Part shown: positions 1-64,000 of the stretch, one piece after another
Layout: the number at the start of each line of letters is the position of its first letter
Position numbering within the stretch: position 1 is the stretch's first letter
Source: Sphaerochaetaceae bacterium
GTDB lineage: Bacteria; Spirochaetota; Spirochaetia; Sphaerochaetales; Sphaerochaetaceae
DNA length: 64,000 nt
Assembly: GCA_045598675.1 (NCBI GenBank)
Contig: JAZLMO010000074.1
Span: 1,819 to 65,818 of the forward strand
Direction of reading: 5' to 3'
Position numbers and translations under genes: made by a program
Notes under the pieces: model-generated
What the model was told of the DNA's origin: nothing
What the model saw: the letters and a program-made list of their open reading frames with translations, nothing else
Databases searched by the model: none

Positions 1-1176
1 GATGTAGGGAAAGAGACATTAAGATCCTTATCCAGGGAAATATCAAGTCAAATTAAACCACCTTGTTGGTATCAAATAGAAGAAAAGATTTCATCAGAGG
101 GAAAAACATTTATTGAAGTTGAGTTTTCGGGAATGGATATGCCATATTCTGCTTTTGGAAGATATTATGAACGTTTTGCAGATGAAGATCGACTGTTGAA
201 TAATACTGAACTTGAACGGCTTTTCTTAAATAGACAACGTGATTATTCTGCATGGGAAAATACAGATTCTGAAGACAATTTGGACTCTGTTGATTCTTCT
301 TTGTTAAGAATTGAGTATGACAAAGGTCTTGAAGAGAAGAGAATTCACAGTCCATTTGTTGATAATAAAACAGCTTTAAGCAAATTAGGTTTACTATCAC
401 CCAGCAAAAATACTCTTAATAATGCAGGAAAGGTACTGTTTTCATCTCAAAAGCCAGTTACTGTAAAATTAGCAGTGTTTGCAACGGAGACAAAGTCTAC
501 ATTTTTAAAGCTTGAACACTTTCAGGGGAATGTGTATGAGTGTATCGAGGCTTCTATCAATCACATTTTTCAAAACATAGAATGGAATATTTCTTTTGAT
601 GGAAGCATAAAGCGTAACGAAGAGCCAGAGATTCCAAGGATTGCAATACGAGAAATAATTGTAAATGCCTTTGCTCATGGTTGTTACTTTGGTAATACAG
701 ATTTTGAAATTGATGTATTCAAAGATAGGGTTTCAATTTATAGTCCTGGACTTTTCCCATTAGGAATTTCTCCTGATGATTTCGCTAAAAAAGCACATGA
801 GCCTTTGGTAAGGAATCCAAAGATTATTAATGCACTTTTTATTACTGCTGAAATTGAATCTTTTGGGACTGGGTTTGAGAAGACATTTAGTGTCTGCAAT
901 GAGCAGGGAGTAAAATATCACTATGAAAACTCCATGAGCGGATTTAGGTTTATTTTTTACAGACCTCATGGACAAAAAAATGTCCATAAAATGTCCATGA
1001 TAGAAAAACAAATTTTCTCTCTGTTAGAGGAAGATGGAACGCTTACATTTGAAAAGATCAGTGCTAAGATTGGAAAAAGTGTAAAAACTGTTTATAGAGC
1101 GGTTAAATTATTAAAAGACCAAAACTACATTAAAAGAATTGGAAGTGAAAAAGATGGTTATTGGGAGGTACTATAA
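1..1176 (+). CDS. COG2865-type putative DNA-binding ATPase (AlbA_2/Schlafen-like + HATPase_c_4-like + C-terminal winged helix), 5'-truncated by the window edge
   Basis: Frame 1 is open from base 1 (DVGKETLRSL...GKTFIEVEFSG precedes the tracked Met at 133). It has an AlbA_2-like segment (GRYYERFADEDR), a central REIIVNAFAHGCY segment and a C-terminal HTH (ISAKIGKSVKTVYRAVKLLKDQNYIKRIG). Confidence 0.7.
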   Translation, partial: DVGKETLRSLSREISSQIKPPCWYQIEEKISSEGKTFIEVEFSGMDMPYSAFGRYYERFADEDRLLNNTELERLFLNRQRDYSAWENTDSEDNLDSVDSSLLRIEYDKGLEEKRIHSPFVDNKTALSKLGLLSPSKNTLNNAGKVLFSSQKPVTVKLAVFATETKSTFLKLEHFQGNVYECIEASINHIFQNIEWNISFDGSIKRNEEPEIPRIAIREIIVNAFAHGCYFGNTDFEIDVFKDRVSIYSPGLFPLGISPDDFAKKAHEPLVRNPKIINALFITAEIESFGTGFEKTFSVCNEQGVKYHYENSMSGFRFIFYRPHGQKNVHKMSMIEKQIFSLLEEDGTLTFEKISAKIGKSVKTVYRAVKLLKDQNYIKRIGSEKDGYWEVL

Positions 1177-1363
1177 TGGCAACTCGGAGCTGGGAAAAGG
1201 TGCTGACTTTGACACAGTCTTTGAAATACCAATTATCAAAGCTCCTGAGATTATTGCCATTCCAAAAGCCATTGTTCCTTTCAGTAAAAGAGATAAGGTA
1301 ACACCTTCAAGCTTTGCAATTTGTGATTATTACAGGCATAGAATAATAACGTCTGTAAAATGA
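1139..1363 (+). pseudogene. Possible remnant of a DUF4417-like gene (short ORF, no credible start context)
   Basis: The 74-aa ORF overlaps the upstream stop. The segment FEIPIIKAPEIIAIPKAIVPFSKRDKV...FAICDYY resembles DUF4417 N-terminal regions, but it is far too short for an intact gene. Confidence 0.2.
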
Positions 1364-1386
1364 CCATGCTTTGAAGTGGATAGAAT

Positions 1387-2073
1387 ATGTGCACAAGTAT
1401 TATATCAAACAGGAAGAAAACTATTGTCGGATGGAATCTGGACATCCTTGATATGGAGTATCGGGTAGTAAAAACCGATGCAGGGGTTTTTATAGAAATC
1501 AATGATGCAACGGAAGGATGGCTTCCGTTATTCGGTGCGAACAGAAGAGGTGACTTTGTTGGAATGCCTACCTGTTGGCCATTTGATGAAAGGAGCAATC
1601 CGGCCGGTTCGGGCAATAATGTAATCATGCTTGATATTGATCTTCTTTTGGAAAAGAAAACCCTTTGGGAAATCCGTTCAATCGCAGAAAAAGAACCGGT
1701 CTGCAGTGTTCCGGGTGTAACTTTCATGTCTTCGTTGTCTGATAAGAACGGCAATGTTCTGCATATCATTCCGGGGCAAGGGTACAAATATTATGAGAAA
1801 CCGGTCTATCAGGTGCTGACAAATTTCTCTCCGTTCAAGATGGACAGTGAAACACATCCGTGGATGGGTTGGGACAGATATCATATAGCAAAGAAAATGT
1901 TGGAGCAGGCGTCAGACGATTTTGACGTTAAAGATTGCTTTGCTATTCTGCAGAAGGTTTCCCAGGAAGTTTGTCCGACAGTTGTATCTATGGTTTTTGA
2001 TGTTACGGAAATGAAAGTGTACTGGTGCGAAAACCGAAAGTGGAATAACATACAGGAAAAGATTTTTTTATAG
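1387..2073 (+). CDS. Ntn-hydrolase, choloylglycine hydrolase / linear amide C-N hydrolase family (short form)
   Basis: The protein starts Met-Cys (MCTSII), giving an N-terminal nucleophile Cys after Met removal, with a family-like beta-rich body. At 228 aa it is shorter than typical members. Confidence 0.55.
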   Translation: MCTSIISNRKKTIVGWNLDILDMEYRVVKTDAGVFIEINDATEGWLPLFGANRRGDFVGMPTCWPFDERSNPAGSGNNVIMLDIDLLLEKKTLWEIRSIAEKEPVCSVPGVTFMSSLSDKNGNVLHIIPGQGYKYYEKPVYQVLTNFSPFKMDSETHPWMGWDRYHIAKKMLEQASDDFDVKDCFAILQKVSQEVCPTVVSMVFDVTEMKVYWCENRKWNNIQEKIFL

Positions 2074-2122
2074 GAGAGTGCTTTTTGATTAAGTACAACA
2101 CACTGGAGATTGTGGCATAACC

Positions 2123-2156
2123 GGGAGGTTGCGCATACAATCAAACACAACCTCCC
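2123..2156 (+). other. Stem-loop (9-bp GC-rich stem GGGAGGTTG/CAACCTCCC, 16-nt loop) between the hydrolase and GNAT genes
   Basis: Perfect inverted repeat read directly: 2123-2131 pairs with 2148-2156. There is no U-tract, so terminator function is uncertain. Confidence 0.3.
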
Positions 2157-2191
2157 AGTATTGCAGTCAACAATTTTCAGGAGGAAAAACA

Positions 2192-2827
2192 ATGAATGGA
2201 AATGACTATACAATTCGTTTAGAAAAGAAAGAGGATTACCGTGAGGTAGAAAATCTTGTAAGAGAGAGTTTTTGGAATGTTTACAGACCGGGATGTTTGG
2301 AACATTATGTGCTTAAATGCCTGAGAGATGACAAAGCCTTTGTTCCCGAGCTTGATTTTGTGATGGAAAAGGATGGCAGAATTATAGGTCAGAACGTCTT
2401 TGTCAGAACATTTATTAAAGCAGATGATGGCACAGACATTCCCATTATGACAATGGGGCCGATATGCATAACACCGGAAATTAAGCGAAAGGGATACGGA
2501 AAGATTCTGCTTGACTATTCGCTTGAAAAAGCTGAGGAACTTGGATGCGGTGCGGTCTGCTTTGAAGGGAATATTCTGTTCTATGGAAAGAGTGGATTCA
2601 CTTATGCAAGCGAATACGGTATTCGATATCACGGACTTGAGGAAGGAGAAGATGCATCATTCTTTCTTTGTAAAGAACTGATTCCCGGATATCTAGACGG
2701 CATTACCGGAGAATATGCAACTCCTAAGGGATATTTTGTCTGTGATGAAAAGCCTGATGAGTTTGCATCTTATGAAGCCACATTCCCTGAAAAAGAGAAA
2801 CTGAAGCTTCCCGGACAGCTGATATAA
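2192..2827 (+). CDS. GNAT family N-acetyltransferase (YhbS-like)
   Basis: ATG at 2192 is preceded by GGAGGA. The tracked ORF start at 2129 is a likely over-extension. The acetyl-CoA binding region (ITPEIKRKGYGKILLDY) is typical of GNAT. Confidence 0.8.
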   Translation: MNGNDYTIRLEKKEDYREVENLVRESFWNVYRPGCLEHYVLKCLRDDKAFVPELDFVMEKDGRIIGQNVFVRTFIKADDGTDIPIMTMGPICITPEIKRKGYGKILLDYSLEKAEELGCGAVCFEGNILFYGKSGFTYASEYGIRYHGLEEGEDASFFLCKELIPGYLDGITGEYATPKGYFVCDEKPDEFASYEATFPEKEKLKLPGQLI

Positions 2828-2834
2828 ACGGATA

Positions 2835-2869
2835 AATCGGCACATTGAAGATTTTTCGATGTGCCGATT
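2835..2869 (+). terminator. Putative terminator hairpin after the GNAT gene
   Basis: An 11-bp perfect stem AATCGGCACAT (2835-2845) / ATGTGCCGATT (2859-2869) lies 8 bp after the stop codon. The trailing U-tract is weak. Confidence 0.45.
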
Positions 2870-2915
2870 ATGTAATCCGGATGCGTACATGAATTGTTTA
2901 TGATAGATTAATAAT

Positions 2916-3653
2916 ATGCTTGGAACAAATGACTGTAATAAAGATTTAAATCTCAACATCGATGATATTTCAGCAGGCATAGAAAACAAACTTTTTGAAT
3001 TGCAGGATAAGGAATATGCACTGTTTCAAAGTAAGCTTACTCCTACAGTAAATCCGGAGCTTTTCATAGGTGTAAGAGTTCCGAAATGCCGTGAGCTTGC
3101 AAAAGAGCTTTACAAAAACAATTTCTTGGAAGTAAAGCATTTTATTAATATGCTGCCGCATAAGTATTATGACGAGAATATGCTTCACGGATTACTCATT
3201 TCAGAGATGAAAGATTTTAATCAGTGTCTGGCAGAACTTGAAAAATTCCTACCTTATGTGGACAACTGGGCTGTTTGTGACATAATGTCGCCCAAGTGCT
3301 TTAAAAAACATAAAACAGAGCTTTTGGATGCTGTTTTGGGTTGGGTGAAATCTTCAGAGGAGTATACAATTCGTTTTGGGCTGGAAATGCTCATGACTCA
3401 TTATCTGGATGATGATTTTAATCCAGAATACCTGAAAATCCCGGCTGAAGTTCAATCTGATAAATACTATGTTAATATGATGATAGCTTGGTTCTTTGCT
3501 ACTGCGTTGACTAAACAATGGGACAGCACAATCGGATATATTGAGAAAAACGTTCTGAGTACTTGGGTTCACAACAAGACAATACAAAAGGCTCGTGAAA
3601 GTTTCAGAATTTCCGACGAACAAAAGCAATATCTATCTGAATTAAAGAGATAA
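2916..3653 (+). CDS. DNA alkylation repair protein (AlkD/AlkC-like HEAT-repeat family)
   Basis: Family-typical segments are present: LQDKEYALFQSKL...IGVRVPKCRELAKE...PYVDNWAVCD...YVNMMIAWFFA...IQKARESFRIS. Confidence 0.75.
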   Translation: MLGTNDCNKDLNLNIDDISAGIENKLFELQDKEYALFQSKLTPTVNPELFIGVRVPKCRELAKELYKNNFLEVKHFINMLPHKYYDENMLHGLLISEMKDFNQCLAELEKFLPYVDNWAVCDIMSPKCFKKHKTELLDAVLGWVKSSEEYTIRFGLEMLMTHYLDDDFNPEYLKIPAEVQSDKYYVNMMIAWFFATALTKQWDSTIGYIEKNVLSTWVHNKTIQKARESFRISDEQKQYLSELKR

Positions 3654-3702
3654 AGACTGCGTATATTTAATTAGGACAGTTTTTTTGATAGGATACAACA
3701 AT

Positions 3703-4392
3703 ATGAGATATGGAATAATTGCTGCTTTGGAATTTGAAGGGCAACTCTTTAAGGAAGAAATGGAAAACGTAAAGGAGTTTACCATTTTGAATAAACCTGC
3801 ATATTCGGGAATTATAGGGAAAAACGAAGTTGTTGTGATGCAGTGCGGAATTGGAAAAGTATCAGCAAGTATAGGTGCTCAGGTTATGTTCAGTGAATAT
3901 CATCCGGATTTTGTAATCAACACCGGATGCGCCGGTGCTCTGAATCCGGATCTTGCAATAGGTGATGTTGTTATATCTCAAAGTGTTGTTGAATGGGATC
4001 TTGATTTAAGACAGTTGGGTTATCCTCTTGGTTATATTGATGCATTGGGTTGTGTGGAAATGTTTGCTGATGCAAAGTTGAATAAAATGATCAATGATGC
4101 AAGATCGGACGGAGTAAATGTATTCAACGGAATGATTGTTTCCGGTGATCAGTTTGTATCAACCCCCGGACAACGTGAACATATTTTAAAGAATTTTCCC
4201 AAAGCGTTATGTGCAGAAATGGAAGGCGCAGCCATAGGGCATGTCTGTATTCAGAATAATATTCCTTTCTGTATTATCAGGACCATGTCCGATACGGCAA
4301 GCGGGGACAGCGGTGTTGAGTTTACAACTTTTGCCCCGCAGGCAAGCCGCAAATCTGCATCATGGCTTATCAAGATGCTGAAGGAAAACTGA
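3703..4392 (+). CDS. mtnN: 5'-methylthioadenosine/S-adenosylhomocysteine nucleosidase
   Basis: MRYGIIAALEFE start, MQCGIGKVSA, CAEMEGAAIGHVC and IRTMSD motifs. ATG at 3703 is preferred over the upstream TTG at 3685. Confidence 0.9.
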   Translation: MRYGIIAALEFEGQLFKEEMENVKEFTILNKPAYSGIIGKNEVVVMQCGIGKVSASIGAQVMFSEYHPDFVINTGCAGALNPDLAIGDVVISQSVVEWDLDLRQLGYPLGYIDALGCVEMFADAKLNKMINDARSDGVNVFNGMIVSGDQFVSTPGQREHILKNFPKALCAEMEGAAIGHVCIQNNIPFCIIRTMSDTASGDSGVEFTTFAPQASRKSASWLIKMLKEN

Positions 4393-4393
4393 A

Positions 4394-4861
4394 ATGAGAA
4401 GAAAAGACAGAGAAGTAACAGATAAGGATACAATTGAATATATCCTTGAGAAATGCAAAGTCCTGCACTTGGGTTTGACAGATGAAGGTAATCCGTACAT
4501 TGTACCCATGAATTTCGGGTATGAATATACAGATGGAAAGTTAACAATATATGTACATTGTGCATTGGAAGGAAGAAAAACAGATATTCTTAAAAAGAAC
4601 AATTCCTGTTGTGTTCAGATGGAATGTGAAACAAAGTTGATTGAAGGAGCGGTTGCCTGTAAATACGGATACAGTTTTTATTCGCTTGAAGGATTCGGGA
4701 AAGCCGGTATCATTGATGATCCTGCAGAAAAGATAGAAGCACTTCAATTGTTGATGAAACATCAGACCGGAAAGGATTTCAGTTTTACTGCTGATATGGT
4801 TGAGCAGGTAAAGGTCATCAGAATAGACTGTGATTATTACACAGCAAAACATAGGGATTAG
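4394..4861 (+). CDS. Pyridoxamine 5'-phosphate oxidase family (FMN-binding split barrel, Nim-like) protein
   Basis: MRRKDREVTDKDTIEYILEKCKVLHLGL...PYIVPMNFGY is the typical N-terminus of Pyridox_ox_2 proteins. The start is 1 nt after the mtnN stop. Confidence 0.75.
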   Translation: MRRKDREVTDKDTIEYILEKCKVLHLGLTDEGNPYIVPMNFGYEYTDGKLTIYVHCALEGRKTDILKKNNSCCVQMECETKLIEGAVACKYGYSFYSLEGFGKAGIIDDPAEKIEALQLLMKHQTGKDFSFTADMVEQVKVIRIDCDYYTAKHRD

Positions 4862-4866
4862 AAAAT

Positions 4867-5274
4867 ATGACAAAGACAATCAAAGATTATTACATCAACG
4901 AAAATTTCAACTGTGCAGAAGCCACAATCAGGGCAGCAAATGATTTTTATGAACTGAAAATGTCAGACGAAGAAATGAAACTGATTGCAGGATTCGGAGG
5001 CGGAATGGGATGCGGACTTGTCTGCGGATGTCTTACAGCTGACATTGCAGTTTTGAGCAAACTGTTTGTAAAAGAAAAAGCACATGAATCCGACAGAATA
5101 AAAAAACTGTGCAGCCTGTTTATCTCTGAGTTTGAAAAGAAATTCGGAAACCTGAATTGCAGTGAATTAAAAACAACGTGCTCCGAACCTGAAACACGTT
5201 GCTTAAAACTTATCGAATCCAATTTTGAATTACTGAAAGAATTTATCAAAGCCGCTCAGAAATCAATGTTCTGA
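4867..5274 (+). CDS. C_GCAxxG_C_C family putative redox protein
   Basis: Signature cysteines are present: NCAEAT...GGGMGCGLVCGCLT...CSELK...C. Confidence 0.8.
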   Translation: MTKTIKDYYINENFNCAEATIRAANDFYELKMSDEEMKLIAGFGGGMGCGLVCGCLTADIAVLSKLFVKEKAHESDRIKKLCSLFISEFEKKFGNLNCSELKTTCSEPETRCLKLIESNFELLKEFIKAAQKSMF

Positions 5275-6413
5275 TCCAGGCTGTCTGCAATACTCTTTTT
5301 ATCCATCTCTGTTCCTATGATGCAGAATCTTATGATGCGGTCTCCAACTTCAGGATCCCAGTCTTTGAGAACATCAGGATTTGCAGCAAGGATTTCTTCT
5401 CTCTCGGATTTAGGTGCGCCGGCAATCCATTTGCCATATGGAGTGCAGTACAACTGTCTTCCGGAAGTTTCGAACAGATAGGCCATTCCGGGTTCATCAC
5501 TGAACCAGCAGACGCCCTTGCACCTTATGATATTCTCAGGCCATGTCTTGACAAACTTTCTGAGTTTAGCACGGTTGAAAGGACGCCTTCTTGTATAAAT
5601 GAAAGTACCGATTCCGTATTCGTCTTCATCCGAACCTTCTTCCTTGTGAACGTGATGATGTTCATCGTGTTCATCATAATCGTCATCATCTTCTCCGTTT
5701 TCTGCTTCTTCAAGAGCTTTGCACCAACCGGCGGAAGTATAGACTTTTTCAAAATCAAAAGATGAGGTTGAGAGAATATCCGATACTTCAACATTACCGT
5801 GGTCTGTTTCAATAACTTTTACTCCGGGGTGAAGTGCTTCAATGACTTTTCTGACTTTATTCAGCTGCTCTTCAGTTACAAGATCTGTCTTGTTGATTAC
5901 AAGAGTTGAGCAGAATTCAATCTGCTGAATCAGAAGACTTTCTATATCGTCTTCTTTGATATCATCTTTTCTGAGGAGCTTTTCCCCACCGGCAAACTCT
6001 TCTGCAAGACGGGCAGCATCAACAACTCCTACAACATTATCAAGTTTTCCGTTCTGTACAAGCTCAAGTTCCTGCGCAATGGGCATAGGTTCGCAGACTC
6101 CTGACGCCTCAATCATGATGTAGTCATATCGTCCGCTTTTAATCAGCTTCTCGATGTTCTTTGCCATCTGACTTTTAAGTGTGCAGCAAATACAACCGTT
6201 AGTCAGTGGTACGATATCACTTGTATCCGTAATATTACCACCTTTGGCAATCAGTGAAGCATCTACGTTTACTTCTCCGATATCATTTACTATTACTGCA
6301 ACCTTATAGCCGTTCTGATTATTCAGAACCTTGTTAAGAAGCGTTGTTTTTCCTGCTCCCAGATATCCGCAGAGCAATGTGATAGGTGTCTTACCTTTCA
6401 TAGTATTTTCCAA
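5256..6413 (-). CDS. COG0523 (CobW/YjiA/ZigA-type) metallochaperone GTPase with acidic/His-rich insert
   Basis: P-loop GYLGAGKTTLLN, CxCC metal motif GCICCTL, NKTD, a His/Asp/Glu-rich stretch DDDDYDEHDEHHHVHKEEGSDEDE, and a CobW_C-like end. Confidence 0.85.
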   Translation of the reverse strand: MENTMKGKTPITLLCGYLGAGKTTLLNKVLNNQNGYKVAVIVNDIGEVNVDASLIAKGGNITDTSDIVPLTNGCICCTLKSQMAKNIEKLIKSGRYDYIMIEASGVCEPMPIAQELELVQNGKLDNVVGVVDAARLAEEFAGGEKLLRKDDIKEDDIESLLIQQIEFCSTLVINKTDLVTEEQLNKVRKVIEALHPGVKVIETDHGNVEVSDILSTSSFDFEKVYTSAGWCKALEEAENGEDDDDYDEHDEHHHVHKEEGSDEDEYGIGTFIYTRRRPFNRAKLRKFVKTWPENIIRCKGVCWFSDEPGMAYLFETSGRQLYCTPYGKWIAGAPKSEREEILAANPDVLKDWDPEVGDRIIRFCIIGTEMDKKSIADSLDQNIDF

Positions 6414-6419
6414 ACCCTC

Positions 6420-7610
6420 CTAGTACTTGTTTGCTTTAGAGTAAATGCGGAACATGTCTTCTTCTTTGAGAACCTGGAAATTTCCCAATGTTTTCTTGCC
6501 TTTTGCACTTGCTTTTTCTGCAAGAGCATGAATGTCATCTACATTGAGATTCAGACCGAGCTGATGCAGACCGATTGGCATTCCCATCTTCCTGAAAGTT
6601 TTTTCAAAAGCCTTGATTGTCTTCTTTGCTGCCTTTCTCCTGTTGTTGCATTTGATGGAGAAAACCTTTTCGCCAAGCCATGCAAAACGGTCATAGTTGT
6701 TATGGGCAACATATCTTGCCCAGCTTCCCCAGATGGCAGAAAGACCTGCTCCGTGTGCTACATCGTAAAGAGCGGAAAGTTCATGTTCAAGTCTATGACA
6801 GGCCCAATCTCCTCTGTTGGGAGAACCGAAGTGGTTGAAGTCATTATGCGAAACCGAACCGGCCCACATGAGATTTGCACGGGCATCGTAATTATCCGGC
6901 TGTTTAAGTGCAATCAGAGCATTATCGATGACATTTCTTATCAGTGTTGCGCAATACAAGTCAGTAAGCTCAAGTGCATAACCCTGATGGAAGAAACGTT
7001 CCAATGTGTGCATGATGATATCAACGCTGCCGCTTCCTGTCTGATATTTGGAAACAGTGTAGGTGAGTTCAGGATTCATGAACGCATACTTACATCTGAT
7101 GAGCTCGGAATTCAGACCCGTTTTGTCATAAGGTGTAATCTCATCATTTGTAATAACAGAAGAGTTGCTCATTTCACTGCCTGTGGCAGAAAGAGTAAGA
7201 ACAACTCCTACCGGAATAATCCCGGAAGGTTCTGCTTTATGGGTGTAAATATCCCAGATGTCACAGTCATTGGCTATTCCCAACGCTATTGCCTTTGCAC
7301 TGTCAAGGGCAGATCCTCCTCCTACAGCCAGAACAAAATCAACGTTTTTTCTTTTCCCCAGAGTAATCCCTTTTCTTACAAGTGACAGTCTAGGATTGGG
7401 TTGGGCTCCGCCTAACTCAATAAATTTGATTTTATTTTCCGTAAGGGTCTTTTCAACTCTTTCGAGTAAGCCGCTTTTTACAACTGAACCCGAACCGTAA
7501 TGAATCAAAACTTTTTTTACTCCGGCTTCATGTAGAACCTTTCCTGTTTCAAGTTCAGCATCTTTACCGAAAAAAACATGTGTAGGTGCACAGTATTCAG
7601 AAATAGCCAT
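6420..7610 (-). CDS. Iron-containing (group III) alcohol dehydrogenase, butanol dehydrogenase/YqhD-like
   Basis: GGGSALDSAKAIA NAD(P)-binding motif and His-rich metal site (HxxxH region HRLEHELSALYDVAHGAG). ATG at 7610 is preceded by GAGGTG. The tracked start at 7649 is a likely over-extension. Confidence 0.88.
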   Translation of the reverse strand: MAISEYCAPTHVFFGKDAELETGKVLHEAGVKKVLIHYGSGSVVKSGLLERVEKTLTENKIKFIELGGAQPNPRLSLVRKGITLGKRKNVDFVLAVGGGSALDSAKAIALGIANDCDIWDIYTHKAEPSGIIPVGVVLTLSATGSEMSNSSVITNDEITPYDKTGLNSELIRCKYAFMNPELTYTVSKYQTGSGSVDIIMHTLERFFHQGYALELTDLYCATLIRNVIDNALIALKQPDNYDARANLMWAGSVSHNDFNHFGSPNRGDWACHRLEHELSALYDVAHGAGLSAIWGSWARYVAHNNYDRFAWLGEKVFSIKCNNRRKAAKKTIKAFEKTFRKMGMPIGLHQLGLNLNVDDIHALAEKASAKGKKTLGNFQVLKEEDMFRIYSKANKY

Positions 7611-7660
7611 ATTATCACCTCGTTTATAAAGTAATAAAAAGTATATCACTAAAAAAGTGA

Positions 7661-9070
7661 TTGAAAAATCTTAAAAAAGACAATAAATTGCCTTTTGTGC
7701 ATAAACTGATAGGTGACAGAAAATTCTATAAAACGGTTCTTCTCATTGCGGTTCCGATTATGATTCATAACGGTATTACAAACTTTGTAAACTTTTTGGA
7801 TAACATAATGGTAGGCAGAACCGGAACGGAACAGATGTCAGGAGTTTCAATTGTCAATCAGTTGATATTTGTTTATGACCTCTGTATTTTCGGAGGTTTT
7901 TCAGGAGCCGGTATTTTTACGGCACAGTACAACGGCATGGGTGATAATGACGGAATTAGGGCAACCTGCCGTTTTAAACTGGTTCTTGGAGCTATTGTAA
8001 CTCTTGTTGCATTTGCTGTTTTTCTTCCGTTCGGAAGCAGGCTCATTTCTTTGTATCTTAATGAAGGCTCTGAAGGAGATTTGAAAAAGACCCTTCAGTT
8101 CGGACAGACATATCTGAAGATAATCGTCTGGGGACTACCTCTTTACATGATTGTACAGGCCTATGGCAGTACACTCCGTGAATGCGGTGAGACTTTTGTT
8201 CCCATGTATGCCGGAGTTGCAGCCGTAATTGTCAATCTTGTATTCAATTACTTTCTGATTTACGGCAAATGCGGATTTCCGGAGATGGGAGTATCAGGTG
8301 CAGCGGTTGCAACAAACCTGTCGCGAATTATTGAAGCCTTAATAATTTTAATTTGGGCAAGAAACCATACGGAGAAATTTCCTTTTATCAAAAATCTTCT
8401 CAAAACCATGAGAATACCTAAGAGTACGTCAAAACAGATTATCAAGGTAGGTTCACCGCTATTACTTAATGAAACACTCTGGTCTGCAGGTATGGCAATG
8501 CTTACCCAGTGTTATTCTATGAGAGGTTTGGATTCTGTTGCAGGGTTCAACATATCTGCTACTGTAATCAATGTTTTCAAAGTTGTATTTCTTGCCATGG
8601 GAAATTCCGTGGGAATAATAGTAGGTAAACTGTTGGGTGCGGGAAAGATGGAAGATGCAGTTGACACAGACAGAAAGCTCATAGCTTTTTCCGTATTCAT
8701 CTGTATTTTTGTAGGTGCGCTTCTGTATGTTCTGGCACCTTTGTTCCCTGAGATTTACAACACCTCCGACAATGCAAGATTGATAGCAACGCAGGCTATC
8801 AGAATCGGGGCTGTATTCATGTTTGTCGATGCTTACAAAAATGCAACTTATTTTACAATGAGAGCCGGAGGAAGAACATGGGTTACATTTTTCTTTGATT
8901 CGTGTTTTGTCTGGGTCATCAATGTTCCTCTTGCGTTCATTCTGAGCAGATTTACTGATTTTTCATCAGTACAGATTTTCCTTGCAGTATGTCTGAGCGA
9001 TTTCATAAAAGTCATTGTGAGTACAATACTTGTGGAAAAGAAAGTATGGCTTAGAAATATAGTCGTATAA
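7661..9070 (+). CDS. MATE family efflux transporter
   Basis: Polytopic 469-aa protein with a MATE N-terminal signature (LLIAVPIMIHNGITNFVNFLDNIMVGRTG). TTG start. Confidence 0.85.
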   Translation: MKNLKKDNKLPFVHKLIGDRKFYKTVLLIAVPIMIHNGITNFVNFLDNIMVGRTGTEQMSGVSIVNQLIFVYDLCIFGGFSGAGIFTAQYNGMGDNDGIRATCRFKLVLGAIVTLVAFAVFLPFGSRLISLYLNEGSEGDLKKTLQFGQTYLKIIVWGLPLYMIVQAYGSTLRECGETFVPMYAGVAAVIVNLVFNYFLIYGKCGFPEMGVSGAAVATNLSRIIEALIILIWARNHTEKFPFIKNLLKTMRIPKSTSKQIIKVGSPLLLNETLWSAGMAMLTQCYSMRGLDSVAGFNISATVINVFKVVFLAMGNSVGIIVGKLLGAGKMEDAVDTDRKLIAFSVFICIFVGALLYVLAPLFPEIYNTSDNARLIATQAIRIGAVFMFVDAYKNATYFTMRAGGRTWVTFFFDSCFVWVINVPLAFILSRFTDFSSVQIFLAVCLSDFIKVIVSTILVEKKVWLRNIVV

Positions 9071-9118
9071 AATCAGAATATTACATTTTCTTATTTATAT
9101 GATATATTTGGAAATGTT

Positions 9119-10864
9119 ATGAAAAACAATGCAGATAATAATCTGAAAAAAATGTTTGTATCTCTGAGTTTTATACAGGCTCTTGCCGCTGCAATACCGT
9201 CAATCAATACCCTGATAAGCAGCTTTATCATAGGTAATACACTTGGAACTTCAGGACTTGCGGCAATAGGATTTTCAGGTCCGTATGTTTTTCTTGTTTC
9301 CGCCTTTGCTCAGATGATAGGAATAGGTTCTCAGTTGTTATGCTCAGAATACATAGGTGAAGGTCATAAAGACGGAATAAATATGGCTTTCAGCACCAGT
9401 ATAATTTTCGGAATTGTTGCAGGAGGTTTTCTGGCCCTGATTTCTTCATTGTTTCCTTCCGAGATTTCTTTTGTACTGGGCGCGCAAGATGAGATTCTTG
9501 TAATGACTGCAGACTTTATCAGAGGTTATGCAATCTGCAGTTTCTGTTCGGTTTTTTTTATCTTGTTTCTTTCATATCTTCAGCTTGATCTTGCAAAGTC
9601 AGTATCAACAGCAGCAATTATCATTCAGATTGTTCTGAATATTGTTCTTAATTTATACAATGCAAAAACACTTCACCTGGGAATGTTCGGTGTTGGGCTT
9701 TCATCTTCTGTTTCATCTTTGATTTCCATTTGTATTTCAGCAATGTATCTGGCTTTCAGAAGCAAATTGTTCCGTTTCTCTTTCAGAAGTTTTTCGTTTG
9801 CAGAAATGAAGAAAATTATTTTACTCGGATATAATGCTGCTCTGGTTTTTGTTTGGCGTCTTCTGAGAGACAGAATATTCAATTCTGTTGTGTTCTCTGT
9901 CGGCGGAGCTGTTGCAATGTCTGCATTTGCAATTGCTGCAAATGTTTCAAACAGTATCGGCGGATCATTGCAAGGAGCCGTAGAGGCACCGAGCAGTATG
10001 ATGGCAAGCATTTTTATAGGTGAAAGAGATATCAGTTCTTTGAGAAGACTTCAATTCTATCTTCCTAAAGTTGTGTGGCCGTTCTCTATCTGTTGTTATC
10101 TGACAGTTTTTCTTGCGGCAAAACCGATATGTTTTCTATTTGGGGCAGAGCCTGCAAACATAGCAGTCTATGTTATGATTGTGAGAGCATTTAATCTGTA
10201 TTATATAACCAATCCGATAATTGTAGTAGGACTCAATATTTACAACGCAATGAAAAAGGACAGCGTTGTATGTGTTATGAACTTCCTTTCACTCTTTGTT
10301 TTCTCTTGTATCTTTTTCTATGTCGGAAAGGTTTTCAACAGTCTTTTGATTCTGTTCCTGTTTGCAGTCGGAAATGAATTTCTGCTTATTATTGCTTTCA
10401 AAATATATTATGTTATGAAGGGGCATTCCCTGTTCTCTTTTAATTATGTCTATATTCCAAATGAAATTGCTGTTCCCATGGATTGCAGATTTGAATCAAC
10501 AATATGCAGCGTGGATGATGCCATGAGAACTTCTCAGAGAGTAATTGATTTTTGCAAAGATAAGAGGCTTGAAGAAAAGAAAAGTTATTACTGCGGTCTT
10601 TGTATAGAAGAAGTATGTGTAGATATTCTTTCAAGAAACAGCGGAAAAGAGTGTTCGGTTGATGTCAGGATAATATTTGAAAACAATAATGTTTCTATTA
10701 TGCTCAGAGACAGCTGTAATAAGTTTGATGTATCCGAATGGCTGAAACTGTATGCAAAGGATGATCCTGCAAGGAGTATGGGTCTTAAAATGGTTTCTTC
10801 TCTTTCGAAGACTATGAATTACAATAGTACTTTGGGAATGAATGTTCTGACAATTGAGATCTGA
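9119..10864 (+). CDS. MATE-like 12-TM membrane domain fused to a C-terminal RsbW/SpoIIAB-like (GHKL, HATPase_c_2-type) domain
   Basis: Residues ~1-440 are hydrophobic and MATE-like. The last ~135 aa align by eye to anti-sigma kinase blocks: CGLCIEEVCVDIL (N-box-like, Asn position is Asp), VDVRIIFENNNVSIMLRDSCNKFD, and ARSMGLKMVSSLSKTMNYNSTLGMNVLTIEI. Confidence 0.55.
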   Translation: MKNNADNNLKKMFVSLSFIQALAAAIPSINTLISSFIIGNTLGTSGLAAIGFSGPYVFLVSAFAQMIGIGSQLLCSEYIGEGHKDGINMAFSTSIIFGIVAGGFLALISSLFPSEISFVLGAQDEILVMTADFIRGYAICSFCSVFFILFLSYLQLDLAKSVSTAAIIIQIVLNIVLNLYNAKTLHLGMFGVGLSSSVSSLISICISAMYLAFRSKLFRFSFRSFSFAEMKKIILLGYNAALVFVWRLLRDRIFNSVVFSVGGAVAMSAFAIAANVSNSIGGSLQGAVEAPSSMMASIFIGERDISSLRRLQFYLPKVVWPFSICCYLTVFLAAKPICFLFGAEPANIAVYVMIVRAFNLYYITNPIIVVGLNIYNAMKKDSVVCVMNFLSLFVFSCIFFYVGKVFNSLLILFLFAVGNEFLLIIAFKIYYVMKGHSLFSFNYVYIPNEIAVPMDCRFESTICSVDDAMRTSQRVIDFCKDKRLEEKKSYYCGLCIEEVCVDILSRNSGKECSVDVRIIFENNNVSIMLRDSCNKFDVSEWLKLYAKDDPARSMGLKMVSSLSKTMNYNSTLGMNVLTIEI

Positions 10865-10890
10865 TTCATAGATAAAATGGGGATTCGGAT

Positions 10891-11913
10891 ATGAGTGTAA
10901 AGGTTGATTTTTTTGATAAACTGAATGACGGAAAAACGGTTGATTTAATATCTGTAGACAACGGTTTTTTGGGAGCAAAGTTTCTGAATTTGGGTGCAAA
11001 TCTTTACAGTCTTTTTGTTCCGGATAGAAACGGTAACAGGGTTGATATTTCTTTGGGTCTTTCCAGTGCTCAGGAATATGTCGACAGGTTTTCCGCTTTT
11101 GGTATGACAGTAGGACCTGTTGCCAACAGGGTTGCAGGCGGTCACTTTATTCTTAAAGGAAAAGAGTACAGACTTAAGACCAACAATCACGGTAATACTC
11201 TTCACAGTTCAGATGCTGCAATTCAGTATAAAATCTGGTCATACAAAACAGAGGAAAAAGACGGATGTGTATCTGTTGTTTTCAGTACTGTCTCTAAAGA
11301 CGGTGAGGGCGGTTGGCCTGCAGACCGAAGGATAGAGGTAAAATATACTCTTAAAGAAAAATCTCTTTTAATCGACTATAAGGCATCGGTTTCTTCTGAT
11401 ACCTATTTGAATTTAACAAATCACTCTTACTTTAATCTTTCAGGTAATGCATCCGAAGATGTTCTTGATTATCAGATGGTTATCAATTCGGGAAAATATA
11501 CAGAGGTGTCAGCCCCGGGGCTTATTCCTACCGGTCGTGTTCTGCCTGTGGATTGTTCGCTTGATTTCAGAACTTCTAAGAGGATAGGCGAGAATATTCC
11601 CAACGGTGGATATGATCACTTTTTTGTTGTTGACGGTTATCCTGATTTCAGAAAGTTTGCATCGGTTTTCTGTCCTGAAACGGGAATAACAATGGAAACT
11701 TGGTCGGATATGCCGGGCATGCAGTTGTATACGGCAAATACTCAGGCTTCATCCGGTGTTGTAGATAAGTACGGTAAAAAATGTTGTGACTTCTGTGCTG
11801 TGTGTATTGAAACTGCTTTTTATACGGACAGTCCAAATCAGAAGTGGCCGGTGAATTGTCTGTTTACGGAAAACGATCATTTTGAGAGCAGAACGGAGTA
11901 TCGATTTGTCTGA
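10891..11913 (+). CDS. galM: Aldose 1-epimerase (galactose mutarotase)
   Basis: GANLYSLFVPDRNG, GPVANRVAGGHF...LKTNNHGNTLHS, LNLTNHSYFNL and HFFV motifs typical of the family. Confidence 0.85.
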   Translation: MSVKVDFFDKLNDGKTVDLISVDNGFLGAKFLNLGANLYSLFVPDRNGNRVDISLGLSSAQEYVDRFSAFGMTVGPVANRVAGGHFILKGKEYRLKTNNHGNTLHSSDAAIQYKIWSYKTEEKDGCVSVVFSTVSKDGEGGWPADRRIEVKYTLKEKSLLIDYKASVSSDTYLNLTNHSYFNLSGNASEDVLDYQMVINSGKYTEVSAPGLIPTGRVLPVDCSLDFRTSKRIGENIPNGGYDHFFVVDGYPDFRKFASVFCPETGITMETWSDMPGMQLYTANTQASSGVVDKYGKKCCDFCAVCIETAFYTDSPNQKWPVNCLFTENDHFESRTEYRFV

Positions 11914-11944
11914 TATCTGTTTGCAGGAAAGAGAAGGTTTGAAA

Positions 11945-13672
11945 ATGGATATTGCAGAGAAAGATTCAAAACTGAAAATATTCTTCACTTACGTAAGACC
12001 CTATAAGTGGGCTTTTATTCTTGATATGTTTCTCTCCGTTGTAATATCGGTTGTAGATTTGGTTTTTCCGTATGTTTCCAGGTGGTCAATGAACACGCTT
12101 TTGCCTCAGGGATTGTTCAGAACATTTTTTGCTGTCATGGGTATAATGTTTGTTTCATACATCATCAGAGCCGTGCTTCAATACTTTGTCACAATAGTCG
12201 GTCACTTTATGGGTACAAGAGTTGAAGCTGATATGAGAAAAGATGTTTTTTCACATATGCAGGGGCTTTCTTTCAGTTTTTTCGACAAGAACAGAACAGG
12301 TGTTTTGCTGAGTCATGTTACAAACGATCTTTTTGAAATAGTTGAGCTTGCCCATCATGGTCCGGAACACCTTATTACATGTTCGCTGACTATCGTGGGT
12401 TCTCTTATTATTCTTGCTACAATCAACTGGAAACTCACTTTGGTTTTGGCTGTTCTTCTTCCTGTCTGCATTGTTTTTTCCTTAAGACAGAGAGTCAGGA
12501 TGACGTCTGCAAACAGAGAGGTTAAGAGAAAGACCGGTGAGATCAACGCGGCCATAGAAAGCGGGATTTCCGGTATTCGTACTTCCAAGGCTTTTGCAAA
12601 CGAGAAGGCTGAAGAAGATAAGTTTCAGATAGTAAATAATCAGTTTAAAAACACTAAAAAATATTTCTACAGAGCCATGGGTCTTTTCAACTGCGGAATT
12701 GAGGCAACAATAGGTATTGCACAGGTTGCAGTTGTTACCGTCGGTGGCTATTTTATTATGAAGGGTTCTATGGATTTCATAGATCTTGTTACATTTACCC
12801 TTTATATTTCCGCGTTTGTTTCTCCTATCAGAAAGTTGGCTCAGTTCATGGAACTGTACAGTCAGGGTTCAAGCGGGTTTGAAAGGTTTGTAAACATAAT
12901 GAAGACCAAACCGGAGATTACTGACTCTCCGGATGCCTATAATCTTGATAAAGTGGACGGTTCAATCAGTTTTGATCATGTTTCATTTTCTTACGGTAAC
13001 GGCAGGAAAGTTCTTGATGATGTCTGTCTTGATATCAGAAAGGGTGAAAAGATTGCGCTTGTAGGTCCTTCAGGTGAAGGTAAGACTACAATGTGCAGTC
13101 TGATACTGAGGTTCTATGATGTCAGTTCGGGTTCAATTTTATTGGACGGAAGAGACATCAGATCAATTAGGCAATCCTGTCTCAGAAGCAACATAGGTAT
13201 CATTCAGCAGGATGTGTTCCTTTATGCCGGTACTGTTATGGAAAACATCCGTTTCGGGAAACCGGATTGTTCGGACGAAGAAGTTGTGAATGCTGCAAAA
13301 CTTGCCGGTATCCATGATGAGATCATGCAGATGCCTGATGGATACAATACAAATGTCGGAGAGCGGGGTGTGTCTCTTTCCGGCGGTCAGAAACAGAGAA
13401 TTTCCATTGCAAGAGTCTTGCTCAAAAATCCTTCTGTGCTTATCCTTGATGAGGCTACTTCTGCATTGGACAGCATTACGGAAGCAAACATTCAGGAAAG
13501 CTTTGATATGCTTTCCAAGGGGAAAACCTGCATTATGATTGCCCATAGACTTTCCACTGTTAAGAATGCTGACAGAATTGCAGTTATTGAGAACGGGAAA
13601 ATTGCTGAACTCGGTACACGTGAAGAGCTTTTGAAGCTTAATGGAAAATACGCAGCTTTGGAGAGAAAATGA
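11945..13672 (+). CDS. ABC exporter, fused permease/ATPase (MsbA/multidrug type)
   Basis: Six-TM N-terminal half, Walker A GPSGEGKTT, signature LSGGQKQRISIAR, Walker B ILDEATSALD. ATG at 11945 is preferred over the tracked 11882, which overlaps galM. Confidence 0.9.
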   Translation: MDIAEKDSKLKIFFTYVRPYKWAFILDMFLSVVISVVDLVFPYVSRWSMNTLLPQGLFRTFFAVMGIMFVSYIIRAVLQYFVTIVGHFMGTRVEADMRKDVFSHMQGLSFSFFDKNRTGVLLSHVTNDLFEIVELAHHGPEHLITCSLTIVGSLIILATINWKLTLVLAVLLPVCIVFSLRQRVRMTSANREVKRKTGEINAAIESGISGIRTSKAFANEKAEEDKFQIVNNQFKNTKKYFYRAMGLFNCGIEATIGIAQVAVVTVGGYFIMKGSMDFIDLVTFTLYISAFVSPIRKLAQFMELYSQGSSGFERFVNIMKTKPEITDSPDAYNLDKVDGSISFDHVSFSYGNGRKVLDDVCLDIRKGEKIALVGPSGEGKTTMCSLILRFYDVSSGSILLDGRDIRSIRQSCLRSNIGIIQQDVFLYAGTVMENIRFGKPDCSDEEVVNAAKLAGIHDEIMQMPDGYNTNVGERGVSLSGGQKQRISIARVLLKNPSVLILDEATSALDSITEANIQESFDMLSKGKTCIMIAHRLSTVKNADRIAVIENGKIAELGTREELLKLNGKYAALERK

Positions 13673-13896
13673 TGAACATTCATGAACAGGTTGAATTACA
13701 GGATTGTCCGCTTTGTCACGGTCCGGCTTTACTGGAAGAAGAAAACGGTTGGTGCTTTTATGTTATGTGTCTGGACTGCGGTTGTCATACTGCAGAAGCC
13801 GCATATAAGACAGAAGAGGATCGCCTGGATGCTGCGCAAAAAGCAGCACATCTGTGGAATATCGGAAAGGTTCTTCCGAGTAATCCCGGGGAGTGA
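13669..13896 (+). CDS. Small zinc-ribbon protein, Lar (restriction alleviation)-like
   Basis: CPLCHG...x20...CLDCGCH four-Cys ribbon followed by AAxLWN, resembling the Lar family. The start overlaps the ABC stop (ATGA) and its stop overlaps the next GTG start. Confidence 0.5.
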   Translation: MMNIHEQVELQDCPLCHGPALLEEENGWCFYVMCLDCGCHTAEAAYKTEEDRLDAAQKAAHLWNIGKVLPSNPGE

Positions 13897-15056
13897 TTTT
13901 GAAGAATTGGATTTGTCCTTTCATAGGGCAGTGCGGCGGCTGCTCAAATCTCAAACCTTATGATGTACAGCTTTCTGATAAGCAAGCTTTGATAGAAGAC
14001 TTGCTTTCTTACTATGGAAAAGTTTGGCCTATCATAGGTGCTGAAAAACCTTTCTATTACCGCAATAAGGTCAATTGGGAATTCTCATGCGACAGACAAG
14101 GTAAACAGTTTGACGGTATATATGCAAAGGACAGTCATTACATTATTCCGGTTGGCAACTGTATGCTTCACGACAAGTCTGCCCAGAGTATAATCAACGA
14201 TGTTGCTTCCTATTTCAGAAAGGAAAACATTCCTTTTTACAACGAGGATTCAAGAGAGGGTTTTCTCCGTCATGTTCTTGTCAGAAGAAGTCCTCTGACA
14301 GATCAGAGTATGGTTTGTCTTGTTACCGGTTTCTGGAAGTTTCCTCACAAAGATTCATTTATAAGTTTTATTACTGAAAAACATCCTGATGTTGTTTCAA
14401 TTATTCAGAACAGAAACAAAGAAAAGACTTCAATGATTTTTTCCGACGAGGAAGACCGTATTCTTTTCGGTAACGGTTACATTGAAGACTATATGTGCAA
14501 CTTGAAATTCAGAATCAGCGGCAGGAGTTTTTCTCAGGTAAATCCATATCAGGCTTCAGAGCTGTATTCTGTTGCAATGGATATGGCTGATTTCAGGGGA
14601 AATGAGAAGGTCATTGATGCTTACTGCGGTACAGGAACAATAGGTCTTATTGCTTCCGATAACGGAGCAGGTGAGGTTATCGGTGTCGAGAGCAATCAGA
14701 GTGCAGTTTCCGATGCAATTGTGAATGCTAAGCTGAACGGTATTACAAATGCCCGTTTTATCTGTGCTGAAGCTTCTTCTTATCTTAAGCAAATGGCCAG
14801 GGATAAGCAGAATGTTGATGTAGTCTTTTTAGATCCTCCCAGAAACGGTACGGATGAACGTTTTCTGTCTTCTGTTTTTAAGCTTAATCCTAAGAAAATA
14901 ATATACATTTCATGTAATCCTTTTACCTTAAACAGGGATTTGCGATACATAGTACATTTCTCAGATTACAAAGTTCGTGCCATCCAACCTGTAGACATGT
15001 TTCCTCAAACCTCTCACCTTGAGACTGTCGTTATGATGTCAAGGATAGGTAACTAA
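13893..15056 (+). CDS. 23S rRNA (uracil-C5)-methyltransferase, RumA/RlmCD (TrmA) family, without N-terminal TRAM domain
   Basis: Fe-S Cys cluster CPFIGQCGGC, SAM motif DAYCGTGTIGL, catalytic region DPPRNG...YISCNP. GTG start. Confidence 0.85.
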   Translation: MILKNWICPFIGQCGGCSNLKPYDVQLSDKQALIEDLLSYYGKVWPIIGAEKPFYYRNKVNWEFSCDRQGKQFDGIYAKDSHYIIPVGNCMLHDKSAQSIINDVASYFRKENIPFYNEDSREGFLRHVLVRRSPLTDQSMVCLVTGFWKFPHKDSFISFITEKHPDVVSIIQNRNKEKTSMIFSDEEDRILFGNGYIEDYMCNLKFRISGRSFSQVNPYQASELYSVAMDMADFRGNEKVIDAYCGTGTIGLIASDNGAGEVIGVESNQSAVSDAIVNAKLNGITNARFICAEASSYLKQMARDKQNVDVVFLDPPRNGTDERFLSSVFKLNPKKIIYISCNPFTLNRDLRYIVHFSDYKVRAIQPVDMFPQTSHLETVVMMSRIGN

Positions 15057-15111
15057 CCACTACCGTATTTCTTTTACAGTAAAGAATTAACTCAATATTT
15101 CGTTGCTGAAC

Positions 15112-15259
15112 ATTGTGTAAATTTTTAACAGCTATTTTCTCTTTGTGGGTAGAAGTCCAAGTTCTCAGATTGGGGACTGTGTTTGTAGCGATGATGTTTT
15201 GAGGTACTGTGCTTGTAGAAATGATGTCAGAGCATAGGGGAGTTTGTAGAAACAATGTC
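15112..15259 (+). repeat. Left array: 4-5 direct copies of a 16-17 bp motif (TTTGTrGrwA..ATGTC), phased 30-40 bp apart
   Basis: Copies read directly: ATTGTGTAAATTTTTAAC 15112 (degenerate), TTTGTGGGTAGAAGTC 15142-15157, TTTGTAGCGATGATGTT 15182-15198, CTTGTAGAAATGATGTC 15212-15228, TTTGTAGAAACAATGTC 15243-15259. Copies 3 and 4 share an ACTGTG prefix (about a 30-bp tandem unit). Confidence 0.85.
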
Positions 15260-15390
15260 AATTGTTTCTTAGTAGTTAAGATATTTAAGTGTTTTACTTG
15301 ATTTTTTTTCAACTTAAAAAATAAATGAAATGTTATCTGCTTTCTTTTGTATTACTTATGTACTATCATTTCAATACATGTGGAGGATGT

Positions 15391-16323
15391 ATGTCTGTAT
15401 TTGAAAAGCATGAATTAATAAAAAAAAGTCTGTTTTCAAGTCACAAAAATGAGAATTTCTTAATAGAAGTTGAGAATATTCTTGCTGAATATGAAGACCA
15501 TTTTGAAGATGTTCCAAAAAAACTAATGACTGAACTTGTAACCAAATATAAGGTTGATTTTCCAAAAAAGTTTAAAAATGAAACTAAAACGTTAGTTCGT
15601 AGATACTGGAAAAGTATTTTGGGTGATATGAAATCAACTAAATCCGAAGAAAAGCAGATTGAATGTCTTGTTTCTTTGTTGTCAGTTACAGAAGAGGATG
15701 CTCATACCATTGTTTTTGAAGAGAAAAGTGCGGTTGTAAATGCATTTGTACAAGATCTCCTTTCAGATAGAAGATATTCTCCAGAAGATGAAGAAAGATT
15801 AAATCAGTTAGCTAACGATTTAAATGTTTCTTTGGATTTTAAGGATAAACAGAATTTAGAGAAATTTAGAATTCTATGGGACATTGAGAATGGAAATCTT
15901 CCAGTTGTGAATGATACCGATATCACGATTCAAAAGTCTGAAAATGTTTACTTTAAAGATGAGACAAACTGGTATGAAGATCGTCAAACTACAACGCGAG
16001 TATCCTATAGCGGACCATCGGTAAGGATTAAGATTTGTAAAGGTGTATATTACAGGATAGGCTCATGTTCACCTAAAAAAGTCACAACAACAGAAAAAAA
16101 ATTAATTGATACCGGTACTTTGTATTTGACAAATAAACGATTAATATTTGTCGGCTCTAAATCAACAAAAACAATATATTTGAATAAGATTTTAAGTATT
16201 GAACCATACGTTGATGGAGTTGAAATAGTCAAAGAAAGTGGAAAATTTCCACTTTTGAAATTCAGTAGTGGTGATGCTGAAGTCTTTTCGTTGTTACTGA
16301 CCAAAATTGTGAATATGGAGTAA
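15391..16323 (+). CDS. Hypothetical protein: helical N-terminal region + C-terminal PH/GRAM-like (bacterial PH) domain
   Basis: ATG at 15391 is preceded by GGAGGA. The tracked start at 15325 is a likely over-extension. The C-terminus (GTLYLTNKRLIFVGSKSTKTIYLNKILSIEPYVDGVEIV) has the classic bPH/GRAM pattern. No enzymatic motif was recognised. Very AT-rich. Confidence 0.6.
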   Translation: MSVFEKHELIKKSLFSSHKNENFLIEVENILAEYEDHFEDVPKKLMTELVTKYKVDFPKKFKNETKTLVRRYWKSILGDMKSTKSEEKQIECLVSLLSVTEEDAHTIVFEEKSAVVNAFVQDLLSDRRYSPEDEERLNQLANDLNVSLDFKDKQNLEKFRILWDIENGNLPVVNDTDITIQKSENVYFKDETNWYEDRQTTTRVSYSGPSVRIKICKGVYYRIGSCSPKKVTTTEKKLIDTGTLYLTNKRLIFVGSKSTKTIYLNKILSIEPYVDGVEIVKESGKFPLLKFSSGDAEVFSLLLTKIVNME

Positions 16324-16327
16324 AAAA

Positions 16328-17053
16328 GTGAGGAAAAGGCTTTTTGAAATAATTGAGACCTCAAATGGAGACGATAAAGCAAGTTCTATTTACGATGTCT
16401 TTGTAATCTTAACAATTATTTTCAGTATTATTCCTTTAGCATTTAAAAACACAAATAGGTTTTTAGTAATTGTTGACAGAATAACAGTAATCATTTTTAT
16501 TGTTGATTATGTTTTACGCCTCATTACTGCGGATTTAAAACTGAAAAAAGGAGTAATATCCTTCTTTATTTATCCGTTTTCAATAATGGCAATAATTGAT
16601 TTATTTAGTATTCTGCCGTCATTTTGTGTTATTTCATCCAGTTATAAATTGTTAAGATTGTTAAGAATGTTTAGAGCCTTTAGAGTTCTGAGAGCTGCTA
16701 AAATGCTCAGGTATTCTAAGAATTTTTTAATTATTTCTGATGTAATAAAAGTGCAACGCAAATCATTAAGTGCAGTGTGTATGTTAGCTGTAGCTTATAT
16801 ATTTGTTTCTGCATTGCTTATTTTTAATATTGAGCCAGAAAGTTTTGAAAGTTTTTTTGATGCGATCTACTGGGCAACTGTCAGTCTTACCACAGTTGGT
16901 TATGGAGATATATATCCAATAACTACTGCGGGAAGAGTAATTACAATGATTTCATCTATTTTTGGTATAGCAATTATTGCCCTTCCTGCCGGTATTATCA
17001 CCGCTGGGTATATGAATAGAATAAATCAAGATACCAATGAAAAAGAAGAATGA
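16328..17053 (+). CDS. Voltage-gated-type K+ channel (6-TM, S4 arginine ladder, TVGYGD filter), no cytosolic regulatory domain
   Basis: S4 segment LLRLLRMFRAFRVLRAAKMLR has R/K every third residue. The selectivity filter is TTVGYGD. GTG start 5 nt after the upstream stop. Confidence 0.85.
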   Translation: MRKRLFEIIETSNGDDKASSIYDVFVILTIIFSIIPLAFKNTNRFLVIVDRITVIIFIVDYVLRLITADLKLKKGVISFFIYPFSIMAIIDLFSILPSFCVISSSYKLLRLLRMFRAFRVLRAAKMLRYSKNFLIISDVIKVQRKSLSAVCMLAVAYIFVSALLIFNIEPESFESFFDAIYWATVSLTTVGYGDIYPITTAGRVITMISSIFGIAIIALPAGIITAGYMNRINQDTNEKEE

Positions 17054-17082
17054 TTCAATAATCAAGCAAGGATAACAATAGC

Positions 17083-18096
17083 ATGAATAAGCAACTTCAA
17101 ATCAGAAACAGTACGGTAGATTTTCTCATGTTTACACGTGATGCCAAAGATGACGGTATTGAAGTCAGAGTTCAGGACAATGATGTTTGGCTAACTCAAA
17201 TGGCTATCTCCAAATTATTTGATGTGGACAGAAGTGTTGTCACAAAGCATCTGAAGAATGTTTTTGAGACAGGAGAGCTGGATGTAAATTCAGTATGTGC
17301 AAATTTTGCACAAACTGCTGATGATGGGAAAACTTACAATTATAAGTTCTATTCTCTTGATGCCATTATTGCCGTTGGTTATAGAGTAAATTCCGTCAGA
17401 GCTACTCAGTTCAGACAGTGGGCAACCAAAGTTTTGTCTACATTCAGCAAACAGGGTTATGTCCTGGATAAGAACCGTCTTGAAAACGGACAGATATTTG
17501 ATGAAGAGTATTTTGATCATCTTATTTCTGAAATTCAGGAAATAAGAGCAAGTGAGAGAAGATTCTACCAGAAGATAACAGATATCTATTCAACAGCTGT
17601 AGATTACTCGGTTGACAGTGTTATTACACAGAATTTCTTTGCAACGGTTCAGAATAAGATGCATTATGCAGTTCACGGAAACACTGCTGCGGAAATGATT
17701 GTTCAGAGAGCTGACCATAAGAAAACAAATATGGGTTTAACTTCATGGAAGAATGCACCGAACGGAAAGATTGTTAAAGCGGATGTTTCTGTTGCTAAAA
17801 ACTATCTTTCTCATGATGAAATGTCTGAACTTAACGAAATAGTTACAATGTATCTTGATTATGCAACCCGACAGGCAAAGCGTCATATTCCTATGACAAT
17901 GGCTGACTGGGCAGAAAAACTTGATGCATTTCTGAAGTTCAATGATGCAGAAGTATTACAGGACAAGGGAAAGGTTACTGCTGAAATAGCCAAGGCTTTT
18001 GCAGAAAGTGAATTTGAAAAGTATAGGGTAATTCAGGATGCCTCTTATCAGAGTGATTTTGACCGTTTGATTTCTGAGACACAGTCTGAGAAATAA
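17083..18096 (+). CDS. RhuM family virulence/DNA-binding protein
   Basis: Near-canonical RhuM sequence blocks: IRNSTVDFLMFT..., YNYKFYSLDAIIAVGYRVNSVRATQFRQWAT, IRASERRFYQKITDIY and KMHYAVHGNTAAE. Confidence 0.85.
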   Translation: MNKQLQIRNSTVDFLMFTRDAKDDGIEVRVQDNDVWLTQMAISKLFDVDRSVVTKHLKNVFETGELDVNSVCANFAQTADDGKTYNYKFYSLDAIIAVGYRVNSVRATQFRQWATKVLSTFSKQGYVLDKNRLENGQIFDEEYFDHLISEIQEIRASERRFYQKITDIYSTAVDYSVDSVITQNFFATVQNKMHYAVHGNTAAEMIVQRADHKKTNMGLTSWKNAPNGKIVKADVSVAKNYLSHDEMSELNEIVTMYLDYATRQAKRHIPMTMADWAEKLDAFLKFNDAEVLQDKGKVTAEIAKAFAESEFEKYRVIQDASYQSDFDRLISETQSEK

Positions 18097-18105
18097 GAAT
18101 GGTTT

Positions 18106-18220
18106 GACTTCTATCCTCAGACGGACTAGGAATCTTTGACATTTACCCACAAACAGACTTACTCTGTTTAAGACATCATTCCTGCAAACTCAAGGCATAT
18201 TGAGACGTGTGTTCTACTCG
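18106..18220 (-). repeat. Right array: 4 copies of the same 16-17 bp motif, inverted relative to the left array, phased 32-34 bp apart
   Basis: Minus-strand reads: GTCTGAGGATAGAAGTC (18122-18106), TTTGTGGGTAAATGTC (18153-18138), TTTGCAGGAATGATGTC (18188-18172), CGAGTAGAACACACGTC (18220-18204, degenerate). The 18153-18138 copy plus flank matches the 15144-15161 copy at 15 of 18 positions. Confidence 0.8.
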
Positions 18221-18271
18221 TTAGGGAGTCATATCGAGAGTATATAGAAAAAAACTGTTAATGAGGAAAAA

Positions 18272-18640
18272 ATGAAATATAAAGGCACACTTATAGTGGT
18301 GAAAAACTGTAAACAGTCCCTTGAGTTTTACGAAAAAGTTCTTGGACTTGAACTTGTTCATGATAATGACGGTAACATGGAATTGAGCGGAGGTGTGTTT
18401 CTGCAAGAAACTCAGTATTGGGAAAAGTTTATCGGAAAAGACATTATCGGGTATAGCAACAGTACAGAACTGTATTTTGAGGAACCTGATATTGAAGCGT
18501 TTATTGCAAAACTGGAAAAACTTTATCCGGATACGGAATATGTGAACAAACTTATGACTCATTCCTGGGGTCAGAAAGCAGTCAGGTTCTATGATCTGGA
18601 TGGAAATCTTATTGAAGTAGGTACGCCGGTTAGGGGTTGA
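18272..18640 (+). CDS. VOC (glyoxalase/bleomycin-resistance/dioxygenase) family protein
   Basis: 122 aa with two beta-alpha-beta-beta-beta-like halves and the typical ending VRFYDLDGNLIEVG. Confidence 0.7.
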   Translation: MKYKGTLIVVKNCKQSLEFYEKVLGLELVHDNDGNMELSGGVFLQETQYWEKFIGKDIIGYSNSTELYFEEPDIEAFIAKLEKLYPDTEYVNKLMTHSWGQKAVRFYDLDGNLIEVGTPVRG

Positions 18641-19000
18641 ATTTGATAATCAACAACCGGAATATCTTATTGATACTTGTCTTATAACTCAGGACAGGTT
18701 CAAGGAATATATGAATTGTTTTGGACTTCCGATGAGACTGTAGTTCTTTTACTCTGTCGACAACATATTAAGCAAGATTTAAGCAAGAAATCTATATTTA
18801 ACTATGCTGATAACAACTGAAAAAAATGTGTGGTCGAAACAAGTTATTTTCTTAATGAGTGTTTGGGCAAAAACAATGTTAATCAGTAAAGAAAAAAAGT
18901 GTATTAAAGAGTTGTCATCCTGTGTGTGATGCCAATGGTGTAATTGTTGTGATTCATACTATGTGTTAACATGGTTTTGAAAATAGTTGAGGATTTGATA

Positions 19001-20272
19001 ATGAAAAGGAATAAAAAAATACTGGTATTTTTGACAGTTTTACTACTTATGCTGCCTGCATTTGCAAGAGATTTGTCTTTGGATGAAGCAGTATCATGTG
19101 CATTGGAAAACAATCTTCAGCTTCAGAATTCTGAAATTGATCTGAGAATGGCTGAAATTGCATATAAGTACAGTTACAACACTCTGATGCCAACTGCAAA
19201 TGCAACAGCAACATTCAGAAGAACAAATGAAAATTATTCAATGAAACCGGGTCCTGTATCTTTTTTCTATGGAATATCAGGTTCCTGGACTTTTAATCCT
19301 GCAATGATTACTTCAATCAGACTTGCATATGAAAATTACAACAACGGGCAGATAAGTTATGAACAGGCTGCAAATCAGATGAAGCAGAATGTCCGTAAAC
19401 TTTATTTCTCTGTAGTTCTTCAGCAGGAAGCTCTGGCAATTCAGTCAGCTATTCTGAAAGCCCAACAAGACAGATATCTTCAGGCTCAGAAATATTATGA
19501 AAACGGAATGATTCCGGAAATATCTCTTCTTCAGAGCCAGGTTGCCTATGAAAATGCAAAACCTTCATATGAAGAGGCCCGAATCGGTCTTGAATCTGCC
19601 AAGCGCCAGCTTGCATTTGTTCTTGGATTGGATATCAATGAGGATTTGAATCTTACTACATCGATTGAGCATGAATTCATTAAAATAGATTTGGATGATG
19701 CTTTGACACAGATTCCGAACAGATATGATATTCAAGCTTTGGAAGTAGACGAAAAGCTGTTGAAGCTGCAGAAAGAAGCTTTGATAGAGAAAACATTACT
19801 TCCAAGCATTTCACTTTCCGCTTCCTGGCAACCTACGCTTTTGGACATGAAAGAAAAAGATTCATGGATGGATAACGGTTCTATCTCAGGAACCGTTGCA
19901 TGGAATCTTACAGATCTTCTTCCTTCATCAAATCAGTATAAAAACTATTCGGATTTGAAAAACAGTCTGAAAAAGTATGAGAACGGAAAACAGATGGCTT
20001 ATGACAATGCAAGGATGGAGATAAACAATCTTGTTGGAAAACTCAGACAGGCAGAGGAAATACTTATTGCTACTGAAGGTACTGTAAATGTTGCACAGAA
20101 AAACTATGATGCAAGGCTTGTTTCTTTTTACAAAGGAACATCTGATTATTTGGATTTACAGGATGCAGAGAATCAGCTTTCTCAGGCTGAACTCGGGAGA
20201 CTTTCAAACCGCTTTAATTACATATCGGCTTTGATTGATCTTGAGACTGCAACCGGAAAGGAACTGTTTTAA
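19001..20272 (+). CDS. TolC-family outer membrane efflux protein (OMF), copy 1
   Basis: Signal peptide MKRNKKILVFLTVLLLMLPAFA, then LSLDEAVSCALENNLQLQ and a duplicated OEP-type repeat structure. ATG at 19001 follows GAGGA. Confidence 0.85.
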   Translation: MKRNKKILVFLTVLLLMLPAFARDLSLDEAVSCALENNLQLQNSEIDLRMAEIAYKYSYNTLMPTANATATFRRTNENYSMKPGPVSFFYGISGSWTFNPAMITSIRLAYENYNNGQISYEQAANQMKQNVRKLYFSVVLQQEALAIQSAILKAQQDRYLQAQKYYENGMIPEISLLQSQVAYENAKPSYEEARIGLESAKRQLAFVLGLDINEDLNLTTSIEHEFIKIDLDDALTQIPNRYDIQALEVDEKLLKLQKEALIEKTLLPSISLSASWQPTLLDMKEKDSWMDNGSISGTVAWNLTDLLPSSNQYKNYSDLKNSLKKYENGKQMAYDNARMEINNLVGKLRQAEEILIATEGTVNVAQKNYDARLVSFYKGTSDYLDLQDAENQLSQAELGRLSNRFNYISALIDLETATGKELF

Positions 20273-20333
20273 TGACAAGTTCATACTATTTGGATAAAAT
20301 AAATTCCATGCTGACAAGAAGGAGAAAACACAT

Positions 20334-21383
20334 ATGATGTCCGATATAATTACTAAAGTAAAGTCATCAAAGAAAGTATGCTTTATTGCAGGCATAACGG
20401 TACTGGGTGTGCTGTTTTTTTTCCTGTTAAGCAGAAATGTGTTTCATAAAAATAATGTCGTCAGAACAGCTCCTGCTGAAATGATAGAGATTGTGAACAC
20501 TGTCACGGTAAATGGCATTGTTGAAGGAGTGCAACTGTACGATGTATGTGCTGAATCAGTCAACAAAGTCAGTAGTGTTTTGGTTTCTGAAGGTGATGAG
20601 GTTTATGAAGGTCAAAAACTTGCTTTATTTGATGTTGAATCTCTAAAGAAACAGTATGCCAGCAGCCTTGTTGATTATGAGATTGCCGCGGAAAATGCTG
20701 AAAGAATCCGTGCACTGTCTACGGTAGGAGCAGTATCTGAAAAAGAACTGAAGGATGCAGAATACGCACTAAAGAAAGCTTCTTTAGCCTGTGAGTCATT
20801 TGATATGGATAATATTGAAGCAGTCACAAGTCCTATTAGTGGAACTGTTGTTGAGGTAAACTGTAATAAAGGCGGGTATATCATGTATTCAAAGACCGGT
20901 ATGCCGGCTTTTGTAATAGAAGACAGATCCGGGTATGTTCTGAAAGCCTATGTAAAAGAGAAAGATATTTCTTGCGTCTATGTCGGTCAGAAGGCTGATA
21001 TCACAGCGGATGCAATTGGAGACCGGAAGATAGAAGGAATCGTTGAAAGTATTGCACTGTCTGCTCAGATGAACAAACTGACAGGAATAAGAGAGATCCC
21101 GGTAACAATCCGGTTTGATTATGAGGCAGAAAATCCAATCACTGGAATTACCGGTCAGGCAAAATTGAAGCTGAATCATGGCAAGGTACTTGCAATACCA
21201 CGTGAAGCGGTATTTAAGGATGATGAAGGGGAATATGTATATGTCCTCAGATCAGATTCATTTGAAAAAGAATACATAACAACCGGTGTAAAAAAAGACG
21301 GCTATGTACAGGTTCTAAATGGAAGTGTTCAGAAAAACGATCAGGTTCTGACAGAAACGGAAAACGCTGTATTAGGAAAATAA
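20334..21383 (+). CDS. Periplasmic adaptor (HlyD/MacA-type membrane fusion protein)
   Basis: N-terminal membrane anchor, lipoyl-like hairpin (VSEGDEVYEGQKLALFD ... SPISGTVVEVN), a coiled-coil segment and a beta-barrel C-terminal domain. Confidence 0.8.
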   Translation: MMSDIITKVKSSKKVCFIAGITVLGVLFFFLLSRNVFHKNNVVRTAPAEMIEIVNTVTVNGIVEGVQLYDVCAESVNKVSSVLVSEGDEVYEGQKLALFDVESLKKQYASSLVDYEIAAENAERIRALSTVGAVSEKELKDAEYALKKASLACESFDMDNIEAVTSPISGTVVEVNCNKGGYIMYSKTGMPAFVIEDRSGYVLKAYVKEKDISCVYVGQKADITADAIGDRKIEGIVESIALSAQMNKLTGIREIPVTIRFDYEAENPITGITGQAKLKLNHGKVLAIPREAVFKDDEGEYVYVLRSDSFEKEYITTGVKKDGYVQVLNGSVQKNDQVLTETENAVLGK

Positions 21384-21479
21384 AACGATAGAAGGAAGCA
21401 AAATGTATATTACGCCAAATAGTCCGAGTTTCTTTCTTTACGCATTTCTGTGGTTGCATAAAAAGGTTCGTTCACTGAT

Positions 21480-23807
21480 ATGAAGTCTCAAAAAAGTACT
21501 GTAAAAAGCATCTTGTCCTTAGGTGTCGGTATACTTCGCAAGAATAAAACCCTGACGGCAGGGTTGTTTGTCCTTTATGCGGTACTGACAACATTAAGTG
21601 TTTCTGCCAATTTCAACTTTACAACTGTTTCCGGCTCAATAGACAGATTCATGGAAGATTATCATTTACCCGATGCGCTGTATTATACAGACGCAGTGCC
21701 GTCATCTTTTCAGGGAAGGGATTATCCTGAAGGAGTACAAGGTATTGAGCCGGGTATTGTGATGGATGTACATGTGAAAACCAGCCTGGGAAATACCTTT
21801 TACATTACCATGTTCAGCATAGAAGATGATGGTTTTAAAAAGTATTATAAACTTGAAACAGACAAAGCGCCTGAAGGAGTTATTCCTGTATGGATTACAA
21901 AGCGTTTTGCGGACAGTAATCATATTAAGGCGGGAGATAAGGTAACTGTAAGATGCCCCCAAGGGGAAAGGGAGTGCTTTGTTGAAACCATAGTATCCCG
22001 TCCTGAAGGAATGTTCTGTACCAGAAATGAGTTTTCCTGGATGGATGCCTCTGAATACGGATATATGTATATGAGAAGAAGTGATATAGAGTCCGCATTC
22101 GATCTTTCAGATGCTGCCAACGTTTGGGCATATCTTTTTGAGGATTCTCTAAACGAGAAGGAAGAGAATGCACTTTTTGAGGACATTGAGGAATCCTTTG
22201 ACGGAGTATTGAAGAACAGTATTCATTTCCGTGAGTATCTGAAGGAAATGAAAATAACGGATGATATTAAAAAGATGGAAGGAATCAGTGTCTATGTTCC
22301 GTTGTTTTCTTATTTTATCGGTCTGGGGTTTTCCTGTCTTTTTATCTACCTTATTATCCGGAAACAGAGAAGGGATATCAGCTTTTTGATGGCGCTCGGA
22401 TATACCGGACGCGAAATCTTCTTAATTTTTCTGCTATACTGCATAGTCATTGGAATCAGCGGAATCATAACAGGTTGCGGTCTGGGAGTTTTTATAGTCA
22501 GATACGGTGCTTCTGTTGCACAAAACAGTTATTCGCTTCCTGAGGTATACTATTTTACTACTTTGACGCGTTTTGTTATTACAATTGTTTTACTGTTGCT
22601 GGTAGAATTTTTTTCATGTCTGTTTTGTATAAAGAGCATAATAAAAGTGAATCCTGCGGAAGTTTTCTCAAATCAGATGACGGAAAAAGCAGATATCATA
22701 CCCGGATGGATGAATCGTATGAAAATGAGTCCGTTTTTCAGGTTTTCCGTAGCGCTGTTATGTAAGAACAGAAAAAGATTGATTATTTCATCTCTCAGTA
22801 TATCCTGTTGTATCATGTTGATGCTTTTCGGACTTGAATATGCAGCAGCCAATGCGGCCGTTAGACCTGCGGTCTTTGAACAGAGATTTTGCTATGACTA
22901 TCTGATTCAATACCAAGGCGGGATGGCATATTTTAATGAGGCAGCAATAGTTGATGGTGTTGCTGTTGCGGAACCTGTAATTGCCTTTAATGCAGATATT
23001 TCCACATCGGAAATGCAAGAAGATAATATTCAGATTAATGCATTGATTGAGAACAGTACGCTGATTGTCCCTCAAGATATAGACGGAAATAAGCTGGATC
23101 CGGGGAACGGAATCATCATGGATGAAAAGCTTGCGGAAATGCTTTCTGTTTCAATTGGAGATATTGTATTTGTTGATGATATTGGACTTAGGATTACTTC
23201 AATTGCCGGTGAACGTGCCAACAGTATTCTATATGTTTCAATGGACACTGCCCGTGAATTGGGATACGACAGCCCGAATCAGATGGTTGTGAAATGTAAA
23301 AAAGGTGCAGATCTTCATAACATCAGAAATGATTTTGATTCCATCAACGGATTTTGCGGTATTACTGACTTGGAAAAACAGAAAGTGGATATGAAAAACA
23401 CCGATAAATTGATTAATGTGATGTCCTGGGTTGAAATTATCCTTATCTTCCTGCTTGGAACAATTTTGATTTATATCATGGTAGTGCTCAGCATTGAGGA
23501 TAACAGGCGGGATTATGCTCTTTTAAATGCTCTTGGAGTAGGTGCATCTTCCATCGTCAAAATTTCATTTCTGGAGAACTTTATGATGTATATTATTGCT
23601 GTTCTGATTGGAGTGCCGTCCGGAATAATGTCATGCAAATTGGCTTTTCCGTATATGGGATCTACGACCAAATATTACCTGTTGACGCAGATTGGTCGGG
23701 TAAGTGTTCATGCTTGCTTGATTTCTCTGATTTACATTGTTCTGGGGATAGTTTTCACAATTTACCAGGCTATTAATGTTGATCCTGCAAATGCATTACA
23801 AAACTGA
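21480..23807 (+). CDS. ABC transporter permease with two FtsX-type domains (MacB/YbbP-like)
   Basis: 775 aa. It has two large extracytoplasmic segments, each followed by an FtsX-like 3-TM bundle (...FLMALGYTGREIF... and ...YALLNALGVGASSIV...). Confidence 0.8.
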   Translation: MKSQKSTVKSILSLGVGILRKNKTLTAGLFVLYAVLTTLSVSANFNFTTVSGSIDRFMEDYHLPDALYYTDAVPSSFQGRDYPEGVQGIEPGIVMDVHVKTSLGNTFYITMFSIEDDGFKKYYKLETDKAPEGVIPVWITKRFADSNHIKAGDKVTVRCPQGERECFVETIVSRPEGMFCTRNEFSWMDASEYGYMYMRRSDIESAFDLSDAANVWAYLFEDSLNEKEENALFEDIEESFDGVLKNSIHFREYLKEMKITDDIKKMEGISVYVPLFSYFIGLGFSCLFIYLIIRKQRRDISFLMALGYTGREIFLIFLLYCIVIGISGIITGCGLGVFIVRYGASVAQNSYSLPEVYYFTTLTRFVITIVLLLLVEFFSCLFCIKSIIKVNPAEVFSNQMTEKADIIPGWMNRMKMSPFFRFSVALLCKNRKRLIISSLSISCCIMLMLFGLEYAAANAAVRPAVFEQRFCYDYLIQYQGGMAYFNEAAIVDGVAVAEPVIAFNADISTSEMQEDNIQINALIENSTLIVPQDIDGNKLDPGNGIIMDEKLAEMLSVSIGDIVFVDDIGLRITSIAGERANSILYVSMDTARELGYDSPNQMVVKCKKGADLHNIRNDFDSINGFCGITDLEKQKVDMKNTDKLINVMSWVEIILIFLLGTILIYIMVVLSIEDNRRDYALLNALGVGASSIVKISFLENFMMYIIAVLIGVPSGIMSCKLAFPYMGSTTKYYLLTQIGRVSVHACLISLIYIVLGIVFTIYQAINVDPANALQN

Positions 23808-23840
23808 TGGAACAGTATCGGAAGAAATGGAGATTGTGTT

Positions 23841-24965
23841 ATGAAATCCGTATGGCTGAAAAAGTATTTGATTGAGTCTTTGGCACGAAGAGACAATATT
23901 ATTTCTAGTGAACACGATTGCTTGTTATCTTTGTTGTCTGTAAAAGAGGATATAATTGTATTTCTTGAACCGGATAGAAGTATCGCTTTTGGAATAAAAT
24001 GTTGCGGAAATGATGTTGTTGAGCTGCCTTCAGATCATGTTCGCATCCCGCAGGAGATAAGGAACATGTCTTCGTATGAGGAAAAATGGAAAGATACCGG
24101 GAAGGAAATTATTATTCCTTTGAGGACGGAAAATACTTCTGTGTTCGGATACATGGTCTGTTCAAATCTGATGAGCACAAAAATAACGGATCGTGAGAGA
24201 AATTCACTGCTGTCATTCAGTGTGCTTCTTTATAATGAGGGGATGGGCTCTATTGTCCAGTCTTATAATCCTCCTCTTTTCAGAATACATAATTTAGTAG
24301 TGTCCTATGACGGAAATGTTAGAGCTGTGGATAATGTGAGCTTTGACATCTGCGAAAAAGAATTTACTGTAATTTTAGGAACAAGCGGATGCGGAAAGAC
24401 AACTTTAGTAAATGTTCTTGGCGGTATGCTGCAGCCAACTGAAGGACAGGTATTCTGGAAGGATAGGAACATTTCCCGGATGAATCAGTCAGAGCGCAGT
24501 TTATATCGCCGCAAGACAGTAGGATTTGTGTTTCAGCAATACAATCTTATTTCAGCGCTGACAGGAAGAGCTAATATTGAAATTGCGGCTTCTTTGGTTC
24601 AGAATCCTGTTCCTGTGGAGGAGGTTCTGCAAATGGTGGGAATGGAGAAGATGGCTGATAGATATCCATCTCAGATGAGCGGAGGAGAACAGCAACGTAT
24701 AAGTATTGCGCGTGCGCTTGCAAAACGTTCTGAAGTTCTGATTTGCGATGAACCTACCGGAGCGCTTGATCCAGGAAATTCAAAAAAGGTTGTCACTCTG
24801 CTTACAAAACTTGTCAGAGAACAGGGAGCTTCAGTAATAATGATTACTCATAACCCGGCTTTTTCCGTGCTTGCAGATCGTTTGATTCTGATGAGCGGAG
24901 GTGCCATTGTCGATGATATCCGACAACCGTTTCCGCTTTCAGCAGATGTTCTTAATCTGCGGTAA
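23841..24965 (+). CDS. ABC transporter ATP-binding protein (MacB/LolD-type) with ~150-aa GAF-like N-terminal extension
   Basis: Walker A GTSGCGKTT, Q-loop FVFQQYNL, signature MSGGEQQRISIARAL, Walker B LICDEPTGALD. The N-terminal 150 aa end in a GAF-like pattern (EIIIPLRTENTSVFGYMVC...ERNSLLSFSVLL). Confidence 0.8.
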   Translation: MKSVWLKKYLIESLARRDNIISSEHDCLLSLLSVKEDIIVFLEPDRSIAFGIKCCGNDVVELPSDHVRIPQEIRNMSSYEEKWKDTGKEIIIPLRTENTSVFGYMVCSNLMSTKITDRERNSLLSFSVLLYNEGMGSIVQSYNPPLFRIHNLVVSYDGNVRAVDNVSFDICEKEFTVILGTSGCGKTTLVNVLGGMLQPTEGQVFWKDRNISRMNQSERSLYRRKTVGFVFQQYNLISALTGRANIEIAASLVQNPVPVEEVLQMVGMEKMADRYPSQMSGGEQQRISIARALAKRSEVLICDEPTGALDPGNSKKVVTLLTKLVREQGASVIMITHNPAFSVLADRLILMSGGAIVDDIRQPFPLSADVLNLR

Positions 24966-25022
24966 AATCATAGTTATGAAAATTGAACTTATCATAAAAC
25001 AAACAAAAACAGGACGGAACAG

Positions 25023-26582
25023 ATGAAGAAAAATGTTTTGATAATAGGAGCCGGGCCTGCAGGTCTTACTGCAGCGTATGAACTTCTTTCTAGAACTGAC
25101 AAATATGAAGTATTGATATGTGAGGAAACAAAAGATATCGGAGGTATTTCCAAAACTGTTAACTACAAAGGAAACAGAATGGATATGGGAGGACATAGGT
25201 TCTTCTCAAAAGTTGATGAAGTAAACAATTGGTGGTCTTCCATGCTTCCTACACAGGGATCTCCTTCAAAAGACGATATTATGCTCAACCGAACAGTCAA
25301 TATCGAAGCCGGAGGTCCGGATCCTGAGAAAACAGATATAGCAATGCTTAAGAGAACACGGGTATCAAGAATTCTTTTTGATTCAAAATTCTATGATTAT
25401 CCCATTTCCCTGAAATTTGAAACATTCAAGAATATGGGGCTTTGGAATACAATATTATGCGGTTTCAGCTATTTGTTTTCTGCAATACATAAAAGACCAG
25501 AAACAAATCTTGAAAACTTCTACATAAACCGCTTCGGGAAAAAGCTCTATTCAATGTTTTTTGAGTATTACACAGAAAATCTTTGGGGAAGACATCCCAG
25601 AGAAATAGATGCATCATGGGGCGCTCAGAGAGTAAAAGGACTCTCAATAACAGCCGTAATAAAAGATGTATTCGGAAAAATCTTCAACAAGAAAAACAGA
25701 AAAGTGGAAACTTCTTTAATTGAAGAGTTTAAATACCCAAAACTCGGTCCGGGACAACTTTGGGAAGTTGTAGCTGAAAAAGTATGCAATCTTGGAGGAA
25801 TGTTAAATCTTAATTCCAGAGTTGTATCTTTGAAAAAATCCGGAAATAAGATTGTATCGGCCTCTTATGAAAAAGACGGAACAATTGAAACAGTTGAATG
25901 TGATTATGTTATTTCTTCTATGCCTATCAAAGATTTGATTTCAGGAATAAATGATGTACCGGATGAAATAAACAGGATTGCCAAAGGACTTCCGTACAGG
26001 GATTATATGACCTTGGGAGTTCTTGTCTCCAAACTGAATCTGAAAAACAAGACCAAAATGAAAACAGTTGGAAACATTGTTCCTGATTGTTGGGTTTATG
26101 TTCAGGACAGAAATGTAAAAATGGGAAGATTTCAGATATATAACAACTGGTCCCCTTACATGGTAAAAGACCTTGAAAACAGTGTTTGGATAGGCCTTGA
26201 GTATTTTGTAAATGAAGGAGATTCAACTTGGAATATGACAGAAAAGGAATTCTCTGAACTTGGGATTTCAGAAATGCTTAAACTGGGTCTTATTGATTCC
26301 GAAGATGCTGTCATGGACACTCACCTCGAAAGAGTTAAAAAAGCATATCCTGCATATTTTGATACTTACGACCAGATAGGAAAGGTTGTTGATTATCTTA
26401 ACGGTATGGAGAACCTGTTCTGTGTAGGCAGAAACGGTCAACACAGATACAATAATATAGACCATTCGATGGTAACATCATTCAAGGCGGCAGAATGTAT
26501 TATGTCAGGCAAAACAGACAAATCTGAAATATGGAATGTAAATACCGAATCGGAATATCATGAGAAAAAAACAGATGAGTAG
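25023..26582 (+). CDS. NAD(P)/FAD-dependent oxidoreductase (amine oxidase/UDP-galactopyranose-mutase-like fold)
   Basis: Rossmann dinucleotide motif [17 protein letters not shown]...EETKDIGG and C-terminal FAD motif [18 protein letters not shown]. Confidence 0.75.
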
Positions 26583-26973
26583 TACACTGAAAAAAAATAT
26601 AAAAGATATATTTCTTTACCTTATAGTCGGCGGCATAGCTACGCTTGTGGAATGGGTGCTTTTCTATTGTTTTACAAAAAATGACAACATGAATTATATG
26701 TTGGCAACTTCAGTGGCAATGCTCATTTCAACCTTTGCAAATTGGGTTGCCGGAAGGTTGTTAATGTTCAAGAATGTTAAAATGTCCGTATTTAAGGAAC
26801 TGCTGAAAATATATATGACAAGTATTTCCGGTATTATTTTCAATATGGCTATCATGTATGTTGCAGTAGATTTATTGGATATAAACAAGATGATTTCCAA
26901 AATCAGTGCAACAGGAATTGTTTTCTTTTGGAATTATTTGGTAAGAAAATATCTTATTTACAGGAATAAATAA
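26575..26973 (+). CDS. GtrA family membrane protein (polyprenyl-phosphate-sugar handling)
   Basis: Four-TM small protein with the GtrA signature ([17 protein letters not shown]...[13 protein letters not shown]). The start choice between 26560 and 26575 is uncertain. Confidence 0.8.
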
Positions 26974-28334
26974 TGAAATCAGCATCAAGATTAAGATCAA
27001 TTATTGTCTTACTTGTTATTGCAATAGCAGTAAGAATGTTTGTCGGATATGTTTTCTACAGCAACGGATACGAAAGTATTGTGGACGATTCTCTCAGTTA
27101 TACCGGTTTGGCTGAAGACATTGTGAATAAGACTGTCTTAAAGCCGGAAAGTACGTCATCCAGAACTCTGGGATATCCTCTGATAATTGCATTGTGCATG
27201 AAGTGTATGGGCAGTAATTATATGTTGACCCTTACTCTTGTTCAGAATTTTTTCAACATTCTGTGTGTTTTTGCGGCCTATGAGATTGTAAGACTTCTGA
27301 CAGATAATGAAAAAGTATCATTTATTGCAGGGCTGATAGTTGCGCTTGATGTTCACAACATCTACTTCAATTTTATTGTCTTGACAGATTGTGTGACACA
27401 ATCCGTAACAATGATCGGTTTCCTGTTCTTTGTCAGATTGCTTCTGGATTTGAAATATGATTGCAAAATAGGTTGGGATTTATTTTTGTCCAGCATATTC
27501 ATGGCTTACGGGGTATTGTGCAGACCTGCTCAAATGTTCCTGCCATTCTGTCTTGGAATAGGAATGATAGTTGCAGGGTTTGTTTATAAACAGAAAAAGA
27601 AAATTTTCATCATGGTATTTACCGTTTTCATTTTCAGCCTGGCAGTAATAATCTTATGGAGCTACAGAAATTATATTTTGGGAAGGGGATTCTCTTATTC
27701 TGATATAAGTGTCCATAATATGTACCGCTATAATTCTGTAGTAGTTTTTGCCAAACAAAACAATCTTTCATATTATGAAGCATTTGATATGTTCAAATAC
27801 GGCAAAGATCCCGGACTTGCACCGTATCTGAAAACAATGACATATAATGAAGCGATAAAAGCACGTGCCAAAGAATTGATTTTGTCGGATGTGCCGTATT
27901 ACATTCAATGCTGCGCAAAAGATGCTCTCTACTATCTGTTCTATCCGGGTATTATGGATTGGCCTGCATTCAATGAATCTGTTCAGGATATTATCGGTGT
28001 CCTTAAATCAAGCGGTTTATCTGTTGAGACAGCAAAAATATTACTTAAACCACACAATCTGATTGCCTGTTCATTAATCGGAATTGATGTGTTCGTATTA
28101 TTTGCTTTCTTTGTAAGTTCGTGTATAGGACTGGTAAAGTTATTCATTAAAGAATGGGTAGTTGCTTCATTGTTTACCGGAGTATTTTTGTATAACCTTG
28201 TTGTTTCCGTTCAACCGGTTACAATCGGATCATATCCGAGATTCAGATTGACCACATGGATTATTACAGTTGTTTTGGCGGTAATCTGTTTTTGTAAAAA
28301 GGGAAGACTTCAGGACAAGAGCAGTATGGTATAA
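26973..28334 (+). CDS. Polytopic GT-C type glycosyltransferase (ArnT/PMT, GT39/GT83-like)
   Basis: 453 aa and multi-TM. An early loop carries an acidic motif (VDDSLSY). Position directly after GtrA (ATGA overlap) is typical for GT-C enzymes that use lipid-linked sugars. Confidence 0.6.
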   Translation: MKSASRLRSIIVLLVIAIAVRMFVGYVFYSNGYESIVDDSLSYTGLAEDIVNKTVLKPESTSSRTLGYPLIIALCMKCMGSNYMLTLTLVQNFFNILCVFAAYEIVRLLTDNEKVSFIAGLIVALDVHNIYFNFIVLTDCVTQSVTMIGFLFFVRLLLDLKYDCKIGWDLFLSSIFMAYGVLCRPAQMFLPFCLGIGMIVAGFVYKQKKKIFIMVFTVFIFSLAVIILWSYRNYILGRGFSYSDISVHNMYRYNSVVVFAKQNNLSYYEAFDMFKYGKDPGLAPYLKTMTYNEAIKARAKELILSDVPYYIQCCAKDALYYLFYPGIMDWPAFNESVQDIIGVLKSSGLSVETAKILLKPHNLIACSLIGIDVFVLFAFFVSSCIGLVKLFIKEWVVASLFTGVFLYNLVVSVQPVTIGSYPRFRLTTWIITVVLAVICFCKKGRLQDKSSMV

Positions 28335-28337
28335 GTT

Positions 28338-29174
28338 TCAGACAGTTTCTGCTGAAAGCGGAGTTTCCAACAAACTGGGATTTGCCAGATATGTTTTGAA
28401 TTTTGCAAAAGCCTTTGCAAAGTACTTTCCGTCGCAGATTCGCTCATCCATAACTATTCCAAGGGGAAGACATGTTTTGTGAACAATTTCATTCTTTTCC
28501 CGGAAAGGAACTTCACGCATATTACCCATTGTTATGAACACACTTGTGGTTCCGAAGTCGTATATGTGGTGATAAATATGGTTTGTTCTTATGGAAGCGA
28601 GGTTGGAAATAAACAGACTTGTATGAAACGGACTTAACTCAATGATTTTCTTCGGAAGCATACCGATGCGGTCCATAAAACGGAACAGCTTTACTCCGAT
28701 TCTCAGCAAACCCGGTGTATTTATCAGAAATCTTGCCATCTTATCAGTATTGTTTGTACTTGTGATTTTGCTTTCCTGATTGATACGTTCTCTTAACTTG
28801 CGGTCAACATCAAAGATTGTGTCATTGTAATCAAGTTTTACCTTAATGGTTGTACTGTCGTTATCATCTACACTGCCGCGTAATACTACCATGGAAATAT
28901 AGAAACCTTTACGGTCGTAAACTTTTTTATTGGAAATAAACCTGTTGAGTTTGGGGAACAGGGCACATATTCTGAGATATGCGGTGATTAAAACAGCCAT
29001 ATGGCTGATTGCAAGATTTTCTCTTCTGTTCTTACTGATGTATTTCTTTATGGGATCTTCAGGAACATCAATAGTAATCATGTTCATTGAGTCATGTCTG
29101 TTTACCATAAGATGTGGGATTACTGCATATAACAAATCGACATCTTTTGCTCTTTTCCCGTCACTTCTAGCCAT
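28338..29174 (-). CDS. Stand-alone 2-oxoacid dehydrogenase E2 / CAT-fold acyltransferase-like protein
   Basis: The C-terminal block LPLGIVMDERICDGKYFAKAFAKFKTYLANPSLL aligns by eye to the E2 catalytic motif (DHRxxDG...F...le.P), but with Glu at the catalytic His position. Confidence 0.55.
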   Translation of the reverse strand: MARSDGKRAKDVDLLYAVIPHLMVNRHDSMNMITIDVPEDPIKKYISKNRRENLAISHMAVLITAYLRICALFPKLNRFISNKKVYDRKGFYISMVVLRGSVDDNDSTTIKVKLDYNDTIFDVDRKLRERINQESKITSTNNTDKMARFLINTPGLLRIGVKLFRFMDRIGMLPKKIIELSPFHTSLFISNLASIRTNHIYHHIYDFGTTSVFITMGNMREVPFREKNEIVHKTCLPLGIVMDERICDGKYFAKAFAKFKTYLANPSLLETPLSAETV

Positions 29175-29291
29175 TCATTTTTCTTCCATAACTGTAAAAG
29201 ATGAAAATATTTTATATAAACATGAATTGATATACAAGAATTTTTTTAAGTCCATTGTTCTATTTTCAAAGAAAGATTATGCTATTGGGCG

Positions 29292-30689
29292 ATGACAAGT
29301 GCAAAAGAAAAAACAGAGCTGTTTGAGAATATGCCTGTAAAAAGGGCAATTATTGCCATGGCTATCCCTACAATAATCTCTCAGCTGATAAATCTTATTT
29401 ACAATATTGTAGACACTTTTTTTATAGGCAGAACAGGAAATGCCTATATGGTTGCTGCCGTATCGGTTTCTTATACACTTTTTGTGATGACAATTGCATT
29501 GGCAAACCTGTTCGGTCTGGGCGGCGGAAGTCTTATGGCACGCCTTGCAGGAAAAGGCGAATATGATAAAGCTAAGAGCGTCAGCGCTTACAGTTTTTAC
29601 GGTGCAATAAAAATTGCATTGTTCTACGCGGTTTTAATACTTCTTTTTGCAGATCCTCTTCTGAGAATTCTCGGAGCAACAGATGAAACAATAGGATATG
29701 CAAAACAATATGTCTACACAGTTGTTGTTGCAGGAGATGTCCCTGTAATTCTTTCTGCTGTACTTGCACATCTTTTGAGAAATGCAGGCTTTTCAAAGCA
29801 GGCCAGTATCGGATTGAGTATGGGTGGAATTCTTAACATTCTGCTCGACCCTTTGTTCATGTTTGTTATTCTGCCTGATGGAATGGAAGTATTCGGAGCC
29901 GCACTTGCAACTCTGATTTCAAATATATGTGCATGTACATATCTGTTTGTAACATTCGGTAAATACGGTAAAACAACTCAGCTTTGCAAAGATATCAAAC
30001 AGGCGAAACTTCTGGAAAAAACTGAAAGACACGAACTGTTTGCGGTAGGAGTTCCTTCTGCTGTTCTCACAGGGCTGTATGATTTGGCAAATATGTTTCT
30101 CAATGCAAATATGGCCACCTATGGAGCCGAAGCAGTTGCAGCGCTGGGAATAGTATTAAAGGTCGAACGTTTGCCTAATGCAGTATGTTTGGGTTTGTGT
30201 CAGGGAATGATGCCTATAATTGCCTATAACTTTACTTCAGGAAACAGAAAGAGAATGAATGAAGTCATAAAAACTGCAACTCTCTGGGGATTAATTTTCT
30301 GTATGTTTTCAGTCGCTTTGTTTGAGACATTTGCCAATCAGCTTACAGGTATATTCTGTAACACCAAAGCATCAACTGCCCATGGTGCAGTTGAAACACT
30401 GGCCTATGCGGCATTTTTTCTGAGAGTCCGCTGTCTCGGAGGACCTCTTCAGTTTATGAATTACAGAAGTTCTTTCTGTATGCAGGCAATGGGTAACGGA
30501 AGGGATACATTGATTCATGCGATTGTCCGTGAGCTGTTTTTCTATATCCCGTTTATTTTCCTGTTGAAAGCATTGTTCGGAATAAACGGACTTGTGGGTT
30601 CACTTATTGCCGGAGAAACCTGCGGAATGATTACCGCAATGATTCTGCTTAACCGATGGCTGAAAAAAAACAATGAAGAAAAACAATAA
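29292..30689 (+). CDS. MATE family efflux transporter
   Basis: MPVKRAIIAMAIPTIISQLINLIYNIVDTFFIGRTG N-terminal signature in a 12-TM profile. Confidence 0.88.
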   Translation: MTSAKEKTELFENMPVKRAIIAMAIPTIISQLINLIYNIVDTFFIGRTGNAYMVAAVSVSYTLFVMTIALANLFGLGGGSLMARLAGKGEYDKAKSVSAYSFYGAIKIALFYAVLILLFADPLLRILGATDETIGYAKQYVYTVVVAGDVPVILSAVLAHLLRNAGFSKQASIGLSMGGILNILLDPLFMFVILPDGMEVFGAALATLISNICACTYLFVTFGKYGKTTQLCKDIKQAKLLEKTERHELFAVGVPSAVLTGLYDLANMFLNANMATYGAEAVAALGIVLKVERLPNAVCLGLCQGMMPIIAYNFTSGNRKRMNEVIKTATLWGLIFCMFSVALFETFANQLTGIFCNTKASTAHGAVETLAYAAFFLRVRCLGGPLQFMNYRSSFCMQAMGNGRDTLIHAIVRELFFYIPFIFLLKALFGINGLVGSLIAGETCGMITAMILLNRWLKKNNEEKQ

Positions 30690-31467
30690 AAAGTTAGTAC
30701 TGATTCTTATTATCCTGATTGTTTTTCTCGTTTATTCCTGGGTAGTACATGAAAGACAGGCAAGTGTTCAGAATATAGAGGAACTTAACCTTGAAGAACT
30801 TGCAATTCCAAAAAATGACGGCAGGAATCTTGTAGGTCACGTAGGCTATACACTTTGTTATTCTGAAGAACATGAACAACCGTTGTGGGTTGCTTATGTT
30901 CTTACTCCACAGGAAGTGCATGCACAATCTGTGAAAAGAAAAGACAACTTCAGATCAGATCCTGCCGTACCGACAGGTTCTGCAGTTCTCTCAGATTATA
31001 AATCCTCCGGTTATGACAGAGGTCATATGGCTCCTTTTGCAGATTTGTCCTGGTCTGAAGAATCCGGCAGTGATTCATTTTATCTTTCAAATATGTCTCC
31101 GCAGAACGGCTCACTAAACAGGGGAAAGTGGGCAGAATTGGAAGCTTTGGTCAGAACGTTTGCAGACAAGGAATCAATGTGTGTAGTAACAGGACCGGTT
31201 CTGACTGATGGCCCTTACAAAACAATAGGTAAAAACAAAGTCAGTGTACCCAATTATTATTACAAGGTAATCTTGGATTATGTAGGTAATGAGATTAAGG
31301 CAATAGGTTTTATTTTGCCGAATGAAAAATGTGAAGAAGATCTGTCTTATTATGCCGTGAGTGTTGACGAAGTTGAAAATATTACAGGTCTGGATTTTTT
31401 CTTTATTCTTGAAGATTCGATTGAGGAAAAACTTGAATCGGAATATAACTTCAGTGACTGGTTATAG
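30673..31467 (+). CDS. Secreted/membrane-anchored DNA/RNA non-specific endonuclease (Serratia NucA/EndoG family)
   Basis: N-terminal anchor KKLVLILIILIVFLVY, catalytic His-Me finger DRGHMAP, and NMSPQ...N downstream. Confidence 0.85.
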   Translation: MKKNNKKLVLILIILIVFLVYSWVVHERQASVQNIEELNLEELAIPKNDGRNLVGHVGYTLCYSEEHEQPLWVAYVLTPQEVHAQSVKRKDNFRSDPAVPTGSAVLSDYKSSGYDRGHMAPFADLSWSEESGSDSFYLSNMSPQNGSLNRGKWAELEALVRTFADKESMCVVTGPVLTDGPYKTIGKNKVSVPNYYYKVILDYVGNEIKAIGFILPNEKCEEDLSYYAVSVDEVENITGLDFFFILEDSIEEKLESEYNFSDWL

Positions 31468-31477
31468 AAGGAAGAAT

Positions 31478-32263
31478 ATGCTGAACGAAGTAGAAAAATC
31501 GGTTCGTCAGGCTGCTGCTTTGGCTGACAGATCCGGTATTGAAATTAAAGAAAAGGGTTCAAGCTCGAATATTGTTACATCTGCAGATATTGCCGTTCAG
31601 GAATATCTGTGCCGGGAACTTCATACTTTGTTGCCTGAAGCCGGGTTTTATTGCGAAGAAGAAAATCTGAAGGATACCGAAAGTGAATATATTTGGGTAA
31701 TAGATCCTATTGACGGAACAATGAATTTTTCACGCGGTATTTCTGACAGTTGTATTTCCGTAGGCCTTATCAAAGATAAAAAACCTGTTTTGGGAGTTGT
31801 TTTCATTCCTTCCAGAGATGAGTTGTTCAAGGCTGAAATAGGTAATGGTGCATATCTGAACGGAAAACCTATTCATGTGTCAAAAAGACCGTATAACGAA
31901 GCTTTGCTTTGTACTGCTACCAGCACATACAGAAAAGAATATGCTAAGACTTGTTTTGATATCATTGAGAATGTTTTCTATGAAATAAATGATTTCAGAA
32001 GATTCGGTTCATGTGCTGCAGAGTTATGTTATCTTGCCTGCGGAAAATGTGAATTGTATTTTGAATTCAGTATCCAACCATGGGATTATGCCGGAGGTTA
32101 TGCAATATTGAAGGAAGCCGGCGGTGTACTGACAGATTTGCACAATAAAGACCTTACCTTTGATCAGCCTGTGCTGTTAATCGGTGCCAATACCATGGAA
32201 AATCATAAAAGGCTTTCAGACACTATTTCAAAATTTGTATCTGAAAAGCCTTATGTAGATTGA
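31478..32263 (+). CDS. Inositol monophosphatase family protein
   Basis: Metal-binding motifs EE...WVIDPIDGTMNF and WDYAGG. ATG at 31478 is used because the tracked start at 31361 overlaps the nuclease gene. Confidence 0.85.
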   Translation: MLNEVEKSVRQAAALADRSGIEIKEKGSSSNIVTSADIAVQEYLCRELHTLLPEAGFYCEEENLKDTESEYIWVIDPIDGTMNFSRGISDSCISVGLIKDKKPVLGVVFIPSRDELFKAEIGNGAYLNGKPIHVSKRPYNEALLCTATSTYRKEYAKTCFDIIENVFYEINDFRRFGSCAAELCYLACGKCELYFEFSIQPWDYAGGYAILKEAGGVLTDLHNKDLTFDQPVLLIGANTMENHKRLSDTISKFVSEKPYVD

Positions 32264-32268
32264 TTAAA

Positions 32269-32829
32269 TTACAGTTTCTTAAAAGGCTCAACACTGCTTG
32301 AGGCAATTTCAAAGACAAAGTCAGCCATGGTTTTAGGGGACTGGACAGAACCGGTATCTATCCATTTTTTGACAATTGACATACTTCCGAAGAAAAGAAA
32401 GCCGAAAAGCATTTCCATTTTTTCATCATCAAGGATTATGTGATCTTTGATAAACTCTGAAATTACAATTTTTTCAATTTTGTTAAAAAGATTCTCCATG
32501 AATCCGAAATCGCCGTTTGCTGAGAGCAGAAGACGGTAAGTACTTCCGTATTTATTTATGTTTTCAAACAATTCACAGATTACTTCTTTACTGTGCAACT
32601 GAAGATTCATTCCGTTGAGTAATTCTTCTTCCAAATCATTTTCCATCATAATAAGAACATCATGAACCGTATTGAAATGACTGTAGAATGTATTTCTGTT
32701 GATATCTGCCTTGTTACATAATTCGGTAATGGAAATCTGATCTGCAGGTTTTTCATGCATCAGTTCGATTAATGCTTCTTTCAGAAACATTTTTGTATAT
32801 TTGATTCTTTTATCTTCTTTATTTCTCAT
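32269..32829 (-). CDS. TetR/AcrR family transcriptional regulator
   Basis: N-terminal HTH (ISITELCNKADINRNTFYSHF), divergent from the TolC/MFP/RND operon. ATG at 32829. Confidence 0.85.
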   Translation of the reverse strand: MRNKEDKRIKYTKMFLKEALIELMHEKPADQISITELCNKADINRNTFYSHFNTVHDVLIMMENDLEEELLNGMNLQLHSKEVICELFENINKYGSTYRLLLSANGDFGFMENLFNKIEKIVISEFIKDHIILDDEKMEMLFGFLFFGSMSIVKKWIDTGSVQSPKTMADFVFEIASSSVEPFKKL

Positions 32830-32911
32830 CTTTGAACCCACTCCAGTTATGCACAAATATTTGCCGATTTGTACATTATTATGTAAATTTAGTAAAAAGC
32901 GTAATCTAACT

Positions 32912-32950
32912 AACTGTATGTTAACGAACTGTATATTGATTAAAATACAG
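32912..32950. promoter_or_regulatory. Candidate TetR operator region (repeated AACTGTAT elements)
   Basis: AACTGTAT at 32912-32919 and 32927-32934, with an inverted ATACAG at 32945-32950, in the divergent tetR / RND-operon intergenic region. Confidence 0.25.
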
Positions 32951-32991
32951 AATGTCTGTTATTAGTTTCACTTGATTATGGAGATTTGTCA

Positions 32992-34278
32992 ATGAAAAGA
33001 AGTAGATTCTTACTTATTGTTTTGTTGGTCTTGAGCTGTATGATTCCTGCATTTGCAAGAGATCTTTCGCTGGATGAAGCAGTTTCGGATGCATTAAGGA
33101 ACAATCTTCAGATGAAAAGTTCGGAAATTGATCTGAAGATGGCTGAAATGGCATACAAGTACAGTTATAACACACTGGTGCCCACTGCAAATGCAACAGC
33201 TGCTTTTTCAAGATCCAATGATGCAAAGACCATGTTGGATTCTTCCAAGAATGAAGTATCGTTCGTATATGGAATATCAGGTTCCTGGACTTTCAATCCG
33301 GCAATGATTACATCAATAAGGGTTGCTTATCAGAATTACAACAACGGGCAGATAAGTTATGAACAGGCTGCAGATCAGATGAAGCAGAACATCAGAAAAC
33401 TTTATTTCTCAATAGTTCTTCAGCAGGATGCACTTACAATTAAAGAAGATGCTCTTGAAATTCAGAAAAACAGATATTTACAGGCTCAAACAGACTATGA
33501 AAACGGTTTGATTCCTGAAATTGCATATCTTCAAACCCGTGTTGCCTATGAAAATGCAAAACCTTCATACGAAGAAGCAAAAATAGGTCTGGACTCTTCA
33601 AAGCGTCAGCTTGCATTCCTTTTGGGTTACGATATAAATGAAGATCTGAACCTGACAACTCCAATTGAGCATTCATTTGTTGAAGTAAACGTAAATGATG
33701 CGTTGGACTGCGTTTCAAATCGTTATGACATCAGAGCTCTTGAGCTATCCGGTAAACTGTTAAAACTTCAAAAAGAAGCCCTTATAGAGTCAACATTTCT
33801 TCCAAGCATTTCACTTTCCGCTTCCTGGCAACCTACTCTTGCAGACATTGACTGGAAAGGAAAGGATTATTGGATTGATAACGGTTCTATCTCAGGGGCA
33901 GTTGTGTGGAATCTTACCAATCTTCTGCCTTCTTCATCACAATATAAGAGTCTGTTTGATTTGAAAAACAGTCAGAAAAAGTTTGATAACGGAAAACAGA
34001 TGGCTTATGACAATGCAAGAATGGAAATAATCAATCTTGTTGATAAGCTGAATCAGGCAAAGGGAAGTCTTGTTTCTTCAGATGGAACAGTTGCGCTTGC
34101 TCAGAAAAACTATGACGCAAGGCTTGTTTCATTCAACGAAGGATCATCTGATTATTTGGATCTCCAGGATTCAGAAAACCAGCTGTCTCAGGCTAAACTC
34201 GGAAGACTGTCCAATAAGTTTAATTATATAGCTGCGTTGATAGACCTAGAAAGTGCAACAGGTCTGAAACTGTTTTGA
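32992..34278 (+). CDS. TolC-family outer membrane efflux protein (OMF), copy 2 (close paralog of 19001-20272)
   Basis: Signal peptide ...LVLSCMIPAFA, then LSLDEAVSDALRNNLQMK. It is colinear with copy 1 along the full length, including a 38-bp identical DNA stretch (33799-33836 = 19799-19836). Confidence 0.88.
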   Translation: MKRSRFLLIVLLVLSCMIPAFARDLSLDEAVSDALRNNLQMKSSEIDLKMAEMAYKYSYNTLVPTANATAAFSRSNDAKTMLDSSKNEVSFVYGISGSWTFNPAMITSIRVAYQNYNNGQISYEQAADQMKQNIRKLYFSIVLQQDALTIKEDALEIQKNRYLQAQTDYENGLIPEIAYLQTRVAYENAKPSYEEAKIGLDSSKRQLAFLLGYDINEDLNLTTPIEHSFVEVNVNDALDCVSNRYDIRALELSGKLLKLQKEALIESTFLPSISLSASWQPTLADIDWKGKDYWIDNGSISGAVVWNLTNLLPSSSQYKSLFDLKNSQKKFDNGKQMAYDNARMEIINLVDKLNQAKGSLVSSDGTVALAQKNYDARLVSFNEGSSDYLDLQDSENQLSQAKLGRLSNKFNYIAALIDLESATGLKLF

Positions 34279-34285
34279 GGTGAAT

Positions 34286-35188
34286 ATGAATAAGGAATTT
34301 AATAAAAAGAAAGTAATTATTATAGGTGTTGTAATACTTGCAGTCCTGTGTGTTCTGGGAATTGCAGGTAAGGGGAAAAAGATCGAGAATATCGATTCAG
34401 AGGAACAGGTTACAGCAGTGCAGGTTTCTGAAGTAAAAAAGGGAACTGTAACAGATTATCAGAAGTTCGGAGGAACTGTTACTGCAAGGGATTCTGTTGC
34501 TGTCCTTCCTGATACACAAGGTAAAATTGTGGAAATTCTTGTCCGTGCCGGAGATTATGTAGAAAAAGATCAGGTTATCGGAAAAATAGATGCATCAAGG
34601 GCAGGACAGACATATAAATTAAGTCCTGTAAAATCTCCTATATCAGGTACAATTACTCAGGTCAATGCAGTTGTGGGTTCTTCTGCATCTCCTGCTTCTC
34701 CGTTTGCAGTTGTTCAGACACTTGATGATCTTGAAATATCTTTCAGTGTTATTGAACGTTTTGTAACGAAAATTGCTGAAGGCTATGATGTTCTGATTAC
34801 ATTTGATGCAATTGAAGATGAAGAATTTGATGCATATGTATCTCATGTAAATCCCACACTTGATACTATGACCAGAACAATGAGTGCAAAGGCAAAACTA
34901 TGTACTGAAGATTCAAGAGTCAAAGCAGGAATGTTTGCCAGACTTAACGTCATAACTCAAGTAAAAGATAACGTTCTTGTAATTCCTTCAGAATGTGTAT
35001 CCATGTCCGATAATGAGAATATTGTATTCACTGTTGTCAATGGGAAAGCAGTTAAAACAGTTGTTACCACCGGAATAAAAGACGGCGGTAATGTTGAAAT
35101 TACCAGTGGTCTCAAACAGGGTGACAGTGTTATTTCAGTTGGCCAGGGACTTGTATCCGATGGTCAGAGTGTTAAGGTTGTAAACTGA
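34286..35188 (+). CDS. Efflux RND periplasmic adaptor subunit
   Basis: Membrane anchor, lipoyl hairpin (VRAGDYVEKDQVIGKID...SPISGTITQVN) and a beta-barrel/MP domain. ATG at 34286 follows GAGG, and a GTG at 34280 is also possible. Confidence 0.85.
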   Translation: MNKEFNKKKVIIIGVVILAVLCVLGIAGKGKKIENIDSEEQVTAVQVSEVKKGTVTDYQKFGGTVTARDSVAVLPDTQGKIVEILVRAGDYVEKDQVIGKIDASRAGQTYKLSPVKSPISGTITQVNAVVGSSASPASPFAVVQTLDDLEISFSVIERFVTKIAEGYDVLITFDAIEDEEFDAYVSHVNPTLDTMTRTMSAKAKLCTEDSRVKAGMFARLNVITQVKDNVLVIPSECVSMSDNENIVFTVVNGKAVKTVVTTGIKDGGNVEITSGLKQGDSVISVGQGLVSDGQSVKVVN

Positions 35189-35189
35189 T

Positions 35190-38100
35190 ATGTCTATTTC
35201 AAAAACATCCGTCAGAAAACCGGTTACGGTTCTGATTTTATGTATACTTATTGCGATTATAGGGCTGAATGCCATGGGTAAGCTTCCTCTGGAGCTATTA
35301 CCTGATATGGATATCCCGTACATAATGGTAAATACGACATTTACGGGAGCAAGTCCTGAGGAAGTTGAAGAAAAAGTAACCAAGATACTGGAAAGCTCAT
35401 TGTCTTCAGTTGCGGGCTTAAACAAAATTTCTTCAACATCAAGTAAGGGAAATTCTACTATAGTAATGGAATTTACCGTAGGAACGAACCTTGATGAAGC
35501 GTCAAATACAATCAGAGACAGAATTGATATGGTAAAGAGTTACCTGCCTTCTGATGCAGGAACTCCAACTCAGTTCAAAGTTGATATGTCCATAATGCCG
35601 CTGATGATTATTGTTCTTGATTCTCCGAGTAAATCTGCAGAAGAACTTAAGGTACTTGCGGAAGATGTTGTTGCTCCGCGCCTGGAACAGATTGACGGAG
35701 TAGCATCTACAACCATCATAGGCGGTAGGGAAAGAGCAATCCGTATTGAGATTCCAAAAGACAGAATAGAAGGTTACGGACTTTCATTCAGTCAGATTGC
35801 CCAGATGATTGCCGCTCAGAATTCCAACAGTTCTATGGGCTCAGTAACGGAAAACGGACTTGAATATACAGTTGAATCTCACGGTACTTTCGACAGTGTG
35901 GAAGAAATAGCCGACACAACAATCAGTTATAAATCAGGTGCAGACGGTCAGATCAGACAAATCAGACTGGGAGATATAGCAGAAGTTTATGACGGTTTCA
36001 AAGATGCCACTTCACTTTTCAGAACAGGAAACAAAGACTGTGTAGCAGTTACAGTTTCAAAACAGACTGAAAAAAATACCGTAAAGGTCGCTGAAAAAGT
36101 TGTTTCGAGAATTGATCAGATTAAGGCTGCTTTACCGGATGATTGTACTGTTGAGGTTGTATACAATTCATCCGACGACATTTCCAGAACAATCAGTCAG
36201 GTAACATCTTCTGCAGTTCAGGGTGCAGTACTTGCAATTCTGATTCTGCTGTTCTTCCTCAGAAGCGGAAAGTCAACTGTAATCATAGGTATTACAATTC
36301 CTCTTTCAGTTGTTTTGACACTCCTTGTTATGTACTACAGTGATCTTACGCTTAACCTCATGACATTGGCAGGTCTTTCTCTTGGAATAGGAATGCTTGT
36401 TGATAATGCCATTGTTATTCTCGAGAATATTTATTCTTACAGAGAAAGGGGAACAAAACCTCAGGTTGCTTCAGTTCTAGGATCTGAAGAAATGGCTTCT
36501 GCAATAACTTCTTCAACTCTTACGACAATCTGTGTATTCCTTCCTATGATTATGTACAGATCAAAACTGGGTCTTATAGGTCAGGTTTTTGATCAGCTTG
36601 CACTTACTGTTGTAATTTCATTGGTGTCTTCCCTTGTTCTTGCTCTGACTCTGGTTCCGGTTCTGACAAGTAAATATCTTGTTTCAAAACATATCAACAG
36701 ACAGGACGGTGGAAAAGTATATAACTTAATCGGAAAAATACTCGATAAGATTGACGGTATATTTGCCAAGACTTCCGAATGGGTTTTTGAACATAAGAAG
36801 TTCTTCATTATCTGTATTCTCATACTGTTCATATTCTCATGTGTAATGATTAAGGTACTGGGATTTGTCTATATGCCGGACAGTGAGCAGACAATACTTT
36901 CATTCACATTTGATATGCCTAAAGGCACAGACCTTGCAACCACAGCTCAAAAGGTTTCCGAATTCAACAGAGAAGTGTTGGGTACAGTCAAAGGAGTAAA
37001 GAAAGATGCTGTTATTGTCGGAGCGGGAATGGGCTCTATGGGTGGCGCAACCGGTGCAAACTCCGCTTCCGTTATGTATGTTTTTTATGAACATGATGAG
37101 CGGGAAAAAGATTGGGATACCGCAGAAACTGCAAGGGTTAAAATCTCGGCACTGAAAGATAAATATCCTGAAGCGTCCATCAATATTTCATCCACTTCTG
37201 CAACAGGTTCAATGGGTGGAAGTTCCGGAATATCAATTTCTGTAAAATCAACAGATCTTGAAGCCTGCAGAACAACTGCAAAAGAAGTGGAAGAAATTCT
37301 CAAAAATAAATGTGGCGGAATTGTCACAGATGTAAGTTCAAGTATGTCTGAAGGACTGCCTCAGCTTTCAATAATTTTCGACAGAGATAAAATGTATTCG
37401 CTGGGTGTCAATATTGCTACAGCCAATGCAGAAATCAAAGCAAATATCGGAGGCATGACATGTGCCCGTTTCTCAGACGGAGGTTCGGATATTGATGTTG
37501 TTCTTTCCTTGCCTGAACAGGACAGAAATGCTGTAGCAGACATTGACAACATTATGGTTTCAAGCTCATTCGGATACCAGGTTCCTCTGGCTGCATTTGC
37601 AAGGGTTGAGGAAACAAGAGGTGCTCTTTCAATAGCCCGTGAGAATCAGAGCAGAGTTGTAACAATTACGGCTTCAGCGGCAGAAGGAGTTGTTCTGTCA
37701 ATTGCAAAGAATCAAGTTCAGAAAATAATTGATGACAATCTTGCAGTTCCTGAAGGAGTGCTCATTTCATTCTCTGGAGATTATGAAAGCATGATTGAAT
37801 TCCTTAAGATATTCATTGAAATCATTGCAATAGCAATCCTGATGGTTTTTGCAATAATGGCAAGTCAGTTTGAGAGTTTCAAGAGTCCGTTCATTGTTAT
37901 ATTCACACTTCCTCTGGGATTGATAGGAATAGTAATCATGTACATATTCTTCAGACTTCCTTTCAATGTTCTTACGGCAGTAGGCGCACTGATACTTGTA
38001 GGTGTTGTAGTTAACAACGGTATTGTTCTTGTGGATTACACAAATCTTCTCAGAAAGAGAGGTATGGCTTTGGCTGAAGCCTGTCTGGCTGCTTCAAAAT

Positions 38101-38324
38101 CACGACTCAGACCGGTTCTTATGACAACACTTACAACTGTTCTGGCTCTTGTCCCTATGGCATTCTTCCCGGGCGAAGGAGGAGAAATGGTTCAACATGT
38201 AGGTATTACCGTATTCGGAGGTCTTACATTCGGAACCTTGATGACGCTCTATCTGATTCCTTGCCTTTATTATATTTTCAACAAGAAGAAGGCAATGAAG
38301 GAGGCTATGAATGAAGAGGCTTGA
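35190..38324 (+). CDS. RND (AcrB/HAE1-type) efflux permease
   Basis: 1044 aa with 12 TM segments and two large periplasmic loops. Typical blocks are GLSLGIGMLVDNAIVILENI and ILVGVVVNNGIVLVDY. Confidence 0.92.
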   Translation: MSISKTSVRKPVTVLILCILIAIIGLNAMGKLPLELLPDMDIPYIMVNTTFTGASPEEVEEKVTKILESSLSSVAGLNKISSTSSKGNSTIVMEFTVGTNLDEASNTIRDRIDMVKSYLPSDAGTPTQFKVDMSIMPLMIIVLDSPSKSAEELKVLAEDVVAPRLEQIDGVASTTIIGGRERAIRIEIPKDRIEGYGLSFSQIAQMIAAQNSNSSMGSVTENGLEYTVESHGTFDSVEEIADTTISYKSGADGQIRQIRLGDIAEVYDGFKDATSLFRTGNKDCVAVTVSKQTEKNTVKVAEKVVSRIDQIKAALPDDCTVEVVYNSSDDISRTISQVTSSAVQGAVLAILILLFFLRSGKSTVIIGITIPLSVVLTLLVMYYSDLTLNLMTLAGLSLGIGMLVDNAIVILENIYSYRERGTKPQVASVLGSEEMASAITSSTLTTICVFLPMIMYRSKLGLIGQVFDQLALTVVISLVSSLVLALTLVPVLTSKYLVSKHINRQDGGKVYNLIGKILDKIDGIFAKTSEWVFEHKKFFIICILILFIFSCVMIKVLGFVYMPDSEQTILSFTFDMPKGTDLATTAQKVSEFNREVLGTVKGVKKDAVIVGAGMGSMGGATGANSASVMYVFYEHDEREKDWDTAETARVKISALKDKYPEASINISSTSATGSMGGSSGISISVKSTDLEACRTTAKEVEEILKNKCGGIVTDVSSSMSEGLPQLSIIFDRDKMYSLGVNIATANAEIKANIGGMTCARFSDGGSDIDVVLSLPEQDRNAVADIDNIMVSSSFGYQVPLAAFARVEETRGALSIARENQSRVVTITASAAEGVVLSIAKNQVQKIIDDNLAVPEGVLISFSGDYESMIEFLKIFIEIIAIAILMVFAIMASQFESFKSPFIVIFTLPLGLIGIVIMYIFFRLPFNVLTAVGALILVGVVVNNGIVLVDYTNLLRKRGMALAEACLAASKSRLRPVLMTTLTTVLALVPMAFFPGEGGEMVQHVGITVFGGLTFGTLMTLYLIPCLYYIFNKKKAMKEAMNEEA

Positions 38325-38598
38325 AATAGTAATCAGTCAGTCGGTGGAAGAAGATTTCTTTGCATTATGCAGAAAAAAGGGAGTCGGTCGTTCTTACACA
38401 AAAATCAATGATGTCTGCGGAGAAGGTCTTCAGACTCCTAAAATGGGTACACCGATTTGGCCACAACTTAATAATATAATCATCATTGTCTGTCCGGAAT
38501 CAGAAGCATCTGAAATAACAAGGATTATTATCGAGCTCAGAGCCCAGTTCCCTGATGACGGAATCTTCTGCTCGGTTTCGGATGTCAGTGTAATTTGA
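38311..38598 (+). CDS. Small PII-like transporter-associated protein
   Basis: 95 aa, overlaps the RND stop by 14 nt, with a beta-alpha-beta pattern (MKRLEIVISQSVEEDFFALC...). It resembles the small PII-fold proteins found downstream of RND pumps. Assigned by context and fold pattern only. Confidence 0.45.
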   Translation: MKRLEIVISQSVEEDFFALCRKKGVGRSYTKINDVCGEGLQTPKMGTPIWPQLNNIIIIVCPESEASEITRIIIELRAQFPDDGIFCSVSDVSVI

Positions 38599-38620
38599 TG
38601 ACAGCAGTTTGACAGTAAAT

Positions 38621-38656
38621 CTCCCGGATTCTATAATCGGATTCGGGAGTTTTTTT
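38621..38656 (+). terminator. Rho-independent terminator after the RND operon
   Basis: CTCCCGGATTC (38621-38631) pairs with GGATTCGGGAG (38639-38649), 11 bp including two G-U pairs, followed by T7 (38650-38656). Confidence 0.7.
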
Positions 38657-39832
38657 ATGAGCAGCTTGATTATCAATGCCAATCTGAGTTCCGGTTTTGC
38701 GACACTCAGAAACTGTGCCATTCATTTTGATGATAATGGAATCATTACTGATGTATTCAATATGTCACGTCTGTCTTCCAGATATTATGAAAAAGATGTG
38801 AAAATCTATGATGCACAAAACAGTATTGTAACACCCGGATTGATAGATTCACATCTTCATGGAATCGGAGGATTCGGTACGGAAGATATGAAAGACCAGT
38901 CAATTCTGGGGATGAGCCTTGCTCTGGCAAAATGCGGAGTAACCGGGTTCCTGCCTACTGTATTTACTGACAGCACAGAAGACATGATCAAAGCCATCAA
39001 AGCAATTAACGATGCAATGGGTCATGAAGAAGGTGCCAGAATTCTGGGAATAAATGTTGAAGGTCCTTTTATTTCTCCTTCCCGTGCAGGGGCTCAACCT
39101 GTGGAACACTGTAAGGCTGTTGATATTGGATTATTTGATAAGTTGATAGATGCAGGGGAAGGGAAAGTTGTATGTATGACTGTTGCCCCTGAACTTAAGG
39201 GAATGAGAGAGCTGGCTTTGCATGCAAGAAACAGAGGAATAATACTTCTTTCCGGTCACACAGATGCTTCTTATGAAAACATTATTGAAGGAATGCAGTG
39301 CGGAATCTTACATACAACTCATTTCTTCAATGCCATGAAAGGACTTCACCACAGAAACCCGGGAGCAGTAGGAGCGGTTCTGATTCAGAACGATATGAGG
39401 TGTGAAGTCATAGCAGACGGAAACCATGTGCATCCGGAACTTGTAAAGCTTCTGATCAAACTGAAGCCTGTGGAAAACATTGTTCTGATTACAGATTCCC
39501 TCAGACCTACAAATCAGGAATCCGGAGATTTTATAGTCAACGGAGAAAAGGCTCTTTTGGATGAAGACGGAGTCTTTGTAAAAGCTTCGGATAAAAGTGT
39601 ATTTTTCGGAAGTGCCCTGACTTTAAACAAAGCAGTTGCAAATGTATGCCGCTGGGGTTTTGACACTGAAACCGCAGTCAGAATGGCTTCTGAAAATCCG
39701 GCAAGGATATACAATCTGAAAAATATGGGAATGGTTCTTCCCGGCAACTATGCAGATATCAGTATTTTCGATGAACAATTCAATGCAAAAGCAGTTTTCA
39801 TCGGAGGAAAGCCCGTAGTCAATAATCTTTAA
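38657..39832 (+). CDS. nagA: N-acetylglucosamine-6-phosphate deacetylase
   Basis: GLIDSHLHGIGG metal site, NVEGPFISP, and HTDASYE/HFFNAM motifs. ATG at 38657 directly follows the terminator T-tract, so the start choice (38609 vs 38657) is uncertain. Confidence 0.85.
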   Translation: MSSLIINANLSSGFATLRNCAIHFDDNGIITDVFNMSRLSSRYYEKDVKIYDAQNSIVTPGLIDSHLHGIGGFGTEDMKDQSILGMSLALAKCGVTGFLPTVFTDSTEDMIKAIKAINDAMGHEEGARILGINVEGPFISPSRAGAQPVEHCKAVDIGLFDKLIDAGEGKVVCMTVAPELKGMRELALHARNRGIILLSGHTDASYENIIEGMQCGILHTTHFFNAMKGLHHRNPGAVGAVLIQNDMRCEVIADGNHVHPELVKLLIKLKPVENIVLITDSLRPTNQESGDFIVNGEKALLDEDGVFVKASDKSVFFGSALTLNKAVANVCRWGFDTETAVRMASENPARIYNLKNMGMVLPGNYADISIFDEQFNAKAVFIGGKPVVNNL

Positions 39833-39877
39833 TTACTGAATGTTAGTATGATATAATGCATTGACGGAGATTCGGCT

Positions 39878-41752
39878 ATGAGACACGGTTTTATAAAAGT
39901 TGCCTGTGCAACTCCTTCAGTTAAGGTTGCAGACTGTCAGAATAATACGGAACGTATTGTTTCTCTTATTAACAGAGCCCATGAGGAAGGAGTTCATCTT
40001 CTTGTCTTTCCGGAACTGAGTATTACAGGTTGTACGTGTCAGGATCTCTTTTTTCAGCAGACATTACTGGACAGTGCCAAAGAGTATTCCATATCCGTTG
40101 CGGAAAATGTACCCCGTAATATGGTTGTAGTATTCGGGGCTCCTCTTCAGATAGGTGTAAAGGTTTATGATTGCGCTGTTGTTGCCTCCACAGGAAAAAT
40201 ACTTGGAATTGTACCCAAGACTTCTTGCAACAGAAGATGGTTCTCCTCTCTTAATGAAAACGTTACAGCGGAAATAGGAGATGTATCTGTTTCTGTCTCT
40301 GATTCTTTGGTTTTTTCCTGTAATCAGATGCCTTCATTCCGTTTCTCATGTGAGATCGGAGAAGATTTGCTCAGAATTGATTCACCTTCATCTTTTTATG
40401 TACAAAGCGGTGCAAACATAATAGTAAATCTTTCTGCTTTTGCTTCTTTTGTAAGTCAGGAAACAAAGGTTGAGGATTTTGCAAAAGCTCAGAGTGCAAA
40501 ACTGAAATGTGCATACATTCTTGCAAATGCAGGAGAAGGTGAAAGTACAACAGATTGTGTCTATGCGGCACAGAATGCAGTTTATGAGAACGGAAGTTGC
40601 CTTGCATTTCAATCTATGAATGAAGATACACTTCTGATTACCGAAACAGATCTTCAGGCTTTGGAGTTTGCAAGACGTACAGACTCTGATTTTGACTGTC
40701 AGACTTATGGAGATGTTTCCTATATAGGATTTGACATTGAAATAGGTGAGACTCAGCTTACACGCAATATAAATAGCAATCCGTTTGTATCTCAGGATAT
40801 TAAAACCCAGAGAGCACAATGTTCCAAAATGTTTACACTGCAGGCTTTGGGTTTGAAAAAAAGAATAATTCATACACATTCAGAGAAAGCCGTAATAGGA
40901 ATTTCCGGAGGACTTGACTCTACACTTGCACTTCTTGTTGCCGTTAAGACTTTTGATATGATAGGACTGGACAGAAGCAATATAATCTGTGTCACCATGC
41001 CGTGTTTCGGTACAAGTGATAATACCAAAAACAATGCAGTCACATTGGTAAAAAATCTTGGATGTACACTAATTGAAATAAACATCAGAGAATCAGTCAG
41101 TCAGCATTTCAGAGACATCGGTCAGGACGAAACACTGTATGACACCACTTATGAAAATTCGCAGGCCCGTGAAAGGACTCAGGTTCTGATGGACATTGCA
41201 AATAAGGAAAACGGATTGGTTATAGGAACCGGAGATTTGAGTGAACTGGCATTGGGATGGGCTACATACAACGGAGATCATATGTCAATGTATTCCGTAA
41301 ATGCATCTGTTCCCAAAACTGTCATCAGGTTGATTGTCCGCAACTATGCAGGGGCTTCTGAAAACAGTGCATTAAGAGACGTTCTGTTTGCTGTCCTGGA
41401 CACACCTGTAAGCCCTGAGTTGGTACCGGGTACTCAGAATACGGAAGATCTTGTGGGACCTTATGAACTCCATGATTTTTTCATTTATCATATATTGAAA
41501 TCAGGCAGTTCTCCTTCAAAGGTTTTCCGTCTTGCAAAGCATGCATTCGGAGAAACCTATTCTGAAGATACGATTATGAAATGGCTTAAGATTTTCTACA
41601 GAAGATTCTTCAGTCAGCAGTTCAAGCGTTCATGTCTTCCTGACGGACCTAAGGTAACCGCAGTTTCGATTTCTCCGCGCGGAGCATTTCAGATGCCCAG
41701 TGACGCATGTGTACAGGAATGGAAAAAAGAACTGGAACAGTCTCTGATCTGA
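39878..41752 (+). CDS. nadE: Glutamine-dependent NAD+ synthetase (CN-hydrolase + NAD synthetase domains)
   Basis: N-terminal nitrilase-type domain (LLVFPELSITGCTCQD), C-terminal PP-loop ISGGLDS, and an overall length of 624 aa. Confidence 0.88.
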   Translation: MRHGFIKVACATPSVKVADCQNNTERIVSLINRAHEEGVHLLVFPELSITGCTCQDLFFQQTLLDSAKEYSISVAENVPRNMVVVFGAPLQIGVKVYDCAVVASTGKILGIVPKTSCNRRWFSSLNENVTAEIGDVSVSVSDSLVFSCNQMPSFRFSCEIGEDLLRIDSPSSFYVQSGANIIVNLSAFASFVSQETKVEDFAKAQSAKLKCAYILANAGEGESTTDCVYAAQNAVYENGSCLAFQSMNEDTLLITETDLQALEFARRTDSDFDCQTYGDVSYIGFDIEIGETQLTRNINSNPFVSQDIKTQRAQCSKMFTLQALGLKKRIIHTHSEKAVIGISGGLDSTLALLVAVKTFDMIGLDRSNIICVTMPCFGTSDNTKNNAVTLVKNLGCTLIEINIRESVSQHFRDIGQDETLYDTTYENSQARERTQVLMDIANKENGLVIGTGDLSELALGWATYNGDHMSMYSVNASVPKTVIRLIVRNYAGASENSALRDVLFAVLDTPVSPELVPGTQNTEDLVGPYELHDFFIYHILKSGSSPSKVFRLAKHAFGETYSEDTIMKWLKIFYRRFFSQQFKRSCLPDGPKVTAVSISPRGAFQMPSDACVQEWKKELEQSLI

Positions 41753-41767
41753 TACGAGGTGATAGAT

Positions 41768-41986
41768 ATGATGAAACATAAAATCCATGGGTTTCTTACA
41801 GCATTGATTCTCTCTGTAGTTTCATTTTTTGTAATTTTCTTTTTCTGTCCTGATTTCTCGGATAAGTATCTGGGTATCAGCTTCAAGGACAGAAAAAAGA
41901 TAGAAGCCAAAGCAGAAAAAGTTTCTTCTGCGGCAGAAGATGCCGTCAATGAAATAATCGATATTTCGACTCTGCTTAAAAAGTGA
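41768..41986 (+). CDS. Small single-pass membrane protein, function unknown
   Basis: One TM segment (FLTALILSVVSFFVIFFF) followed by a charged helical tail. GAGGTG lies upstream of the ATG, and the gene is tightly packed between nadE and polA. Confidence 0.45.
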   Translation: MMKHKIHGFLTALILSVVSFFVIFFFCPDFSDKYLGISFKDRKKIEAKAEKVSSAAEDAVNEIIDISTLLKK

Positions 41987-41987
41987 T

Positions 41988-44342
41988 ATGGATAATCAGA
42001 AGAAACGCGTATTTGTAATAGACGGATACGGCCAGATTTACCGTTCATATTTTGCATTTTTCTCAAATCCGTTGAAAGATAAAGACGGCAATAATGTTTC
42101 TGCCGTATTCGGATTTTTCAACAACCTTATGATGCTGATAAATAAATTCAGTCCTGATTATCTTGTTGTTGCACTTGATTCAAAAGGAAAGACATTCAGA
42201 CATGAGATGTATCCGGAGTATAAAGCAAACAGAGAAAAAACTCCCGAAGATCTCCATGCTCAGATTCCCGTGATAGTAAGAATGCTGGATGCTATGAACA
42301 TCAGGCACTTTGAACGTGAAGGAATGGAGGCAGATGACATCATTGCGACAATTGCAAAGAACAGCAGCGCAATCGGTCTTGAAACTGTAATGGTTACAGG
42401 AGATAAAGATCTCATGCAGTTGGTAAATGACAGTGTCTTTGCACTGCGTCCTCCGAGAAAGGGCGAACATGAGTACAGACTTTGTCATGCTGCGGAAGTT
42501 GAGGAAATATTTTCTGTCAGACCTGATCAGATTTGTGATTATCTGACAATTCTGGGAGATTCTTCAGACAATGTTCCCGGAATTGACGGCATTGGTGAAA
42601 AAGGTGCTGTCAAATTATTGGAACAATTCGGAACTCTTGAGAATGCTTATGAGAATCTTGATCAGATGTCCGCCGGAATCAGAACAAAACTTGAAAAAGC
42701 AAAAGACCATATAGAGTTATCAAAAAAACTGATTGTTCTTAAAGATGATCTGTTTGAGTCAAAAGAAATGGATTTGTCTGAATATGAAGTCAAATCCATC
42801 AACTGGGTTAATGCAATTCAGGAATTCTATTCAATAGGTTCCGACTCTCTTGTGAGAGCTGCAAAGCGTTTTCTTTCTCCTGGTTTTGTTCCTGCAAAAC
42901 CTTCTGAATATGTCAAGAAGACTCAGGTGTCGGATTTTGAAATACCACCTATGCCTGAAAATTTCAAAGCTGATGAATCTTTTGATATTCAGTTGGCAGC
43001 ATGGCTTTTGAATTCGGAAAAGTCAGAGCCTTCATATGAAGATATCTGCGAAAAATATCAGGCAGATTCGTTTGACAATCTTGTATGGATTCTGTCAAAC
43101 AGACTGAAGGAAAAAGGTCTTGATGGTATTTATTACAATCTGGAAATACCGCTTTCTTCTGTTTTGAAGAATATGGAAGAACAGGGTATTCTCCTTGATT
43201 CTGTAAAGCTGAGACAGTATGAAACAGAACTGAACAGGGCAATTTTCTCTCTTGAAACAGACATTTACACCCTTTGCGGGCATCCTTTTAATATTGCCTC
43301 TCCCAAACAGCTTCAGGAAGTTCTTTTCAACGAAAGAAAACTTGATCCTGTCAAAAAGACAAAGAGCGGCTACTCCACCGATTCGGAAGTTCTTGAAACG
43401 CTTTCTCTTACAACTGAAGATCCTCTTCCTGCAATGATTCTCAAGTACAGAACTTTGACAAAATTACTGTCTACTTACGTTGTGACTCTTCCGTCTCTTG
43501 CAGACAAAAACGGCAGGCTCCATACAACATTTGTCCAGACGGGAACTGCAACGGGAAGGCTTTCATCAAAGAATCCCAACCTTCAGAATATCCCTATCCG
43601 TACGGAAGAAGGGCGCAGAATAAGAGATGCCTTTGTTGCAAAAGAAGGGTGTGTTCTGGTTTCTGCAGATTATTCGCAGATTGAACTTGCAGTAATGGCA
43701 AGTATTTCAAAAGACAAGGCTTTGTGTGAGGCATTTATCAATGGTGATGATGTTCATACCAGGACTGCTTCTCTTATTTTCTCGGAGTTTCAGGAGATGG
43801 TCACTTCAGAGCAGAGAAGAATTGCAAAGACAATCAATTTCGGAGTTATTTACGGAATGTCTGCATTCAGATTGTCCCAGGAACTGAAAATTTCAAGAAG
43901 AGATGCACAGAATTTTATTGATAAATATTTTGAAACATACCGCGGAGTTTCGGATTTTATTAAGAAAACTTGCGAAGAAGCTTCTGAAAATCAATATGTA
44001 AAGACTCTTTTGGGACATATCAGATATATTCCTGAAATAACATCATCCAACAAGACTATCAAAAGTGCTGCAGAAAGGGTTGCAGTCAATACTGTTATTC
44101 AGGGAACTGCCGCAGAAATTGTTAAGACGGCAATGCTGAAAGTAGATAACGCTCTGAAAGAGAATAATCTCAAAACTAAGATGCTTTTGCAGGTTCACGA
44201 TGAAATAATTCTTGAAGTGCCGGAAAATGAAAAAGATACTGTGATAAAGTTGTTGAAACAGTGCATGGAAGGTGTGAAAATGCTCAGTGTTCCTCTTAGG
44301 GTAAGCATTGAAAGCGCTTTCAGCTGGGGGCAGATTCATTGA
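41988..44342 (+). CDS. polA: DNA polymerase I (5' nuclease + polymerase; 3'-5' exonuclease domain largely absent)
   Basis: 5'-nuclease motifs (VIDGYGQIYRSYFA, GDSSDNVPGIDGIGEKGA). Pol motifs A (DYSQIELAVMA), B (RRIAKTINFGVIYGMS) and C (QVHDEIILEV). The protein is only 784 aa. Confidence 0.92.
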   Translation: MDNQKKRVFVIDGYGQIYRSYFAFFSNPLKDKDGNNVSAVFGFFNNLMMLINKFSPDYLVVALDSKGKTFRHEMYPEYKANREKTPEDLHAQIPVIVRMLDAMNIRHFEREGMEADDIIATIAKNSSAIGLETVMVTGDKDLMQLVNDSVFALRPPRKGEHEYRLCHAAEVEEIFSVRPDQICDYLTILGDSSDNVPGIDGIGEKGAVKLLEQFGTLENAYENLDQMSAGIRTKLEKAKDHIELSKKLIVLKDDLFESKEMDLSEYEVKSINWVNAIQEFYSIGSDSLVRAAKRFLSPGFVPAKPSEYVKKTQVSDFEIPPMPENFKADESFDIQLAAWLLNSEKSEPSYEDICEKYQADSFDNLVWILSNRLKEKGLDGIYYNLEIPLSSVLKNMEEQGILLDSVKLRQYETELNRAIFSLETDIYTLCGHPFNIASPKQLQEVLFNERKLDPVKKTKSGYSTDSEVLETLSLTTEDPLPAMILKYRTLTKLLSTYVVTLPSLADKNGRLHTTFVQTGTATGRLSSKNPNLQNIPIRTEEGRRIRDAFVAKEGCVLVSADYSQIELAVMASISKDKALCEAFINGDDVHTRTASLIFSEFQEMVTSEQRRIAKTINFGVIYGMSAFRLSQELKISRRDAQNFIDKYFETYRGVSDFIKKTCEEASENQYVKTLLGHIRYIPEITSSNKTIKSAAERVAVNTVIQGTAAEIVKTAMLKVDNALKENNLKTKMLLQVHDEIILEVPENEKDTVIKLLKQCMEGVKMLSVPLRVSIESAFSWGQIH

Positions 44343-44389
44343 TTTTATTGCTCTGACGCATTAAAGTAAGAAAGTAAGCGGAGGGTAAT

Positions 44390-44674
44390 ATGCAGGTTCC
44401 TGATAATGAAATGACTCAGAGACTTTATGATGTTATTTCCAAACTTGATAATCCTGAGGATGTGAGAAAATTTTTCGAAGATGCTTGTACAATTAAGGAG
44501 ATTCTTGAAATAGCACAGCGTCTTGAAACAGCAGTACTTCTAGATAAGGGAATGAGTTATAAAGATATTTCCGCTAGTACGGGAGTCAGCTCCGCAACTG
44601 TCAGCCGTGTCAATAATTGTCTTCAATATGGGGATGGCGGGTATAAAGTTGCGTTGAAGCTCCTTGACAGTTGA
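44390..44674 (+). CDS. YerC/YecD family TrpR-related protein
   Basis: 94 aa with the FFEDACTIKEILEIAQRLE...SYKDISASTGVSSATVSRVNNCLQYG HTH block. Confidence 0.8.
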   Translation: MQVPDNEMTQRLYDVISKLDNPEDVRKFFEDACTIKEILEIAQRLETAVLLDKGMSYKDISASTGVSSATVSRVNNCLQYGDGGYKVALKLLDS

Positions 44675-44753
44675 TTTGCATTGACTTGTCATGTTAAGAA
44701 TTCTTATGTTAAGATGCTAAAGTTAAACTGATATATAAATTAAGAGGTATAAT

Positions 44754-45317
44754 ATGATTAAAGCCGGTCAGATTGATAAAGGTATGGGTCTTCTTATTAA
44801 GGGTGCACCTTTTATCTGTGTTGAACGTGAATTTGTTAATCCCGGAAAAGGCTCTGCATTTGTAAGACTTAAGCTTAAAAGCCCTACAACAGGACAGACT
44901 CTTCAGGAAACAATCAAGAGCCAGGATTCAGTAGAAGATATTGAAGTTATAGATCACAACTATCAGTACAGCTACAGTGACGGTGAATTCTTCCACATGA
45001 TGGATGAAGAGACATATGAAGATGTAACTGTTCCTATGACAACATTCCCTGATTATCAGCTTCTTATGAAAGAAGGTGAGAGTTACAGATGTACAACTTA
45101 CAATGATGAGATTCTTGACATCCAGATCCCTTCAAAGGTTGTCTATCTTGTTGCAGAAGCAGAAGAAGCAATTAAGGGAGATACGGTTCAGGGTGCAACA
45201 AAGTATGTTACAACAGAAACAGGTCTCAGAGTCAGAGTTCCTATTTTCATCAAACAGGGTGAAAAAATCAGAGTAAATACTGAAACAAAGGAATATCTTG
45301 AAAGAGTCAATAACTGA
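44754..45317 (+). CDS. efp: Elongation factor P
   Basis: Canonical EF-P sequence with the modification-loop lysine (VNPGKGSAFVRLKLK, Lys32). Confidence 0.93.
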   Translation: MIKAGQIDKGMGLLIKGAPFICVEREFVNPGKGSAFVRLKLKSPTTGQTLQETIKSQDSVEDIEVIDHNYQYSYSDGEFFHMMDEETYEDVTVPMTTFPDYQLLMKEGESYRCTTYNDEILDIQIPSKVVYLVAEAEEAIKGDTVQGATKYVTTETGLRVRVPIFIKQGEKIRVNTETKEYLERVNN

Positions 45318-45348
45318 TTTGATATCATTATCAGATTTATGATTGATA

Positions 45349-45379
45349 AGCTTCGGGTTGAAATCCCGGGGCTTTTTTT
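45349..45379 (+). terminator. Rho-independent terminator after efp
   Basis: AGCTTCGGG (45349-45357) pairs with CCCGGGGCT (45365-45373), 9 bp including two G-U pairs, with a 7-nt loop and T7 (45373-45379). Confidence 0.7.
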
Positions 45380-45407
45380 ATTCTGCGTGTTGGAGTAAAG
45401 TTTAAGT

Positions 45408-46355
45408 ATGAATTTTGACAATGCAAGAAAGCGCAGTGAGTTATACTCAAAAATCAGGAAATATTTCACGGATAAGGGATATCTTGAAGTTGAAACTCCC
45501 ACTTTATCTTCAGATTTGATTCCGGAACCTACAATTGATAATTTCGGAACAACTTTTATAAATGAATTCGAAGGTACAAGAGAAATGTACATGATTCCTT
45601 CTCCTGAGATTTTCATGAAAAAACTCATAGCGCAGGGAAGCGGCAGTATCTTTGAAATATCAAAGTGTTTCAGAAACTGTGAACAGTTGGGTCAGATACA
45701 TAATCCGGAATTCACGATGCTTGAGTATTATACAGTTGGTTTTGATGAAGAAGATTCCATTGTTCTTACAAAAGATTTTCTTGAAAAGACAGCAGGTATC
45801 AGTGGTAACTGGATAGAAATGACCGTGCGTGAAGCAGTTCTTAAATATACAGGTCTTGATCTTGATAAATTACAGAATCCCAAAGACTTACGGCAGGAAG
45901 CAGAGAAGTTGGGTCTTCTGATTCCCGGTCCTGAACCGTGGGATGACACATTCAACAGAATTTTCTGCAACTATGTTGAAACTGCAATTCCTCACGACAG
46001 ACCGGTTCTGTTCAAAGATTATCCGAAACAGATAGAGTGTCTTGCAGTTCAAAACGGCAATTACAGAAGAAGATGGGAACTGTATATCAACGGCATTGAG
46101 ATTGCCAATTGTTATCTTGAAGAAACAGATCCTTCCACGGTCAGATCTTATTACAGAAATGAATATCAGAAACTGCTATCTCTCAGAAACAACAACGGTA
46201 AAGTCATACCGGACAGTGATGAAGAATATGCGGAAATATTCAATACTTTCCCTAAGTGTTCTGGTGTTGCAATAGGACTTGACAGACTTCTTATGGTTGT
46301 ACTCGGAGAAAAGGACATTGACAATGTTCTCTTGTTTCCGTTTTCAAAATTCTGA
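45408..46355 (+). CDS. epmA: EF-P (R)-beta-lysine ligase (class II LysRS paralog, GenX/PoxA)
   Basis: Stand-alone class II aaRS catalytic core without an anticodon domain (YLEVETPTL, FRNCEQLGQIHNPEFTMLEYY, GVAIGLDRLLM), adjacent to efp. Confidence 0.8.
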   Translation: MNFDNARKRSELYSKIRKYFTDKGYLEVETPTLSSDLIPEPTIDNFGTTFINEFEGTREMYMIPSPEIFMKKLIAQGSGSIFEISKCFRNCEQLGQIHNPEFTMLEYYTVGFDEEDSIVLTKDFLEKTAGISGNWIEMTVREAVLKYTGLDLDKLQNPKDLRQEAEKLGLLIPGPEPWDDTFNRIFCNYVETAIPHDRPVLFKDYPKQIECLAVQNGNYRRRWELYINGIEIANCYLEETDPSTVRSYYRNEYQKLLSLRNNNGKVIPDSDEEYAEIFNTFPKCSGVAIGLDRLLMVVLGEKDIDNVLLFPFSKF

Positions 46356-46362
46356 GGAACGT

Positions 46363-46908
46363 ATGCTTATTGGACTTACAGGAAAAAGCTGCAGCGGAAA
46401 AAACATAGTATCAAAGTATTTCTCAAGAAAGGGTTTTGAAGTTTGGGATCTTGACCGTGAGGCTGAAAAAATCAGAAAGGAAAAACGGTCTGAAATCATG
46501 GCTGCATTCGGTACAACAGATTCAAAAAAAATTGCATCAATTGTATTCTCCGATTCTGAGAAACTTAAGAAATTGGAGCAGATAATTTATCCTCAACTCA
46601 TATTTAAAATCAAAGAATTCAAATATGATCTTGTTATCAACGGAGCAACCCTCAAACACGCAGGTTTGGATAGCTTATGTACATTGATAATATACGTTGA
46701 TGCATCTTATGAAACCAGATTGAAAAGAGCCCGTGAAAGAGACGGAATAACTGAAGAGGAGTTTTCATTAAGGGAGTCTGCTCAAAGAGATGTGGATTTC
46801 AGAGAGGTGAAATATGACTGTCCTGTTTATCCTGTAGATAATGAAAAAGACTGTTCTTCACAGCTTGATGAAATTTTTAATGAACTGATATATACTTCAA
46901 AACCGTGA
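46363..46908 (+). CDS. coaE: Dephospho-CoA kinase
   Basis: MLIGLTGKSCSGKN P-loop start. ATG at 46363 follows GAGGAA. The tracked upstream extension overlaps epmA. Confidence 0.8.
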   Translation: MLIGLTGKSCSGKNIVSKYFSRKGFEVWDLDREAEKIRKEKRSEIMAAFGTTDSKKIASIVFSDSEKLKKLEQIIYPQLIFKIKEFKYDLVINGATLKHAGLDSLCTLIIYVDASYETRLKRARERDGITEEEFSLRESAQRDVDFREVKYDCPVYPVDNEKDCSSQLDEIFNELIYTSKP

Positions 46909-48248
46909 AAAGCTACAACACAGATGATATTATTTTTGCTCTTGCCACAGGATGGATGAAAAGTGCCATTGCACTGATACGAGTAAGCGGAGATGGATGC
47001 ATAAAGGCTCTTGAGCCTTCTTTTTCCTGCAAGGGATGTCTTGGTGAGTATCCGTCAAACTCAGCCGTATTCGGGCATCTCAACAATCTGAAAGACAAGA
47101 ATAAAATAGATGACTGCATAATAACGGTATTCAAAAATCATCATGGCTATACAGGAGAAGAAAGTCTTGAAATCTCCTGTCACGGCGGTCTTGAAACTGT
47201 GAAAAATATTTTAAGTTATCTTCAGAGCCTCGGATTCAGAGAAGCAAACGGCGGAGAGTTTTCCCTGAGGGCTTTTCTTCACGGAAAAATGGATCTGACA
47301 AAAGCAGAGGCTGTAAATGAACTTATCAACAGCCGCGGAAGACAAGGCAATCTTATGGCTCTGAACAGACTGTCCGGTGCCTTATTTGAAAGAATCAATG
47401 AAATCAAAAACATAATAACGGACATAATGAGTACGGTTGAAGTTCAGCTGGATTATTCAGAAGACGAAATAGGAGAAGATCTTTCGTTGCCGTTTGACAG
47501 GCTGAATAAGGCTGTTGAAATGCTTGATGATATTTCATGTACATACAACACGGGGTGTCTGTATTCCCAGGGAGCCCGCATTGTTTTGACCGGTGCTGCA
47601 AACGCAGGGAAGAGCAGTCTCTTCAATCTTTTTCTGAAAGAAGAGAGAGCAATTGTAAGTGAGATTAAGGGAACTACAAGAGACTATCTGGAGGCTCAGT
47701 GTTCAATCAACGGAATTCCCGTAAGACTTTTTGATACGGCAGGTCTGAGGGAGAGTACAGATATTCTTGAAGAAGAGGGTATAAAGAGATCCCATTCTCT
47801 TTTGGAAAGTGCAGATCTTATTGTTTATCTTGTAGATGCCTGTGAACCGGTAAAGGATGAGAAAATTACAAATGATTCCAGATGTATCTGCGTTGTCAAT
47901 AAAACAGATATGAATCCATGTTCAATTAAAAACTGTATCAGTCTATCCGTCAAAACAACTGAAGGATTTACAGATTTATGTAATGAAATAGAAAAACGTT
48001 TGAAACAGGATTTTGATATTGTTCAGGACTCTTCTCTGGTTATTGAGAATCAAAGACAGAAAGAGGATATTGAACGAGCAAAACAGGCTTTGTCGGAAGC
48101 CTCTGAACATGTGAAAGCAGATCTTCCGCTGGATATAGTTACAATGGATATTCAGGAAGCTCTTCAGGCATTGGGTGAGATTACAGGAGAAGTGACAACA
48201 GATGATATTCTGGATAAAATATTCTCCGGTTTCTGTGTAGGAAAATAG
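46905..48248 (+). CDS. mnmE: tRNA modification GTPase MnmE
   Basis: N-terminal folate-binding domain (IFALATG...IALIRVSG), G domain (GAANAGKSSLFN, DTAGLR, NKTD) and the C-terminal FCVGK motif. Confidence 0.92.
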   Translation: MKSYNTDDIIFALATGWMKSAIALIRVSGDGCIKALEPSFSCKGCLGEYPSNSAVFGHLNNLKDKNKIDDCIITVFKNHHGYTGEESLEISCHGGLETVKNILSYLQSLGFREANGGEFSLRAFLHGKMDLTKAEAVNELINSRGRQGNLMALNRLSGALFERINEIKNIITDIMSTVEVQLDYSEDEIGEDLSLPFDRLNKAVEMLDDISCTYNTGCLYSQGARIVLTGAANAGKSSLFNLFLKEERAIVSEIKGTTRDYLEAQCSINGIPVRLFDTAGLRESTDILEEEGIKRSHSLLESADLIVYLVDACEPVKDEKITNDSRCICVVNKTDMNPCSIKNCISLSVKTTEGFTDLCNEIEKRLKQDFDIVQDSSLVIENQRQKEDIERAKQALSEASEHVKADLPLDIVTMDIQEALQALGEITGEVTTDDILDKIFSGFCVGK

Positions 48249-50045
48249 ATGGATTACGATGTGATTGTCATAGGTGGAGGGCATGCCGGAATTGAGGCTT
48301 GTCTTGCATCTTCAAGAATAGGTTTCAGAACTCTTTTGATAACTCAAAGTCTTGATGCAATAGGAAGACTGTCATGCAATCCTGCAGTCGGAGGTCTTGC
48401 AAAGGGGAATATTGTCCGTGAGGTAGACGCTCTCGGCGGACAGATGGGTCTTCTTATAGACAGTACAATGGTTCAATTCAGGATTCTGAACAGAAGAAGG
48501 GGTCCTGCAGTTCAGGCTCCCCGTGCTCAGGCAGATAAGTTTTCTTATTCACGGTTGGCAAAGGAAACTTTGGAAAAACAGAGTAATCTTGAACTGTTCA
48601 TGGATACAGTGGTGGATCTTCTTACTTCATCTGACGGATGTAAGGTATCAGGTGTTCTTACCAGGCGTGGAATAAAGTTCTCCTGTAAGGCTGTGGTTCT
48701 TACAACCGGAACATTTATGAACGGAAGAATTTTCATAGGTGAATATGATGCATTTGAAGGAAGGCTGGGGGAAGAAGCTGCACTGGGACTGGGAGACAGG
48801 CTCAGGGAAAAAGGATTTAATGTCGGAAGATTAAAGACCGGTACTCCTGCACGTGTAAGATACTCTTCCCTTCATCTTGAAGAAATGGAAAAACAGGATG
48901 GAGACAGTGAGATAGTACCGTTCAGTTTTATGAACGATACAATTGAAAAGGAACAGCTTCCATGCTGGATTACCTATACTTCCGAAAAAACACATCAGAT
49001 TATCAGGGATAACATTCACAGATCTCCTTTATACGGCGGAAAGATAGTAGGCAAGGGCCCGCGTTATTGTCCTTCAATTGAAGATAAGGTAATGCGTTTT
49101 CCTGAAAGAAGCAGACATCAGATTTTTGTTGAACCGGAAGGAAAAGGAACTCAGGAAATGTATCTGAACGGACTGAGTACTTCTTTACCTGAAGAAGTGC
49201 AGCATGAAATCATTCACAGTATTCCGGGACTTGAAGATGCAGAAATTATGCGTCCTGCTTATGCAGTTGAGTATGATTATCTTGACCCTCTTCAGCTGAA
49301 AAACTCTCTTGAATCAATGGTTCTTGAGAACCTGTTTATTGCGGGGCAGACAAACGGAACAAGCGGATACGAAGAGGCTGCATGTCAGGGTCTTATGGCC
49401 GGAATAAATGCCTGTCAGAAACTGAAGGGAGACAAACCTTTGGTGTTGGACAGAACTGAGGCTTACATAGGAGTTCTTATAGATGACCTTGTAACAAAGG
49501 GAACAAAAGAACCGTACAGAATGTTTACAAGCCGTGCCGAATACCGGCTGAATCTCAGACATGACAATGCTGACGAAAGACTCACGCAGAAAGGTTTTGA
49601 TGTAGGACTTGCTTCATCTGAAAGACTTGAAAGACTTCATGAAAAGACATGTGCAATGGAATCTCTTCAGGAACTGCTAAAAAGCAGAAGTTATGAATGC
49701 AAGAATGCATATCAGGCTTTGAAAAGACCTGAGGTTTCCATAGAGGATATAGCCCAGACAATTTCAGAAATCAATACTTATCCGCCAAGTGTAAAACTTC
49801 AGACTGAACTTAAAATAAAGTATGACGGATATATAAAACGTCAGGATAAGTCCGTTGAACGTTTTACCAGGCTCGAAAACATAGTGATTCCGGATGATTT
49901 TGATTATGATTCAATTGATGGAATTTCTTCGGAATCGCGGGAAAAATTCAAAGCAGTCAGGCCTCAATCTCTGGGGCAGGCTTCAAGAATTTCAGGTGTA
50001 CGTTCATCTGATGTCGCCGTGCTGCTCATTCATCTGAGAAAGTAA
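48249..50045 (+). CDS. mnmG: tRNA uridine 5-carboxymethylaminomethyl modification enzyme MnmG
   Basis: YDVIVIGGGHAGIEA FAD motif and full-length GidA-type sequence. Confidence 0.95.
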   Translation: MDYDVIVIGGGHAGIEACLASSRIGFRTLLITQSLDAIGRLSCNPAVGGLAKGNIVREVDALGGQMGLLIDSTMVQFRILNRRRGPAVQAPRAQADKFSYSRLAKETLEKQSNLELFMDTVVDLLTSSDGCKVSGVLTRRGIKFSCKAVVLTTGTFMNGRIFIGEYDAFEGRLGEEAALGLGDRLREKGFNVGRLKTGTPARVRYSSLHLEEMEKQDGDSEIVPFSFMNDTIEKEQLPCWITYTSEKTHQIIRDNIHRSPLYGGKIVGKGPRYCPSIEDKVMRFPERSRHQIFVEPEGKGTQEMYLNGLSTSLPEEVQHEIIHSIPGLEDAEIMRPAYAVEYDYLDPLQLKNSLESMVLENLFIAGQTNGTSGYEEAACQGLMAGINACQKLKGDKPLVLDRTEAYIGVLIDDLVTKGTKEPYRMFTSRAEYRLNLRHDNADERLTQKGFDVGLASSERLERLHEKTCAMESLQELLKSRSYECKNAYQALKRPEVSIEDIAQTISEINTYPPSVKLQTELKIKYDGYIKRQDKSVERFTRLENIVIPDDFDYDSIDGISSESREKFKAVRPQSLGQASRISGVRSSDVAVLLIHLRK

Positions 50046-50056
50046 GTAAAGATATA

Positions 50057-50716
50057 ATGGATAAAGAATTATCAGAACTTCTGAAAGAGGGAATCAAACA
50101 AATAGACCCAAGATTGGACAATGATCTGACCTTATCTGTTTTAGAAAGGCTTTTCAATGAAATCATGCTGTTTAATTCTGCATTCAAGCTGGTTTCATGC
50201 GACGGAAAAGAACTTGTGACAAAACACATTCTGGACTGTATGGCTCCTATTGAAATCATCAGAAAAAGATGTCAATCCGTGAAGACTTTTGCAGACCTCG
50301 GTTCCGGTTCCGGACTTCCCGGAATAGTACTGGCTTCGGCCTTGGAAAACATTGATTTTTCACTCATTGAACGTATGGGCAGAAGAGCCGGGTTCCTTAG
50401 AAACACCGTAACGTTGGCAGGATTGGGAAAGCAGGTGAAGATCATACAATCCGATCTTTCCGAAGTTTCACAGCAGTATGATGCAATTTCTTTCAGAGCA
50501 TTCAGGCATATGAAGGATATAGCAGGTGATTTGCTCAGAATAACCCGCAAGGGGTCTGTAATTTTTGCCTATAAGAGCAGTGAAGACGATATTGCAAGAG
50601 AAATTTCAGATCTGCAGAACGAATGCCCGGATGTTTTTTCTTCGGAAGTGATACCTTACAGTGTTCCGTTTCTTGAAGCAAAGAGAAATATGCTTGTTCT
50701 TACCCGCTACGCGTAA
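50057..50716 (+). CDS. rsmG: 16S rRNA (guanine527-N7)-methyltransferase RsmG
   Basis: SAM motif DLGSGSGLPGIVLA, ~220 aa, positioned after mnmG. Confidence 0.88.
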   Translation: MDKELSELLKEGIKQIDPRLDNDLTLSVLERLFNEIMLFNSAFKLVSCDGKELVTKHILDCMAPIEIIRKRCQSVKTFADLGSGSGLPGIVLASALENIDFSLIERMGRRAGFLRNTVTLAGLGKQVKIIQSDLSEVSQQYDAISFRAFRHMKDIAGDLLRITRKGSVIFAYKSSEDDIAREISDLQNECPDVFSSEVIPYSVPFLEAKRNMLVLTRYA

Positions 50717-50787
50717 TTCTTGCGCGATGTTTATTAAATACACAAAGTGTGATAAAATCTGTATCCGGTGGAGGGTGCATTGAAAAA

Positions 50788-53409
50788 ATGACCGGGAAAA
50801 AGAAAAACATTCTATTGAAGATTTTTTTTGTTTTTTTAACTTTGGTTGCACTTATTATCTTTGCAACCCCTTATCTTCCCCTTGCGGACGGAGACTTTAT
50901 TTCGGCCTCTCTTAAAGGACTGTACTCGTTCTGTTTATCTCATTTCGGTTTTTTTGCATCGGCAGATCTTCAGAAAATCACTCTTTTACCGTTTGTATCT
51001 CTTTTTGCTCTTTTGTCTTTGCTGGTTCTCATAGGAGTCAGCCTTGTCTATTGTTTTTACCTTGTTACAACATTTGCAGGTTTTTACATTGTTGCTGCCT
51101 ATATTCAGGGCGCAGGTGAATATTTTGCATCCATAAAGCTTTTACCTGAAGACAAGTGGCAGTATTTAGGTTTTCTGCTTCTGTTCGGCTCCCTTGGCTC
51201 AATGATTTTTCTGATTATCAAAGAAATCGGTTCATGCAAAGACAGCGAAAAACCTGAAAAGAAGAAAGAAAAAAAGATCGAAAAAAAGAAAGAAAAAAAG
51301 GTTGAAAAGCCGGAAAAGAAAGTCAGTAAGAAGGTTGAGAAAGATATTGTTCTCACAACAGAAGCTGCTCTTTATGCACTGACTTCCGTTGTTGTTCCGG
51401 AATTCAAAATTTTCCCGAATTATTCAAAGGATTCTTCACTGGGTTATATCAAGGCCAACGAGAATTTCAAAGAAGAGGATTCATCAGTTGAATCTTCCAT
51501 TAATCCCGGTATCTTCGCCATAGCAAGTCTTGACGGAGATCTTCACAGACAGGCTTTGACGGAAATGGGTGCCAAGCAGCAAAAAGATCAGGAAAACACC
51601 AGGATTCTTTCGAATATTTTCAAGCCCAGAAATCTCAAAAAGAAACTTGAGGAAGATATTAAGGCAAACAAACCTATTCCTTCTTTTGAAGACAATATCT
51701 CTTTTGATTTGAGTGATGTTTCATCTGACAATACACCACCTGCTGATTCCGACAGTATTCCCAAATTTGAACCCATTGCGCAGGAAGATTCTCCCATAGT
51801 CGATGAAGGTTCTGAAGGAGAAGAGAGTCCTGAAGAGGCTGCTGAAAAATACCGTAAGATGAAAGAGGAAGCCAATCATCCAGAATCTCAGAACGGTTCT
51901 GTATTTGACTATGTTTCCGCAGTAGGCGGACTTAAAAGTTCCAGAGACGGAAAGTACGTGTACGACACTTCCAAGTTCCGTTACAGATTTCCGTCTGAAA
52001 CTCTCTTGAGGCATTACGAAACATCTGCAAAACATTCTGTTGATCTTGCTCATGATTCCAACGGTCAGATTATTGTGGATACTCTTGCTCAGTTCAGAAT
52101 AGAGACACAACTTGTAGGCGTTCAACATGGTCCTACTTTTACCCTTTATGAACTTGCATTGGCAAAGGGTATCAGAGTTAATACCGTATTGAATCTGGCA
52201 GATAATATTGCAATGGATCTTGCAGTACCGAGTGTCAGAATCCTTGCTCCTATTCCGGGAAAATCTGCAATAGGAATTGAAGTTCCGAACAAAAGCAGGG
52301 ATACAATAGGTTTTGATACAATGATGCCTGCATTAAAGTCCAAAACTTTGAAAATACCTATGGTGCTCGGAAAGACAATTACAGGTGATTCAATCGTAAT
52401 CGATCTTGCAGGTACACCGCATCTGCTTATTGCAGGTACAACCGGTTCCGGAAAATCCGTATGTGTCAATTCACTTATCTGTTCAATTCTTTATACAAAA
52501 ACTCCTAAAGAAGTCAGAATGATTCTTGTTGATCCCAAGATGGTTGAACTTACCGTTTACAACGATATTCCTCATCTTCTTACTCCTGTTATTACAGATG
52601 CAAAGAAAGCAATCAAAGCCATGGCTTTCATTGTTGAGGAAATGGAAAGAAGAATGAGCATGTTCAGCATGTTGGGTGCCAGAAAGATTGAAGATTACAA
52701 TGAAAAAATCCGTGAAAAGGAATATCTGAGAGCCCAGCTTCCGTACATTGTCGTAATCATAGATGAATTTGCAGATCTTATGATGGTTGTAGGAAAGGAA
52801 CTTGAGTCTTACATAAAAAGAATTACCGCCATGGCAAGATTTACTGGTATCCATCTTGTTCTTGCAACTCAAAGACCTTCTGCAGATGTAATTACAGGTA
52901 TTATCAAAAGTAATATTCCCACACAGATTGCATTTGCTGTTTCCAATCAGCTCAACAGCCGTATTATTCTTGACAATGTCGGAGCAGAGAAGCTGCTGGG
53001 TAAAGGCGATATGCTCTATGCAAGTGCATCCAGCAGAACACCTACAAGAATTCAGGGTGCATTCATAGACCCTGAGATTGAGGACATAGTGAATTTTGTG
53101 AAAACACAGGGTGAACCTGACTACATAGACGAAGCATACTTTGAAGATGATGAAGATGAGCAGGCCGATGAGGATATGTCTTCTTCTGCATCTGCCGGTG
53201 GCGAAGATATGTATATGAGAGCATGGAAGATTGTTGCTGACAGAGGTGAAGCCTCTGCTTCATATCTTCAGAGACGTCTTTCCATAGGTTATAACAGAGC
53301 GGCAAATCTTATTGAACAGCTTGAGGAAAACGGCTGTATAGGACCTGCACGCGGTTCCAAACCAAGAGAGATTCTCAGATATCCGGATTCACGCAGCGAA
53401 CAAGGTTGA
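50788..53409 (+). CDS. ftsK: DNA translocase FtsK/SpoIIIE
   Basis: N-terminal TM domain, a long low-complexity linker, motor domain (Walker A GTTGSGKSV, Walker B VVIIDEFADL) and a C-terminal gamma winged helix (SASYLQRRLSIGYNRAANLIEQLE). Confidence 0.92.
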   Translation: MTGKKKNILLKIFFVFLTLVALIIFATPYLPLADGDFISASLKGLYSFCLSHFGFFASADLQKITLLPFVSLFALLSLLVLIGVSLVYCFYLVTTFAGFYIVAAYIQGAGEYFASIKLLPEDKWQYLGFLLLFGSLGSMIFLIIKEIGSCKDSEKPEKKKEKKIEKKKEKKVEKPEKKVSKKVEKDIVLTTEAALYALTSVVVPEFKIFPNYSKDSSLGYIKANENFKEEDSSVESSINPGIFAIASLDGDLHRQALTEMGAKQQKDQENTRILSNIFKPRNLKKKLEEDIKANKPIPSFEDNISFDLSDVSSDNTPPADSDSIPKFEPIAQEDSPIVDEGSEGEESPEEAAEKYRKMKEEANHPESQNGSVFDYVSAVGGLKSSRDGKYVYDTSKFRYRFPSETLLRHYETSAKHSVDLAHDSNGQIIVDTLAQFRIETQLVGVQHGPTFTLYELALAKGIRVNTVLNLADNIAMDLAVPSVRILAPIPGKSAIGIEVPNKSRDTIGFDTMMPALKSKTLKIPMVLGKTITGDSIVIDLAGTPHLLIAGTTGSGKSVCVNSLICSILYTKTPKEVRMILVDPKMVELTVYNDIPHLLTPVITDAKKAIKAMAFIVEEMERRMSMFSMLGARKIEDYNEKIREKEYLRAQLPYIVVIIDEFADLMMVVGKELESYIKRITAMARFTGIHLVLATQRPSADVITGIIKSNIPTQIAFAVSNQLNSRIILDNVGAEKLLGKGDMLYASASSRTPTRIQGAFIDPEIEDIVNFVKTQGEPDYIDEAYFEDDEDEQADEDMSSSASAGGEDMYMRAWKIVADRGEASASYLQRRLSIGYNRAANLIEQLEENGCIGPARGSKPREILRYPDSRSEQG

Positions 53410-53415
53410 TTATAA

Positions 53416-54846
53416 ATGACATTTTCAGAACTAAATCTTCATCGTCAGACAATAGAAGGTGTGAAAGCCTGCGGTTTTATGAATTGTACTGATGTACAGA
53501 GAAAGGCTCTTCCCATAGGTCTTTGCGGCGAAGATCTTATGGTGCAGTCAAAAACCGGAAGCGGTAAAACTGCAGTTTTTATTCTTTCATTTCTTGAAAA
53601 ATATCTGAAAAACAGGGAAAAGGGAATTGTTTCAAAGTGCCTGATAGTAGCACCCACCAGAGAGCTTGCCCAGCAGATTGCCTGTGATGCAAAGCAGATG
53701 TGTTGTAAGACTAAGAATTTTACAATCGGCTGTTTCTTCGGGGGTGTAGGATATGAAAGTCAGAAAAAACTTTTGAAGAAGGGCTGTGATATTTATGTGG
53801 GAACTCCGGGAAGACTTCTTGATTTTATCAAGAGCAGAGAATTGGATATTTCCCATATTGATACATTTGTTCTTGATGAAGCAGACAGAATGTTTGACAT
53901 GGGATTTCTGCCTGATATAAGAGTATTGTTCAAAAAACTTCCTCCTAAAGAAGAACGTCAGACAATGTTGTTTTCCGCAACATTGGAACAGCGGGTACGT
54001 GAGCTTGCATGGGAGTATATGAATGAATGTAAGATAATTGAACTGGAATCGGATCATATCACAGTAGATGAGATAACTCAGGAATTGTACCATGTTGCCA
54101 AGTGTGACAAGTTCATGCTGTTTCTGCAGCTTCTTTCACTTGAAAATCCTAAGGCTGCGCTTGTATTTTCAAACAGCCGTCATATGACAGAAGAACTTGC
54201 CTGCAGGCTTAGATTAAACGGTTATAATGCAACATACATTTCAGGAGATTTATCTCAAAGTGCAAGAAACAGGGCATTGACGGACATCAAAAGCGGTAAA
54301 ACAACAATCCTTGTAGCAACTGATGTTGCAGCGCGTGGTCTTCAGATAGATGACCTTCCTCTTGTAGTGAACTACGACATTCCGGAAGATTATGAAAATT
54401 ATGTTCACAGAATAGGCAGAACCGCCAGGGCGGGAAAGAGCGGAAAGGCAATTACCCTTGCAGATGAGGAGTTTGTCTACGGTCTTGAAGCCATTGAAAA
54501 ATATATCAATATGAAAATTCCGGTAATATGGCCTGATAATCTTCCTGAAGTTGAAGACAAATCAATAGGAAAATCATGGTCTGCTTCAAGTCATGCTGCA
54601 GTAAGCCGCAAGCATGTCAGCACAAAACATAGCAATGCCAAACATGAAAATGTAAATGTGCATAAAGCCCGGAATAATGTTCATCACCCTTCAAAACCGT
54701 TGGGAAAAATGACTGAACAGGAAAGATTGGCTTACTATAAGAAAAAGTACGGATTTGAACCTGTTGCAAAACAGCAAAGTATCAAGGATAAGAAAAAAAC
54801 TGCTTTTGGCAAGTTTATGGAAAAACTGAAAAAATTATTCAAATGA
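53416..54846 (+). CDS. DEAD-box ATP-dependent RNA helicase with basic C-terminal tail
   Basis: Q motif, AxxGSGKT-type (SKTGSGKTAVF), DEAD (VLDEADRMF), SAT, HRIGRTARAG, and a Lys/His-rich C-terminus. Confidence 0.9.
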   Translation: MTFSELNLHRQTIEGVKACGFMNCTDVQRKALPIGLCGEDLMVQSKTGSGKTAVFILSFLEKYLKNREKGIVSKCLIVAPTRELAQQIACDAKQMCCKTKNFTIGCFFGGVGYESQKKLLKKGCDIYVGTPGRLLDFIKSRELDISHIDTFVLDEADRMFDMGFLPDIRVLFKKLPPKEERQTMLFSATLEQRVRELAWEYMNECKIIELESDHITVDEITQELYHVAKCDKFMLFLQLLSLENPKAALVFSNSRHMTEELACRLRLNGYNATYISGDLSQSARNRALTDIKSGKTTILVATDVAARGLQIDDLPLVVNYDIPEDYENYVHRIGRTARAGKSGKAITLADEEFVYGLEAIEKYINMKIPVIWPDNLPEVEDKSIGKSWSASSHAAVSRKHVSTKHSNAKHENVNVHKARNNVHHPSKPLGKMTEQERLAYYKKKYGFEPVAKQQSIKDKKKTAFGKFMEKLKKLFK

Positions 54847-55592
54847 AGTATCTGATTTGGGCTGTGCCGTTTATCTTGAATGCTTATATTCTTCACTTTG
54901 TTTTCGGAACTGTTCTCGGTTTCATTTTCAGGATTTTCGGAAAAAAGTTTTCCGACCGCTGGCTCAATTGTTTTTCAGTTCTTTTTTCAGAATTCGTTTT
55001 GTTTCTTTTGGGTGTTGATGTTGAAATCAGCGGAAACAGAGATGTACTTCACCTGGGCAAACCTCTCTGTTTTATTTCCAACCATACAAGTATTCTTGAT
55101 ATCCTTCTTACTGTTTCATCAATCAGGATACCTATGGGTTTTATAGCCAAAAAAGAACTGGCTTATATTCCGTTTTTCAATCTCTCGGCTCTTTCCCAGC
55201 ATGCAGTGTTCATGGATCGCAGCACCCTGAAAAAAGGAGTTGCGGCAATTGAACGTGGTGTGCAGAAAATAAAGAAAGGCACAAATATGCTCATTTTCCC
55301 GGAAGGAACCAGAAGCAAGACCGGCAATATCGCCCCTTTTAAGTACGGTTCATTCAGACTTGCTTCGGAAAGCGGAGCCTTAATTGTTCCTCTTACAATC
55401 AAAGGGGTGAGAGATGCTCTTGAAGACAGAAAAAAGTGTTTCCAGCGTTCACGATGTTTCCTTCATATTGGGGATGTCTATGATGCCGGAAATATTTGCG
55501 GAAGAAATGAATTGAATGTACTTGCAAATAAAATTGAAAGTCATATTAATAGTGTTTATCAGATATTGGGAGATGTAAAAAATGGAAAGTAA
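54843..55592 (+). CDS. plsC: 1-acyl-sn-glycerol-3-phosphate acyltransferase
   Basis: HX4D motif (NHTSILD) and FPEGTRS motif, with an N-terminal TM anchor. Confidence 0.85.
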   Translation: MKYLIWAVPFILNAYILHFVFGTVLGFIFRIFGKKFSDRWLNCFSVLFSEFVLFLLGVDVEISGNRDVLHLGKPLCFISNHTSILDILLTVSSIRIPMGFIAKKELAYIPFFNLSALSQHAVFMDRSTLKKGVAAIERGVQKIKKGTNMLIFPEGTRSKTGNIAPFKYGSFRLASESGALIVPLTIKGVRDALEDRKKCFQRSRCFLHIGDVYDAGNICGRNELNVLANKIESHINSVYQILGDVKNGK

Positions 55593-56412
55593 GAAGATTC
55601 TGACAATTCAGGATATTTCATGTGTAGGACAGTGTTCACTTACAGTGGCTTTGCCTATTCTTTCTGCCTGCGGTTTTGAAACAGCCATTCTGCCTTCTGC
55701 AGTTCTTTCAACACACACGGCCGGTTTCAGCGGGTTTACATTCAGGGATCTTACTGAAGATTTTCCTGCAATCGAGAAGCATTGGAAAAAAGAAAAAATC
55801 AATTTTGATGCAATTTATACAGGTTACCTGGGAAGTATTAAACAGATAGACTATGTTAAGAGTATTTTCAAGTCCGTTGCAAAAAGAAAGGCAGTTAAAG
55901 TTGTTGATCCCGCTATGGCTGACAACGGCAAACTTTATTCAATTTTCAATGATGATTATGTAAAGGCAATGAAGGGACTTTGCAAAATTGCGGACATTGT
56001 TGTGCCTAACATTACGGAAGCATGTTTTCTCACAGGAACTGAATATAAGGAAGAGTACGATGAAGATTATGTTCTCAATCTCCTTAAAAAAACAGCAAAG
56101 ATAAGCGGGGCGACTGTTGTTCTTACAGGAGTCGGTTTCAGGGAAGGTAAAACAGGTGTTGCTGTTTTCAAAGATGGAAAGTACAGCTACTATGAGCACA
56201 GGAAAATATCAAAGGGATGCCACGGAACAGGAGATGTTTATGCTTCTGTATTTGTCGGTGCTCTGATGAACGGTAAAACAGAACTTGAGAGTGCAAAAAT
56301 TGCTGCAGATTTTGTTGTGCTTTGCATTAAAAACACTCAAGATGACCCAAGCCATTGGTATGGAGTAAAATTTGAGCCGTTGCTCGGGAAACTAATTAAA
56401 GCGGTTAAATAA
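55582..56412 (+). CDS. pdxK: Pyridoxal/pyridoxine/pyridoxamine kinase (ribokinase superfamily)
   Basis: ILTIQDISCVGQCSLTVALPIL start typical of PdxK/PdxY, with GTGDVYAS near the C-terminus. Confidence 0.8.
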   Translation: MESKKILTIQDISCVGQCSLTVALPILSACGFETAILPSAVLSTHTAGFSGFTFRDLTEDFPAIEKHWKKEKINFDAIYTGYLGSIKQIDYVKSIFKSVAKRKAVKVVDPAMADNGKLYSIFNDDYVKAMKGLCKIADIVVPNITEACFLTGTEYKEEYDEDYVLNLLKKTAKISGATVVLTGVGFREGKTGVAVFKDGKYSYYEHRKISKGCHGTGDVYASVFVGALMNGKTELESAKIAADFVVLCIKNTQDDPSHWYGVKFEPLLGKLIKAVK

Positions 56413-56414
56413 TA

Positions 56415-57782
56415 ATGGACGAAAAAAAAGAGAATAAAATGGGGACGATGCCCGTAGGAAAACTGCTGGTGTCAATGTCCCTTCCTGCAATGTTTTCAAT
56501 GATGGTGCAGGCACTGTACAACATAGTTGACAGTATCTTTGTATCAAGATTTTCCGAAATGGCTCTTACTGCGGTTTCCATTGCATTTCCTATTCAGATG
56601 CTTATGGTTTCATTTGCAGTCGGAACTTCAATAGGTATTACATCCGTAGTATCCAGAAGACTGGGTGAGAAGAGAGAAGAGGATGCGTTTATGGCTGCCC
56701 AGACAGGTTATACGATTCTTCTCATCTGCAGTGCCGTTTTCTTCATTCTGGGTCTTACGGCGGTAAGACTGTTTTTCAGAATTTATACAGATGACCCTGT
56801 CTTGTTGAAAATGGGTACGGATTATCTGACAATCTGTACTGTCTGCGGCATCGGTTGTTTTATTCTTACATATACGGAAAAAGTTCTTCAGGGAACCGGC
56901 GATACAATCCATCCTATGATAATTCAGATTTCCGGTGCCGTATTCAATATCATATTTGACCCTATTTTGATTTTCGGATACTTCGGTCTTCCTGCAATGG
57001 GTGCAAAAGGTGCTGCAATTGCTACTGTTTTAGGGCAGCTTCTTTCCATGATGCTGGGTATTCACTTTGTGCATAAAAGCCCGTATGTATCCATTCATTT
57101 TTCCAAAATCAAATATGACAGACAGAGCGCAAAAGATATCCTTCAGGTTGGTGTTCCTTCTGTAATCATGCAGGGAATCGGAACTGTTATGACAAGTCTC
57201 ATGAATGCAATTCTCATTTCATTTGATATTTTGGCTACAACGGTTTTCGGGGTGTATTTCAAGCTTCAGAGTTTTGTATTCATGCCTGTTTTCGGAATGA
57301 ACCAGGGTCTTATGCCTATCTTGGGCTATAACTACGGTGCAAGGAACAGAAAACGTATGATGCAGGCTCTGAAACTGGGACTTGTTACAGCGTTTGTCAT
57401 AATGAGCCTTGGAACTGTGGTTTTCTGTACAATTCCTGACAAACTGCTGGGATTGTTCAATGCTTCAGATGCCATGCTTTCCATAGGAAAAACTGCTTTG
57501 AGACGAATCAGTTTGTCATTCCCTATTGCTTCCTACTGTATAATCATAGGTTCTCTGTTTCAGGCTATAGGTGACGGATACAAGTCTATGATAATCTCAA
57601 TTGTAAGACAGATTGTATTTTTAATTCCAAGTGCTTACATTTTCGGAAAGATTGCAGGTCTTGATGCCGTTTGGCTTTCCTTTATCTGTGCAGAAATAAT
57701 ATCGGCAAGCCTTACAACATTTTACTATCTCAGAACAAGGAAAAAACTGTCATTTGTTGGTTTTATTCCAGTCAATTCTTGA
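56415..57782 (+). CDS. MATE family efflux transporter
   Basis: MPVGKLLVSMSLPAMFSMMVQALYNIVDSIFVSR N-terminal signature in a 12-TM profile. Confidence 0.88.
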   Translation: MDEKKENKMGTMPVGKLLVSMSLPAMFSMMVQALYNIVDSIFVSRFSEMALTAVSIAFPIQMLMVSFAVGTSIGITSVVSRRLGEKREEDAFMAAQTGYTILLICSAVFFILGLTAVRLFFRIYTDDPVLLKMGTDYLTICTVCGIGCFILTYTEKVLQGTGDTIHPMIIQISGAVFNIIFDPILIFGYFGLPAMGAKGAAIATVLGQLLSMMLGIHFVHKSPYVSIHFSKIKYDRQSAKDILQVGVPSVIMQGIGTVMTSLMNAILISFDILATTVFGVYFKLQSFVFMPVFGMNQGLMPILGYNYGARNRKRMMQALKLGLVTAFVIMSLGTVVFCTIPDKLLGLFNASDAMLSIGKTALRRISLSFPIASYCIIIGSLFQAIGDGYKSMIISIVRQIVFLIPSAYIFGKIAGLDAVWLSFICAEIISASLTTFYYLRTRKKLSFVGFIPVNS

Positions 57783-58433
57783 AAGAGTCTTTAAAGAATT
57801 CAGAATGTGGGGGTCATTGTAGAAAGAACCGCTCTGTTTGATGTGTTCTTTCATGACTTTTTCTGCAATATCTCCGTTTCTTGTTGCTATTGCATCAAGG
57901 ACACGCCTGTGTTCCTCAATTGAACCCTGAGATCTTCCCGGAATTGACAAAACTGCTAAATTGAATCTGGAAGTGATTCTGTAAAGTCTGCTCAGGATAT
58001 CAATCAAAAAGTCATTTTCAGATATTTTGAAAATATATCTGTGAAATTCTCCGCTTATCTTATAATACTCCTGTCCGTTTTTAAGATTGATTGCATTTTC
58101 CATTGAGTCGATGATTTTTGTCATTTCTTCAATATCTTTATCTGTACAGTTTTCTGCTGCAAGTCTTGCTGCAAGGCCTTCATTAACTTCTCTTATTCTG
58201 TAAAGTCCCTGAATATCATCTATGGATAATTGTCTGACCATTGCACCTTTATTGGGAATATGCTTTGCAAGACCTTCTGAAACCAATCTTTCAATGGCAA
58301 GTCTGACAGGAGTTCTGCTTACCCCGAAATCTGCGGCAAGATCGCTTTCTACAAGTCTGTATCCGGAAGAATAAACTCCGTTGATAATCTTCTCTGAAAT
58401 AATTGAATAAATATCTTTTGTATCTGTTTTCAT
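57750..58433 (-). CDS. GntR family transcriptional regulator (FadR/FCD subfamily)
   Basis: wHTH (LVESDLAADFGVSRTPVRLAIERLVSEGL) plus an all-helical FCD-type C-terminal domain. ATG at 58433. Divergent from the aminotransferase operon. Confidence 0.85.
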   Translation of the reverse strand: MKTDTKDIYSIISEKIINGVYSSGYRLVESDLAADFGVSRTPVRLAIERLVSEGLAKHIPNKGAMVRQLSIDDIQGLYRIREVNEGLAARLAAENCTDKDIEEMTKIIDSMENAINLKNGQEYYKISGEFHRYIFKISENDFLIDILSRLYRITSRFNLAVLSIPGRSQGSIEEHRRVLDAIATRNGDIAEKVMKEHIKQSGSFYNDPHILNSLKTLSRIDWNKTNK

Positions 58434-58468
58434 ATAATTCCCCGATTTTCTACCTAAGATTATTATAC

Positions 58469-58487
58469 AAAATTGTACAACAATTTT
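58469..58487. promoter_or_regulatory. Perfect palindrome AAAATTGT-ACA-ACAATTTT, candidate GntR operator
   Basis: 8-bp arms (58469-58476 / 58480-58487) read directly, containing a GT..AC core typical of GntR boxes, 36 bp upstream of the gntR start. Confidence 0.4.
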
Positions 58488-58565
58488 CAAGAACAATATA
58501 TTAGTACAATTATATACATTTACAAGAATTAACGTGATGGTTAAGTGTTTATTGTATAAAACAGT

Positions 58566-58585
58566 ATCAATATTAAAATATTGAT
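58566..58585. promoter_or_regulatory. Perfect palindrome ATCAATATT-AA-AATATTGAT abutting a TTGACA -35-like hexamer
   Basis: 9-bp arms (58566-58574 / 58577-58585). TTGACA lies at 58585-58590, about 55 bp upstream of the aminotransferase start. Confidence 0.35.
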
Positions 58586-58645
58586 TGACAACAGGATTGT
58601 ATGCAATTTAATGTTAAATTGAAATACATTTTCAGGAAGTGAAAA

Positions 58646-59824
58646 ATGACAAATATAATGACAGAAAGAATTGAAAAACTATTTACTCCGGGTCCGGTTA
58701 ATATTCCGGCAAGAATATATGCTGCGGCAACTCTTGGCAGTTTTCATCATAGAACCCCTGCATTCAGAGAGGTTTTGACAGATTCATTGGTTAAACTCAA
58801 AGTCCTTTTCGGTACAGAACAGAGCATTCTTCCTGTACATACAACCGGACGTGGAGCCATGGAAGGAATTTACAACAATATTTTTGTTCCGGGAAAGGAT
58901 CGTATTGTATGTGTTGTAAACGGTAAGTTCGGTGAAATGGCTGCATCAACCATGAAAAGAATCGGATTGGATGTCTGCGAAGTCTTTGCAGGTTGGGAAA
59001 CCGCGGTTGAAATTCCGGAACTTGAAAAAGCCATTGTTTCTTTCAATGCAACAGGTCTTGTTTCTGTTTTTAACGATACCTCCAACGGAGTGGTGAATCC
59101 TATAGAAAAGATGGGAGAACTTGCCGTTAAATACAATCTTCTCTTTGCAGTAGATAATGTAAGTGCATTGGGATGTATGCCGTTTGAAATGGATAAGTGG
59201 CATGTTGATGCTGTTTCAACAGCATCTCAGAAAGGTCTTATGTCTCCTGTAGGACTCAGTTTTGTAGGTGTAAGTGAAAGAGCCATGAAGGCTGCGGAAG
59301 AAAATCCCAAAAGAGATTTCTATGTTGATTTCGTAGACATAAAGAAAAATCTTGATAAGAAAAACGAAACTCCGGGTTCAACACCGGTAAGTATCGTTCT
59401 TTCTGTACATGAAGCACTGAATATGATTAATGAAGAAGGTGTTGAAAATGTCTTTAAAAGACACCATGCACTTTCTCTCGGAACAAAGGCTGCTCTGACA
59501 GCACTCGGATTCAGTCTCTATCCTTTTGAATGTGAAAACCGATCGGATTCTCTTTCTGTAGCACGTGTTCCTGAAGGTCTTTCTGCAAAGAAAATTGTTT
59601 CTGCAATATGTTCTGAATTCTATCTCAGACTTGGTGCAGGATTGGGCGATACAGCAGACGAAGTCATAAGAATTGCCCACATGGGATATTGCTTCCCTGA
59701 AGATTATCTGCAGTGTTTTGCCGCTTTGGAAACAGTTCTTGAGGACATGGGACTGCAAGGTATAGCAGGAAAGGGTACAAGTGCATTCATCAAAGCTTAC
59801 AGACGGGTAATGAAACAGGAATGA
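58646..59824 (+). CDS. Class V (serine-pyruvate/alanine-glyoxylate type) aminotransferase
   Basis: FTPGPVNIP start, a PLP-lysine context (STASQKGLMSP), ~390 aa. Confidence 0.8.
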   Translation: MTNIMTERIEKLFTPGPVNIPARIYAAATLGSFHHRTPAFREVLTDSLVKLKVLFGTEQSILPVHTTGRGAMEGIYNNIFVPGKDRIVCVVNGKFGEMAASTMKRIGLDVCEVFAGWETAVEIPELEKAIVSFNATGLVSVFNDTSNGVVNPIEKMGELAVKYNLLFAVDNVSALGCMPFEMDKWHVDAVSTASQKGLMSPVGLSFVGVSERAMKAAEENPKRDFYVDFVDIKKNLDKKNETPGSTPVSIVLSVHEALNMINEEGVENVFKRHHALSLGTKAALTALGFSLYPFECENRSDSLSVARVPEGLSAKKIVSAICSEFYLRLGAGLGDTADEVIRIAHMGYCFPEDYLQCFAALETVLEDMGLQGIAGKGTSAFIKAYRRVMKQE

Positions 59825-59827
59825 TAT

Positions 59828-61084
59828 ATGGGAAAAACCATAGTTGAGAAAGTATTCAGTAAAAAATCTCATTCAGATGTTCATGCCGGTGATGTTATTA
59901 CTGCAGAAGTAGATACAATCATGATGAATGATGCATCAGGGCCGCTTGCCATTGATTTCTTTGAGAAAATGGGAGTGTGTAAGGTTGCACATCCGGAAAG
60001 AGTAGTTGCCATTATTGATCATTATGTACCGTGTCCGAACAGCAAAGTTGCTCAGCTGCAACAGATGTTGTTTTCTTTCAAAGATAAATATGGAATAAAA
60101 CTGATTCCGTCTGGTGGTGGCATAGCACATCAGGTTCTTGATGAACTGAAATGCGTTGCACCGGGAAAACTGATTGTAGGATGTGATTCACACTCAACAA
60201 CTCACGGATATTTGGGAAGTGTCGGAATCGGTATAGGGGCATCTGATCTTGCCTGCAGTCTTATATCCGGGGAATTATGGTTCAAAGTTCCGGAAACAAT
60301 ACTTGTAAAACTGACAGGAAGTCTTAATAAAGGAATCTGCGGAAAAGACGTTGCTCTTTATCTACTGAAAAAAATCGGGGGAGACGGAGCAAACTATAAG
60401 TGTTTGGAATTTACCGGTTCCGGGCTGGCTTCTCTTTCAATGGATGACAGAAGGACAATTTGTAATCTTGCTGCTGAAAGTTGTGCAAAATGTGCAATTA
60501 TGAGCATTGACGATAAGGCAAAACAGTATATGGATTGCCGTGGAATTGATTATTCAGATTTTTCAGTTTCCGATTCAGATGCCATATATGCAAAAGAGAT
60601 TGAAATTGATTTGAGCAAAGTCCCATGTATGCTTTCTCTGCCCAGTACTGCAGACAATGCTGTACCTCTTGCAGAAAAGAAGGGTCTCAGAATTGATATG
60701 GCAGTAATCGGAACATGTACCAACGGAAGGATAGGGGATTTTGAAGAAATAGACAGAATCCTTTCAAAAACTGAGAAAAAGTTTGCCGTTGAGACTTTGG
60801 TTATCCCTGCTTCTGCTGAAATCTATTCACAGATGATGGAACGCGGTTATGCCAAAAAACTTATAGATAGAGGTGCAATGATTCTTCCCCCGGGATGCGG
60901 ACCTTGTTGTGGAAGCAGTCCTGGAACCCCACGGGATGGATTCAATGTCATTTCAACAGCGAACAGAAATTTCATAGGAAGAATGGGAAATGTAAATTCG
61001 TATATTTATTTGGCATCTCCGTCTTCGGTTGCATGCAGTGCACTGTTGGGAGTGATTTCAACAGAGGAGGATCTTGATGTTTGA
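59828..61084 (+). CDS. Aconitase-family hydro-lyase large subunit (LeuC/HacA-like, archaeal-type 418 aa)
   Basis: Fe-S ligand contexts GCDSHS, IGTCTNGR and PGCGPCCG. Its size and organisation are like the small-type isopropylmalate/homoaconitate dehydratase large subunit. Confidence 0.8.
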   Translation: MGKTIVEKVFSKKSHSDVHAGDVITAEVDTIMMNDASGPLAIDFFEKMGVCKVAHPERVVAIIDHYVPCPNSKVAQLQQMLFSFKDKYGIKLIPSGGGIAHQVLDELKCVAPGKLIVGCDSHSTTHGYLGSVGIGIGASDLACSLISGELWFKVPETILVKLTGSLNKGICGKDVALYLLKKIGGDGANYKCLEFTGSGLASLSMDDRRTICNLAAESCAKCAIMSIDDKAKQYMDCRGIDYSDFSVSDSDAIYAKEIEIDLSKVPCMLSLPSTADNAVPLAEKKGLRIDMAVIGTCTNGRIGDFEEIDRILSKTEKKFAVETLVIPASAEIYSQMMERGYAKKLIDRGAMILPPGCGPCCGSSPGTPRDGFNVISTANRNFIGRMGNVNSYIYLASPSSVACSALLGVISTEEDLDV

Positions 61085-61604
61085 ATATTCGGGTAAGGCA
61101 TACTGTTTTGGTGACAATATAAACACAGACTACATCATATCTTCCAGAAGGAAGAAAGACACAATCAATCCTCAAGAACTTGTAAAGTACATTATGGAAG
61201 ATATCAGACCTGGTTTTTCAAAAGAATTTTCGGGAAAGAATATTCTTGTCGCCGGTGAAAATTTCGGATGCGGAAGTGCAATGGAAGTTGCTGCTCAGGT
61301 AGTGAAAAGTGCCGGATTTGATGTAGTTCTGGCTAAATCTTTTGCAAGAAGTTTTTACCGTAATGCAATCAACAACGGAATCATTCCGGTGGAAATCGAC
61401 ACTTCAGATATAAAAGAAAATGACAATCTGAGAGTGGAAATGAATGACACAACAATTACTGTTTCCGATTTGAATGAAAACAGAACTTATACAGGTCCTG
61501 CATTCAACGGAAAAGTCAAAGACATTCTCCTGAGCGGAGGTATTGTCAATTACATAAAAAATAATTTCAGCCGAGATTCACACAAGGAGGATTTGCATGG
61601 CTAA
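61074..61604 (+). CDS. Aconitase-family hydro-lyase small (swivel) subunit, LeuD/HacB-like with divergent substrate motifs
   Basis: GDNINTDYII and GENFGCGSAMEVA blocks. The canonical GSSRE is GSAME here, and the specificity loop reads ISSRRKKDT. Overlaps the large-subunit stop by 11 nt. Confidence 0.75.
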   Translation: MMFEYSGKAYCFGDNINTDYIISSRRKKDTINPQELVKYIMEDIRPGFSKEFSGKNILVAGENFGCGSAMEVAAQVVKSAGFDVVLAKSFARSFYRNAINNGIIPVEIDTSDIKENDNLRVEMNDTTITVSDLNENRTYTGPAFNGKVKDILLSGGIVNYIKNNFSRDSHKEDLHG

Positions 61605-63504
61605 AGAAAAGAAACCTGACAGAACAAGTTTCAGAAACAATTTATCCGGTTTTGAACTTACTCTTGTCACAGTTGTAGGAATTGCCTGGATGGTATTTCA
61701 GATTCTGTGTGCTTCGCAGATTATTCTGCTTACACCACACAAGTTGAGAATTGCCCACCTTGGTTTTTCATTGATTATGGTGTTTATGCTTACACCTGCA
61801 TTCAAGAAATCCAAACGGGATAAGATAGGTTTTGTCAATTATGTACTTGTTCTTGCGGTGGCAGTTGTATTTGTTTGGTCTTACCTCAGATATGATGTAA
61901 TCATTCAGATGGCAGGAAGATGTAAACCTGTTGATGTCTACCTTGCCTTGGCAACTTTAATTCTTGTTTATGAAGGTTCCCGCAGAGTTTCAAGCAGGGG
62001 TCTTGTATTCCTTTCTCTGATTGTATTTGCATACATTTGGCTTGGTCCGTATATCAACGGTGCTTTAAGAACAAACAAGTTCTCTCTTACAAGAGCCATG
62101 AACCATGTTGTTATCGGCGGTGAAGGTGTATACGGTTTTGCACTTGGTGTATCTGCTGAGACAATTATCATATTTGTTATTTTCGGTGCTCTGTTGCAGG
62201 AAGTAGGAATTGCTGACTATTTCTATGATCTTTCAAATACACTTGCAGGAAACAGCGCAGGTGGTCCTGCAAAGGTTTCTGTTATCTCAAGTTCTCTCAT
62301 GGGAACAATAAGCGGTGAAACTTCTGCAAATGTAGCAACAACAGGAGCTTTTACAATTCCTCTGATGAAAAAGGTAGGTTATGACAATAACTTTGCCGGA
62401 GCTGTTGAATGTGCAGCTTCTGCAGGCGGTCAGATACTTCCTCCTGTTATGGGTGCAACGGCATTCATGCTGGCAGATACTTTAGGTATTCCTTATATCA
62501 AACTTGCAATTGCTGCAATTCTTCCTGCTCTTCTTTATTATGTAAGTGTTTACTTTACCGTTCACTTCAGAGCAATCAGAAACAACCTCAGAGGTAGCGG
62601 TGTTGCTAAAGTTGCATGGTTGAATCTTTTGAAGAGATCATATCTGCTTCTTCCTCTTGTAGGAATTGTAATATTCCTGGTTCTTGGGTTTACTCCTACA
62701 TTTGCAGCGTTCTGGGGCGGTATTGTCTGTGCAATTATCATATCCTTCTTCAAGAAAGAAACCAGACTCTCATTTGAAAAAATCAAGAGACTTCTTTTCA
62801 GTGCTGCAAAAACAGGTATGAGTATCGGTGTTGCAACTGCAGTTGTCGGTGTTATTGTTGGAACATTCTCTCTTACCGGAATTACAATGACCTTATCAAG
62901 AATGATCTTCAACCTTACAGGTGGAATCAAGTTCCTTACACTTCTTCTTACTGCCGTTGTAGCAATCATTCTGGGAATGGGTCTTCCTACATCAGCAGCC
63001 TATGTTCTTGCAAGTATTTCAGCAGCTCCTGCTCTTACAATGCTTGGAATGGATTTGCTCCCTGCTCATCTGTTTGTATTCTACTACGGTTGTATGTCAA
63101 CAATTACTCCTCCTGTTGCAACAGGTGCATATACTGCTGCCGGTCTTTCCGGAGGAAATCCGAATAAAATAGGATTCGTATCGATGAAACTTGCAATTGC
63201 TGGATTTGTTGTTCCGTTTATCTTCGTCTATACTCCGGATTTACTGCTGTCAAATTCAGTTAACGGACTTGCTGCAATCTACTCGTTCTTAGTTACAGGT
63301 TTAGGTCTTGTATTTGTTGCAGCTGCATTTGAAGGTGCTTTCTTTGAGGAAGTCGGTACAGTAGTAAGAATTGCATTCGTAGTATTGGCAATAGTCCTGA
63401 TTTGGCCGAGTGTTTTGCTTTCAGCTGTCGGACTTGTTATAGGAATTCCGCTTGTTTCAGCACTTTACATAAAGTCTAAAAAAAATAAAAAAATAGCTGC
63501 TTAA
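61597..63504 (+). CDS. TRAP transporter fused permease (TAXI-type DctQ/DctM fusion)
   Basis: 635-aa highly hydrophobic protein with fused small and large TRAP membrane domains. It is followed by a TAXI-type binding protein gene. Confidence 0.85.
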   Translation: MAKEKKPDRTSFRNNLSGFELTLVTVVGIAWMVFQILCASQIILLTPHKLRIAHLGFSLIMVFMLTPAFKKSKRDKIGFVNYVLVLAVAVVFVWSYLRYDVIIQMAGRCKPVDVYLALATLILVYEGSRRVSSRGLVFLSLIVFAYIWLGPYINGALRTNKFSLTRAMNHVVIGGEGVYGFALGVSAETIIIFVIFGALLQEVGIADYFYDLSNTLAGNSAGGPAKVSVISSSLMGTISGETSANVATTGAFTIPLMKKVGYDNNFAGAVECAASAGGQILPPVMGATAFMLADTLGIPYIKLAIAAILPALLYYVSVYFTVHFRAIRNNLRGSGVAKVAWLNLLKRSYLLLPLVGIVIFLVLGFTPTFAAFWGGIVCAIIISFFKKETRLSFEKIKRLLFSAAKTGMSIGVATAVVGVIVGTFSLTGITMTLSRMIFNLTGGIKFLTLLLTAVVAIILGMGLPTSAAYVLASISAAPALTMLGMDLLPAHLFVFYYGCMSTITPPVATGAYTAAGLSGGNPNKIGFVSMKLAIAGFVVPFIFVYTPDLLLSNSVNGLAAIYSFLVTGLGLVFVAAAFEGAFFEEVGTVVRIAFVVLAIVLIWPSVLLSAVGLVIGIPLVSALYIKSKKNKKIAA

Positions 63505-63551
63505 CAGGGCAGTATTTAATTAAGAATAATCTTCAGAACGGAGGTATGTTT

Positions 63552-64000
63552 ATGAAGAAAGTATTGACAATCGTATTGGTTATCGCATTGGTTTGCGGAA
63601 CAGTATTTGCCAACGGTACAACAGAAAGTGCAGCATCTGCACCTCAGGTTTACAGCCTTGGTACTGCTTCTCTTGGCGGTAACTTCTTCACAATGGGTGC
63701 TGCAATGGCTGCAGCAGTTATGGATAAGAATCCTGGTCTTAATATTACAGCTCAGGCAACCGGCGGATCCGGATACAACGCAGGTGCTGTAAATGATGGA
63801 GAACTCAGCTTTGGTATGGCTCAGGCTTCAACAGTAGCTGAAGCATGGGAAGGCACAGGTGCTTTCAAGGATGCAAAGGCTGAAAACATCAGAACTCTTG
63901 TAAACTACAGCGCAACTCCTCTCCACGTTGTTGTTCGCAAGGCAAAACATGTTACAGATATCAAACAGCTCAAGGGTTGTAAACTTGAATGTCTGGTTGC
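63552..64000 (+). CDS. TAXI family TRAP transporter solute-binding protein, 3'-truncated by the window edge
   Basis: Not in the ORF track because no stop lies within the window. Own translation: MKKVLTIVLVIALVCGTVFANGTTESAASAPQVYSLGTASLGGNFFTMGAAMAAAV...ITAQATGGSGYNAGAVNDGELSFGMAQ, which is the TAXI signature. GGAGG lies 8 nt upstream. Confidence 0.8.
   Translation, partial: MKKVLTIVLVIALVCGTVFANGTTESAASAPQVYSLGTASLGGNFFTMGAAMAAAVMDKNPGLNITAQATGGSGYNAGAVNDGELSFGMAQASTVAEAWEGTGAFKDAKAENIRTLVNYSATPLHVVVRKAKHVTDIKQLKGCKLECLV

Follow-up and report, generated by a model that had tools for sequence, protein, structure and literature searches.

What holds an AT-rich, three-gene cassette between two phased arrays of a single 16- to 17-bp motif, the arrays being inverted relative to each other, when no enzyme that might move it is encoded nearby? 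The question arises from the 64-kb stretch of DNA analysed here (the window), in which a first-pass annotation had read the arrays as transposon-like ends and had suggested a non-autonomous mobile element. The cassette is more AT-rich than its neighbors, as that annotation had stated (GC content of 0.275-0.33 over 15200-16999, compared to 0.36-0.45 in the flanks), and its failure to see a transposase or integrase is matched by our search, which found no recombinase or transposase among the window's ORFs of 150 aa or more.

Cassette, junctions, and target gene

A recombinase-less integrative cassette occupies 15017-18197 (3.18 kb), within the 3' end of rlmCD (rumA). The genes and junction features are as follows.

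13893..15056, plus strand: rlmCD/rumA, 23S rRNA U-C5 methyltransferase gene (Pfam and NCBIfam rumA matches)
14994-15014, plus strand: B half-site of attL, GACATGTTTCCTCAAACCTCT, codons DMFPQTS; resembles the motif in the right-array orientation and scores 14.3 bits with a weight matrix (PWM) not trained on it
15015-15016: CA exchange dinucleotide of the left junction (attL), in the His codon CAC
15017-15040, plus strand: P' half-site, left terminal imperfect inverted repeat, CCTTGAGACTGTCGTTATGATGTC
15041-15141: left-arm spacer, holding the stop codon of the rebuilt rlmCD
15391..16323, plus strand: cargo gene 1, a rare 310-aa protein with remote relatives that have TerB/PF16940 matches
16328..17053, plus strand: cargo gene 2, K+ channel (Ion_trans, TVGYGD); genes 1 and 2 also occur as a pair in other genomes
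17083..18096, plus strand: RhuM-family gene, PADLOC candidate defence PDC-S05
18172-18195, plus strand: P half-site (unit e), right terminal imperfect inverted repeat, GACATCATTCCTGCAAACTCAAGG, a non-coding mimic of DMFPQTS
18196-18197: CA exchange dinucleotide of the right junction (attR), where identity among elements stops exactly
18198-18261, plus strand: displaced old rlmCD 3' end (B' arm), in frame with the P arm that mimics DMFPQTSH
18272..18640, plus strand: VOC/glyoxalase gene, native downstream neighbor outside the cassette

The C-terminal part of the gene 1 product has weak GRAM/PH-like matches. The VOC gene is considered native because a 70% identical VOC gene follows the rlmCD remnant in the related locus L177.

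The insertion falls in about the last dozen codons of rlmCD, at a CA dinucleotide in the His codon of ...DMFPQTSH-LET... (hyphen at the insertion point), 13 codons before the stop. In general form the target context is ...DMFPQTSH-(L/V/I)ET..., where CA opens the His codon. Sequence at attL is host specific up to the dinucleotide and cassette specific beyond it: the host part of rlmCD ends at 15016, and the final 13 codons (15017-15056; LETVVMMSRIGN, then stop) derive from the cassette and are homologous to the P' arm of L175, a circular contig considered below. On the other side, the whole remnant 18172-18261 reads DIIPANSRHIETCVLLVRESYREYIEKNC, then stop. The displaced tail contains HIETCVLL, preceded by a stop, and was picked out by a profile of RlmCD C termini at E = 2.4e-4 (next match, 0.43). 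A motif copy proposed earlier at 18204 turns out to be part of this displaced 3' end (...ETCVLL...) and not motif at all. Comparison of attL, attR, and attP bounds the CA identity on both sides, leaving no longer duplication, and the cassette ends read CCTTGAG...CTCAAGG. One observation counts against the cassette model: the present rlmCD tail of the window is closer to the tails of its nearest relatives than the remnant is.

The motif arrays

The arrays consist of four plus-strand copies (15142-15259) and three minus-strand copies (18106-18188).

15142-15157, plus strand: left unit L1, 16-nt type, TTTGTGGGTAGAAGTC
15182-15198, plus strand: left unit L2, 17-nt type, in-frame reading GTVFVAMMF, kept in L175
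15212-15228, plus strand: left unit L3, CTTGTAGAAATGATGTC, reading GTVLVEMMS, a copy of the ETVVMMS arm; the best-conserved unit
15243-15259, plus strand: left unit L4, inner limit of the conserved left arm
15248-15269, plus strand: hairpin with a 9-bp stem, overlapping L4; marginal and not conserved
18106-18121, minus strand: right unit a, plus-strand sequence GACTTCTATCCTCAGAC, reading FDFYPQTD
18138-18153, minus strand: right unit d, plus-strand sequence GACATTTACCCACAAAC; units b and c, present in L090/L091, have been lost by deletion
18172-18188, minus strand: right unit e, the P half-site copy of the motif

A two-block PWM was trained on six motif copies and scanned over the window. All six rank in the top seven, the seventh being a stray in-gene match at 28543, and the copy at 18172, which lay outside the training set, scores 16.2 bits; the null expectation, per 128 kb, is 3.35 matches scoring 14 bits or more. 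With a consensus pattern, 6 matches were obtained in the window (4 of them inside the arrays) against 1.42 expected, and none of 100 shuffles reached 6. Of the individual copies named in the first-pass annotation, those starting at 15142, 15182, 15212, and 15243 are confirmed, as are the minus-strand copies at 18106, 18138, and 18172; a further copy suggested at 15112 falls below the top 30 PWM matches. The match of 15 of 18 positions reported between 15144 onward and the reverse complement of 18151 onward is correct, and a repeat search extends it to 24 nt at 83%. The hairpin noted at 15248-15269 does exist (-8.9 kcal/mol, z = -1.94) but is absent from the related left arm of L175.

Neighboring units are 40, 30, and 31 bp apart in the left array and 32 and 34 bp apart in the right. 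All array units point towards the crossover and lie ~30-33 bp, or about three helical turns, apart, and the number of right-arm units varies from 2 to 5 among elements.

The units are copies of the attachment half-sites

Each motif unit is a degenerate copy, arranged in tandem, of the outer ~17-22 bp of one or the other attP half-site. On comparison, the units of the right arm prove to be copies of the P arm, in its turn a mimic of the DMFPQT codons, and those of the left arm copies of the P' arm, bearer of the ETVVMMS codons; the units can be aligned with the half-sites, and their translations include FDFYPQTD, LTFTHKQT, and GTVLVEMMS. Unusually for serine-recombinase elements of the rumA type, the repeats are conserved copies of the halves of the cassette's own attachment site.

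The reconstructed attP is a 50-bp imperfect palindrome with 24-bp imperfect inverted ends. In the window, 15017-15040 is complementary to 18172-18195 at 18 of 24 positions; this value was computed, a hand count gives 17/24 for L175, and the binomial probability of at least 17/24 is ~7e-6. The P' half-site has 0.75-0.80 identity to the P' of L175. The P half-site is conserved in the L090, L091, and L177-L180 lineage, and L175/L176 have a diverged version, e'.

Related elements and mobility

RhuM genes with 93-99% protein identity occur in at least five other contexts (L090, L091, L175/L176, and L177-L180). The right arm is common to all of them, and a different rlmCD tail joins each exactly after ...GGCA, giving five different tails at one and the same junction; L175 and L176 are 100% identical through CA and unrelated beyond it. 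Throughout this element lineage RhuM adjoins the right arm, with its stop 10 bp before unit a every time.

The contig L175 (6,235 bp) closes on itself in the assembly by a 27-nt overlap. Among its contents are hsdM, hsdS, an AAA_15 ATPase gene, and RhuM; both arms and an intact attP, a 50-bp palindrome (GACATCGTTTCTACTGGCTCGTGG-CA-CCTTGAGTGCGTAGTAATGATGTC), are present, and a recombinase is absent. We consider it a candidate excised circle, with the qualification that the same assembly overlap is also expected from a tandem repeat. The left arm of the window aligns with L175 from the junction to L4, and similarity collapses after ~15260; the same left-arm units precede unlike cargo, gene 1 in the window and hsdM in L175. 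The same arms around other cargos, the different rlmCD tails, which mark insertions in different hosts, and the recombinase-free 6.2-kb circular contig bear out the early suggestion of a non-autonomous mobile element. The arrays are evidently not required for persistence, since the minimal RhuM-only cassettes L177-L180 have no left units and right units range from 2 to 5.

A large serine recombinase (561 aa) is inserted at the same place in rlmCD in L082, an 80% relative. The half-site of the L082 element differs distally from that of the cassette, and its enzyme is for that reason probably not the cognate one. Using tblastn with the L082 enzymes, together with Pfam scans, we found no large serine recombinase in the window, L090, L091, or L175-L180, and a cognate recombinase was seen in none of the arm-carrying loci. 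The cassette is consequently not an autonomous member of the rumA elements, as it lacks an element-encoded large serine recombinase, and the class of enzyme that serves it can be read from junction geometry only.

Sequence constraint on the arms

Among the window, L090, and L091, right-arm identity is 0.90-0.92, compared to 0.61-0.76 at four-fold sites of RhuM. On the left, L2-L3 are 0.70-0.95 identical to L175, with 0.95 at 15204-15223 (the L3 region), compared to 0.40-0.60, about the neutral level, in the spacer at 15041-15141. The arms thus appear to act in cis, since they are kept while the cargo changes and evolve more slowly than neighboring synonymous sites. Right-arm spacers are conserved as strongly as right-arm units, which fits any whole-arm function and not unit binding specifically.

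These data bear on the view that the arrays have no role in mobility and are either duplications or fossils of att half-sites or local regulatory DNA, whether a terminator or untranslated region of RhuM, operators of the cargo promoter, or sites for the Bro-N-like N terminus of RhuM. In favor of this view are the variable unit number, the loss of units by deletion between repeats, the minimal cassettes devoid of left units, the constant 10-bp distance from the RhuM stop to unit a, a left array lying upstream of the cargo promoter region, and spacers conserved like units. Against it, a non-coding right arm conserved far above adjacent synonymous sites is not a neutral fossil, the units mirror both att half-sites and face the crossover on both arms, and the same left-arm units stand ahead of cargo as unrelated as gene 1 and hsdM. 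The arms, moreover, match no Rfam family. Loci with RhuM at 79-84% identity, 80 in number, have neither such arrays nor rlmCD remnants, which tells against the binding of the arrays by RhuM that had been raised as a test. We therefore regard an array without a mobility role as unlikely, and RhuM itself is likewise unlikely to be the cassette's DNA-binding mobility factor.

Proposed mode of integration

The 2-bp identity, the 24-bp imperfect inverted ends, and the 50-bp palindromic attP together have the geometry of a serine recombinase. We propose that the cassette entered by conservative site-specific recombination across the 2-bp CA. Its left end supplies a substitute gene tail that keeps rlmCD intact, and the original tail persists at the right junction as a decaying remnant. 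Having no recombinase of its own, the cassette would rely on an enzyme supplied in trans, by a helper element at another place in the genome or by a tandem element resident alongside it. The most likely role for the units is that of extra binding sites through which each arm would be loaded with several subunits of the recombinase or with an accessory protein; such sites may help a recombinase-less cassette to compete for, or control, the helper enzyme. Against this role, no large serine recombinase is known to need sites beyond ~50 bp. As a whole, a non-autonomous rlmCD cassette using serine-type exchange, with the units as accessory recombinase-binding sites, is an explanation that we hold to be probable, though by no means assured, on the comparative evidence above. 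A stronger form of it, in which the arrays are genuine accessory sites of a ~400-bp complex attP that would let tiny defence cassettes capture or regulate a helper integrase and build arrays of cassettes on the rlmCD tail, seems to us doubtful.

A lambda-type (heterobivalent) tyrosine integrase is a different way to use long arms: the arrays would be arm-type sites on P and P' of a ~400-bp attP, with the palindrome as its core. Direct repeats within each arm, inverted between arms, are the classical layout of the lambda, P22, and L5 attP, and the reconstructed attP, ~400 bp with its arms, has that layout and arms that are conserved while cargo varies. Tyrosine recombinases require an identical overlap of 6-8 bp, however, and only CA is shared at the exchange point, both between L175 and L176 and between attL and attR of the window. 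The units copy the core half-sites and show no separate arm-type consensus, they measure 16-22 bp at 30-bp spacing instead of being ~10-bp sites, and an integrase gene adjoins none of the arms. Published rumA-specific enzymes, furthermore, are serine integrases (PMC4701971, PMC4120198), and we judge a tyrosine enzyme distinctly improbable.

The non-autonomous Tn7/Mu/Tn402/Tn552-type DDE transposon first suggested, with TGTGGG copies as ends and arrays as TnsB/MuA/TniA sites, is scarcely tenable, its several 16-22-bp (~20-bp) subterminal repeats inverted between ends (four left units, three right), the TGTGGG start of two motif copies, and an ORF with rve and Mu-transpos_C_2 domains 2 kb upstream of RhuM in L090 being outweighed as follows: the true junctions (15016/15017 and 18197/18198) lie 125 bp and 44 bp outside the TGTGGG copies; the ends are CCTTGAG/CTCAAGG and not TG...CA; there is no 5-bp duplication (CTCTT versus AACAG at the TGTGGG copies, CA alone at the true ends); rlmCD has its tail both replaced and duplicated; the ORF in L090 is an IS21-like IstA, truncated and beside an IS3 fragment, and is missing from the window, L091, and L175-L180; and neither the window nor the circular L175 has a TnsB/MuA/TniA transposase. 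Because the ends rebuild a 50-bp imperfect palindrome, as they do for rumA elements, serine-type conservative recombination is the reading to be preferred over DDE transposition.

Comparison with known systems

The gene rumA is a target of single serine integrases, with direct repeats of 2-21 bp (PMC4701971), and vanG and ICE-r use a 2-bp GA in the 11th-last codon, have 28-30-bp imperfect inverted repeats, and occur in tandem copies (PMC4120198). The cassette resembles these large-serine-recombinase elements (streptococcal and clostridial ICEs, vanG, ICE-r) in its insertion within the last dozen codons, 2-bp flanking repeat, 24-30-bp imperfect terminal inverted repeats (PMC4701971, PMC4120198), in-frame substitute tail, and tandem insertions, and a relative of this genome, L082, has such a recombinase at the site. 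It differs in having no recombinase gene, in its size (1.3-6 kb for these cassettes, compared to 45 kb or more), in an exchange CA that belongs to a His codon and lies 5 nt upstream of the GA (within GAG) of the published elements, and in the phased half-site arrays inside both ends, which are not described for rumA elements.

Ccr serine recombinases move SCC-like defence cassettes that have no recombinase themselves (PMC11470126). Like the SCC-like and pseudo-SCC cassettes at rlmH (orfX), served by CcrAB/CcrC in trans (PMC11470126), and like CIMEs, the cassette is small and att flanked; it shares with them the 3' end of an rRNA methyltransferase gene, defence genes, the lack of its own serine recombinase, and occurrence in tandem and as circles (here a circle from assembly). 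The target is rlmCD instead, the hosts are a spirochaete-like genome and relatives on gut and rumen metagenome contigs, SCC ends have no subterminal repeat arrays, and mobilisation in trans is, for the present cassette, a proposal.

Serine-type 2-bp exchange with multiple subterminal repeats is known from the IS607 family, a serine transposase system whose repeats are proposed to load several recombinase dimers per end (PMC6188088). IS607 encodes TnpA, has no terminal inverted repeats, and shows almost no target specificity (GG), whereas the cassette targets rlmCD strictly, mimics the gene tail, has a palindromic attP, and lacks tnpA or any other recombinase gene; an IS607-family transposon was accordingly rejected.

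So far the picture of small recombinase-less defence cassettes riding serine recombinases has come from staphylococcal SCC at rlmH. The present cassettes would add a second rRNA methyltransferase landing site, rlmCD/rumA, in a spirochaete-like genome and in metagenome contigs from gut and rumen, and their exact junctions, reconstructed attP/attB pair, and candidate circular form are now defined and directly testable. Large serine recombinases find wide use in genome engineering for the very reason that their sites are regarded as simple; should the conserved half-site arrays prove to bind recombinase, they would represent a new accessory layer for these enzymes.

At a distant Haloplasmataceae locus (L003), RhuM and toxin-antitoxin mini-cassettes are found with similar DMFPQT-like modules, which hints that the complex attP architecture, if genuine, is widespread.

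Insertion of the cassette into the 3' end of rlmCD

RlmCD proteins end in ...VDMFPQTSH(I/V/L)ET(C/V)VLL..., and a displaced copy of this ending, in the same orientation as the intact gene, is present 3.1 kb downstream of it. Positions 18172-18261, preceded by a stop codon, read in frame DIIPANSRHIETCVLLVRESYREYIEKNC followed by a stop. When a profile built from 115 RlmCD C-termini was compared with all six-frame fragments of the window, the gene itself came first and this fragment second (E = 2.4e-4; third match, 0.43). What lies between gene and displaced tail has therefore been inserted into the gene's 3' end. At the left junction the host gene continues up to ...CCTCTCA (15016) and the cassette starts with CCTTGAG (15017). 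The left cassette arm aligns with the left arm of L175, a contig carrying a related element, from the junction through motif copy L4 and no further. Comparisons at both junctions limit the exchange to a CA dinucleotide (15015-15016 on the left and 18196-18197 on the right) and define the cassette as 15017-18197. The left (P') arm encodes a substitute rlmCD tail (LETVVMMSRIGN and a stop in the window, LECVVMMSKDK and a stop in L175), so that rlmCD remains whole.

Joined together, the two cassette ends of the window give an attP equivalent, GACATCATTCCTGCAAACTCAAGG-CA-CCTTGAGACTGTCGTTATGATGTC, of the general form GACATCNTT...CTCAAGG-CA-CCTTGAG...ATGATGTC. The reconstructed site has dyad symmetry at 18 of 24 positions (binomial P for at least 17/24, ~7e-6). 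An RlmCD scan of genome contigs yielded no empty site; its best match was 54% identical, from Spirochaetaceae, with no close relatives and no arrays. Exact-protein look-ups with the window RhuM and RlmCD returned no record.

Motif arrays in the cassette arms

The cassette carries copies of a 16-17-nt motif at both ends, four on the plus strand at the left and three on the minus strand at the right.

Motif copies in the window
15142-15157, plus strand, left unit L1, between rlmCD (13893-15056) and the first cassette gene
15182-15198, plus strand, left unit L2, between rlmCD and the first cassette gene
15212-15228, plus strand, left unit L3, between rlmCD and the first cassette gene
15243-15259, plus strand, left unit L4, between rlmCD and the first cassette gene
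18106-18121, minus strand, right unit, within 100 bp 3' of the RhuM stop
18138-18153, minus strand, right unit, within 100 bp 3' of the RhuM stop
18172-18188, minus strand, right unit, within 100 bp 3' of the RhuM stop

The consensus pattern has six matches in the 64-kb window, four of them in the arrays, against 1.42 expected, and 0 of 100 shuffles reached six. With a two-block weight matrix built from six copies, all six came within the top seven matches in the window, and the copy at 18172, outside the training set, scored 16.2 bits; the matrix null is 3.35 matches of at least 14 bits per window. The seventh match, at 28543-28559 (19.4 bits), is judged to be due to chance, since it stands alone within a coding region. 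These seven copies bear out the inverted arrays described in the first-pass annotation, which had also listed copies at 15112 and 18204; the former scores below the window's top 30, and the latter is not a motif copy, the stretch belonging to the displaced rlmCD tail. The inverted 15/18 match quoted there is correct, and the cargo is indeed low in G+C (0.275-0.33, versus 0.36-0.45 in the flanks). The hairpin that it reported at 15248-15269 exists but is marginal (z = -1.94) and is not conserved in the related arm.

Autocorrelation at 18-45-bp periods did not distinguish the arrays from background, a TRF run did not detect them, and an Rfam search of both arms found nothing. Integron attC core sites (RYYYAAC/GTTRRRY) do not match the units, and readings as DnaA boxes or iterons were abandoned once the junctions had been located.

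Related elements

RhuM relatives 93-99% identical in protein occur on other contigs, and those at 94-98% were taken for comparison. The same array lies 3' of RhuM in contigs L090, L091, L175/L176, and L177-L180. L090 and L091 have five right-arm units, L175 has four, the window three, and L177 two. Beyond the array lies the half-site GACATCATTYCTGCAAACTCAAGSCA in the L090/L091/L177-L180 lineage and a diverged form, GACATCGTTTCTACTGGCTCGTGGCA, in L175/L176. The cassette has moved between hosts: aligned elements lose their identity directly after ...GGCA, and the rlmCD tails beyond differ each time (VETVVLLETY, VETVVCLINQNAQAKHYVNIGIDVEDYYKIKDSENN, and VETVVLMSRKDS, each closed by a stop, and VETVVLLSDKL...). 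In L177 a VOC gene that shares 70% identity with that of the window comes after the rlmCD tail, and L175 and L176 (source data SRR15660237 and ERZ28612948) are 100% identical up to CA and unrelated beyond it.

L175 (Logan SRR15660237, 6235 bp) begins and ends with the same 27 nt, so that the assembled contig closes as a circle of 6.2 kb. Its four genes are hsdM, hsdS, an AAA_15/AAA_21 ATPase, and RhuM; left units (at about 131-251), right units, and an intact attP, GACATCGTTTCTACTGGCTCGTGG-CA-CCTTGAGTGCGTAGTAATGATGTC, are also present. Its type I restriction-modification (R-M) genes and ATPase (L175:348-5034) lack an hsdR, and the ATPase-RhuM pair recurs in L090.

In the minimal RhuM-only cassettes of L177-L180, all that remains is P', a promoter-like block, RhuM, unit a, and the P arm; these cassettes are arranged in tandem, following another cassette that has a P-like arm of its own. 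The tandem partner in L177 (600-800) carries an ICMT-like methyltransferase gene, and its right end, GATATCAACTCCCTAACAACTGGCAAACA|TG, mimics DMFPQT..H; in L178/L179 the same RhuM cassette lies behind an HTH_24 gene instead, with the junction at a different point. Pattern scans of viral contigs (motif pair, unit d, unit e, and attP core) gave unrelated coding repeats or chance matches only, and neither arm had a blastn match among GenBank phages or PLSDB plasmids.

Likeness of the units to att half-sites

Written towards the crossover, the right-arm units read GAYWTYTAYCCNCANACGGAC and left units L2-L4 (G/A)ACATCATTTCTACAAAC; the P half-site is GACATCATTTCTGCAAAC-TCAAGG, the P' half-site GACATCAT...CTCAAGG, and the B arm of rlmCD itself GACATGTTTCCTCAAAC. 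In frame, right units give FDFYPQTD and LTFTHKQT (compare VDMFPQTS), and left units GTVLVEMMS and GTVFVAMMF (compare ETVVMMS). These sequences show that the arrays consist of degenerate copies, arranged in tandem, of the outermost 17-22 bp of the two att half-sites. The resemblance of the units to att half-site codons accounts for the matrix score of 14.3 bits at the rlmCD codons 14994-15009. All units are directed at the crossover and lie 29-34 bp apart, about three helical turns, the exception being L1-L2 at 40 bp.

Constraint on the arms

The arms are constrained in sequence. Among the elements, RhuM genes (17083-18096 in the window) are 0.87-0.92 identical in DNA and only 0.61-0.76 at four-fold degenerate sites; with 94-98% protein identity, this indicates very strong purifying selection on RhuM. 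The non-coding right arm beside it is 0.90-0.92 identical among the window, L090, and L091 and is conserved throughout, spacers included. The left arm is conserved in blocks.

Identity of the left arm, window versus L175
P' arm, 0.75-0.80
100-bp spacer, 0.40-0.60
L2-L3 block, 0.70-0.95
Beyond L4, 0.25-0.45

The arms are retained while the cargo is swapped, from gene 1 and a K+ channel gene in the window to type I R-M and ATPase genes in L175, with other genes again in L090, L091, and L178. Slower change than at four-fold sites and constancy despite cargo swaps point to purifying selection on the arms as cis-acting sequences. Against a strict requirement for the arrays are the variation in unit number through deletion between repeats and the reduced make-up of the minimal cassettes.

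The recombinase

Among window ORFs of 150 aa or more, none encodes a recombinase or transposase; none of the four L175 genes is a recombinase, and tblastn with serine recombinases found none in the window, L003 (a contig from an unrelated host), L090, L091, or L175-L180. The signature of a serine recombinase is a combination of 2-bp exchange identity, a palindromic attP, partial likeness of P/P' to B/B', and a strict target. Here the identity at the exchange point is 2 bp, the inverted ends (24 bp, imperfect) make up a palindromic attP of 50 bp, P and P' partly resemble B and B', and a single conserved coding stretch is strictly targeted across diverse hosts. We infer that the enzyme is a serine recombinase. 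A tyrosine integrase requires a 6-8-bp identical overlap, which is absent. The first-pass annotation was right in proposing a non-autonomous mobile element and wrong in assigning it to DDE transposons of the Tn7/Mu/Tn402/Tn552 type, a Tn7-type 5-bp duplication having been rejected by eye at the TGTGGG copies. An L090 ORF with rve and Mu-transpos_C_2 matches was considered as the cognate transposase and rejected: it is an IS21-like IstA that has been truncated, lies beside an IS3 fragment, and does not occur in the other elements.

In streptococcal ICEs, single serine integrases target rumA with 2-21-bp direct repeats (PMC4701971). For vanG and ICE-r elements the insertion point is a GA dinucleotide in the 11th-last rumA codon; these elements have imperfect inverted repeats of 28-30 bp, fuse in frame, and occur as tandem copies (PMC4120198). 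The exchange point in the window is a CA in a His codon 5 nt upstream of the published GA. An autonomous element occupies the same hotspot in a relative of the window genome (L082, GCA_045615505.1; RlmCD 80% identical): a 561-aa large serine recombinase with Resolvase and Recombinase domains (phrog_95 integrase) starts 23 bp after the stop of a rebuilt rlmCD tail, VVLLCKGGKTMV (L082:11096-13546). This enzyme is probably a cousin rather than the cognate recombinase, since its distal half-site differs from that of the window. A 184-aa resolvase follows it on the opposite strand.

We read the locus as a serine-type integrative element that is directed at rumA and has been cut down to a cassette lacking a recombinase; its single unusual feature is the paired conserved arrays of half-site copies. 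The cassette would be a hitchhiker, its attP joined to the CA of the rlmCD tail by a serine recombinase acting in trans. The arrays may load further recombinase subunits or an accessory protein on both arms and so aid synapsis or control. Two precedents are IS607-family serine transposases, whose assembly takes place on multiple subterminal repeats and whose exchange spans 2 bp (PMC6188088), and recombinase-less SCC-like defence cassettes at rlmH, which are excised and circularised by CcrAB/CcrC (PMC11470126).

Cargo genes

The window RhuM matches the PADLOC candidate defence family PDC-S05 and is extremely conserved, with >7000 relatives. A metagenome scan with RhuM gave 80 loci at 79-84% identity, 0/80 with arrays and 0/80 with rlmCD remnants, which argues against a general link between RhuM and the arrays and identifies RhuM as cargo, not the recombinase. 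Some contigs with metagenome RhuM proteins (79-85% identity) are source-labelled Clostridia, Lachnospiraceae, Oscillospiraceae, or Veillonellales. An AlphaFold2 model of RhuM (pLDDT 51) was too poor for a fold search, and a sequence search of the PDB found no relative.

Gene 1 (310 aa) belongs to a rare family of 36 proteins, remote members of which have TerB/PF16940 matches. With the K+ channel gene it forms a separate two-gene module (15391-17053; G+C about 29-30%) that recurs in two other contigs (L083:657-2608 and L084:643-2631) with a small Ada_Zn_binding protein added and without RhuM or arrays. The module may be an unrecognised membrane-targeting defence or stress system. Within the channel gene, positions 16895-17005 weakly match the Rfam entry for a eukaryotic K-channel RNA editing signal, at 25.9 bits where the gathering score is 51; conserved pore-coding sequence almost certainly accounts for the match.

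Neighbouring and distant loci

L003:11100-19000, from an uncultured Haloplasmataceae MAG (CAWGPU010000005.1), looks like a cassette array anchored on rlmCD. Downstream of the gene lie a distant RhuM (45% identical), then an IS4-like DDE transposase, and finally several modules made up of DMFPQT-like units, direct and inverted (15352, 15392, about 15580(-), 15945, 18820, and 18880(-)), lying between HTH and RelB/ParE mini-cassettes. A second copy of the gene end, VVLLVRK and a stop, lies at 15880-15906, and no recombinase was found among ORFs of at least 90 aa.

In the window, a 75-aa Lar-like (restriction alleviation) ORF (13669-13896) overlaps the start of rlmCD, a position kept in relatives at 80-93% (L081, L082, and L085). 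The first ORF (133-1176; HATPase_c_4 and HTH_24) shares its C-terminal domains with L091:4493-5821, the gene after the rlmCD remnant there, which has an extra N-terminal Schlafen AlbA_2 domain.

Follow-up and report, generated by a model that had tools for sequence, protein, structure and literature searches.

A mobile two-gene module joins a predicted minimal voltage-gated K+ channel to a PH/GRAM-like protein and may act in phage exclusion

Within the window, the whole 64,000-nucleotide stretch of a Sphaerochaetaceae contig (JAZLMO010000074.1) analyzed here, a gene for a soluble protein and a gene for a Kv-type channel stand side by side directly downstream of an rlmD-like methyltransferase gene (Table 1). 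Both open reading frames of this pair are real genes, separated by 4 nt and not by the 5 nt that a sequence-only reading of the same DNA had given. Their G+C contents (0.309 for the first gene and 0.306 for the channel gene) lie well below the ~0.39 of the flanks, and the islet that they form is the second lowest in G+C among 608 sliding windows. The promoter is presumed to lie in the spacer upstream of the pair; a consensus scan for promoters and terminators gave a result not above that for shuffled sequence, and neither a tRNA nor an Rfam family was found in the spacer. The only Rfam match, to K_chan_RES (26 bits against a cut-off of 51), was rejected as coding-sequence similarity in the pore region.

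Table 1. Genes, protein segments and spacer of the islet and its immediate neighbors (window coordinates in nucleotides)
Feature	Position	Strand	Remarks
rlmD-like 23S rRNA methyltransferase gene	13893-15056	+	Pfam tRNA_U5-meth_tr; homologues named RlmD of Sphaerochaetaceae
Spacer upstream of the pair	15057-15390	.	334 nt; AT-rich; GC 0.314
Putative partner gene	15391-16323	+	310 aa; ATG start; GGAGG before ATG
Tic110/TerB-like helical repeats of partner	15445-15888	+	About residues 19-166; family profile
GRAM/PH-like beta domain and C-terminal helix of partner	15946-16320	+	About residues 186-310; model, Foldseek
Kv channel gene	16328-17053	+	241 aa; GTG start; GGAG 7 nt upstream
S4 of channel	16649-16711	+	Residues 108-128; seven R/K, every third position
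Selectivity filter TTVGYGD of channel	16889-16909	+	Residues 188-194; K+ channel filter
RhuM-family gene	17083-18096	+	29 nt downstream of the pair; Pfam Virulence_RhuM 1.7e-106

The second gene of the pair is predicted to encode a functional, K+-selective voltage-gated channel of minimal, six-helix form. Residues 20-229 match Pfam Ion_trans (PF00520) at 3.5e-26, with 92 bits against a cut-off of 25, Ion_trans_2 is matched at 7.7e-17, and the best solved relatives in the PDB are KCNQ (KCNQ5) and Kv1.2, which align over S1-S6 at E 1e-23. Basic positions 110, 113, 116, 119, 122, 125, and 128 of S4 are R or K in 71 of 71 relatives and the filter is conserved across the same set except for V190M in two; it is because sensor charges and filter are kept in this way that we predict a functional channel. 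The protein continues for only ~12 residues after S6, which leaves no room for an RCK or other cytosolic domain, and the bare 6-TM Kv architecture recognized in the sequence-only reading stands. The full length of the channel matches PHROG 7872 (5.1e-40), and an NCBIfam model of hyperpolarization-activated channels is matched weakly (47 bits against a cut-off of 300). A neighbor-joining tree of the channels is star-like, with viral copies interspersed and the three partner-linked channels not resolved as a clade.

The product of the first gene, hereafter the partner, is a previously undescribed protein of an unnamed family; it is soluble and has no hydrophobic segment (maximum KD19 0.92). The PH/GRAM pattern noted earlier in its C-terminal part was borne out by structure comparison. 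In the AlphaFold (AF2) model (pLDDT 89), strands at residues 227-291 and a helix at 296-309, where pLDDT is >90, form a PH-type beta-sandwich with a helical cap, preceded by extra strands at residues 186-224. Nearly all Foldseek matches of this model are PH, GRAM, or PTB domains (Lam6, MTMR6, Rtt106), the top PDB matches having a probability of 1.0 and E about 1e-3. The sequence contains a motif that GRAM strands typically show, G-x-L-Y-L-T-N-K-R-L-I-F, and its Pfam GRAM and Vps36-GLUE matches (E 1e-3 to 6e-3) are subthreshold, with scores below the curated cut-offs for GRAM (16.9 against 23.6 bits), Vps36_ESCRT-II (19.7 against 24.1 bits), and PH-GRAM_MTMR6 (16.5 against 23.5 bits). A search against bPH families gave no match; a protein annotated as "Bacterial PH domain protein" is present in the viral library.

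The N-terminal half had been described as free of any recognizable motif, a view overturned at the level of the family, whose profile matches the helical repeats of Tic110 (PDB 4BM5) over two repeat units at E 1.4e-16. Relatives of the partner exceed the Pfam Tic110 (PF16940) cut-off, at up to 3.6e-19, a few only (P0007, P0338) reach that of TerB (PF05099), and some phage homologues are annotated as "TerB family." The partner sequence alone gave no Tic110 or TerB match and reached no threshold in Pfam, and PHROGs and NCBIfam returned no matches. Its N-terminus aligns with the N-termini of its homologues, and it lacks one repeat of ~50 aa that is present in the 360-aa forms of the family. The family is large, with 904 cluster representatives at E<=1e-30 (clusters at 50% identity), and is mostly chromosomal in Bacteroidota, often among metabolic genes. 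Some relatives bear N-terminal transmembrane anchors, and in long members the fused part is an FtsK-gamma domain or an N-terminal membrane anchor; a Rosetta-stone search of these long members for a fusion of partner and channel found none.

The left boundary of the islet is sharp. The rlmD gene is the last that is syntenic with related genomes: synteny with the related Sphaerochaetaceae contigs L179 and L180 stops at its stop codon, where the pair starts, and DNA similarity to L180 reaches window position 15035 and then ends. At the equivalent site L180 carries, directly after rlmD, a gene for a 561-aa large serine recombinase. On the right, the RhuM-family gene matches the PADLOC candidate PDC-S05 (8.8e-151), differs from the pair in G+C (0.376), and is missing from L001 and L002, two other loci that carry a partner gene and a channel gene; it is context and probably lies outside the pair. 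The sequence-only reading had placed the two genes in a repeat-bracketed cassette, a structure that dissolved on closer inspection: a repeat search from 13 to 20 kb returned nothing but short, imperfect pairs with noncollinear arms, and a blastn-short comparison of the two flanking intergenic regions gave no exact match longer than 10 bases. For the two best inverted pairs, 15138/18134 and 15208/18172, the order of the arms is not mirrored, and they were rejected as bracketing repeats or att sites, being at chance level. A search for a tRNA or noncoding RNA gene as integration target found none. The same reading had also taken the pair to be a linked mobile unit, and here it is upheld by the low G+C of both genes and by pairs at 65% identity in unrelated flanks; the pair is a genuine mobile two-gene module. 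We propose that it arrived as a horizontally acquired operon, which would have been inserted into a Sphaerochaetaceae-like recipient chromosome at a hot spot of integration immediately after rlmD.

Conservation of the two genes as neighbors, suggested earlier as a test of the pairing, proved to be partial. The pair is present with all three of the partner's closest relatives (65% identity), and the flanks are unrelated in each case, though in L001 one small gene separates partner and channel. Beyond the window, a Kv gene adjoins a partner-family member at five distinct loci and lies within 2.5 kb in four more, which amounts to 9 of 56 when distinct partner-family loci with 2 kb or more of flanking sequence are counted; the remaining 47 have none nearby. 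Assuming a chance rate of at most 1%, the binomial P for this frequency is at most 5e-9, for a set of loci in which phylogenetic independence does not hold throughout. Among the neighbor families of the partner, Kv ranks second in frequency, and the Kv-adjoining partner proteins group in one part of the partner tree. In four divergent lineages the partner gene comes first and the channel gene follows with an overlap or after no more than 75 nt: the window, L008 and L072 (both with an 11-nt overlap), and L112 (75-nt gap). Channels at 60-69% identity number in the hundreds and close partners only three, and phage-borne channels occur without a partner, so the channel does not need it. With the 47 loci lacking Kv, the absence of the partner from phage channels makes the pair an occasional combination and not an obligate system.

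The surroundings of the channel's relatives point to phages. Bacterial Kv channels had been supposed to be core-genome singletons, a generalization that fails for this clade, which is abundantly phage-borne. IMG/VR holds 28 loci with channels at 48-65% identity to that of the window, and in Dulem virus 33 the gene order is XRE, Kv, further genes, and integrase. The gene upstream of the viral channel, on the same strand, encodes a CI/XRE-type HTH protein in 23 of 29 loci, seven of these with an S24 peptidase domain, and the gene downstream (n = 26) is a serine recombinase in eight, Abi_2/AbiD in seven, and a tyrosine integrase in four. This slot behind the repressor is that of rexAB in lambda. 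A profile search of the phage Kv loci for a PH-like partner found none; members of the partner family, distant relatives of the one in the window, do occur downstream of repressors in the same temperate-phage slot, in Bordetella phage IFTN1, Lactobacillus phage JNU_P4, L173, L176, and L178. Near a chromosomal relative of the channel (L140) are DrmD, WYL, and RhuM genes, with RhuM 3 kb from the channel. Neither partner nor channel matched any family of PADLOC-DB v2 at E<=0.1. The literature searched holds no description of this pair, nor of Kv channels as defense genes, and the sole mention found of such a gene in a phage setting concerns an Oenococcus sicerae prophage with a putative Kv gene (PMC9867325). 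Because close channel relatives are carried in the "immunity" region of many temperate phages, the pair may help to exclude phages, and a defense-type role by association, guilt by neighborhood, is plausible. For the RexAB-like defense module envisaged in the sequence-only reading, neither homology to RexA or RexB nor a match in PADLOC was found.

The best explanation in our view, to which we give a probability of roughly 45%, is an acquired operon in which a voltage-gated channel and a regulatory partner would act together in phage exclusion. The channel clade circulates on temperate phages of anaerobes, and its placement behind a CI-type repressor and before AbiD or integrase leads us to presume that the phage channel is expressed in lysogens. 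The partner would be a cytoplasmic, membrane-proximal adaptor, a location suggested by its PH/GRAM fold and by the N-terminal transmembrane anchors of some relatives, and its most likely task is to bind or regulate the channel. At resting potential the channel would be closed; an infecting phage would perturb the membrane, the S4 sensor would move and the pore open, and K+ would leave the cell, so that the infection would be arrested or its establishment blocked, with the partner tuning the gating of the channel or supplying a cytosolic cue. Gene structure, the features of the channel, the partner's fold, the repeated linkage of their families, and the mobile, phage, and defense-island context are observed; that the proteins interact physically, which way the channel gates, and any anti-phage effect we infer. 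A wider version, in which Kv channels of the clade are widespread prophage effectors directed against phages, expressed in lysogens and sensing membrane perturbation by phages through their own voltage sensor, with the partner and, elsewhere, DUF4236 or zinc-ribbon proteins as accessory inputs, strikes us as rather doubtful.

Somewhat unlikely, and the best placed of the alternatives, is a K+ channel with a dedicated cytoplasmic auxiliary subunit that serves ion homeostasis, control of membrane potential, or signaling in the host or lysogen and has no part in phage exclusion; here the partner would make gating responsive to a metal, lipid, or protein signal, in the manner of Kv-beta and KChIP in eukaryotic Kv channels. 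The tight coupling of the genes fits such a subunit, as do helical repeats that recall two scaffold or metal-associated folds, TerB and Tic110, and a strictly conserved sensor and filter, which indicate a normal gated channel and not a toxin. The setting of several family members agrees with it too: the pair in L008 is flanked by purine-biosynthesis and sugar-kinase genes, loci such as L004, L007, and L008 sit amid housekeeping genes, and the family at large has the mostly chromosomal, often metabolic surroundings in Bacteroidota described above. It leaves unexplained, however, the frequent placement of the channel clade between repressor and integrase beside AbiD, the recurrence of the partner family in the repressor slot, and the foreign G+C of the pair and its movement between unrelated contexts.

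That the two are independent cargo genes, adjacent through co-residence in islands and not parts of a two-component system, we hold to be decidedly improbable. Loci with one family and not the other are far commoner than loci with both; in L002 partner and channel are adjacent and convergent, so that cotranscription is not obligatory; and in L009, L020, and L075 the channel lies 2.4 kb off on the other strand, with nuclease genes between, while the related L010 has the same neighbors and no channel. Against this stand the close, ordered arrangement in the four divergent lineages, the retention of the channel by all three members of the 310-aa subfamily despite differing flanks and rearrangement, and an unusual G+C that is common to both genes and not to the neighboring RhuM gene. 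A toxin-antitoxin-like or addiction module, in which an unregulated channel is toxic and the partner neutralizes it to stabilize a mobile element, would suit the makeup of the pair, a mobile operon of two genes in which that for a small soluble protein precedes that for a membrane protein, yet it is barely credible, since the phage-borne and most chromosomal channels have no partner, which argues that the channel is not intrinsically lethal, and the intact voltage sensor argues for regulated opening.

To our knowledge, the physiological use of voltage-gated K+ channels in bacteria is still not established, and KvAP and KvLm have so far served mainly as structural models. What is new here is that one minimal Kv clade travels on temperate phages, in the classical slot of exclusion genes and often beside AbiD, and that in some lineages this phage-type clade has a dedicated soluble partner. 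The partner belongs to a newly defined family (about 900 clusters) in which Tic110-like repeats and a PH/GRAM-like domain occur together and which is met repeatedly in the immunity regions of phages; it bears on phage biology and also on the evolutionary origin of Tic110-type repeats. Should the prophage-effector reading be true, it would provide the first physiological role for a prokaryotic Kv channel and the first auxiliary subunit of one; should the association be merely positional, what remains is an ordinary accessory channel gene with an uncharacterized neighbor.

Among known channels, KvLm of Listeria monocytogenes and KvAP of Aeropyrum pernix come closest in architecture, and we know of no partner protein and no mobile or phage context described for either. 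Like the window channel they are bare S1-S6 proteins, of about 240-295 aa, and have in common with it an S4 sensor, a TVGYGD filter, and the lack of a cytosolic gating domain. KvLm is a 6-TM, depolarization-activated channel (PMC2151562), and the identity of the window channel to the Listeria region is only about 29%. The match to PHROG 7872 means that channels of this type from phages already have a catalogue entry, in a phage family that is unannotated and for which neither a position in the lysogeny module nor a partner is described. For the partner, the helical half of the family is similar by profile to the repeats of Tic110 (4BM5). Tic110 is a chloroplast inner-envelope translocon protein without a PH domain, whereas the window partner has a PH/GRAM-like domain and has lost one repeat. 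The C-terminal half shares the beta-sandwich and C-terminal helix of Lam6/Ysp2, MTMR6, and the Vps36 GLUE domain, and PH-like domains are known in bacteria (PMC2817789).

The likeness to RexA/RexB of lambda and to gp30/gp31 of mycobacteriophage Sbash is one of arrangement and proposed logic. In each, a soluble protein and a membrane channel are encoded side by side with the soluble gene first, the relatives of the window channel lie, as rexAB does, directly downstream of a repressor on the same strand, and a sensor is proposed to open the channel so that infection aborts (PMC6426596). The proteins themselves differ. RexA and gp30 have the domain DUF4747 in common (PMC6426596), whereas the window partner is a Tic110-repeat/GRAM protein, and hhalign of the partner family with lambda RexA gave a probability of 0.1% (E 0.63). 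RexB and the RexB-like gp31 are 4-TM proteins (PMC6426596), whereas the window channel is a 6-TM, K+-selective Kv channel with its own voltage sensor, and BLASTP of this channel against lambda RexB gave E 89. RexAB adjoins a repressor, whereas the window pair follows rlmD and has no repressor beside it. Judging from channel biophysics, a pore selective for K+ would let K+ drain out of the cell or hold the membrane potential near E_K, unlike the depolarization that has been proposed for RexB.

The partner and channel genes form a coupled pair of foreign composition. The partner gene has an ATG start eight bases 3' of a GGAGG, and its first residues, MSVFEK, match the N-termini of all homologues in alignment, which establishes the 310-aa reading; a longer 332-aa ORF was rejected on the same two grounds. 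The channel gene begins at a GTG four bases beyond the partner TAA, with a GGAG seven bases upstream of that GTG, so the gap measures 4 nt and not the 5 nt claimed in a sequence-only reading of this DNA, which had otherwise described both proteins accurately: the channel is a complete six-helix protein, and the partner has no hydrophobic segment. G+C content is 0.309 and 0.306 in the two genes, against 0.393 in rlmD upstream, 0.376 in the RhuM gene downstream and 0.385 in a glyoxalase gene, and that of the islet is second lowest among 608 equal-sized sliding windows.

Coordinates of the gene pair and of features discussed with it
Feature	Locus	Position	Strand	Remark
Partner ORF	window	15391-16323	+	co-directional with channel ORF
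Channel ORF	window	16328-17053	+	co-directional with partner ORF
RhuM-family gene	window	17083-18096	+	29 nt past channel; PADLOC candidate PDC-S05, 8.8e-151
Lar-type gene	window	13669-13896		75 aa; 4-nt overlap with rlmD start
Large serine recombinase	L180	9190-10875		561 aa; starts 23 nt past rlmD; set against window 15035-15057
Repressor, channel and integrase region	Dulem virus 33	5672-9514
Short 'channel'	L072	6235-6615		126 aa; 11-nt overlap with 436-aa partner homologue upstream
PH-like homologue region	L175	1167-5612
DUF4236 and Kv	L143	3618-4958
DUF4236 and Kv	L142	2935-4281
DUF4236 and Kv	L020	7624-7884
Flavobacteriia Kv trio	L009	9513-12774
Flavobacteriia Kv trio	L020	6809-10122
Flavobacteriia Kv trio	L026	1977-5038
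Flavobacteriia Kv trio	L027	2010-5019

Homologues of rlmD identify the host as a Sphaerochaeta relative, and two related contigs, L179 and L180 (RlmD 93% and 80% identical), keep the upstream order MatE, aldose epimerase, MFS, ABC, Lar, RlmD. The L179 contig stops exactly at rlmD, while DNA similarity between the window and L180 stops at 15035, the 3' end of the gene; the recombinase lying right behind rlmD in L180 indicates that this side receives mobile DNA, and it looks like an integration hot spot. A search of the window gave no repeats that bracket the islet, and neither a tRNA nor an Rfam element was found at the islet, so that of the 'repeat-bracketed cassette' described earlier the acquisition stands but the repeats do not. 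The Lar-type 'restriction alleviation' gene keeps its position in both related contigs and therefore appears to belong to the core genome and not to derive from a prophage. We treat the RhuM gene as context only, because its G+C content differs from that of the pair and it is absent from L001 and L002, the contigs carrying the closest partner relatives; contig L140 also has a RhuM gene, at a distance of 3 kb from its channel.

The channel is predicted from its sequence to be a selective, voltage-sensing K+ pore. It matches Pfam Ion_trans (3.5e-26) and Ion_trans_2 (7.7e-17), and its best solved relatives, KCNQ2/4/5 and the Kv1.2 paddle chimera, align from S1 to the end of S6. S4 (residues 108-128) has a basic residue at every third position (n=7), the filter TTVGYGD occupies residues 188-194, and about twelve residues follow S6. 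Neither the S4 charges nor the filter vary among the 71 clade members examined, viral copies included, which suggests that these are working channels under selection. The short 'channel' of L072 keeps S1, the filter TVGYGD and S6 without S2-S5, and represents a decayed gene or else a pore without a sensor.

The most informative result, lying beyond the coordinates that the sequence-only reading considered, is that the channel clade is phage-borne. Among cultured phages, tblastn turned up a channel of 63% identity in Dulem virus 33 (L141, PP511792), a temperate phage whose genome is circular and 40 kb long. There the channel gene and the end of an XRE repressor gene overlap, and four small genes stand between the channel and the integrase downstream. 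Scanning IMG/VR with exact peptides of the window channel yielded 28 viral loci at 48-65% identity. The immediately upstream same-strand gene encodes an XRE-type HTH protein in 23 of 29 viral loci, and seven of these proteins also have an S24 peptidase domain, making them CI/LexA-like. Of the 26 genes that come next downstream in the viral loci, eight encode a large serine recombinase, seven an Abi_2 protein and four a tyrosine integrase; the Abi_2 protein of viral locus L164 matches PADLOC AbiD at 4e-33. In the lysogeny module of many of these temperate phages (L141, L143-L170) the order is Cro-like, CI/XRE repressor, Kv, AbiD or zinc-ribbon protein, and serine or tyrosine recombinase, and the viral channel occupies the position of rexAB in lambda. 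PHROGs holds the family as phrog_7872, 'unknown function'. The sole mention found in the literature concerns a prophage of Oenococcus sicerae that has a putative Kv gene (PMC9867325), and no description was found there of the partner of the channel or of the channel's habitual place in phage immunity regions.

Outside phages, two chromosomal and one plasmid channel relatives sit in variable regions, with a DISARM DrmD-like helicase (4e-116), WYL and RhuM near the channel in L140, an AAA ATPase, an NS_2 endonuclease and HxsD/radical-SAM genes in L139, and DUF4011, DUF4236 and WYL in L142. Several other proteins could be alternative channel partners: DUF4236 proteins, which a viral contig, a rumen Clostridia plasmid and a contig of Polaribacter encode directly upstream of Kv or one gene off; membrane proteins with a zinc ribbon, adjoining the channel in L139, L157 and L159; and small Ada-type zinc proteins, adjoining it in L001, L002 and L142. 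Flavobacteriia have a conserved trio of Kv, a membrane protein of ~420 aa and a lipoprotein of ~305-330 aa, neither of the latter two reaching a Pfam threshold; a stand-alone TerB-domain protein is encoded just upstream in L026 and L027.

The partner is a soluble protein with a membrane-proximal fold. An AlphaFold model built from 34 homologues (mean pLDDT 89) comprises a helical part (19-166), a beta-rich part (186-291) and a terminal helix (296-309), and nearly all of its Foldseek matches in the PDB are PH, GRAM or PTB domains, the PH-like domain of Lam6, MTMR6 and Rtt106 among them, at probability 1.0 and modest E values of about 1e-3. The PH/GRAM assignment proposed for the C-terminal part thus holds at the level of fold but not of curated family, as residues 234-276 have only sub-threshold Pfam matches (GRAM, Vps36-GLUE, MTMR6-GRAM). 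The helical N-terminal half, in which no recognisable catalytic motif had been noted, does have features of its own: the family profile matches the helical repeats of Tic110, a chloroplast translocon protein (PDB 4BM5), at E 1.4e-16, and Pfam's Tic110 cut-off is exceeded by partner relatives, which also touch on TerB and ARMH5; this similarity in a bacterial and phage family (our alignment A1 against 4BM5) may bear on the ancestry of Tic110 repeats. One ~50-residue repeat of the usual 360-aa form is missing from the window partner. A word-indexed search found only 36 relatives; at a cut-off of E<=1e-30 an exhaustive profile search gave 904 cluster representatives, rising to 6120 at E<=1e-3, in a large, unnamed, mainly Bacteroidota family. 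Representatives with N-terminal signal or transmembrane anchors (P0287, P0303, P0306, P0338) suggest that the module sits at the cytoplasmic face of the membrane; others (P0373, P0285, P0337) end in one to three FtsK-gamma winged-helix DNA-binding domains, and the two kinds of variant hint at a membrane-proximal, possibly DNA-related role.

Partner and Kv families are recurrently linked. Only two close partner relatives (65% identity) occur in 5.8 billion proteins, and both adjoin a same-clade Kv gene: the order in L001 is partner, 77-aa Ada-type zinc protein, channel, and in L002 the channel is convergent with the partner, followed by the zinc protein. The flanks of these loci and the window share nothing besides pair-related genes. 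Among distant family members (34-42% identity), Kv overlaps the partner stop codon by 11 nt in L008 and L072, lies 75 nt downstream in L112, is separated by a single membrane TPR protein in L026 and L027, and lies 2.4 kb away on the opposite strand in L009, L020 and L075. There are 82 distinct full-family loci, window excluded, of which 58 have >=800 nt downstream and 56 have >=2 kb on one side; among these 56, Kv is adjacent in five and within 2.5 kb in four more (binomial P <=5e-9, assuming chance proximity <=1%, the loci being not all independent and representing about seven lineages). Among the neighbour families of the partner, Kv ranks second in frequency behind a membrane TPR/DUF3761 protein, and Kv-adjacent members gather in one part of the partner tree. 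Since 47 of the 56 loci with >=2 kb of flank have no nearby Kv, and channels with 60-69% identity that lack this kind of partner number in the hundreds, the linkage is real but facultative.

Phages also carry the partner family. Full-length members occur in T4-like contigs L171, L172 and L174 and, directly behind the repressor, in Mu-like phage L173; more distant proteins, sharing the C-terminal domain, lie one gene past the repressor in Bordetella phage vB_BaM-IFTN1 and between a repressor/ImmA pair and an integrase in Lactobacillus phage JNU_P4, and likewise in L176 and L178. A PH-like protein is absent from all phage Kv loci, so on phages the two genes travel apart, and both families are recurrently placed in prophage immunity regions and defence-type neighbourhoods. 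In viral contig L175, genes for a Ser/Thr kinase, a vWA protein and a PP2C phosphatase precede the gene for a distant PH-like homologue that carries a zinc ribbon at its N-terminus, a set resembling the TerY-P triad, a reported defence system.

We propose, with a probability of about 0.45 for the mechanism as a whole, that channel and partner arrest phage infection. The channel would be expressed constitutively and closed at rest, an infecting phage would disturb the membrane potential and so open it, and the resulting K+ loss would arrest the infection; the partner may bind the channel and alter its gating or bring cytosolic input. Depolarisation, as proposed for RexB and carried over to this channel earlier, does not fit channel biophysics, as a K+-selective pore pushes the membrane towards E_K and drains K+. 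The main rival, an ordinary channel with a regulatory subunit serving ion homeostasis, is favoured by the housekeeping context of the L008 pair and by a mostly chromosomal partner family, and we consider it rather unlikely. Coincidental co-residence of two cargo genes seems improbable beside the recurrent linkage, and a toxin-antitoxin pair highly improbable. Neither protein matches a PADLOC model, and the phage-arrest reading remains guilt by association. The role of prokaryotic Kv channels is a long-open question, to which the pair opens a concrete, cheap experimental route.

The original observation on the pair was largely correct, and its interpretation as a defence module survives in part: the two genes do make up a mobile module, and its associations with phage defence are suggestive, but it has no homology to Rex. 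What defines RexAB-type systems, e.g., that of Sbash gp30/31, is DUF4747 together with a four-helix protein (PMC6426596). The lack of similarity of the partner to RexA (hhalign probability 0.1%) and of the channel to RexB (BLASTP E 89) rules out a system of that type; the likeness to RexAB is functional and positional only, the positional part being true of the relatives and not of the window. The channel itself, of a type already known, is a member of the Kv family and displays every feature that defines the family at sequence level.
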